Shown here in pieces: positions 1 through 32,000 of a DNA stretch of 32,000 nt. Position numbers and translations under genes: made by a program. The notes beneath the pieces are model-generated. The model was not told the DNA's origin, made no database searches, and saw nothing but the letters and a program-made list of their open reading frames with translations. Source of the stretch: Cylindrospermopsis raciborskii Cr2010 (GTDB lineage: Bacteria > Cyanobacteriota > Cyanobacteriia > Cyanobacteriales > Nostocaceae). The first letter of the stretch is position 1. Each line of letters starts with the position of its first letter. The stretch is taken from NCBI RefSeq assembly GCF_003367075.2, contig NZ_CP065936.1:2340001-2372000 (forward strand). The letters are read 5' to 3'.

Positions 1-52
1 AACTATTTTAACGGATGGCTAACCTTTACAATCCTCGCTCACAATTTTATCT

Positions 53-2314
53 TTAGGATTTCACTATGGTCATATTGCGGATGCGCCAAGAGTTTTGCTG
101 GCGGTTCAAATCATATCTAACTCGCAATGCTTCTCGACCAGATGTCTGGCGATTTCCCCCTCGGTAAAAATCGGTGATTTCTTTAACCGTAGCTTCCACT
201 AACGCATTGTTCGAGGTATTTCCCTCCTGACGAACAAGTTCTATTTTCACTTCATGTTTATACTTACGATGGCGCTTTGTAGCCATATCCTGTTTAACTA
301 TAGATTGCCATTGGGATAGGGCTGGATCTATTAAAATCTTGTCTAATCTTTTGATCTCATGATTGGGACCCATCGCTGCTGCTTTCGTCGATAACCAGGT
401 TTCAATTAGTGTTTGAGCGATCGCCTTTGTGAGTTGTCCGGATGGTGGTGCTGGTTGAGGCGAGAGTGTAGGTATAACAACGGTTGGTTGATTCAACTGT
501 ACCACAAGTTTTCCTCCCTGTAAATTTGGCTGGTCTACCATTGTACTGTTTAACCTCCCCCAAATCGCAGGTATTAAAACCCACAGCCCTAATATGCCCC
601 CTATTAGAAAAAATATATTTAATCGGGTTAAATCAGGAAATTTACGAGTGAAATTTTGTCTATACTTATTATGTGAACGATTATGTGAAGGTTTCTCTTC
701 TACCTGTTCTTCTTGAATACCAGTTGAACCTCGTCTACGATGTTTATATTTACTAGATTGGTTTGTTCCCTCCTGTGCAAGGAAACCATGAGAGTTGTGA
801 CTATATCCTGAGATCTTCCACTGTTTTCCCCTCTCCTGTGGATGCGCAGTGGAAATTTGAGAAGCTACCTCCATCTTAGGTTCCTTCCATTCCTCTAGGT
901 CTTGGGAGGAACTCACAATAGGTAGGTGTTCATCTTCTCTAAAGCTAGTATGGGGAATGCCAATCCCTGATAGTGAACCAACCTGACTGTTGACTGTCCT
1001 TACTTCCTCGGTTGTATATGGATCTGCTGGTAATTGCTCTAAGTATGCTTGTACCTGTTTGTCAGCAAAATAATCTTTTAAGGAAGCTTGCTGTTTACCT
1101 AAGTCTCGAAAATGGGGAAATACCTCTTGATCTAACCACTGCTCGCAGTACAAACACAGTCCCGGTAACAAATCTGGTGAATCCTGAGACTGCTGTCTAA
1201 TTATGGTCAATTGTTCATATTCCCGACTTAGTTCTAAAACACGGGTTGCTTCTTCCGTTTGTCCCAGTAGTAAAGCACACAAAGCTTGTTCTAGATGTAC
1301 ATCTTGACGTTTAGCTAAAGGAAGCAAAATTTGCTTGGCTTGACGAATCAAAGCTGGTTGCCTTTGGCAAAATCCTTTAGCGATTAGTGCGTAAACAAAT
1401 AAGTAGGTTGCTACGGTAGAAGGTCTTTTACTTTCAGATTCAAAAAGTTTATGTTGTTCCGATACCGTTAAGTGGTGTCGTAGCTGTTGAATAAACCGGA
1501 GAAAATCGTCCACATTCAAACCTGTTTGATCATTCCCCACGCCATCAATGCCACCTCTTTGGTCGAGAATATTTTGTAGCAATTCCCAACCTTGATGACG
1601 ATCCTTAGTCCGCTCCATCGGTAGAGCCAATAGATCCAAAATTCTATAAGGTCTGAGCCTGCATACGTCCGCTGCAATTTCCCCTTGCACACTAGTAAAC
1701 ATTCCCTCCCGCAGGAGCAGTTCCTCTCCTGTTTCTAGGGATATGGCAGCGTTCTCATAATTGCTTTGTTGCCATTGTTCCCTTCCTAATTCCAGACAAG
1801 ACAAAGCAACCGTTAGAATAACGTCTGGCAATTCATCAGCATTGGTTAACGTACGCCTTTGAGAGTGACGATCAGACTTACCTGGGACCCTATTCGTCAA
1901 GTATGGCTGACCTAATCTTAGTACCAACTCATATTCACCCAACTCTTGAAGTAGTACTAAGGCACCAACTAAGTTTTCTTTGGCAACGTCTATAGTTAGG
2001 GGTTGAGGATTATGATTTTGGTTACCTGTTTCCCCATTGTCCTCGGATGCTATCTCTATTTTTGTCTGATCGTATGCGTATGCTAGATATGCTTGATCGT
2101 ATTTACTACGCTCTCTCGGATCTGAGAGAACCATGTAGGCTTGTTCCAGGATTCGCTTGCGAGCAGCTATTGCCAAGGTAGAATATTCCCGTTGTGGCAG
2201 TTGTAAAATGCGATCATTATAGGCCTGACGGAGTTGCTCCTCGGTTGCAGCCAATGGGAGTCCTAAGATTCGGTAATAATCGAGCGCGATTTGCACAGCT
2301 TGCTTCCCCTGCAC
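53..2314 (-). CDS. zipN: Cell division protein ZipN/Ftn2 (ARC6 homologue, DnaJ-like N-terminus)
   Basis: 753-aa ORF. It has an N-terminal J-domain-like segment (DYYRILGLPLAATEEQLRQAYNDR...VLSDPRERSKYD), one central TM segment (IFFLIGGILGLWVLIPAIWG) and an ARC6-type C-terminal domain (LIETWLSTKAAAMGPNHEIKRLDKIL). This is the architecture of cyanobacterial Ftn2/ZipN. Confidence 0.85.
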   Translation of the reverse strand: MQGKQAVQIALDYYRILGLPLAATEEQLRQAYNDRILQLPQREYSTLAIAARKRILEQAYMVLSDPRERSKYDQAYLAYAYDQTKIEIASEDNGETGNQNHNPQPLTIDVAKENLVGALVLLQELGEYELVLRLGQPYLTNRVPGKSDRHSQRRTLTNADELPDVILTVALSCLELGREQWQQSNYENAAISLETGEELLLREGMFTSVQGEIAADVCRLRPYRILDLLALPMERTKDRHQGWELLQNILDQRGGIDGVGNDQTGLNVDDFLRFIQQLRHHLTVSEQHKLFESESKRPSTVATYLFVYALIAKGFCQRQPALIRQAKQILLPLAKRQDVHLEQALCALLLGQTEEATRVLELSREYEQLTIIRQQSQDSPDLLPGLCLYCEQWLDQEVFPHFRDLGKQQASLKDYFADKQVQAYLEQLPADPYTTEEVRTVNSQVGSLSGIGIPHTSFREDEHLPIVSSSQDLEEWKEPKMEVASQISTAHPQERGKQWKISGYSHNSHGFLAQEGTNQSSKYKHRRRGSTGIQEEQVEEKPSHNRSHNKYRQNFTRKFPDLTRLNIFFLIGGILGLWVLIPAIWGRLNSTMVDQPNLQGGKLVVQLNQPTVVIPTLSPQPAPPSGQLTKAIAQTLIETWLSTKAAAMGPNHEIKRLDKILIDPALSQWQSIVKQDMATKRHRKYKHEVKIELVRQEGNTSNNALVEATVKEITDFYRGGNRQTSGREALRVRYDLNRQQNSWRIRNMTIVKS

Positions 2315-2567
2315 CGTGTTTAATCCCCATTCTAGAGATATTTAACCTGGACTATTTCCACACAATATTGTACCAAAAAGCCGTCTCTAACATAGAGGAC
2401 TACTTAATTTTACGACAACTATTTCTAGTAAGCAAGGCCAGTTTAACCGCCCAGCACCTAAATTTTATTCTTCGGGTGAGAAACTGCTCTCAATCCAAGA
2501 ATGCTCCGCAACATTTCTTTACCTTATATATCTTGACCCCCAGTTTCAGATATTATATTATTTTTCT

Positions 2568-2608
2568 GTAATGTAGGTTACGGAATGTTGGGTTTGAGCG
2601 GTTAAAAT
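2568..2608 (+). promoter_or_regulatory. NtcA-type (class II) promoter: GTA-N8-TAC box plus -10 TAAAAT
   Basis: ctGTAatgtaggtTACgg lies at 2568-2581, followed by 21 nt and then TAAAAT at 2603-2608. The small ORF start codon at 2643 is about 35 nt further on. The spacing matches the canonical NtcA-activated promoter layout (GTA-N8-TAC, about 22 nt, TAN3T). Confidence 0.5.
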
Positions 2609-2642
2609 CTACTGTCCGAATTGAAGACAAGAGGTCACATAA

Positions 2643-2798
2643 ATGATTAATTCTAGATCACAAGCAGCTAAAAAGGCTGAACAAGTACACAGACAAAATA
2701 TACTCAAAAATCTTGAGCACCGACTGGAAGCAGCAAGAACAAAAGGTGACGAGAGTCTAATTCGCCAATTAGAAGCCGAGCAGGCTTCTTATCAGTAG
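2643..2798 (+). CDS. pirA: Small 51-aa helical protein, candidate PII-interacting regulator PirA
   Basis: This ORF is below the ORF-track cutoff. My translation is MINSRSQAAKKAEQVHRQNILKNLEHRLEAARTKGDESLIRQLEAEQASYQ*. It is charged and helical. The 51-aa length equals that reported for Synechocystis PirA (Ssr0692), and it has an NtcA-type promoter directly upstream. The identity call is from memory of the family, not from an alignment. Confidence 0.5.
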   Translation: MINSRSQAAKKAEQVHRQNILKNLEHRLEAARTKGDESLIRQLEAEQASYQ

Positions 2799-2894
2799 AC
2801 TTAAACTGTTCTAGTCTTTTTAAAAACAATAAAATCGCCGTTGGTACTTCCTGTCCTAGTTCAGGTTATGTCCTTCGGCAATTTTTTTAGGTCT

Positions 2895-3185
2895 TTACTC
2901 CCCATTGAGGATTTTGGGAACTTTGAAAAAGTCACCCTCCTGTTGGGGAGCACTTCTAAGTATGGCCTCTCTGTCCAGGTAGGGTTGTAGTTTGTCTTCC
3001 CTAGTCACATTGCTCAAGTCAATGGCCCTGGTGGTAGGAGGGACGTTGCTAACATCAAGTTCCCCCAGTTGTTCTACATACTCCAAAATTCTTCCCAGCT
3101 GGAATGTGAATTGTTCCTCCTCCTCTGCTGTTAATTCTAGCCGAGCTAGGTTGGCTACTTTACGGACCTGTTCGCGATCAATCAT
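2895..3185 (-). CDS. gatC: Asp-tRNA(Asn)/Glu-tRNA(Gln) amidotransferase subunit C
   Basis: 96 aa. The sequence [26 protein letters not shown]...[19 protein letters not shown] is typical of GatC in sequence and length. Confidence 0.9.
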
Positions 3186-3228
3186 GTTTTAGCAATAAAT
3201 AATTGGTTATTTAAAATTTGGTTATTGG

Positions 3229-3750
3229 TTAAAAGAATACATCAATTTGCGATCGCCCGGTAGTTTTCAACCAGTTTTGGGCTTCAATGTAGTTATTAGG
3301 GGCCAGACGAATTGCCCGGATCCAATAGTCTGCGGCCTGGTCAAATAGTGCTTCTCCACCATCGTTGTCACCTTCTTCCTTTGCTTTTTCGCCCTTGTAG
3401 TGATAGATCACAGCGATGTTATTTAAGGCCTGAGGTAACCGAGGATTCAAATCAATGGCTTTATGATAGAAATCCAGAGCTTGATCATGGTCTCCATTGC
3501 TGGCATATATCAGCCCCATGTTGTACAAGATAAAACTTTTATCATTTGTATCTTCTTCTAAAGATAGAGCCTCTTCGTAATATTCTAGTGCTTCGGCATA
3601 TTCCCCTTCAGCCTGTGCTGACATGCCATCTCGATAGTAAACAAAAGCCTCTTTAGCCTTTTTATTAGTTGGCAGAAGTTTCAGGATTAAATCTGCCATA
3701 ACGGTAAAAGACTTGTCAACAAAATTATCGTTTTTCTGTGTTCTTGGCAT
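3229..3750 (-). CDS. ycf3: Photosystem I assembly protein Ycf3 (TPR protein)
   Basis: 173 aa. The N-terminus [27 protein letters not shown] is followed by three TPR units ([32 protein letters not shown]). This closely matches the conserved Ycf3 pattern. Confidence 0.9.
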
Positions 3751-3780
3751 ATTTACCCCTAAAGTAACATCATTGCAAAT

Positions 3781-5283
3781 TTAGCTATTCTGAGCTGCTC
3801 TTAAATGTAAGGCATCACGAGCTTGTTCTCTATCATCAAAATGGATTTTTTCCGTCCCGAGAATTTGATAATCTTCGTGACCTTTACCTGCTAATAATAC
3901 ACCATCACCTGGTTGAGCTTCCAGTATAGCAGTATGAATAGCTCTAGCGCGATCGCCAATTACCAGTCTTGACACATCCTCGGGCATACCCGTCAGGATA
4001 TCTTCTAATATTGCATCTGGGTTTTCAGTGCGTGGATTATCAGAGGTTACCACGACCACATCTGCCAAATCCGCTGCAATTCTACCCATTTTTGGACGTT
4101 TTGTTTTATCCCTATCCCCTCCACAGCCAAAGACGCAAATCATTCTTCCCGGTATAAATGGACGAGCCGCTTTAAGTAAATTCTCCAAACTATCAGGTGT
4201 ATGAGCATAATCCACAATAACGCTAATATCCTGGTGAGGATTGATTTGAATTCGTTCCATTCTGCCAGGGACACCTGGAAAATTAGGTATATAATCTACC
4301 ACAGTTTCCAAATCCAACCCCAGATGTAGAACCGCAGCTACAGCTGCCAAAAGATTTTCTAAGTTATACTGTCCCACCAGGGGGGAGCTAAAAGGGGAAT
4401 TACCCTCGGGAGTATGTAAAATACCGCTGACACCATGAGGTTGATAATTCAGATCACTCACCCAGAAATCGGCACTAGTATTATTAATGCTGTATGTCCA
4501 AAGCTGCTGTTTATCCAAACCAATAGTTAAACGTTGTCCATAGTGATCATCAATATTAATAACTGCTCTTCCTTGAAGATAGTCAGGAGTAAATAACAAA
4601 GCCTTAGCTCGAAAATAATCTTCCATATCCTGGTGATAATCAAGATGATCTTGAGTAAGATTGGTAAATACAGAAACCTCAAAGGGACAGCCAAAAACCC
4701 TATCTTGGACTAGGGAGTGGGAACTAACCTCCATAATCCCCAACTGACAACCAGCATCAACAGCTTGAGCCAGATTGTGCTGTAAGTCAATTGCAAAGGG
4801 AGTGGTATGGTTAGCAACTTGAGAAAACCCAGGCCATCGAGTATAAAGAGTACCGAGTAAAGCCGCTGGCAAATTAGCTTGATTGAGAAAATACTCAATT
4901 AAATGGGTAGTAGTAGTTTTGCCATTAGTCCCAGTTACGCCAACGATTTGCAGTTTTTCCGCTGGATAGCCATAAAAAGCTGCACAAACCTGGGCACAGA
5001 CCTTATTAAGACTGGTAGCAGTGATTACGAGAGCATCTGAGGTAGGGGGAGTTTTGGATGCTGCTTGTGGGGAGATAATGGCCGCAACCGCACCAGCAGC
5101 TAAAGCACTAGGCCAGAACTCGCCTCCATCAACCCTGGTTCCAGGTATGCCAATAAATAAATCCCCCTCACCACAAGCGTGGGAATTGGTTTTGACCCCC
5201 CGAACTTCCACATCTTTACCCTGGTATTCCACGCCATCAATAACAGCCAATAATTCTCTTAAATTCATTATCTCATACCTCAT
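3781..5283 (-). CDS. murE: UDP-N-acetylmuramoyl-L-alanyl-D-glutamate--2,6-diaminopimelate ligase
   Basis: 500 aa. It has the Mur ligase P-loop GVTGTNGKTTT, the DNPR-type motif (VVTSDNPRTENP) that indicates DAP-adding MurE, and the C-terminal AGKGHEDYQ. Confidence 0.9.
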   Translation of the reverse strand: MRYEIMNLRELLAVIDGVEYQGKDVEVRGVKTNSHACGEGDLFIGIPGTRVDGGEFWPSALAAGAVAAIISPQAASKTPPTSDALVITATSLNKVCAQVCAAFYGYPAEKLQIVGVTGTNGKTTTTHLIEYFLNQANLPAALLGTLYTRWPGFSQVANHTTPFAIDLQHNLAQAVDAGCQLGIMEVSSHSLVQDRVFGCPFEVSVFTNLTQDHLDYHQDMEDYFRAKALLFTPDYLQGRAVINIDDHYGQRLTIGLDKQQLWTYSINNTSADFWVSDLNYQPHGVSGILHTPEGNSPFSSPLVGQYNLENLLAAVAAVLHLGLDLETVVDYIPNFPGVPGRMERIQINPHQDISVIVDYAHTPDSLENLLKAARPFIPGRMICVFGCGGDRDKTKRPKMGRIAADLADVVVVTSDNPRTENPDAILEDILTGMPEDVSRLVIGDRARAIHTAILEAQPGDGVLLAGKGHEDYQILGTEKIHFDDREQARDALHLRAAQNS

Positions 5284-5390
5284 CGCGAAAAGATCTGGCA
5301 GATGTCTTGTGTCTATTTTGCACGATTTTAACCACAGTACCTAACGAATTGGCAACTGGCAATTCCATCTTCTGTGTTTTATTGGAATAT

Positions 5391-5717
5391 TCATCTCTCC
5401 TGATCTGCTAAGATCAACAACTTACTAGCCGTGGTTAATAGCAAGTTCTCTAATTGCTGAACACTTGCACGGGGAGAAGGACGGGGCACAGATTGCAAAT
5501 ACTCTGTTTCTCCACGCCATAGAAACAACACGGGAATTTCATACTGATAGGCGGCAAACCAATCTTCACGGGTGGTAATATCACGCACTTCTAAAGTAAA
5601 ACTGATATTAGCATCTTTATTACTACTTTTACTATTGTGATGGGTTATTTGTTCTAACTTTTCTATTAATCCCTCACAAAGATGACAACCAGGTTTACCA
5701 TACAGGATAATTTGCAT
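5391..5717 (-). CDS. Glutaredoxin-like protein (DUF836/Grx2 family)
   Basis: The thioredoxin-fold start is MQIILYGKPGCHLCEGL, with EIPVLF later in the sequence. The ORF track begins 4 codons earlier (5729); I chose the Met that precedes the beta1-CxxC unit. Confidence 0.7.
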   Translation of the reverse strand: MQIILYGKPGCHLCEGLIEKLEQITHHNSKSSNKDANISFTLEVRDITTREDWFAAYQYEIPVLFLWRGETEYLQSVPRPSPRASVQQLENLLLTTASKLLILADQER

Positions 5718-5822
5718 TATGTGAATCATATTAGTAAGATGTATTAATTTATAGCTTTAGCCAGCGCTCAGGAAAGGGTTTATCCCTTACCCGGTGCAGG
5801 TGGCTACAGCTATATTGTAAAA

Positions 5823-7007
5823 CTAGGAGAGGGAGCGAACAAACTTGTCTAGTCTTTCCACTCCTTTCTTAATTGTAGTCATATCTGTAGCATAAGAAAA
5901 CCGGATGTTGTTATCAGCTCCGAAAGCTATCCCTGGAATAACAGCAACTTGATGGGATTCTAATAAAGCATCGCAAAACTCCAGAGACCTTAAACCGGTT
6001 TTACTGATGTCGGGAAATAAATAAAAAGCCCCATCAGGTCGCGCACAAGTCAACCCAGGAATAGAGTTGATGCCGTCATACATAACCTGACGACGTTGAG
6101 CAAAAGCTTGACGCATTTCCTCTACACAGTCTTGTGAACCTTCCAGAGCAGCGATCGCACCATATTGAGCAAAAGTACAGACATTAGAAGTACTATGTCC
6201 TTGAATAGTAGTAGCAGCTTTAATAATTTCCAAGGGTCCTGCCAAATAACCTAAACGCCAACCAGTCATGGAATAACCCTTAGCAAAGCCATTACTAATT
6301 AAAGTCTTGGAAAAAATTTCCTCACCTAGGGAGCCAATACTAACATGTTGTGAGCCATCATAGAGAATCTTTTCGTAAATTTCATCAGAAACCACAAAAA
6401 TATCCGCCTCCACAATCACCTGAGCTAGATCTCGAATTTCTTCTAATGTGTACACCATCCCGGTGGGGTTAGAAGGGGAATTAAGGACAAATAACTTAGT
6501 TTTTGAGGTAATAGCTTGTTTGAGCTGTTGGGCACTAATTTTATAGCCATTATCAGCATAGGTTGGTACAATTACTGACCTACCACCTGCTAAAGTAACC
6601 ATTTCTGGATAACTCAACCAATAGGGTGCGGGGATAATTACCTCATCTCCTGGTTCAATTAATGCCATCATGAGATTATACAAGGAATGTTTACCCCCAT
6701 TAGTAACCAAGACGTTGTCTGGTTTATAGGCTAAACCATTATCGCTTTTTAGCTTGTTAGCAATAGCTTCTCGTAGCTTTGGCTCACCAGCGGCAGCACC
6801 ATATTTGGTTTTGCCTTCTTTTAAAGCCTTTATAGCTGCATCTCTAACATGGGCTGGAGTATCAAAATCCGGCTCTCCAGCACTGAAACTACAAACATCA
6901 ATACCCTCGGTCTTCATACCCTTAGCTTTAGCTGTAATAGCCAGGGTAATGGAGGGTGTTACCTGACCTACTCTTGCTGCCAGTTTCATTCTACTTTTCT
7001 GAGTCAA
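5823..7007 (-). CDS. Class I PLP-dependent aminotransferase (aspartate aminotransferase-like)
   Basis: 394 aa. Motifs present are [12 protein letters not shown] and the PLP-lysine region [17 protein letters not shown], both typical of AspC-type aminotransferases. Confidence 0.85.
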
Positions 7008-7173
7008 TCTCTATCATATATAAGGATATCTCAGAAATTCGGTTGAAATTTGTATTTTCTTTCTGGTAGGTTGAGAGTACATAGCCTATGTACTTGACGA
7101 TTGTTTATGAATAGCTTCTTAAATTTAGATAAATAAATTTGAGCACGCACTTATATTTATATACAGTTGGTTT

Positions 7174-7193
7174 GTTGGGTTTCGTTCCTCAAC
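7174..7193. repeat. Fragment of the dispersed hairpin module (gttgggtttcgttcctcaac)
   Basis: A 20-nt exact match to 30355-30374 of element copy B. It is truncated before the 3' stem arm is complete. Confidence 0.7.
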
Positions 7194-7454
7194 TTGTAAC
7201 ATATTCAATTATGTGTTAATTGCATTTAACTTTTTTTAAAAATACTTTTTTTAAACTTTTTTTAAATAATTGATGACATAAGACCATATATTATTTATTG
7301 TTAAATATCAGGTTAAAAATGGACATATTGGCAAAAACTAGGTTAACATGGTGTGGTTATTGGGGGAAAAACGTGTTTTCCCCCAAATCGGCTCAATTAG
7401 AAGTTGAGTCATAATTGCCTACAGCCAAATTTATTTTCCTGACCTTTCGCAAAA

Positions 7455-8225
7455 ATGTTGTTGTTTTTAAAACTGATTGATTATCTATTAGCTGCTGTTT
7501 TTATTGGTGCAGCGCTAATCATTTATTTCGACTCTAATAATCAGCCCTACTTGCTAGCTGGAATTGGAGCTTCCGCAGTAGCCATTTTGCTGTTTCTTAT
7601 CAACAGAAACTCAGTAGGTGCAGCGGAAAAACAAGCCAAGAAAAACGAATTCACCAAAAAAGCTGAACTTTACACATCCCTGTTACAGAATAGCAATTCC
7701 TTGGAACATAACACTATTGTCCCTGCAAGGGCTAAAGCTCTCGAATATTGTCAAGATTTGATCAATGACTATAAAAAAACCAGGAATATAGCCAGATCTC
7801 TTTACTATGTCTTACAAATTTCCACGGTAATTCTTTCAGGTGTCACACCAATTTTAGTCCTGGTTGATAAGCTAGAAACCGGACAACCCTGGTTGAAGTG
7901 GCTACCTGTCATTTGTCCTGCAGTAGCATCTATTGTCGCTAGCATTGTTACATCTTTTCCCTTTCAAAAAAATTGGGTTACAGCCAATACAATTGTAGAG
8001 TTATTAGAAGCAGAACAAGAAAAATTCATTTTAGGAATCACACCCGCATATCGTTGTTATGATGTTGTTGGTGACCTAGAACAACAACAAAAAGCCAGTC
8101 AAGCTGTAGAACTATTCATTAGCCAAGTCAATAGCATTCACTTGCAACAAGTTCAACAATCAACTGAACAACAGTCCGATAAAAGGAAAGAAGAAACTAA
8201 GACTCAAGATCCTGCGTTAAATTAG
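7455..8225 (+). CDS. DUF4231/SLATT-like membrane protein with extra N-terminal TM pair and Q-rich tail
   Basis: 256 aa. Two N-terminal TM helices come first. The core is YCQDLINDYKKTRNIARSLYYVLQISTVILSGVTPILVLV ... LPVICPAVASIVASIVTSFPFQKNWVTANTIVELLEAEQEKF. That gives a helix plus 2 TM plus W..r...e.L..E layout as I recall for DUF4231 (SLATT clan). The assignment is by pattern memory only. Confidence 0.55.
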   Translation: MLLFLKLIDYLLAAVFIGAALIIYFDSNNQPYLLAGIGASAVAILLFLINRNSVGAAEKQAKKNEFTKKAELYTSLLQNSNSLEHNTIVPARAKALEYCQDLINDYKKTRNIARSLYYVLQISTVILSGVTPILVLVDKLETGQPWLKWLPVICPAVASIVASIVTSFPFQKNWVTANTIVELLEAEQEKFILGITPAYRCYDVVGDLEQQQKASQAVELFISQVNSIHLQQVQQSTEQQSDKRKEETKTQDPALN

Positions 8226-8238
8226 AGTTCGGGGGAAA

Positions 8239-8814
8239 TTAGTCAACTCCAAGCAACTGGGGAATTATCTGTCTCAGAGCATGACCCCGGTGACTAATGC
8301 TTTTTTTCAACTCCGGTGACATTTGAGCAAAGGTCAATTTTTTTTCCGGAACATAAAAAATCGGATCGTAACCAAACCCCCCCTCTCCCCTCACTTCATA
8401 CAGAATTTCTCCCTCACAACTACCCTCAGACTGGAAAATAATTTCCCCCTGAGGGTTAGCAACAGCTATGGCGCAGATAAATTCTGCTCGTCGGTTCTCT
8501 GTATTTCCTAATTCTCGCAATAACCGCCCAATCCTTTCCCCATCGGTGTTTCCATACCGAGCAGAATATACACCAGGCGCACCATTTAACCAATCTACCG
8601 ATAAACCAGAATCATCTGCGATCGCCCATTGAGATGTATATTTTGCAACCTCAACAGCTTTCAAGCAGGCGTTTTCAGCAAAGGTGGTTCCAGTTTCATC
8701 CACATCTAAATCAGGGGGTTTGGGAGTTAGTTCCCAACCAGAATCGGATAAATAAGCCTCCATTTCCCTTAATTTTCCCAGATTTCCCGTCCCTACCACA
8801 AGTGTTTTTTTCAT
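8239..8814 (-). CDS. rdgB: Non-canonical purine NTP pyrophosphatase (RdgB/HAM1 family)
   Basis: 191 aa. Motifs present are VVGTGNLGKLREM, GGFGYDPIFYVPE and ISHRGHAL, which are diagnostic of the family. Confidence 0.85.
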   Translation of the reverse strand: MKKTLVVGTGNLGKLREMEAYLSDSGWELTPKPPDLDVDETGTTFAENACLKAVEVAKYTSQWAIADDSGLSVDWLNGAPGVYSARYGNTDGERIGRLLRELGNTENRRAEFICAIAVANPQGEIIFQSEGSCEGEILYEVRGEGGFGYDPIFYVPEKKLTFAQMSPELKKSISHRGHALRQIIPQLLGVD

Positions 8815-8838
8815 TGTACTAGTAAATGTTGGTAAATG

Positions 8839-10305
8839 TTAATTTGATTCTGCCCAGGTTTTTGCCCAATTTAATGTTTGGTGAACTTGTTCTATGGTAG
8901 ATGCTTCACAGTAAAGTCTTAAAACTGGTTCAGTGCCACTAAATCGAATCATCAACCAACTTTCATCCGCAAGACGAAATTTATAACCATCTATGGTCTG
9001 ACAATCAATGACTTTTTTACCGGCAATTTCTGTTAATTTCTGAGTTTTTAGTTGTTGTAGTAATCTATCGCGGATCTGCATACTTGCCAATGGTAAATCT
9101 ATCCGATCATAAGCAGAGAAGAAATTATTCTTTTCCTGTAATTGCTGATAATATTCACCCAAATCTAAACCAGAATCCACAACTGCTTCTAATACGTACA
9201 ATGCAGATAATAGAGCATCCCGCTCAGGAATGTGGCTACCATAACCAATCCCCCCGGATTCTTCACCACCTAATAAAACTTCTGTCATCAACATTCTATC
9301 AGCAATGTATTTATAACCAACAGCAGTTTCAAATATTGATAAACCTAGGGATCTGGCTACACTGGGAATTAAGTCAGACCCACTGACGGTTTTGACAATT
9401 TCTCCGGTAAAATTGCGTCTGGTTTTTAGGTGATCTATCAAAATTGGAATCAATATCTGAGAACTTAGAAAATTGCCATTTCTATCCAACGCCGCAATGC
9501 GATCGCCATCTCCATCAAATACTAAACCAACCGTTAATGTTGACCGATTTTGTTGGTGATGAATTTCTGTATAATTTTTAATTTCAGCTGAAATTTCAGA
9601 AATATATTTAGGCAAAGGTTCTGGTGGTTTTCCGCCAAATAGGGGATCTCGATTGCCATTAATTTCTTTCACTTTTTGCCCTAATAGCCTCCCCAAACCA
9701 CTAGCTGCTGCACCATGCATCACATCAACAAATAGTGTTAATTTATCCGAGGATATTGCTTCCTGAATTGCCTCAATATTCACTTTCTTTGCCAATGCTT
9801 GACAATAACTTATCCAGGGATCAAACGTCTCTTCTTTTCCTAGATTACCTACTGGGGAAAATTCTACAGTTAATAATCTTTCTATTTCCTGAGTAACTTC
9901 TGGAGGGACTGAACCCCCAAAAGCACTCTTGACTTTTAACCCCAAATAGGAGCCAGGGTTATGACTAGCTGTGATCACTAAAGCTCCCAAAGCATTAAAA
10001 TCTTTAGCAGCCCAACTAAAAGCAGGTGTTGGTGCATAGTCCTGACTAAATAGAACATCAAATCCTAAAGCTTTAATAGCATCAGCCACAACGCGGGCAA
10101 AATTTTCCGCCATAAAGCGACGGTCATATCCGACTACAATGGTACGGCTACCGGTCAGGGAATAATATGTATTATATAACACTTTAGCTGCTACGGAAGC
10201 AACTAAAGTCAGACGTTCAAAAGTAAACTCATCAGCGATTACTCCTCGCCATCCATCAGTACCAAACTTGATAGGACTAAGAAGCATATTGGTTAATATG
10301 GGCAT
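8839..10305 (-). CDS. Phosphoglucomutase/phosphomannomutase family protein (alpha-D-phosphohexomutase)
   Basis: 488 aa. It has the catalytic serine loop TASHNPGSYLGLKV, the metal loop FDGDGDR and the sugar loop GGEESGG. Confidence 0.85.
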   Translation of the reverse strand: MPILTNMLLSPIKFGTDGWRGVIADEFTFERLTLVASVAAKVLYNTYYSLTGSRTIVVGYDRRFMAENFARVVADAIKALGFDVLFSQDYAPTPAFSWAAKDFNALGALVITASHNPGSYLGLKVKSAFGGSVPPEVTQEIERLLTVEFSPVGNLGKEETFDPWISYCQALAKKVNIEAIQEAISSDKLTLFVDVMHGAAASGLGRLLGQKVKEINGNRDPLFGGKPPEPLPKYISEISAEIKNYTEIHHQQNRSTLTVGLVFDGDGDRIAALDRNGNFLSSQILIPILIDHLKTRRNFTGEIVKTVSGSDLIPSVARSLGLSIFETAVGYKYIADRMLMTEVLLGGEESGGIGYGSHIPERDALLSALYVLEAVVDSGLDLGEYYQQLQEKNNFFSAYDRIDLPLASMQIRDRLLQQLKTQKLTEIAGKKVIDCQTIDGYKFRLADESWLMIRFSGTEPVLRLYCEASTIEQVHQTLNWAKTWAESN

Positions 10306-10331
10306 GGATATAAGCTATAATTTCTAATCTT

Positions 10332-10982
10332 TTAGATTTTATCAGCTACCTGAGCAATGGCCAATGGTAAGATCCGGTGTTCCTGAACTTGGATTCTCGC
10401 ATGTAGGGTTTCTGCTGTATCGTTTGGCAATACTGGAACTGCAGCTTGCATCAAAATTGGACCGCTGTCCATTTCTAATCTCAGCAGGTGAACTGTACAA
10501 CCTGTTATTTTTACACCTGCTTCTAAGGCTTGCTCTACAGCTCTAACACCTTTAAAACTAGGTAATAAACTGGGGTGGATATTAATAATGTGATTCGGAA
10601 AAGCATCTATTAGTTCTTGGGTAACTAAACGCATCCAACCGGCCATAACTACTAAATCAACTCGATATTGGCGTAGAGTGCTGACAATTTCCCGATCCAA
10701 ATCTTCTCGCTTTTGGTAATGACGATGATTGAGCAATATTGCTTCTACTCCATGATTGAGAGCCCTTTCTGCTGCTTTTGCTAGGGGATTATTATAAATT
10801 AAAACTTGAATTTGGGCATTAAGATCCCCCGATTTGATTGCTTGAGCAACCACCTCAAAATTGCTCCCATTCCCAGAGGCCATGACTCCTAATTTTACAG
10901 GTTTTATGTCATGGGACTGGTAACCTGAAACATCAGGGGAAATTAGACTAGAGGTGCTATTCATGGAGTAAGATTGAATCAT
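10332..10982 (-). CDS. purN: Phosphoribosylglycinamide formyltransferase
   Basis: Motifs present are LGVMASGNGSNFE and INIHPSLLPSFKG. The start is uncertain: the ORF track opens at 11048, but that would overlap the divergent permease. Internal Met codons at 10982 or 10964 are more plausible. Confidence 0.85.
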   Translation of the reverse strand: MIQSYSMNSTSSLISPDVSGYQSHDIKPVKLGVMASGNGSNFEVVAQAIKSGDLNAQIQVLIYNNPLAKAAERALNHGVEAILLNHRHYQKREDLDREIVSTLRQYRVDLVVMAGWMRLVTQELIDAFPNHIINIHPSLLPSFKGVRAVEQALEAGVKITGCTVHLLRLEMDSGPILMQAAVPVLPNDTAETLHARIQVQEHRILPLAIAQVADKI

Positions 10983-11018
10983 AAAGTTACTGATATTCTC
11001 CCGGTCAACAAGATTATC

Positions 11019-11906
11019 ATGAAAAGATGGCGGTTTTCCCTCAGTCAACTCTTAGATAATCATACCATTGCTGCTTGGACTTTTCTAGCTCCGGCGCTGG
11101 TATTATTAGGTTTGTTTATAATTTGGCCAATTGTCTATTTATTTTATCTGAGTTTCACTGCTGGTAGTTTTACGTCTAAGGGTATTTATTGGGTAGGTTT
11201 GAAGAACTACTGGCGTCTGTTATTAAATTCGGATTTTTGGCAGGTCTTATTTAACACTGCCTATTTCACTTTGGGTACGGTGATTCCCAGTTTAGTAATT
11301 CCCCTAGGGTTAGCAGTATTATTAAATCGTGTGCTACCTTGGCGGGGAATTTTACGTAGTTTCTATTTTTTACCTTCTATTATTTCTTTGGTTGCTGCTG
11401 GTTTAGGTTTTCGTTGGTTGTTTCAGAATACTGGTCCTGTAAATGGAATGTTGGAGTTTTTTGGGTTTCCTCCCATATCTTGGTTAGGTGATACTTTTTG
11501 GGCCATGCCAGTTTTAATTTTGTTTAGTATTTGGAAGCAAATTGGTTTCAACATGGTGGTTTTTTTAGCTGGTTTACAAGCCATTTCATCAACTCTTTAC
11601 GAAGCAGCAGAGCTGGACGGAGCAGGTGACTGGCAACAGTTTTGGCATATTACTTTGCCAGGACTAAGACCAACTTTAATTTTTGCTACTGTCACCACTT
11701 CTATTTTCACATTTCGCAGTTTTGAGCCTGTTTATGTAATTACTGGTGGCGGTCCTTTAAATTCTACTAATTTGTTGGTTTACTACACCTATCAAGAAGC
11801 TTTTGCCCAATTTGATTTCGGTTATGCTGCTGCAGTTGCTAGTGTTTTATTAGTAATAACCCTCCTACTAGTTTACTTTCAATTACAAACTTGGGGAAGG
11901 GGGTAA
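11019..11906 (+). CDS. Carbohydrate-type ABC transporter permease (MalF/UgpA-like), no partner genes adjacent
   Basis: It has six predicted TM segments and the EAA loop YEAAELDGAGDWQQFWHITLPGLRP. I chose the start at MKRWRFSL (11019), since the longer ORF from 10974 overlaps purN. Confidence 0.85.
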   Translation: MKRWRFSLSQLLDNHTIAAWTFLAPALVLLGLFIIWPIVYLFYLSFTAGSFTSKGIYWVGLKNYWRLLLNSDFWQVLFNTAYFTLGTVIPSLVIPLGLAVLLNRVLPWRGILRSFYFLPSIISLVAAGLGFRWLFQNTGPVNGMLEFFGFPPISWLGDTFWAMPVLILFSIWKQIGFNMVVFLAGLQAISSTLYEAAELDGAGDWQQFWHITLPGLRPTLIFATVTTSIFTFRSFEPVYVITGGGPLNSTNLLVYYTYQEAFAQFDFGYAAAVASVLLVITLLLVYFQLQTWGRG

Positions 11907-13025
11907 TTCTGCGGAAACATCTTCACTAGAGCTGTAAATTTCAATTCCTAATTTAGAAGCTATGGAATTGGCACTGGGGTGAACCATGGGTGAAATTACA
12001 ATCTTTCTCGTAGCTTGTCTTTGATGTTGTTGCTGATAAAAGTCTACTTTCCGGTAAAACGTGTACAAGTCAGCTTTGCTTACGGATGATTTGATCTCAC
12101 AAATGATTAGTTCCCCATTTCTGATAATCAAATCCAGTTCCACTTGGTCTGGTCTACCAAATACTATTCCTTGATCATCATACTCCACTATATTCAAAAC
12201 TTCTACGCCAAAAGACTCTTCTAAGATTGCTTTTAGACCATTACGAAACGAGGACTCAGAACATAGGCCCCACCGTGAACCGAGTCCGCTAATAGCAATG
12301 TCATGCTTACGACTCATGCGATCTATTGCTGCGATAACTCGGTCAAATTCCTGTCTGTTTTCATTCCATTTACCAGTTTGCTCATCCCACTTACGAGCTT
12401 GTTCCTGACGGTCAAGTTCCAGTTCCCGTTTGTTTTCATCCCACTTACGAGCTTGTTCCTGACGGTCAAGTTCCAGTTCCCGTTTGTTTTCATCCCACTT
12501 ACGAGCTTGTTCCTGACGGTCAAGTTCCATTTGGGTGATGACCTGGTCAAATTCTCGTCTGTTTTCATCCCATTTGCGAGCTTGTTCCTGACGGTCAAGT
12601 TCCATTTGGGCGAATACTCGGTCAAATTCCTGTTTGTTTTCATCCCATTTGCGAGCTTGTTCCTGACGGTCAAGTTCCATTTGGGCGAATACTCGGTCAA
12701 ATTCCTGTTTGTTTTCATCCCATTTGCGAGCTTGTTCCTGACGGTCAAGTTCCAGTTCCTGTTTGTTTTCATCCCACTTACGAGCTTGTTCCTGACGGTC
12801 AAGTTCCAGTTCCCGTTTGTTTTCATCCCACTTGCGAGACTGCTCTTCCCTATCCCGTCGTATTTCCCCCAATACTAAATCAAAGTGACTTTCCGTCTCC
12901 AAGCTTCCAGCAAAATAGCTGGAAATTGCCCTCACCAGCAAATCCCGCACTTCCACATCCTCTTGTATTAATGCAGGTAACTGTTGTTTTAGGAGCTGTT
13001 TAAAATCCATATCATTTATGGTCAT
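11883..13025 (-). CDS. DUF3782-like protein: helical N-terminus, expanded KWDEN tandem repeats, PD-(D/E)XK-like C-terminal domain
   Basis: 380 aa. Residues 58 to about 237 are repeats of DRQEQARKWDENK(R/Q)ELEL (18 aa) and DRQEQARKWDENKQEFDRVFAQMEL (25 aa). The C-terminus GRPDQVELDLIIRNGELIICEIKSSVSKADLYTFYRK fits a D...E.K restriction-endonuclease-like core. It resembles a paralogous family common in Nostocales, recalled from memory. Confidence 0.7.
   Translation of the reverse strand: MTINDMDFKQLLKQQLPALIQEDVEVRDLLVRAISSYFAGSLETESHFDLVLGEIRRDREEQSRKWDENKRELELDRQEQARKWDENKQELELDRQEQARKWDENKQEFDRVFAQMELDRQEQARKWDENKQEFDRVFAQMELDRQEQARKWDENRREFDQVITQMELDRQEQARKWDENKRELELDRQEQARKWDENKRELELDRQEQARKWDEQTGKWNENRQEFDRVIAAIDRMSRKHDIAISGLGSRWGLCSESSFRNGLKAILEESFGVEVLNIVEYDDQGIVFGRPDQVELDLIIRNGELIICEIKSSVSKADLYTFYRKVDFYQQQHQRQATRKIVISPMVHPSANSIASKLGIEIYSSSEDVSAELPPSPSL
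12315..12854 (-). repeat. In-frame tandem repeat array (54-nt and 75-nt units) inside the DUF3782-like gene
   Basis: Near-identical DNA units, for example catcccacttacgagcttgttcctgacggtcaagttccagttcccgtttgtttt (54 nt), are repeated. Three 75-nt variants sit in the middle. There are about 8 units in total. Confidence 0.9.
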
Positions 13026-13088
13026 GATATGTACACATCATTAACTACAGTACCATTATACCACAGGTCCACAGATTTGATACTCCTT

Positions 13089-13886
13089 CTAAAATTCTTT
13101 TCGAGAAAAGATGAAAATGGCGATCGCCAATAGCATCAAACTATAGGTTAATCCATAACCTGCATTACTGAATAAGGTGATAGTGTCAGGTATGGCTTCC
13201 CATCCATAAACGACATCATTTTTTAGATCCAGGCGGGACAAATCCGGCAGAGTTAGATATAAAATAGTAACAATATTTACAATAAACGGGTTTTCACCCG
13301 CACGTACCAGGTTGACTAGGTCGGTAGTAGTGTTACCTATTAAGTAGATAGCAATTGAAAGGAAAGTAGCTAGTAAGGTACTAGTGAATACTCCCAAAGT
13401 TATGGCAACGGTGGTGATTAAACTTAACTGTAAAAATAAGAATATCACCGCTAAAATGATTGTATATGGATTGTAGGTAATTTTCTGAAATTGCAAAAAT
13501 CCTAGGTAAATGATTGTCATACATGTCAGAAGTAAGAGCAATACCCCACATAAACCTAAGTATTTACTGATAATCAATTGACCACGGCTAATTGGTTTAG
13601 CAAGAATGGTCAGGATTGTCCTTTTTTCTATTTCCTGATTCATCGTGCTAGTACCAATAAATACTGCTACAATCAAACCGATAATGTTCATTATTCCCAA
13701 ACCCGCATCCAAAAAGATTTTGTCTTGGGTTGCTGGTGCAAATTGAAAAATCACTTGGTTAGCAGGGATAAGAATAACTGCGTAAAAACCTAGGATATAT
13801 AGAAGGCGATCTCTCACTACTTGTTGGAGTAGACTTTTGGCTATAACAAGGGTTGTAATAATGTTCATCTTGGGGATAGTTGTCAC
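13089..13886 (-). CDS. fraE: ABC-2-type permease-like membrane protein, FraE-like
   Basis: 265 aa and polytopic. It is third in a minus-strand triplet of 181, 336 and 265 aa. This mirrors the Anabaena PCC 7120 fraC-fraD-fraE operon (about 179, 343 and 263 aa, with fraE permease-like). Confidence 0.6.
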   Translation of the reverse strand: MTTIPKMNIITTLVIAKSLLQQVVRDRLLYILGFYAVILIPANQVIFQFAPATQDKIFLDAGLGIMNIIGLIVAVFIGTSTMNQEIEKRTILTILAKPISRGQLIISKYLGLCGVLLLLLTCMTIIYLGFLQFQKITYNPYTIILAVIFLFLQLSLITTVAITLGVFTSTLLATFLSIAIYLIGNTTTDLVNLVRAGENPFIVNIVTILYLTLPDLSRLDLKNDVVYGWEAIPDTITLFSNAGYGLTYSLMLLAIAIFIFSRKEF

Positions 13887-13929
13887 CTGTTAATTGATGA
13901 TAATTCTGAAGTACATGGGAATGTTTTGC

Positions 13930-14940
13930 CTACTGTTGTGCTGGTGGCGAACCTCTAAAAAATTTCGTTTTGCGATCGCATTTAATTTTTGCCTTCACAT
14001 TTTTATTATCGGTGGTGTACTCGGAAGCAATTGGTTCAATGTAACAAGATTTGCGTAAATAAAACCCCTTTTTACTATCAGTCGGTCCTTGCCAAATACT
14101 GAGAAGATCTAATCGGTAACCTGATTTGATATTAACCACACGAGGTTCGATTTTCCATAGTCCCTTCTCTTCAAATTCTCGCAGGTTTTTATTAATCATT
14201 ATTTTTCCTAAGTTACCCACTTGTTGATTAGCCTCCAATAGCCACCTTTCTACTTCTGACCAAGGTCTATTAGTGATTTGCTGTAGAATTAGTGGTTCAA
14301 TTCTATTTAAAATTACATTCCCCGGTTCTGGTTTGCTTGCTTTTGGTTCAAATTTAATTACAAAATTGCTGCGTTGAAAACTCTGTGCAGATAAACTGGG
14401 ATATTCTTTTAACCATTTATCTGTGACAAAGTTAAATTGCAACCAGCAACTAATTAACATTGACCAACTTAGCAGCAAAATGATTTTTTGTCTGACTTCC
14501 AACTTAGGGAGAGTTGCTTTTGGCGATATGCCATCCCCCGTAAAAAACTGTGGTAATGCTGTAATTATGGCAGCAATTGTGGGCCATAAAACTATGGTTC
14601 TGACCGTGATTGCGTTTTCTCCATGTCCAAAGGCAAATACACTAAATATAAATCCTGTCAACAAAGCACCCACAGGCATAAAAGTTCCTGGGACTCTTAC
14701 GGGAGAATCTGTTGTATACCAAGCGGTTCCGGTGAATAAAAATATCCAACCCGTAAAAGCAATAATATCTTTGATTATACCGGTGGCTAGATATGAAATT
14801 CCCCAAGAGAAAATACTTAGATATATAAACGTCTGCCAAGAAAAAGATCTGGGGGGCATTAATAGTTTCTGAATGCCTAAAAACAGATCTTTAATAAATG
14901 TGAATAACTGGATGATTTCTTTCAATAATGGAAAGTTCAT
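13930..14940 (-). CDS. fraD: Septal junction / filament integrity protein FraD-like
   Basis: 336 aa. The N-terminal part has multiple TM helices and the C-terminal half is soluble. Its position and size match fraD between fraC and fraE. Confidence 0.6.
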   Translation of the reverse strand: MNFPLLKEIIQLFTFIKDLFLGIQKLLMPPRSFSWQTFIYLSIFSWGISYLATGIIKDIIAFTGWIFLFTGTAWYTTDSPVRVPGTFMPVGALLTGFIFSVFAFGHGENAITVRTIVLWPTIAAIITALPQFFTGDGISPKATLPKLEVRQKIILLLSWSMLISCWLQFNFVTDKWLKEYPSLSAQSFQRSNFVIKFEPKASKPEPGNVILNRIEPLILQQITNRPWSEVERWLLEANQQVGNLGKIMINKNLREFEEKGLWKIEPRVVNIKSGYRLDLLSIWQGPTDSKKGFYLRKSCYIEPIASEYTTDNKNVKAKIKCDRKTKFFRGSPPAQQ

Positions 14941-14968
14941 AATTTTTACCTAGGGAGAGTGGTAGATT

Positions 14969-15514
14969 TTAACTTCTTTTAAGAAAGTCCCGTGCTAAAA
15001 TAAGTAGGCTAATGGCGGTATAGCTGATTGTATTAGCTATGAGGATGGTCGTAATCAGGTTATTATTTTGCATTTTCAGCTTTTGTTTCGCCAGACTCTT
15101 TTCTCTTTGGGTCATTTCTGCCAAGTTTAACTGATTCCTACCCTCACGCAAAATAATCATTAGTATTTTTAAAAACAGGGTCTCAATTAGAAAAGTCCCC
15201 AGGAAAATCACAAACCCTATGAGAAACAGATTAGTTTTGAGATTACCTTGAAAAGTGTTAAAGAATACATAGCTCATCAGTTCCGATTTCACCTTGACGG
15301 GTAGGATTGGTTCCAGCAAGAAAAAAATGTTCCAACCCAGAACGGTAGAGAGGACGTTGATCGCCATAGCGTAAAAAACACTGGTCTTTTTGTCAAATTT
15401 GATTGCTCTGTGGAGAATATAGGACTCTATCGGAATAGCAACCAGCAAAAATAAAGTTTGAAAGACAATAGTACCCACCGGGAGGACTTTGGGTAGTGAT
15501 AATTCATCAAGCAT
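14969..15514 (-). CDS. fraC: Filament integrity protein FraC-like
   Basis: 181 aa. It is a Phe-rich membrane protein (15 Phe) with 3-4 TM helices, and it is first in the fraCDE-like triplet. FraC of Anabaena is described as a 179-aa Phe-rich membrane protein. Confidence 0.65.
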   Translation of the reverse strand: MLDELSLPKVLPVGTIVFQTLFLLVAIPIESYILHRAIKFDKKTSVFYAMAINVLSTVLGWNIFFLLEPILPVKVKSELMSYVFFNTFQGNLKTNLFLIGFVIFLGTFLIETLFLKILMIILREGRNQLNLAEMTQREKSLAKQKLKMQNNNLITTILIANTISYTAISLLILARDFLKRS

Positions 15515-15605
15515 AAGACACTGTGTGGATGGTTAAAAACTCATGGAACAACCATTCAATATAATAGAATATACATAACTTGGGAGAAAATGGCTAGAAA
15601 AGAAG

Positions 15606-16742
15606 ATGACAAGAAATGGAATCGGTATTCTGACAGCACAAGCACGGTCAGAACGACTGACAGGTCAAATTCACGTTTATGATGGTGCAGGAAAGGGTAA
15701 ATCTCAAGCTGCTTTAGGGGTGGTTTTGCGCTCTATTGGCCTGGGTATCAATACCAAGAGCAATTGTAATCGCGTTTTGCTATTACGGTTTTTGAAAGGA
15801 CCAGGAAGAGATTATGACGAGGATGGAGCGATCGCAGCTTTACAAAGGGGTTTCCCTCATTTGATTGACCAGGTGCGTACGGGTAGGGCTGAGTATTTCG
15901 GACATGATGAAATTACTCCCTTTGACCGAGCAGAAGCAGCAAGGGGTTGGGATGTGGCTAAGGGGGCTCTTGCTTCTGACCTTTATTCCGTGGTGGTTCT
16001 GGATGAAATTAACCCGGTTTTAGATTTGGGACTGCTCCCGGTTCAAGAGGTCGTAGAAACCTTAAAATCTAAACCTCAAGAACTGGAAATTATTACTACA
16101 GGTCGAGCAGCTCCACAACAATTACTGGATATTGCTGACCTGCACTCGGAAATGAAACCCCACCATCATCCTCAAGCAGCAGAATTACTCTTGGATGGTA
16201 TAGAAATTTATACTGGTTCAGGAAAAGGTAAGTCTACTAGTGCCTTGGGTAAGGCTCTAAAATCAATCGGTAGGGGAATTAATCACCCCGGTTCCGCCCG
16301 TGTATTGATTATGCAATGGTTGAAAGGTGGTACTGGATATACTGAAGATGCAGCGATCGCCGCTTTACAGCAATCCTATCCCGATGTGGTAGATCACTTA
16401 CGCTGTGGTCGGGATGCGATCGTGTGGCGCAATTCTCGACAACATTTGGACTATGTGGAAGCAGAACGAGGTTGGGAAATTGCCAAAACTGCGATCGCAT
16501 CTGGGGTGTATAAAACTATCATTCTTGATGAACTAAATCCCACGGTTGACCTTGAGTTACTCTCCGTAGAGCCTATCCTACAAGCCCTATTGCGTAAACC
16601 TAAAGGTACGGAAATCATTATTACTGGGCGTTGTCAAAATCAACCAGCCTATTTTGATTTAGCCAGTATTCATTCTGAGGTTTATTGTCATAAGCATTAC
16701 GCAAACCAGGGAGTAGAATTAAAAAGAGGGGTAGATTTTTAA
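15606..16742 (+). CDS. Tandem-domain CobA/CobO/BtuR-like P-loop protein (cob(I)yrinic acid a,c-diamide adenosyltransferase family)
   Basis: 378 aa with two homologous halves. Each half has a GxGKGKS P-loop (VYDGAGKGKSQAALG; IYTGSGKGKSTSALG), an LDE(I/L)NP segment and an ITGR segment. Confidence 0.7.
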   Translation: MTRNGIGILTAQARSERLTGQIHVYDGAGKGKSQAALGVVLRSIGLGINTKSNCNRVLLLRFLKGPGRDYDEDGAIAALQRGFPHLIDQVRTGRAEYFGHDEITPFDRAEAARGWDVAKGALASDLYSVVVLDEINPVLDLGLLPVQEVVETLKSKPQELEIITTGRAAPQQLLDIADLHSEMKPHHHPQAAELLLDGIEIYTGSGKGKSTSALGKALKSIGRGINHPGSARVLIMQWLKGGTGYTEDAAIAALQQSYPDVVDHLRCGRDAIVWRNSRQHLDYVEAERGWEIAKTAIASGVYKTIILDELNPTVDLELLSVEPILQALLRKPKGTEIIITGRCQNQPAYFDLASIHSEVYCHKHYANQGVELKRGVDF

Positions 16743-18655
16743 GGGAGGGGAGTTAGGTTTACCGTGGGTTTGTCTTCATCAAACAAAGCCAAATCAAACC
16801 AAAAGGTAGTACCTACTCCAACTTCACTAACCAAATGCACTTGACTATGGTGTCTTTCCATGATATTTCTAACGATAGATAAACCCAATCCAGTACCCTC
16901 TAGGGTATGAACTCGATTTTCCACCCGGAAAAAGCGGTCAAAAATTGCCTGTTGGTCTTCTGGAGCAATGCCTATACCTGTATCGCTAATCTCAATGCGA
17001 ACTAATGGAGAATTGTGACCAGACCTATTTACATCCACCCTATAAGCACGAATAGCTACTATGCCTCCTGCTGGTGTGAATTTTAAAGCATTACCGATTA
17101 AATTGCCAAACACTTGCAGCAATAAATCATAATTACCTATTACCAGTGGTAAATTAGGTGTTAGTTCCTGAACCAGGTTAATACCCTTTTCCTTAGCATT
17201 AAGTTGATAAGTTCTCAATGTTTGTTCTAATGCTTGTGCTAAGTCAACACCATCAAAATGATAGGTTCGACCAGACTCTAGTTTTGATAAGTCCAAAACA
17301 TCATTAACCAAGCGGGTAAGTCTATCAGTTTCATGGTTTACAGTTGCCAAAAATTCTTGACGCTCTTTGGCACCTAGGTCATCACCATAATCATGAAGAG
17401 TCTCAATATAGGTTTTAATATTAAACAGGGGAGTGCGCAACTCATGGGAAATATTACTAATAAATTGACTTTTAGCTTCATTTAATTCCACTTCTCGGGT
17501 GATATCTTGCACAGTAATAGCAATACCCTTAATGCTTTCTCTTTGGGAGTCAAGAACGGTGGTCAAAAGAATACGGATGGTACGTTTAGTTGGTTCTACC
17601 AGGAGGATGCGAAATTCTGCACTTTCACGCTCACCACTGGCCATTTCATACAAAGTGCGAGTTATTTCCATTTGTACACTATGTGGTAGGTAATTCAAAA
17701 GATTTTGACCCACCACATCTGTTCCTTCCCAGGCAAAAATACGTCTGGCCGTGGGATTGACCAAAATTACCTGCATATTATTATCAATAAGTACTGCACC
17801 ATCAGCAATAGTAGAAACTAAAGTTTCCAATTTAGCTTTTTCCGCAGTTAATTCCTCTATATTTTGTTCCTCATACCTTTCTAGTCTTTCGGCCATATCA
17901 TTAAAGCTGAAAATTAGTTCCCCTAATTCTCCTCCCAAGGGTAAATCTATGCGCTGTTTAAAATTTCCCGCTGCTATTTGCTTTACCCCTGCTAGCAATT
18001 CCTTGATTGGTTTGGTAATGGTCAAAGCATTAATCACCCCTGCCAAAATTACCATCACCCAAATTGTGATAAAAACCGCAATAGTTACATCACGGGTAAA
18101 ATTGGAGGAAATTACCGCTGTGGGATTGGGATTAATGCCAATGGCCAGCATACCCAAATATCGCTTATTTGCCATCAAAGGGATAAATACATCTGTGACC
18201 AAACCATCAGGCGTATTGTGTTGACGAACTATTGGTTTTTGCTCATCATCAAGATAGTCTTCTGGTGGTAGCATTTCTTGTTTAATCGTCAAGGAACTTT
18301 CTACCTGGGGATCCCAGAAGGGAATGCCAAAAAAGATTTCCCCCGTTTCATCAGCATACAGCATATAGCGCACGCTAGATGTGCTACTGTAAAAACGCTG
18401 GGAAAACTGTGCCACCTCTGTGAAGTTTTTTTCTGCAACTAGTGGTGTAACGTTAGAAGCTAACAGCAGTCCCAGGTCTCTGCCAAATCTTGTGTCATTC
18501 AACCATTCATCTTGTTGAATTGTATTAACCGCCCAAAAGGTTAATCCACTCATAAATAGGGAAACCACTAAGGTAGCAACTGCTAGGAGCTTAGTTTGTA
18601 GAGTAAACTCATACCACCAATGATTAATCACATTACGAATTGTTACAATTAACAT
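16739..18655 (-). CDS. Sensor histidine kinase, NblS/Hik33-type architecture (TM-loop-TM-HAMP-PAS-HisKA-HATPase)
   Basis: 638 aa. Two TM helices flank a loop of about 150 aa. It has a HAMP domain (IAAGNFKQRIDLP), a PAS domain, the H-box FISNISHELRTPL, the N-box GNALKFTP and the G-boxes DTGIGI and GTGLGLSIV. The NblS assignment rests on architecture only. Confidence 0.8.
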   Translation of the reverse strand: MLIVTIRNVINHWWYEFTLQTKLLAVATLVVSLFMSGLTFWAVNTIQQDEWLNDTRFGRDLGLLLASNVTPLVAEKNFTEVAQFSQRFYSSTSSVRYMLYADETGEIFFGIPFWDPQVESSLTIKQEMLPPEDYLDDEQKPIVRQHNTPDGLVTDVFIPLMANKRYLGMLAIGINPNPTAVISSNFTRDVTIAVFITIWVMVILAGVINALTITKPIKELLAGVKQIAAGNFKQRIDLPLGGELGELIFSFNDMAERLERYEEQNIEELTAEKAKLETLVSTIADGAVLIDNNMQVILVNPTARRIFAWEGTDVVGQNLLNYLPHSVQMEITRTLYEMASGERESAEFRILLVEPTKRTIRILLTTVLDSQRESIKGIAITVQDITREVELNEAKSQFISNISHELRTPLFNIKTYIETLHDYGDDLGAKERQEFLATVNHETDRLTRLVNDVLDLSKLESGRTYHFDGVDLAQALEQTLRTYQLNAKEKGINLVQELTPNLPLVIGNYDLLLQVFGNLIGNALKFTPAGGIVAIRAYRVDVNRSGHNSPLVRIEISDTGIGIAPEDQQAIFDRFFRVENRVHTLEGTGLGLSIVRNIMERHHSQVHLVSEVGVGTTFWFDLALFDEDKPTVNLTPLP

Positions 18656-18720
18656 TGTTCGACCACCAATATGTTTGATTACATTCTTAGCCTATCATCA
18701 AATCTACTGATTGGTGGAGA

Positions 18721-20028
18721 TTAGCCAATAAATTTGAGGACACGATGACCGATATCTCGACGGTAGTACATTCCGGAAAATTCAATCTGTTGAATTCCAT
18801 GGTATGCTTGGGCGATCGCCTGGTGGAAATTTTCTCCCCATCCAGTAATATTTAACACTCTACCGCCATCGGAGATAATTTGCCCTTGGGCATTTAATTT
18901 AGTACCAGCATGGAACACTTTGGCACCTGATATTTCCGCATCTGGGATACCAGTAATCACCTGACCCTTTTGATAATTACCGGGATAACCAGCCGAAGCT
19001 GCGACAACGGTAGCTGCTGCGCCCGATTTCCAAACCAAGGGTGGGATGTGTGCTAATCGCTGGTGAATACAAGCTAGGATCAATTCATCTAAAGGGGTTT
19101 CTAATAAAGGTAGAATCACTTGGGTTTCAGGATCGCCAAAGCGACAGTTAAACTCCAAAACACGGAAGTCGCCATTATCTGCAACCATTAGGCCAGCGTA
19201 CAAAATCCCACGATAGTCAATCCCTCTTTGATTTAAAGCCGAAATGGTATTTTCTAAAACTTCCGTTTGCACCCGTGACATTAGCTCTGGTGTAGCGATA
19301 GGAGTTGGTGCGTATGCTCCCATACCTCCAGTATTTTCTCCTGTATCACCTTCACCTATACGTTTATGGTCTTGTGCAGGTAAGAGTGGTCTAATAGTGA
19401 CTCCATCTGTGATGGCTAAAACAGATACTTCTTGACCCAGGAGGTATTCCTCAATAACCACAAAATTACCTGCACTACCAAACTGTCCTTGAAAAATAGC
19501 ATCTATAGCCATTTCAGCTTGTGTGAGAGTTTCAGCCACGGTCACACCCTTACCAGCAGCTAAACCATCAGCTTTAATGACTATTGGTATTCCCTGATGT
19601 TGAACATAGATCTTTGCTAAATGGGCCTGGTCAAATACAGCAGCTTTAGCTGTAGGTACCCCTGCTTCTTGCATTAATGATTTAGCCCAGGACTTACTTG
19701 CCTCAATTTGCGCTCCATTGCGGTTAGGACCAAATACCATAAGTCCTAGTTCTTGTAAGTAGTCAGTGATGCCATTTGCCAAGGGGACTTCTGGACCAAC
19801 GACCACCAAGGAAATGTTATGTTCTAGGGCGAATTTGCCTATAGCAGGGAAGTCGTTTACTGATAGGGGTAGGTTTTGACAACCCTTGAGATTTGCAGTA
19901 CCACCATTTCCGGGTACGCAAACCACCTGATTAACCCGCTCAGACTGTAGCAGTTTCCACGCCAGAGCGTGTTCTCTTCCCCCATTACCAATAACTAAAA
20001 CCTTCACCTGTTCTAATACCTTTGCCAC
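18721..20028 (-). CDS. purD: Phosphoribosylamine--glycine ligase
   Basis: 435 aa. It has VLVIGNGGREHALAWKL, an ATP-grasp core and GDPETQ. The true start may be the downstream GTG at VKVLVIGNGG. Confidence 0.9.
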   Translation of the reverse strand: MAKVLEQVKVLVIGNGGREHALAWKLLQSERVNQVVCVPGNGGTANLKGCQNLPLSVNDFPAIGKFALEHNISLVVVGPEVPLANGITDYLQELGLMVFGPNRNGAQIEASKSWAKSLMQEAGVPTAKAAVFDQAHLAKIYVQHQGIPIVIKADGLAAGKGVTVAETLTQAEMAIDAIFQGQFGSAGNFVVIEEYLLGQEVSVLAITDGVTIRPLLPAQDHKRIGEGDTGENTGGMGAYAPTPIATPELMSRVQTEVLENTISALNQRGIDYRGILYAGLMVADNGDFRVLEFNCRFGDPETQVILPLLETPLDELILACIHQRLAHIPPLVWKSGAAATVVAASAGYPGNYQKGQVITGIPDAEISGAKVFHAGTKLNAQGQIISDGGRVLNITGWGENFHQAIAQAYHGIQQIEFSGMYYRRDIGHRVLKFIG

Positions 20029-20160
20029 AAAAATAGATAAAAGTTAGAGTGGATGTACTAGAGCTATTATTTGGCAACAAAAAACTCTCTACTCCACAAG
20101 CTGGACTAAATTATAGCACCTCACAGCACCATTTATTTTTTTTCGGTGACAATTTCAGAT

Positions 20161-20280
20161 TTAAGTAGAGAGGCACAATTATTTGTAGGATGGGTTAGCT
20201 GTAGGGTAACCCATGGGGGTGTTGGGTTTCATACTTCAACCCAACCTACGTTCATCTTATATTTAATTCCACTGACCCAC
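20161..20280. repeat. Dispersed ~120-nt two-hairpin element, copy A (MITE-like or Nostocales short dispersed repeat)
   Basis: About 90 percent identical to 30295-30411. It contains hairpin 1 (atgggtta-N9-taacccat) and hairpin 2 (gttgggtt-N9-aacccaac). It abuts the DUF29 stop codon. Confidence 0.85.
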
Positions 20281-20760
20281 TTATTGTTGGGCCTCGATGA
20301 TTGCTTTTTGAAAATCTTTAGTCGTATTACAGATAAATTGTGGATTTAAAATTTGCTCAATTTTGTAACAACAAACATCAGGGAATATAGCCAACTCCAT
20401 TCCTGTTTCTGCTGCTGCTTCTCGACGAGCATTTCGGTAAGCTTTACTTACCAAGTCAGGAATATACTTTCCTAAACCAGGATTTTCTTCTAACAAATCT
20501 TGAAGATCGTCTCGTTGGTTAGCAATTGTGGTAAACCAACTGATAGACCGCTTATCAGCTTGATATTGCCACTTGAGTAAATGGGAGAGTAGAACAATTA
20601 AACGACTCTTTAACTCATTTTTTTCACTAATGCCCATTAACGTTAATTCTTCAGCCAAATTATCCCAATCTAAAACATCGCCATTTCTATGCTTCAACGC
20701 TGAAACCTGGTGATTTAACCAGGTTAAGAAATCCGTGATATACAAGGAAGGGTCAGGCAT
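20281..20760 (-). CDS. DUF29 domain-containing protein
   Basis: 159 aa. The sequence LYITDFLTWLNHQVSALKHRN...LDWDNLAEELTLMGISEKNELKSRLIVLLSHLLKWQYQADKRSISWFTTIANQRDDLQDLLEENPGL matches the DUF29 consensus pattern as I recall it. Confidence 0.75.
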   Translation of the reverse strand: MPDPSLYITDFLTWLNHQVSALKHRNGDVLDWDNLAEELTLMGISEKNELKSRLIVLLSHLLKWQYQADKRSISWFTTIANQRDDLQDLLEENPGLGKYIPDLVSKAYRNARREAAAETGMELAIFPDVCCYKIEQILNPQFICNTTKDFQKAIIEAQQ

Positions 20761-20805
20761 AAAAAATTACCGATTTTACTGTCAGCACTAGTTACCTCAA
20801 CACCA

Positions 20806-20835
20806 AGAGTATATCAGATTTGTTGTATAAGTCAA
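20806..20835 (-). promoter_or_regulatory. Sigma70-like promoter for the DUF29 gene (TTGACT-16 nt-TGaTATACT)
   Basis: The minus strand reads TTGACTtatacaacaaatcTGaTATACTct, with the ATG 45 nt further downstream. It has a near-consensus -35 and an extended -10. Confidence 0.4.
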
Positions 20836-20929
20836 GGGGATATGGCGTTTAGTTTACATTTCTTTGCCGAAAATCAAAGGATGAAGGCCCCTGCATTCAT
20901 GGATGGGGATTTCAATTTGTTTTGTCGTA

Positions 20930-22843
20930 TTATTTTCTTGAGGTTATTAATCTGAGGAAATAGATTATTAGTCCTACAAATCCTAACTCATTCCACAAAA
21001 ACTTTCTTAGTTCTCTATGGTTCCTAGGTTTGCGAAATTCCATCAAATACGCATCAAGACTGCGAACGGCAATCGCCTCTTGTCTGTTTCTATCCAGTAA
21101 AGTTTGTACCGTTGTGTACTGATCTAGGAGCTGTCTTAAATTTTCTAACCCCCCTGTTTCCAACAAAATTTGACTAATTTGATTATGAACGGCGATCGCC
21201 TCTTGTTTGCTTCTATCTAATGAATTTCGTACCATTCTGCATTGATCCAGCAGCTGTCTTAAATTTTCTGTCCCTCCTGTTTCCAACAAAATTTGATTAA
21301 CTTGACCTAGGTTGGACTCAATACTTTTATTTGACTGATTAATATATCTATAGTGGGTTGCAATTTCCGTGGAAATCCTCCCGTAGGTTTGAACCAGATT
21401 TTCCAACCTGGTTTCGGATTCGCTAATATAGGTTTGTAATTGATTATATTGACTAGCTACTTCCTGTGATCTAGTTTGTGCTACTGCTTCGATAGATTGT
21501 AAGTTTTGTTCAATATGTTGTATGTTTCGGTAAGTAAGTTGGGAAGAACTCTCGGCTTGTTGGATATTAGTCAAGACTTGTTGAATATCTGCCCATAAGT
21601 TAGGACTAATACCCAGTTGACTAATTTGATTATAAACGGCGATCGCCTCTTGTTTAATTCTGTCCAACGAAGTTTGTATATTTCTAGATTGATCCAGCAA
21701 CTGTCTTAAATTTTCTGTCCCTCCTGTTTCCAACAAAATTTGACTAATTTGATTATGAACGGTGATCGCCCCTTGTTTGCTTATATCTAATGAAGTCTGT
21801 ACACTTCTAGATTGATCCAGCAGCTGTCTTAAATTTTCTATTCCTCCTGTTTCCAACAAAATTTGATTAATTTGACCTAGGTTGGACTCAATATTCTCAT
21901 TGGCTTGGTTAATATATCCATAATTAGTTTCAATTTCCGTGGAAATCCTCCCGTAGGTTTGAATCAAATTTTCCAACCTGGTTTCCGATTGGCTAATATA
22001 GGTTTGTAATTGATTATATTGACTAGCTAGTTCCTGTGATCTACTTTGTACTACTGCTTCAATAGATTGTAAGTTTTGTTGAATATTTTGTATATCCTGA
22101 TAGGTGAGTTGGGAAGAACTATCTAGTTGTTGAATCTTACTTAAAAATTGTTGGATATTTGCCCAGAAATCAGAGGTAATACCTAGTTCAATAATTTGAT
22201 TTTGAAATGCGATCGCCTCCTGTCTAGTTCTATCCAGTGAAGTCTGTACCGTTGTAGACTGGTCTAGGAGCTGTCTTAAATTTTCTACACCCCCAGTCTC
22301 TAAAAGAATTTGACTAATTTGATCATGAAGAGCGATCGCCTCTTGTTTGGTTCCATCCAATGAAGTTTGTGCCGTTATGGACTGATCTAGGAGCTGTCTT
22401 AAATTTTCCATTCCTCCTATATCTAACAGAATTTGATTAATTTGACCTAAGTTAGATTCAATATTTTTATTTGCTTGACTGACTTCTATATATTTAGTTT
22501 CAATTTGTGTATAAATCTTATGATATTCTTCAAGCTCTTTGATACTAGCCAGGACTTGTTGAATATTCGTCCATAAATCAGGGGTAACACCTAGTTCACT
22601 AATTTGATTTGGCAAGTCCCTTAAGCTCTGTAGTTCTGAATTAATCTTTTCAGCGTGATCATAATTAGCAAGACTACGGGTTTCAATCTCTTCCAGGTCA
22701 CTTTTCACTACTTGTGCATTTTGTAAAATATCTCTTGCATCTTTTAGGACATCTCTTGCATCTTCAATTGCCTCATTTATCACGTCACATAATTTTTTAA
22801 GATCTCTAGCAACATCTAAATCTGTTTTATGTTGAACATTCAT
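20930..22843 (-). CDS. Tail-anchored, highly repetitive coiled-coil protein of unknown function
   Basis: 637 aa, rich in Q, L, E, I and N. It has heptad-like repeats and a single C-terminal hydrophobic segment (FLWNELGFVGLIIYFLRLI). I recognise no family. Confidence 0.7.
   Translation of the reverse strand: MNVQHKTDLDVARDLKKLCDVINEAIEDARDVLKDARDILQNAQVVKSDLEEIETRSLANYDHAEKINSELQSLRDLPNQISELGVTPDLWTNIQQVLASIKELEEYHKIYTQIETKYIEVSQANKNIESNLGQINQILLDIGGMENLRQLLDQSITAQTSLDGTKQEAIALHDQISQILLETGGVENLRQLLDQSTTVQTSLDRTRQEAIAFQNQIIELGITSDFWANIQQFLSKIQQLDSSSQLTYQDIQNIQQNLQSIEAVVQSRSQELASQYNQLQTYISQSETRLENLIQTYGRISTEIETNYGYINQANENIESNLGQINQILLETGGIENLRQLLDQSRSVQTSLDISKQGAITVHNQISQILLETGGTENLRQLLDQSRNIQTSLDRIKQEAIAVYNQISQLGISPNLWADIQQVLTNIQQAESSSQLTYRNIQHIEQNLQSIEAVAQTRSQEVASQYNQLQTYISESETRLENLVQTYGRISTEIATHYRYINQSNKSIESNLGQVNQILLETGGTENLRQLLDQCRMVRNSLDRSKQEAIAVHNQISQILLETGGLENLRQLLDQYTTVQTLLDRNRQEAIAVRSLDAYLMEFRKPRNHRELRKFLWNELGFVGLIIYFLRLITSRK
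21050..22597 (-). repeat. Nested in-frame repeats: 570-nt (190-aa) super-units each containing two 123-nt (41-aa) sub-units
   Basis: The marker (g/t/a)gc(g/a)atcgcc occurs at 21068, 21191, 21638, 21761, 22208 and 22331. This gives spacings of exactly 123 and 570 nt. Units are 21050-21619 and 21620-22189 (both full) and 22190-22597 (lacking 54 aa). Confidence 0.9.
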
Positions 22844-23152
22844 CTATTTTTATATTCCTATAGTGAGAACAAGTTTCAGCTGATAGATAGAGTATATCAG
22901 CAATTAGGATAGAATGTTTTTAAAAACGGGCGATGTCTAAGCACTCCCCAGATCCCATTTCTATAATCTTTCCCACTCACCGTGCGATCGCCAATAACGC
23001 TGGTTAGGGGCTAATCATCTGCACGTTATCGGCATAATTGATACCTTATATGCTATTGTGATGTTGGTTAAATCATTCTGTCGTTTAGCAACGCCTAGAT
23101 AAGGCTTAATGTGCTGGAGCCAAAAGGCACAGGATATGGAGTTGGCAGGATT

Positions 23153-23236
23153 TTATATTTTCTCCGGGTCAATACCAAGGGAACGTAGATAAGCAGCTAG
23201 TTTTTCTTTTTGTTGGCGTTCCTGGGGTTTCGTCCC
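23153..23236 (-). pseudogene. Short gene remnant (C-terminal tail ...QERQQKEKLAAYLRSLGIDPEKI*)
   Basis: A 27-codon open frame with no start codon ends at a stop at 23153-23155. It is cut off upstream by a stop inside a hairpin repeat module. The tail resembles C-termini I recall from cyanobacterial Uma2/DUF820-type proteins. This is weak evidence. Confidence 0.25.
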
Positions 23237-23248
23237 TCAACCCCAACC
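23224..23248. repeat. Variant hairpin module (ggggtt-tcgtccctc-aacccc)
   Basis: It has the same loop family (tcgt(t/c)cctc) and the same stem logic as the gttgggtt/aacccaac module. It sits at the 5' break of the gene remnant. Confidence 0.6.
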
Positions 23249-23299
23249 AATGATGCTTAAACTACGCGTCACAGGTGGTTACCGTGATGTGTTTGATGG

Positions 23300-25726
23300 T
23301 CAATTCGGGAGATTATTGCGATAAATCTGATATTCATCGAAAGTCATAAAGTTTCCTGCTTGGTAATCACTTTCTGAGATACTTTCGATCGCCATCTGAC
23401 ATAAATTAGACACTGGGGACAAATTATGGAAATTATTGTTTGATATTAGACTGCTAAATGGATAGTCTGCGGGAAACTGCTGACCTAAATTCATTCTTAC
23501 ACGAGCTGCTTCGTAGGGTAAAAACCTATCCTCAAGATCTTGAGCTATGGCATTAATGATACGGTTATAGGCATTAGCCAGGGTTCTCTTTAATTCATTT
23601 GCTTGAGTGATAGCATCCCAAAATCGGCGGGAACTTCTCAGAAGTAAACACTTTATGGCAATCCTATTATAAAAATCGGTAATATTGTTATCAGCTTGCT
23701 TCAATTCCCTGTCCAAAAAATCTGGGTTACACTGGGATAATCTTGCTATTAACTTAGATTCAATTTCATTGATTCTATCATCTGCAGCTGTGCGAAGAAC
23801 GGTATACATATCCCAATGTATTAGGGGGGGATCGGAATTTACAGCATCATTAATTAACCGGTCAACCGCATCCACATCTTCTGAGAAATCTTCAGCACCA
23901 GATAACTCGGAAATCCAACTAATCAAAAAGTTACCATCCATGGAGGTATACCAATCACAGTTGGTAAATTTATCTCTTCCTCCTAACCTTTCCAATTCCC
24001 CAGGGGTTGCTATGATTAACAGTCTAGATTTTGCCCGGGTGGCGATGGTATACCAAATATTAGCCTCTTCAAAGGAGGGTTTACCTTCACCTTGAAATAT
24101 AAAAAAACCAATGCAAGCATCAAATTCTCTTCCCTTGGCTTCCTCAGCTTTCAGATAACTAATTCCAGGTAAGCAGTTTGCCACAAGCTCATGATTATGT
24201 TTATAAATTAAATGAACTTGGCGCGATAACTTACGCAGTAAATATCTGTCATCTTGCTGGGTTGAAGCACTAATGTTGTCACTTAAATGCTGGAGAAAAT
24301 TTTTAGCATCATCCATGGAGTTAACTTCTAATATGGCAACTTTTTCACCTATTTCAAAAGCATGTTCTGGATTGGAAGGATCAGGAAGGTGTCTACCACC
24401 AGCATTGGCGATCTTGGCAAAATTGTGCAATATTTCAGCAAATTCCAGTATTTTTTGGGTGTTGCGGTAGTTGTATTTAAGATGAATTCGTTGGTTAAGA
24501 TGTAGACTTCCCCAATCAAAATCAACCGGTTTAATCCGTTGATTCAGATCACCTAGTAACCAAATTATAGGTGGTAAAAATTGGTTCCGCCACCTTGTGA
24601 GCATTTGTATAACGTCATCTAATTCTCTAAGTAAATAATCCTGTGCTTCATCAAAAATGAACAGGGTCTGTCTTGTTATCTGTTCGGGGGTCATTATATC
24701 TGTGAGATTGAGTTCTTGAGTTGTTTTTCTCAAAGCGTCTAACCAAACTAGTTTGTTGTTGAGATGTTTATTGTATCCTTCCCTACCTTGCTTAATTTTT
24801 ATTAATTTTTTAACTCTCAGTTCGTTGTTTCTATAAATGGGATTTTTTACGTTTATACTATCTCTTTCATAAACAAAGCTTTTGTATAGTGTCAAGTCGT
24901 GGTCTGACAGATACTCATTATTACTAATAACATGGATCCTTCTGGCCTCTTTAGTAAGAGCATCTAATTCTTCTTCATTGGTGGCAACCTGATTATGTAG
25001 TTCAGAATTTACACTTCTATGCCATTCTTGAAAAGTACCAACAAAGAAAAATTGATCATCTTTTAGATCAAGTTCTTTAATACAGGTAAATTGTTTCACT
25101 TCCTCACAGAGAGCAGGTGGTAGAATTAGGATGATGTTCCAACCTTGTTGTGGTTGTGTGTATTGGTTACAAGCGAATAGTGCAGCACAAACTGTTTTAC
25201 CCGTACCTGGTGCACTCTGCAACAACAAGCTGGGAATTATTTCGTCCCTCCTTTCCCTCAAATTTTTAGTCAATGTGTTTAGGTGACTATAAATTGTTCT
25301 ATGTTGTTCTGGGGTGAGAATTGGTGAATAAAGATAGCCACCATAAACAAACTGATACCAGGATGAGTAATTTTGATCGGATACCTTATATGTGGGAATA
25401 CTCTCTACTCTGTCTTCTGGTAGATCAAGAATATCTGACCAAGCTAGGGGATTATCTAGGTTTCGATTCCTGTTGATTTGTTGATAAACCTTGTCTCTTC
25501 TTCCCACCTTAACAACCAGAAAATCATTATTTTCATCTCGTCTCCAGATTACTCTGATGTCATTTTGCCTGGTACGACATAAGTTTCCATAACCTTCTAG
25601 TTGTTTACAATCACCAGGAAGATCTTCACTAAAACCCTTAATTATGTTCCTAACAGTTTCTAGATCTTCATGGTATAGCTTCTGCATTTCCTTGAATGCT
25701 CTCTTGACAATTTTTACTTGTGCCAT
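23300..25726 (-). CDS. Fusion protein: N-terminal RelE/ParE-like toxin fold + SF1 (UvrD-like) helicase/ATPase core + uncharacterised helical C-terminal domain
   Basis: The N-terminus MAQVKIVKRAFKEMQKL...CKQLEGYGNLCRTRQNDIRVIWRRDENNDFLVVKVGRRDKVYQ aligns by eye with E. coli RelE (ALKEWRKL...KLRGMPDCYKIKLRSSGYRLVY...VVFVISVGKRERSEVY). Helicase motifs are Walker A SAPGTGKT, motif II FIFDEAQDY, motif III LLGDLNQRI, motif IV YNYRNTQ, motif V EEAKGREFD and motif VI TIATRAKSRLLII. I chose the start at 25726. The ORF-track start at 25792 adds a hydrophobic 22-aa extension that overlaps the divergent gene. Confidence 0.75.
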   Translation of the reverse strand: MAQVKIVKRAFKEMQKLYHEDLETVRNIIKGFSEDLPGDCKQLEGYGNLCRTRQNDIRVIWRRDENNDFLVVKVGRRDKVYQQINRNRNLDNPLAWSDILDLPEDRVESIPTYKVSDQNYSSWYQFVYGGYLYSPILTPEQHRTIYSHLNTLTKNLRERRDEIIPSLLLQSAPGTGKTVCAALFACNQYTQPQQGWNIILILPPALCEEVKQFTCIKELDLKDDQFFFVGTFQEWHRSVNSELHNQVATNEEELDALTKEARRIHVISNNEYLSDHDLTLYKSFVYERDSINVKNPIYRNNELRVKKLIKIKQGREGYNKHLNNKLVWLDALRKTTQELNLTDIMTPEQITRQTLFIFDEAQDYLLRELDDVIQMLTRWRNQFLPPIIWLLGDLNQRIKPVDFDWGSLHLNQRIHLKYNYRNTQKILEFAEILHNFAKIANAGGRHLPDPSNPEHAFEIGEKVAILEVNSMDDAKNFLQHLSDNISASTQQDDRYLLRKLSRQVHLIYKHNHELVANCLPGISYLKAEEAKGREFDACIGFFIFQGEGKPSFEEANIWYTIATRAKSRLLIIATPGELERLGGRDKFTNCDWYTSMDGNFLISWISELSGAEDFSEDVDAVDRLINDAVNSDPPLIHWDMYTVLRTAADDRINEIESKLIARLSQCNPDFLDRELKQADNNITDFYNRIAIKCLLLRSSRRFWDAITQANELKRTLANAYNRIINAIAQDLEDRFLPYEAARVRMNLGQQFPADYPFSSLISNNNFHNLSPVSNLCQMAIESISESDYQAGNFMTFDEYQIYRNNLPN

Positions 25727-25772
25727 TAGTTTATTGTATATTGTATGGAGGACAATATATACACTAACATAA

Positions 25773-26669
25773 ATGACTAATGTTTTATTCAATGCACCAG
25801 TGAAAGTCTACCGAATGTCAACCCCTGAACATCAGTGTCCTTGGGGACTACGGGCAATTAAATTGCTGACTGAGCATGGCATTCCCTTTGAGGATATTCT
25901 GCTGCGTTCACAGATAGAAGTTGATGCTTTTAAGGCACAATACGGAGTTTCTACCACCCCCCAAATCTTTATTGGAGATCGGCGCTTAGGTGGATATTCA
26001 GATCTTGCCAAGTATTTTTCCGTGCAAGCAATCACTCCTGAGTACTCCTACACACCGGTGATTGCTCTATTTTCCACTGCAGGATTAGTAGCACTTTCTA
26101 CCTCCTTGGGACTAACTGGATTTATGGGTATTTCCCTTTCCATGCTGGCCTCCTTGAAATTGATGGATATTGATAGCTTTACCACCAGCTTCAAGAAGTA
26201 TGACCTAATTACCCAGCGGTTCCAGCACTATAGCAAACTCTATCCTTTTGCGGAGCTGGCCATTGGTTTGGGATTTCTATCGAATATAGCGCCACTATTT
26301 ACCGGAGTTGGCTCATTAATATTGGGTATGAGCGGTGCTGTGGCTGTTTTTAAGGCGGTGTATATAGACAAAATGGCATTGAACTGTGCCTGTATTGGTG
26401 GAAATTCCAAAGCACCTTTGGGAATCGTCAGCTTTGCAGAAAATAGTATTATGACGATTATGGGTGCTATGCTGATTTTCTCATCGCTCAGTCCCCAGTC
26501 TGTAAAATCTATAGGTTCTCCCAACAATGTTTCACAAGAAATTGGTTATCAACAAGTACAAAAATTAGGTCCAATTTATCCCGCTACCTCATTGACGGGG
26601 AAACGGTCGATTAACTGCATCGCCCTTCCAGCGTTTTTCCGCAAAGACTCGCTCACAAAGGGAGCATGA
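25773..26669 (+). CDS. Glutaredoxin-like domain fused to MauE/DoxX-type redox-associated membrane domain
   Basis: The N-terminus is VKVYRMSTPEHQCPWGLRAIKLL...TTPQIFIGDRRLGGYSDL, a Grx fold with a CPWG motif. The membrane part is LKLMDIDSFTTSFKKYDL...PFAELAIGLGFL...ALNCACIGGNSKAPLG, which is MauE-like. The 3' end overlaps the convergent helicase gene by 94 nt. Confidence 0.7.
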   Translation: MTNVLFNAPVKVYRMSTPEHQCPWGLRAIKLLTEHGIPFEDILLRSQIEVDAFKAQYGVSTTPQIFIGDRRLGGYSDLAKYFSVQAITPEYSYTPVIALFSTAGLVALSTSLGLTGFMGISLSMLASLKLMDIDSFTTSFKKYDLITQRFQHYSKLYPFAELAIGLGFLSNIAPLFTGVGSLILGMSGAVAVFKAVYIDKMALNCACIGGNSKAPLGIVSFAENSIMTIMGAMLIFSSLSPQSVKSIGSPNNVSQEIGYQQVQKLGPIYPATSLTGKRSINCIALPAFFRKDSLTKGA

Positions 26670-29404
26670 GGAATTTGTGATAACAAATCAAGAGTTCGCC
26701 TTAATAACCTAACCACATCACCCTCATCTAAAGTGGTCATGGCACAAAGTTGTAACCATTTGGTTCCCAGGGCCCATTGTTCCACAATAGCAATCAGTTC
26801 AAATTCTAACCATATAGGTAGAGCAACATGATAGCGATGTTGAACTTGAAATAACTTACGTCTAATATTACGCAACTTTGACAGGGCACTCCCTACCTCA
26901 TTACTCAAATTAAAACTTACCCTACTATCAGGTCGTGGTGTTTCCGTGACTAGTGCTGCTACTGCTGCTGCTAGGTGATGGGGATCTAAATTATCTAGTT
27001 CACCACTATCTATAGCTAATCCTAACCATAATTCATTCTCACCCCTAATGGTGGACGCCATTTGTCCCAAGTGTGTGGGTGCCAAATTGTCTAGGGCGTC
27101 AAAATGTTGTAGAATCCTAATCAAGTTCAGAAACTGCTCCCAATGTTCCTCAGAGTTTCGTTTTACCTTCTTCTCTAAACCCTCCAGATATGATTTTAAT
27201 TCCACAAACTCGGCTTTCTGCTTAAATATATGCCCAATTTTCCCCGACTGATGTACGGAATTCTTTTCCATTTGTGACTGTATAGACACTACCCGATTGA
27301 GTTGATTTGCTAACTCCGGTGTCATGTACAAAAACTCTGTCGTATCTGGAATAAAATCCGCTATTTGTGCTGTCTGTGCATCTCCTCGCCAAGAATAACC
27401 CTTTTTTAATCCTAGCTCTATAGGGGGTATAATACTTTCTGGCACTTCTACCCTAGATATGTGAGCATGTACTTCAATTACATCTGAGTTTGTAGCTGAA
27501 TACCAACGATTATTCTTGCCCAAGCAAATAATGAAGGAACTTGGACCAGTTTCTGGCACTTTACTATATAATATGGCTGTCATTGGTAGGGTAGCTGTCG
27601 TGTTTTTATCTCTCAAGCTCAAAAGGGTACCTTTGACGGCAAATTCTAGCATCATATACAATTCAGACTCTCTTTCTTCCCTTAGTTGCTCCTGTAAGGT
27701 TCTAAATATATGTAGCTCTACCTTTAAAATCTGTTTCAACTTTTCATAAAGGGTAATTTCATTTTCGTCTATGGCACTTAATTCTTCCTCAATTTTTGCC
27801 AGTTCTGCCTTAATTTCCTCAATTTCGTCGTATTCTGGCTTTAAATATAAAGTCGCCATGTACTGACCAAAACTGCGCTCTATTAGTTCCTTAGCTTGTT
27901 CTAATGTATGGGTTTGCAACAGGTTTAACACCATGCCATAACTGGGGGTAAACTGACTCACTAGGGGATCCGCAGGGGATGTGGCTAAATATGCAGCTTC
28001 TCTTGCTCCCTCAAAGGGTGTTTGTAGGGTTACTACGTGACCCTGTTTATCCATTCCTCTTCTACCTGCACGACCGGACATCTGTAAAAACTCAGAAGCC
28101 TTCAATAGTCGATGTCCATTATCAGTTCGCTTGGAAAGAGTTGATATTACTGTGGTTCGCGCAGGCATGTTAATACCTGCCGCTAAAGTCTCTGTGGCAA
28201 ATACAACTTTAATTAGACCCTGCTGAAATAGCTCTTCAACTAGTAACTTCCAAGCTGGTAATATGCCTGCATGGTGTGCTGCAATACCTTTATACAGGGG
28301 AGCAATTTGTCCAGAACGTCCAGCTTCCGGATTGCGGGTTAAAAATTCATCAATTTGTACTCGTAATATTTGGGATTCTTCATTATTGACCAGCCATAGG
28401 TCGCTAACTTCTGAAACGGCTTTATCACAACCACGACGGCTGAAAATAAAGAAAATTGCTGGTAACATATCCCTCTCGAATAATTGATTGAGGGTATAAA
28501 CTATAGTTGGCGGTTCGGGACGATTACCATAACCCCTCTCCCCAATCCCCTTCTTACCCCGTTTGATTAACCTGGAATTAATTTTGGTCTTACTCTCATT
28601 GAGTAGGGGAAATAAACCTTTGGGGTTGCAGAAGTGAAACTCCAGGGGAACGGGACGAAAATCAGAGTAAATTAAATCTGTCGGACCATGAACCCGATTT
28701 AACCAATCCGTTAGTTGGTCGCTATTTTCCACAGTAGCAGAAAGAGCAACCAACTGGACCTCCTGGGGACAGTAAATTATGGATTCCTCCCAAACCGTAC
28801 CTCGCTGCTGATCATTCATGTAGTGGCATTCATCTAAGACCACAGCCTCAACATTGGTCAAAGATACCCCAATTTGTCCTATAGGGGTACCATAAAGCAT
28901 ATTACGGAAAATTTCCGTGGTCATCACAATAATCGGTGCTTCCCGGTTTACAGAAGCATCTCCCGTGAGCAGTCCCACCTGCTCAAAACCAAATTTTTCT
29001 CGAAAGTCCCGTAACTTTTGATTGGATAAGGCTTTTAGGGGAGTAGTGTAAAATACCCTTTTACCACGAGATAAAGCCCGATAAATGGCATATTCACCAA
29101 TTAAGGTCTTACCAGATCCTGTCGGAGCACAGACAACTACTGATTTTCCATCATTTAAAGATGCGATCGCATCTAGTTGAAATTGATCGAGTTCAAAGGG
29201 AAAAATTGACTGTAGGTCAATTTCTAAAGGGGATGGAGTGTGATTGTTCACTAGAACCTCCACTCTGAGGAGGATGATGCTATCACAAGACCTGGAAGTA
29301 ACATCTGGGCGAATTGATTCGCCACCTGAAAATTCATAACTGTAACCATCCTGAATTTGCGGATTGTTGAACAATATTTGTGGGTGACTGTGTGCCCCCT
29401 GCAC
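26576..29404 (-). CDS. Ski2-like superfamily II DEAD/DEAH-box RNA helicase (HelY-type, with C-terminal DSHCT-like region)
   Basis: 942 aa. Motifs present are CAPTGSGKT, LDECHYM, LSATV and QMSGRAGRRG, with a long helical arch and C-terminal region. The start is uncertain, and a downstream GTG is possible. Confidence 0.85.
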   Translation of the reverse strand: MQGAHSHPQILFNNPQIQDGYSYEFSGGESIRPDVTSRSCDSIILLRVEVLVNNHTPSPLEIDLQSIFPFELDQFQLDAIASLNDGKSVVVCAPTGSGKTLIGEYAIYRALSRGKRVFYTTPLKALSNQKLRDFREKFGFEQVGLLTGDASVNREAPIIVMTTEIFRNMLYGTPIGQIGVSLTNVEAVVLDECHYMNDQQRGTVWEESIIYCPQEVQLVALSATVENSDQLTDWLNRVHGPTDLIYSDFRPVPLEFHFCNPKGLFPLLNESKTKINSRLIKRGKKGIGERGYGNRPEPPTIVYTLNQLFERDMLPAIFFIFSRRGCDKAVSEVSDLWLVNNEESQILRVQIDEFLTRNPEAGRSGQIAPLYKGIAAHHAGILPAWKLLVEELFQQGLIKVVFATETLAAGINMPARTTVISTLSKRTDNGHRLLKASEFLQMSGRAGRRGMDKQGHVVTLQTPFEGAREAAYLATSPADPLVSQFTPSYGMVLNLLQTHTLEQAKELIERSFGQYMATLYLKPEYDEIEEIKAELAKIEEELSAIDENEITLYEKLKQILKVELHIFRTLQEQLREERESELYMMLEFAVKGTLLSLRDKNTTATLPMTAILYSKVPETGPSSFIICLGKNNRWYSATNSDVIEVHAHISRVEVPESIIPPIELGLKKGYSWRGDAQTAQIADFIPDTTEFLYMTPELANQLNRVVSIQSQMEKNSVHQSGKIGHIFKQKAEFVELKSYLEGLEKKVKRNSEEHWEQFLNLIRILQHFDALDNLAPTHLGQMASTIRGENELWLGLAIDSGELDNLDPHHLAAAVAALVTETPRPDSRVSFNLSNEVGSALSKLRNIRRKLFQVQHRYHVALPIWLEFELIAIVEQWALGTKWLQLCAMTTLDEGDVVRLLRRTLDLLSQIPHAPFVSESLRKNAGRAMQLIDRFPVNEVAG

Positions 29405-29478
29405 ATACTGGAGGAACTGTACTTCCCACCATTATAAATGGATATGGTGGAGGATGGGGGGTTTTCAGTAAGTCCCAC

Positions 29479-30282
29479 TTAATAATTCACCAATTCACCA
29501 CGGATGATGGTAATAGCCTGTCCGCTTAAAAAAACCCGATTTCCTCCTGAATAGGTCACTTTCACTATTCCGCCCCGTTGAGAAGCTTGATAAGCTAAAA
29601 AACTATCTTTTTGCAGTTTATGTCGCCAAAAGGGCGCTAAACAACAATGTGCAGCACCAGTTACTGGATCTTCGTCAATACCAAAACCGGGGGCAAAAAA
29701 ACGAGATACAAAATCATATTCCAGATCACCAGTACTGGTAACAATCACGTTCCTGACTGGTAACAGTCTCATTTGTTGCAAATCTGGCTGTATTTGTCGG
29801 ACTAATTGTGGGGAGGCCAATTCCACTAAATAACCAAGGGAGTTCAAAGAAACTGATTTGTAACCAACTCCTAAAACCTCATTTAGCAAAGGTAGTGGTT
29901 CCACAATTTGGGAATGATTAACGGGAAAATCTAATTCAATCCAATCATCTTGCTTTTTCGCAATCAATAAGCCACTTTTAGTATAAAACCGGGCTGTTTG
30001 TTCCGGTGATAAATATCCTTCTGACCAAAGAACGTGGGCACTAGCTAAGGTAGCATGACCGCACAGGGGAACTTCTGTGGTTGGCGTGAACCACCGTAAA
30101 TTGAAACCGTCATTCTCTGGTAGCAAAAAAGCTGTTTCTGATAAATTCATTTCTTGAGCTACTTGCTGCATCCACTTATCAGATTCAGCATTGGTCAACA
30201 CGCAAACCGCAGCAGGATTACCTTGAAATGGTTTGTTGGTAAAAGCGTCAACTTGGATAATTTTTTGGTTAGTGATTCTCAT
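29479..30282 (-). CDS. PhzF family phenazine-biosynthesis-like isomerase
   Basis: 267 aa. The sequence IIQVDAFTNKPFQGNPAAVCVL...ETAFL...CGHATLA is the typical PhzF/YddE pattern. Confidence 0.85.
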   Translation of the reverse strand: MRITNQKIIQVDAFTNKPFQGNPAAVCVLTNAESDKWMQQVAQEMNLSETAFLLPENDGFNLRWFTPTTEVPLCGHATLASAHVLWSEGYLSPEQTARFYTKSGLLIAKKQDDWIELDFPVNHSQIVEPLPLLNEVLGVGYKSVSLNSLGYLVELASPQLVRQIQPDLQQMRLLPVRNVIVTSTGDLEYDFVSRFFAPGFGIDEDPVTGAAHCCLAPFWRHKLQKDSFLAYQASQRGGIVKVTYSGGNRVFLSGQAITIIRGELVNY

Positions 30283-30294
30283 GTTATTGTTATA

Positions 30295-30411
30295 TTAAGT
30301 AGGGAGGCACAATTATTTGTAGGATGGGTTAGTGGTAGGGTAACCCATGGGGGCGTTGGGTTTCGTTCCTCAACCCAACCTACGTTCATCTTATGTTTAA
30401 TTCCACCCACC
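30295..30411. repeat. Dispersed ~120-nt two-hairpin element, copy B
   Basis: About 90 percent identical to 20161-20280 in the same orientation. It lies 12 nt upstream of the phzF-like start codon and 44 nt downstream of the STAS-transferase stop. Confidence 0.85.
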
Positions 30412-30454
30412 TAGAAGCCATTAACCACAATAGATTCCGGATTTGCCCGAGGAT

Positions 30455-31501
30455 TTAAACAGCACCACTGTTTTTATTAAATAAAATGGATATAGTTTTA
30501 ACAATTAATTGCAAATCGTAAACTAAACTCCAATTTTTCTGATACTGTAGGTCTAGACGAATAACATCCTCAAAATTGCGTACTTTGGAGCGACCATTTA
30601 CTTGCCATTCCCCAGTCATCCCTGGTTTTACATCCAAGCGTTGCCATTCTGGCACTTCGTATAATTCCACTTCATCAGGGGTGGGTGGACGAGTACCAAC
30701 TAAACTCATTTCCCCTTTTAACACGTTCCAAAATTGTGGCAGTTCATCCAAACTGGTACGACGCAAAAAACGTCCTACCTTAGTGATTCTAGGGTCATGA
30801 TCATTTTTAAAAAATGCCCCAGCTACTTGATTTTTTACCTGGGACTTTTTAGCTTCCGCATCTACACACATGGAACGGAACTTCCAAATATAAAAACGTT
30901 TACCCATCCACCCACAACGGATCTGTCTAAAAAAAATCGGACCTGGATCATTGATGCTGATGGCAATCCCAATGGGAATCAATAAACATGCTGTAATTAC
31001 TAACCCTACTAAAGACCCAACTATATCAATAATTCTTTTCATCCGAGACTTTACGCAAGGATGAGTTGCTGGTAGGTCTTCTAGTCTACAATTACTGCCA
31101 CGACTATTTCCGGAGTTAGTCAATTCTGAGGTTTTATTAGTTACAGAAGATTTAATTATAAATACCTGATCTAATCCCGTTAAATTCAGGACTGCCATCA
31201 CTTGTGGGGTCACATTATCAAGTATAAATTCTATCTCCTTTTCTTGAGCGGACTTAAAACTACTGACTAAAGCCCCCAGCCCACTACTATCCATAAAAGT
31301 TGTGTTATTCAAGTCTATCAATAGAACTTTAGAATCTAGGTTAGACTCAATTAGATCTCGGCAGGTCTTTTTAAAGCAAATGGCTTCATTTACGCTGAGA
31401 CGATTTGAAGCCTGGACTACCATCGTACCTTCCAGATAATGAACCGGAAGATCTATTTCTGCGAATTTTCCAGTCATGAAGCTATCAACTTGGGTTACCA
31501 T
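30455..31501 (-). CDS. STAS (anti-sigma-factor antagonist) domain fused to polyprenyl-phosphate sugar phosphotransferase (bacterial sugar transferase family)
   Basis: The N-terminal STAS domain is LLIDLNNTTFMDSSGLGALVSSFKSAQEKEIEFILDNVTPQVMAVLNLTGLDQVF. One TM helix follows. The transferase core has DELPQFWNVLKGEMSLVGTRPP and PGMTGEWQVNGRS. Confidence 0.8.
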   Translation of the reverse strand: MVTQVDSFMTGKFAEIDLPVHYLEGTMVVQASNRLSVNEAICFKKTCRDLIESNLDSKVLLIDLNNTTFMDSSGLGALVSSFKSAQEKEIEFILDNVTPQVMAVLNLTGLDQVFIIKSSVTNKTSELTNSGNSRGSNCRLEDLPATHPCVKSRMKRIIDIVGSLVGLVITACLLIPIGIAISINDPGPIFFRQIRCGWMGKRFYIWKFRSMCVDAEAKKSQVKNQVAGAFFKNDHDPRITKVGRFLRRTSLDELPQFWNVLKGEMSLVGTRPPTPDEVELYEVPEWQRLDVKPGMTGEWQVNGRSKVRNFEDVIRLDLQYQKNWSLVYDLQLIVKTISILFNKNSGAV

Positions 31502-31834
31502 CTACAGATTAAGCTAAGATTCCACCACGCTCACCCACCCGGAATGTTTAGTTTTAAGTAAAAATAAACATCTCCAGGGTAAATCTTTCCCACTGTTTAT
31601 CCCCTACCCAAGGGGTAGAGGTTCTCAACTAGTTTCAACTAATAATTATGTTTCTAAGGATAGATGCTAGTGGCTACTTTACGAATAGAAAACAGTTTAG
31701 ACTGTTTGCTCCTATGATAAATTTCCCTATATTGACGAAAAGTATCTTGCTTACCTTTTTTGGAAATGTCGATAAACTTTCATTTTTTCCACTAGAACAA
31801 CACAAAACTTTATATTTAGAAATAGGTAGTTGAA

Positions 31835-32000
31835 TTAGTAATTTTCATCTACATTGTTAGATCTAGATTTGGCTTTATTAGCACTACGTTTAAGAGCAGA
31901 AAGCCTAGCTTCGTAACGGTAACGCTGACGCTTACCTGGGGTAGTATCAATTAAGGTTTTAAGAGCACTTCCTAAACTTTTATAGGCATTAGGTAAAGTA
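31835..32000 (-). CDS. 3' end of an unidentified CDS truncated by the window edge
   Basis: The minus strand carries an open frame, ...TLPNAYKSLGSALKTLIDTTPGKRQRYRYEARLSALKRSANKAKSRSNNVDENY*, with its stop at 31835-31837. Only 54 codons are visible and I recognise no family. Confidence 0.35.
   Translation of the reverse strand, partial: TLPNAYKSLGSALKTLIDTTPGKRQRYRYEARLSALKRSANKAKSRSNNVDENY

Follow-up and report, generated by a model that had tools for sequence, protein, structure and literature searches.

The window, a stretch of 32,000 nucleotides from Cylindrospermopsis raciborskii Cr2010, contains the first cistron of a conserved, previously undescribed two-gene cassette. The gene (23300..25726, reverse strand, ATG at 25726) encodes an 808-aa protein that joins a RelE-fold domain, an SF1 ATPase core, and a helical C-terminal domain, and is followed by a gene for a coiled-coil protein. 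The folds, the conservation of the motifs, the pairing of the genes, and the phyletic and genomic contexts are directly supported by the present analysis. The most likely function of the cassette, which we propose tentatively, is that of an ATPase-controlled RelE effector module.

Three-part architecture of the RelE-helicase protein

The open reading frame spans 23300..25792 on the reverse strand, and translation probably begins at the ATG at 25726 (MAQVKIV), which yields an 808-aa product. All 49 aligned homologues start at this position, and the 808-aa product is also annotated in NCBI assemblies of the same species. The homologues of the RelE-helicase protein number 139, and the alignment set comprises 49 full-length sequences at 36–57% identity. 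All the strings quoted in the original prediction (CRTRQNDIRVIW, GRRDKVY, GTGKT, DEAQD, GDLNQ, NYRNT, KGREFD, and TRAKSRL) are found in the protein, and the proposed order of RelE fold, complete SF1 ATPase, and helical C terminus without an assigned family is borne out.

Residues 1–85 (25472..25726, reverse strand) are predicted to adopt a true RelE fold, with a resemblance far beyond chance, as had been suspected from the N-terminal sequence. The AF2 model of this domain (pLDDT 89) contains a strand at residues 4–6, helices at 8–15 and 19–33, and strands at 40–42, 50–54, 57–63, and 69–76. In a Foldseek search of the PDB with this model, the best eight matches are all RelE, with target-normalized TM values of 0.67–0.80. 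A profile search of the PDB with 30 sequences of residues 1–100 places RelE-family chains alone at the head of the list (7.5e-5 to 1e-2), led by aRelE (1wmi, 7.5e-5), E. coli RelE (8e-4), and Rv2866 (1.5e-3). Leu43, Gly45, Arg51, Thr52, Arg58, Trp61, Gly75, Arg77, and Tyr81 are invariant in the domain. The HMM alignment equates Arg51, Arg58, Arg77, and Tyr81 with Lys52, Arg61, Arg81, and Tyr87 of E. coli RelE. These four residues are unchanged in all 30 N-terminal sequences; across the 49 full-length sequences, Arg58, Arg77, and Tyr81 are invariant and Arg51 is kept in at least 90%. The R...R...RxxxY pattern is retained in relatives at 28–32% identity and in the sister subfamilies. The conserved residues suggest that the RelE-type domain is catalytically intact. 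The Pfam family ParE_toxin (PF05016) scores 14.8 bits on the RelE-helicase protein, below its gathering cut-off of 23, and matches nine of 30 family members at E <= 1 (best E 2.6e-4). A poorly conserved linker of variable length (residues ~86–125; 25352..25471, reverse strand) leads to the ATPase; the alignment exhibits indels in columns ~112–190, and the pLDDT dips at residues 81–90.

The SF1 (UvrD/HelD-like) ATPase core comprises residues ~126–580 (23987..25351, reverse strand) and is delimited by invariant columns and the HelD profile match. The UvrD-like motif set read from the single sequence proved complete: motifs Q, I, II, III, IV, V, and VI are all present, in order, and invariant across the 49 homologues despite their divergence. 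Encoded on the reverse strand, they are the Q-motif LTxxQ (Thr138 and Gln141), Walker A GTGKT (residues 174–178, nt 25193..25207; Gly174–Thr178 invariant), Walker B DEAQD (residues 359–363, nt 24638..24652; Asp359, Glu360, Gln362, and Asp363 invariant), motif III GDLNQ (Gly392, Asp393, Asn395, and Gln396), motif IV NYRN (Asn419–Asn422), motif V KGREF (Lys531–Phe535), and motif VI TRxxSRLL (Thr563, Arg564, and Arg568–Leu570). An insertion of ~180 aa separates Walker A from Walker B. The family profile matches B. subtilis HelD/helicase IV (6wvk) at 6.6e-10, the closest solved relative of the core. The motor likeness extends from Walker B to motif VI, and HelD carries a large insertion at the same site between Walker A and Walker B. 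The likeness is confined to the motor, however: the RelE-helicase protein lacks the N-terminal domain that HelD inserts into the RNA polymerase secondary channel, and HelD has neither the RelE domain nor the helical C-terminal one. HelD is not a conventional helicase. Single-sequence Pfam helicase matches of the RelE-helicase protein (DEAD, UvrD_C_2, UvrD_C, and AAA_19) are all sub-threshold, and a Petrotoga relative reaches PF00580 at 48.9 bits.

The remaining part is a family-specific, all-helical C-terminal domain (residues ~581–786; 23369..23986, reverse strand), defined by conservation and the predicted model. Residues 575–808 are predicted to be all-helical (pLDDT 82) and yield no sequence match in Pfam or the PDB, in agreement with the earlier description of about 200 helical residues without a known family. 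Foldseek returned only insignificant TPR-like matches (E > 0.4), and the Petrotoga relative exhibits weak Pfam TPR matches at the same position; the domain is possibly TPR-like. Its invariant residues are Trp604, Asp639, Tyr641, Glu656, Leu694, Trp703, Ala705, Ile727, Glu739, and Arg742.

The coiled-coil partner and the junction between the two genes

The original prediction treated the gene as a self-contained unit, which does not hold: a coiled-coil gene of the same orientation immediately follows it at approximately 65 of the 69 related loci with readable downstream sequence. It is the sole recurrent neighbor of the RelE-helicase gene across the family, and sister subfamilies likewise carry a downstream coiled-coil gene. 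The gap between the two genes is often −4 or 0 bp, with the overlap often at ATGA and the genes often translationally coupled; in other genera, they overlap or lie 0–50 bp apart. The partner gene in the window (20930..22843, reverse strand) encodes a 637-aa coiled-coil protein, assigned to the Slr7083 family by synteny, motif, and profile comparison. This protein bears the family N-terminal motif (KTDLDVARDLKKLCDVINEAIEDA), contains internal duplications, and ends in a hydrophobic tail anchor (ELGFVGLIIYFLRLITSRK). Across the family, partner length varies from 140 to 650 aa and a C-terminal membrane anchor is usual, while the motif alignment reveals a common N-terminal (S/T)D-x-E/D-x-x-x-L-x-x-L-x-x-x-I-x-x-G motif within a conserved, amphipathic stretch of ~35 aa. 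The hhalign comparison with Slr7083-type partners gave a probability of 95.6% (E 1.3e-8); a simple 45-aa HMM failed to reach Slr7083. The partner also corresponds to the PADLOC model PDLC01082. Two loci (L019 and L024) and the Petrotoga relative carry an intact first gene without an adjacent partner, and the partner is therefore not universally required. Where present, it is an obvious candidate for a regulator or scaffold acting in trans.

Slr7083 of Synechocystis PCC 6803 shares the N-terminal motif and occupies the equivalent position, downstream of the homologous RelE-helicase gene slr7081/slr7082. It differs in its plasmid location, in the lack of a C-terminal transmembrane anchor, and in a stop codon that breaks up the gene upstream. 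Slr7083, which is cluster C3a168 in a previous survey (PMC6546367), is a coiled-coil-rich, self-assembling, filament-forming protein of the cell periphery (PMC7002697). The slr7083 mutant is viable, with reduced motility, defective cytokinesis, and abnormal partitioning of the thylakoids; overexpression was deleterious in the motile strain, and complementation and overexpression proved difficult (PMC7002697). The published proposal of a role in motility and at the cell periphery took no account of the neighboring gene (PMC7002697).

In Cr2010, a 456-bp spacer (22844..23299, reverse strand), left by a deletion of ~700 bp, separates the helicase gene from the partner gene. The helicase gene ends in a strain-specific tail of 22 codons plus the stop codon (23300..23368, reverse strand), encoding DYQAGNFMTFDEYQIYRNNLPN, as revealed by the BLASTN deletion junction; other family members stop before it, and the tail lies outside the conserved family. 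The tail originated as the 3′ terminus of a 79-aa gene, which in sister strains adjoins a RelE/ParE toxin gene; the match is 68% over 25 aa (E 2e-9). The spacer is the counterpart of what follows that 79-aa gene and has no ORF reaching 40 aa. The sister strains keep the canonical RelE/ParE toxin-antitoxin cassette intact as a separate inserted unit. In Cr2010, the deletion removed the RelE/ParE toxin gene together with most of its small neighbor, whose final 22 codons now end the helicase gene. The earlier statement that no antitoxin ORF lies nearby is correct in that none of at least 40 aa flanks the RelE-helicase gene, but it overlooks both the partner gene and the remnant of the toxin-antitoxin cassette. 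Homologues in other genera likewise have no adjacent small antitoxin gene.

Distribution and genomic context

The family is patchy, with 73 loci among 185,579 species genomes and only 78 representative clusters at E <= 1e-30 among 1.84 billion proteins. The location of the gene varies between lineages, with synteny stable within families, and identity among Nostocales members is only 35–47%. The scarcity and the differing locations argue against a housekeeping helicase fixed at one Nostocales locus, the outcome that would have undermined the original prediction. In filamentous strains, including this window, the family is chromosomal and lies among housekeeping genes (purD, homoserine dehydrogenase, petH, prk, and icd); the neighbors in the window are a glutaredoxin-MauE gene, the coiled-coil partner, DUF29, and purD. 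The Synechocystis and Picosynechococcus members reside on defense plasmids. The cassette adjoins type III-B cmr genes on Synechocystis pSYSA and pSYLA, with BREX and HEPN genes also close to it on pSYLA, and it lies amid VapBC and HigB modules and a WYL gene on Picosynechococcus pAQ6, where a RAMP gene occurs within 10 kb. Enrichment in defense islands is seen for the plasmid members and is lacking for the chromosomal ones. A tblastn search with Cmr1/6, Cmr3, Cmr4, Cas10, Cas1, and TIGR03985 proteins detected no cas genes in the window or, to a distance of 10 kb, around the 73 loci, and adjacency to type III cas modules does not recur, that to cmr being confined to the Synechocystis plasmids. 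No RelE-helicase homologue was found in phage collections. The first gene has been repeatedly inactivated: it is split in Synechocystis 6803, Picosynechococcus 7002, and a third locus (L068) and frameshifted in a fourth (L075). Synechocystis 6714, with its pSYLA allele, and Picosynechococcus 7003 carry intact copies.

Comparison with known systems and proposed function

As supposed originally, no named defense system is recognized: no PADLOC defense model matches, and only weak, partial similarity to the GajB and RTasHel helicases is found. RelE proteins (E. coli RelE, archaeal aRelE, and M. tuberculosis RelE1/RelE2) are the best sequence and structure matches of the N-terminal domain, sharing its fold, topology, and aligned basic and aromatic residues. 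In contrast to these proteins, the fold here constitutes the N-terminal 10% of an 808-aa protein, a RelB-type antitoxin is absent, and the Pfam score is sub-threshold. CnuH of type II/III-A CoCoNuT systems also has an SF1 helicase preceded by an "RNase toxin-like" domain of the RelE/colicin D fold, and these systems are likewise rich in coiled coils and predicted to act on RNA or ribosomes (PMC11090510). CnuH is UPF1-like and has an SmpB-like OB domain and McrB/McrC-type partners, all absent from the RelE-helicase cassette, and CnuB/McrB GTPase and CnuC/McrC nuclease genes are not among the window neighbors. Moreover, the helicase here is HelD/UvrD-like, the coiled coil forms a tail-anchored protein of its own, and the RelE residues are conserved, whereas the CnuH RelE-like domain has no sequence conservation with active toxins (PMC11090510). 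Cami1, a CARF-RelE accessory RNase of type III CRISPR that appears at ranks 31–32 of the Foldseek list, also fuses a RelE fold to a larger sensor domain, which controls ribosome-dependent mRNA cleavage; its sensor, however, is a cyclic-oligoadenylate-binding CARF domain rather than an ATPase, and its RelE domain is C-terminal. CapRel(SJ46) and other fused toxin-antitoxin defense proteins, like the single-protein nuclease-helicase defenses Nhi, type II Mokosh, and Gabija GajB, follow a comparable logic, in that an effector domain is joined to a part that regulates or senses. The toxin fold of CapRel differs, being a RelA/SpoT-type tRNA pyrophosphokinase. The GajB and Nhi models give weak helicase-level similarity without a convincing score, and their defining partners, such as GajA, are absent: the GajB model does not match the window protein and matches relatives only partially (E 1e-5 to 1e-12), and no GajA-like OLD-family nuclease neighbor occurs at the window or the family loci.

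In the proposed effector module, the RelE domain would enter the A site of translating ribosomes, cleave mRNA, and arrest translation. The ATPase and the C-terminal domain would restrain or direct this activity, perhaps in cis as the original prediction supposed by analogy with CapRel, in answer to a nucleic-acid or protein cue. The partner would bind the enzyme through its conserved N-terminal helix and scaffold or restrain it within a lattice of coiled coils at the cell periphery. We infer the RNase activity, the ATPase regulation, the interaction between partner and enzyme, and the role in defense. This proposal is supported by the invariance of the RelE catalytic constellation at 36–57% overall identity and of the SF1 motifs, the tight pairing with the partner, the accessory behavior of a rare and recurrently inactivated gene, and the defense context on plasmids. 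Fusion of a RelE fold to a sensor or motor has precedents in Cami1 and CoCoNuT CnuH (PMC11090510). Against it stand the chromosomal housekeeping context, the absence of cas genes within 10 kb, of a phage homologue, and of a matching PADLOC defense model, and the loci at which an intact first gene lacks an adjacent partner. The slr7083 mutant is affected in motility and cytokinesis, not phage sensitivity (PMC7002697), and knock-outs of slr7080–slr7084 left CRISPR3 interference unaffected (PMC6546367).

A rather unlikely alternative is that the protein serves the cell outside defense as an RNA or ribosome surveillance factor, in quality control or localized translation control. The RelE domain would then target stalled or membrane-proximal ribosomes, the ATPase would remodel the mRNA–ribosome (or RNA polymerase–ribosome) complex, and the partner would position the enzyme at the cell periphery. 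The housekeeping context and apparently vertical within-family synteny of the chromosomal members, the tail-anchored or peripheral nature of the partner, and the fact that the closest solved relative, HelD, recycles RNA polymerase and is not a repair helicase are consistent with such a role, as is the cellular phenotype of the slr7083 mutant (PMC7002697). A surveillance factor would, however, hardly be expected in a small minority of cyanobacterial species, repeatedly pseudogenized, with Nostocales identities far below those of typical core proteins and with plasmid-borne unicellular members amid defense genes. We consider distinctly unlikely an addiction-type toxin-antitoxin pair of reversed gene order, in which the downstream coiled coil would neutralize the RelE-helicase toxin stoichiometrically through its conserved N-terminal helix. 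The frequent ATGA overlap of the tightly paired genes, the conserved amphipathic N terminus of the partner, the abundance of toxin-antitoxin modules on the plasmids of unicellular members, and the difficulty of slr7083 complementation and overexpression (PMC7002697) all fit this idea. Nevertheless, the partner has no DNA-binding domain and, at 140–650 aa, is unlike known antitoxins; an intact first gene persists without it at L019, L024, and in Petrotoga; and the slr7083 mutant is viable, though the first gene is interrupted in the same strain.

The RelE fold could also be a non-catalytic RNA- or ribosome-binding adaptor of a helicase for repair, recombination, or plasmid biology, given that the fold also includes ParE-type members without RNase activity, that the Pfam ParE_toxin match is sub-threshold, and that the comparable CnuH domain lacks conservation with active toxins (PMC11090510). 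This is very unlikely, as the invariant residues are exactly the equivalents of the four RelE residues and RelE, rather than ParE, heads both the sequence and the fold matches. Highly improbable is an accessory role in type III CRISPR-Cas, an idea put forward for the partner family, there called C3a168 (PMC6546367). The adjacency to cmr on pSYSA and pSYLA, the RAMP gene on pAQ6, and the PADLOC model PDLC01082 point in this direction, but the protein has no CARF or other cyclic-oligoadenylate-sensing domain. As a general family property, this role is largely refuted by the absence of cas genes at the 73 loci and the lack of effect of the slr7080–slr7084 knock-outs on CRISPR3 interference (PMC6546367).

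The effector-module proposal combines a RelE effector, control by an ATPase, and a scaffolding partner, from which a conflict-type behavior of the cassette would follow. It would thus act as a toxin-effector module in defense or in an abortive-infection-like response, not as a housekeeping helicase, and would probably shut down translation on a trigger.

RelE domain, ATPase and C-terminal domain

The minus-strand open reading frame spans positions 23300..25792 of the window, and its internal ATG at 25726 (MAQVKIV) is the start in all 49 aligned homologues. Since NCBI assemblies of the same species also call an 808-aa product, the gene (hereafter gene 1) is taken as 23300..25726. All of the sequence strings quoted in the original prediction were found in the protein. 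No curated family reaches its threshold for the single protein: NCBIfam yields zero matches, PADLOC shows weak partial helicase similarity only, and Pfam reports only sub-threshold DEAD, UvrD_C(_2), ResIII, AAA_19 and ParE_toxin. A PDB search with the single gene 1 sequence and an Rfam search over the whole window gave no match.

RelE is the textbook ribosome-dependent toxin, and its residues K52, R61, R81 and Y87 are established as contacting and cleaving the A-site mRNA. When a profile of residues 1–100 was compared with the PDB, the top of the list consisted only of RelE-family chains (aRelE, E = 7.5e-5; E. coli RelE, 8e-4; Rv2866, 1.5e-3). In the profile alignment, R51, R58, R77 and Y81 correspond to K52, R61, R81 and Y87 of E. 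coli RelE. These four residues, together with L43, G45, T52, W61 and G75, are invariant in all 30 N-terminal sequences, and the R...R...RxxxY pattern recurs in plasmid relatives of 28–32% identity and in sister subfamilies. The AF2 model of the N-terminal region adopts the RelE topology (pLDDT 89, pTM 0.82), and its eight best Foldseek matches in the PDB are RelE proteins, with ParE proteins placed lower and the CARF–RelE protein Cami1 also listed. The profile, fold and residue evidence thus identifies the domain as RelE rather than merely RelE-like, bearing out the fold originally predicted for the N-terminus. Residue conservation suggests that selection maintains catalysis in this domain.

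The Q-motif, Walker A, Walker B and motifs III–VI are all invariant in the family alignment, so that the complete helicase motif set of the original prediction is confirmed. The best solved relative of the family profile is B. subtilis HelD/helicase IV (6.6e-10), aligned from Walker B to motif VI, while similarity to UPF1 is weak and confined to Walker A. The C-terminal helical domain has zero sequence matches and no significant Foldseek match in the PDB, and is family-specific. The protein combines a RelE fold whose catalytic residues are intact with an SF1 ATPase whose motifs are intact.

Searching 5.8 billion proteins retrieved 139 relatives, and those with organism names are cyanobacterial without exception. 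They are full-length (750–850 aa) and 35–57% identical, apart from one variant at 96%. Many are named 'mRNA-degrading endonuclease RelE' by the JGI pipeline, which indicates that automated annotation already detects the N-terminal domain. The family is small: exhaustive HMMER searching of 1.84 billion representatives gave 78 clusters at E ≤ 1e-30. The three-part architecture recurs in sister subfamilies, roughly 875 aa long, which this search also reached along with remote non-cyanobacterial relatives, including one Petrotoga protein annotated by the sources as RelE/TPR and UvrD-helicase. The Petrotoga sp. gene (Thermotogota; loci L088/L089, 6001..8526) has a RelE + UvrD + TPR architecture, and its neighbours are an ISL3 transposase, a NERD-helicase gene and another UvrD-like gene; the region looks mobile or defence-like. 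No family relative was found in the phage collection or in IMG/VR. Gene 1 has been inactivated repeatedly, in Synechocystis 6803, in Picosynechococcus 7002, and at the family loci L068 and L075 (the latter by a 1-nt frameshift). The distribution of the family is patchy and decaying.

The coiled-coil partner gene and a toxin–antitoxin scar

Clustering of all flanking ORFs at 73 fetched genomic loci revealed a single neighbour that recurs across lineages, the same-strand gene directly downstream of gene 1. This coiled-coil partner is almost obligatory, being found at about 65 of the 69 loci with downstream sequence, which contradicts the solitary gene envisaged in the original prediction. The gap between the two genes is often –4 or 0 bp. 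The partner proteins differ in length between genera (140–650 aa), are rich in coiled coils, and share the N-terminal motif (S/T)D-x-E-x-A-x-x-L-E-x-L-x-x-x-I-x-x-G-I-x-x-A; about two thirds carry a C-terminal hydrophobic tail anchor. A coiled-coil gene also lies downstream in the sister subfamilies, and the partner is absent at two family loci (L019 and L024) and from the Petrotoga relative. Coiled-coil matches of the partner to DndD, PbeC, JetC, LmuB and SMC were judged compositional because it has no ATPase head.

The partner in the window is a 637-aa ORF (20930..22843, minus strand) with internal duplications. It contains 123-bp tandem duplications at 21064–21305, 21617–21875 and 22192–22445, and further internal repeats, 82–88% identical and about 870 bp long. 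In the metagenome scaffold L079, the assembly breaks into runs of N at the partner gene.

The same locus was found in eight assemblies that share an identical DUF29 protein. In three sister-strain loci (L074, L076 and L078), the order is an 820-aa helicase gene, a 91-aa ParE_toxin gene, a 79-aa gene and the partner, with the 91-aa gene (PF05016, 1.8e-8) starting 5 nt after the helicase gene. BLASTN shows that the window is short of about 700 bp of this arrangement and that the deletion joins two homologous segments, namely 3' ends. Over 25 residues, the tail of the 820-aa helicase matches the C-terminus of the 79-aa protein at 68% identity (E = 2e-9), and the last 22 residues of gene 1 in the window are identical to the end of the 79-aa protein. 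The sister arrangement, the deletion and the shared tail lead us to infer that a canonical toxin–antitoxin cassette was once inserted between the two genes. The sequence comparison indicates that this RelE/ParE cassette was largely deleted in the window strain, leaving a scar at 22844..23374 (compare L074:6700–7918) that consists of a 456-bp spacer and a 22-aa tail of foreign origin. Other family members end before this tail; the scar is a strain-level feature outside the family design. The claim that no antitoxin gene lies nearby is literally accurate for the window, but it overlooks the deletion of the cassette that the sister strains carry.

Plasmid alleles and genomic context

A tblastn search of plasmids located the gene 1–partner cassette in four places. 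On pSYSA of Synechocystis PCC 6803 (L094, 76204..79775), gene 1 contains an in-frame stop and corresponds to slr7081 + slr7082, and the partner is slr7083. Gene 1 is intact on pSYLA of Synechocystis 6714 (795 aa; locus tags D082_RS19185/RS16280) and on the Picosynechococcus 7003 plasmid (AWQ21_RS16590/RS15145), and split on pAQ6 of Picosynechococcus 7002. Homology of Slr7083 to the window-type partners is supported by profile–profile comparison of their N-termini (95.6% probability, E = 1.3e-8), although a simple 45-aa HMM built from the partner N-terminus failed to detect it. Slr7083 self-interacts, forms filament-like nets in vitro, and is found at the cell periphery (PMC7002697). Its gene is weakly transcribed, overexpression in a motile strain was unachievable, and deletion in that background reduced twitching motility and disturbed cytokinesis (PMC7002697). 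The same protein is the type III CRISPR accessory cluster C3a168 (PMC6546367), for which a model is present in PADLOC. A proteogenomics paper lists Slr7080–7082 solely as uncharacterised P-loop proteins, and none of these three publications connects Slr7083 with the RelE-helicase. Because of the stop in gene 1 of PCC 6803, the published slr7083 phenotypes probably come from a background in which the RelE-helicase gene is interrupted. The Csx3-AAA gene slr7080 was rejected as a third component, as it is not conserved with the cassette.

The plasmid cassettes of unicellular strains lie in a defence context. The cassette adjoins type III-B cmr genes on pSYSA and pSYLA, with BREX and HEPN/NTase genes also nearby on pSYLA, and on pAQ6 it sits amid VapBC, HigB, WYL and large helicase genes. 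The neighbours that recur on chromosomes are the housekeeping genes for homoserine dehydrogenase, petH, phosphoribulokinase, icd and prs, together with Uma2 and DUF4058, two families that are expanded in cyanobacteria. Defence-island association was therefore rejected for the chromosomal loci and retained for the plasmid members. Synteny is kept within families and differs between them. Genes of families expanded in cyanobacteria often directly adjoin the cassette: Uma2 on its upstream side in Microcoleaceae, DUF4058 on that same side in the Calothrix group, and DUF29 on its downstream side in the window. Such genes may mark insertion-prone spots.

The window neighbours are a glutaredoxin–MauE fusion, DUF29, purD, a histidine kinase and fraC/D/E. 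The glutaredoxin–MauE gene (25773..26669, plus strand), split in one strain (L078), converges with a Ski2-like DEAD/DSHCT helicase gene (26576..29404, minus strand) with a 94-bp 3' overlap; the start of the latter varies between assemblies (891 versus 942 aa). The filament-integrity cluster fraC / DUF5357 (fraD-like) / ABC-2 membrane (fraE-like) (13089..15514, minus strand) lies 8 kb from the cassette and has the same synteny in all sister strains. A 380-aa DUF3782 + PD-(D/E)XK (PDDEXK_10) gene (11883..13025, minus strand) stands out by its local variability where the rest of the region is collinear, being split, truncated or replaced in sister strains (121+92+197, 470, 300+86 and 144 aa). The window has 18 copies of the HIP1 palindrome GCGATCGC, where 0.07 would be expected; four of them fall within the partner gene and one within the spacer, and the 2.4-kb helicase ORF has none. 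These 18 sites mark the window as ordinary cyanobacterial chromosome.

Interpretation of the cassette

We tentatively regard the cassette as a conflict-type effector module, with confidence a little short of even. In this model the RelE domain would cleave mRNA on the ribosome, gated or directed by the ATPase and the C-terminal domain, and the partner would bind through its N-terminus and scaffold the enzyme at the cell periphery. A role as a cellular surveillance factor is unlikely: the housekeeping genes that flank the chromosomal copies favour it, and the defence genes around the plasmid ones speak against it. A toxin–antitoxin pair in reversed order is a still weaker candidate; the tight downstream coupling of the partner would suit it. 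That the RelE fold serves as a non-catalytic adaptor is improbable, given the invariant equivalents of the mRNA-cleaving positions of RelE. A CRISPR accessory function is very improbable: the cmr genes beside two plasmid cassettes point that way, but no cas genes occur within 10 kb of the window or of any of the 73 loci, so that type III linkage was rejected as a family trait, and knock-outs of slr7080–slr7084 left CRISPR3 interference unaffected (PMC6546367).

The near precedents are CoCoNuT CnuH, which has a RelE-like domain and a UPF1-like helicase in McrBC-type systems, and Cami1. Others are the multidomain RelE/ParE toxins in the survey by Gerdes (2025), whose text and supplements do not mention a helicase fusion. 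Membership tests failed for a type II toxin–antitoxin module, CoCoNuT, Gabija and a type III CRISPR accessory. The description that fits the cassette best is that of an effector toxin joined to an NTPase sensor, and its filament-forming, usually tail-anchored coiled-coil partner is unusual. A bolder reading, of the cassette as a translation-targeting system of a new kind, is doubtful: a coiled-coil lattice beneath the cytoplasmic membrane would tether an ATP-driven motor bearing the RelE nuclease, and upon a trigger such as phage entry, a membrane cue or a nucleic-acid cue this motor would bring RelE to ribosomes, where it would cut their mRNA. If true, the scaffold of this RelE-helicase machine, whether immune or for surveillance, would be Slr7083, as opposed to the cytoskeletal/motility or CRISPR-accessory readings so far, and the logic of the machine would parallel, in bacteria, that of UPF1 acting with an endonuclease in eukaryotic mRNA surveillance.

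One family ties together two unconnected publications, on the filament/motility protein Slr7083 and on the CRISPR accessory C3a168, and the RelE-helicase gene next door may be reason to re-read both. Intact plasmid-borne alleles are available in two tractable hosts, Synechocystis 6714 and Picosynechococcus 7003. Here RelE shares one chain with a motor ATPase, and its companion is a filament-forming, membrane-proximal protein in place of an antitoxin, which makes the cassette a natural experiment in toxin control. If active, it would control a toxin through ATP hydrolysis and subcellular tethering, and would extend effector–sensor fusions beyond Cami1 and CoCoNuT.
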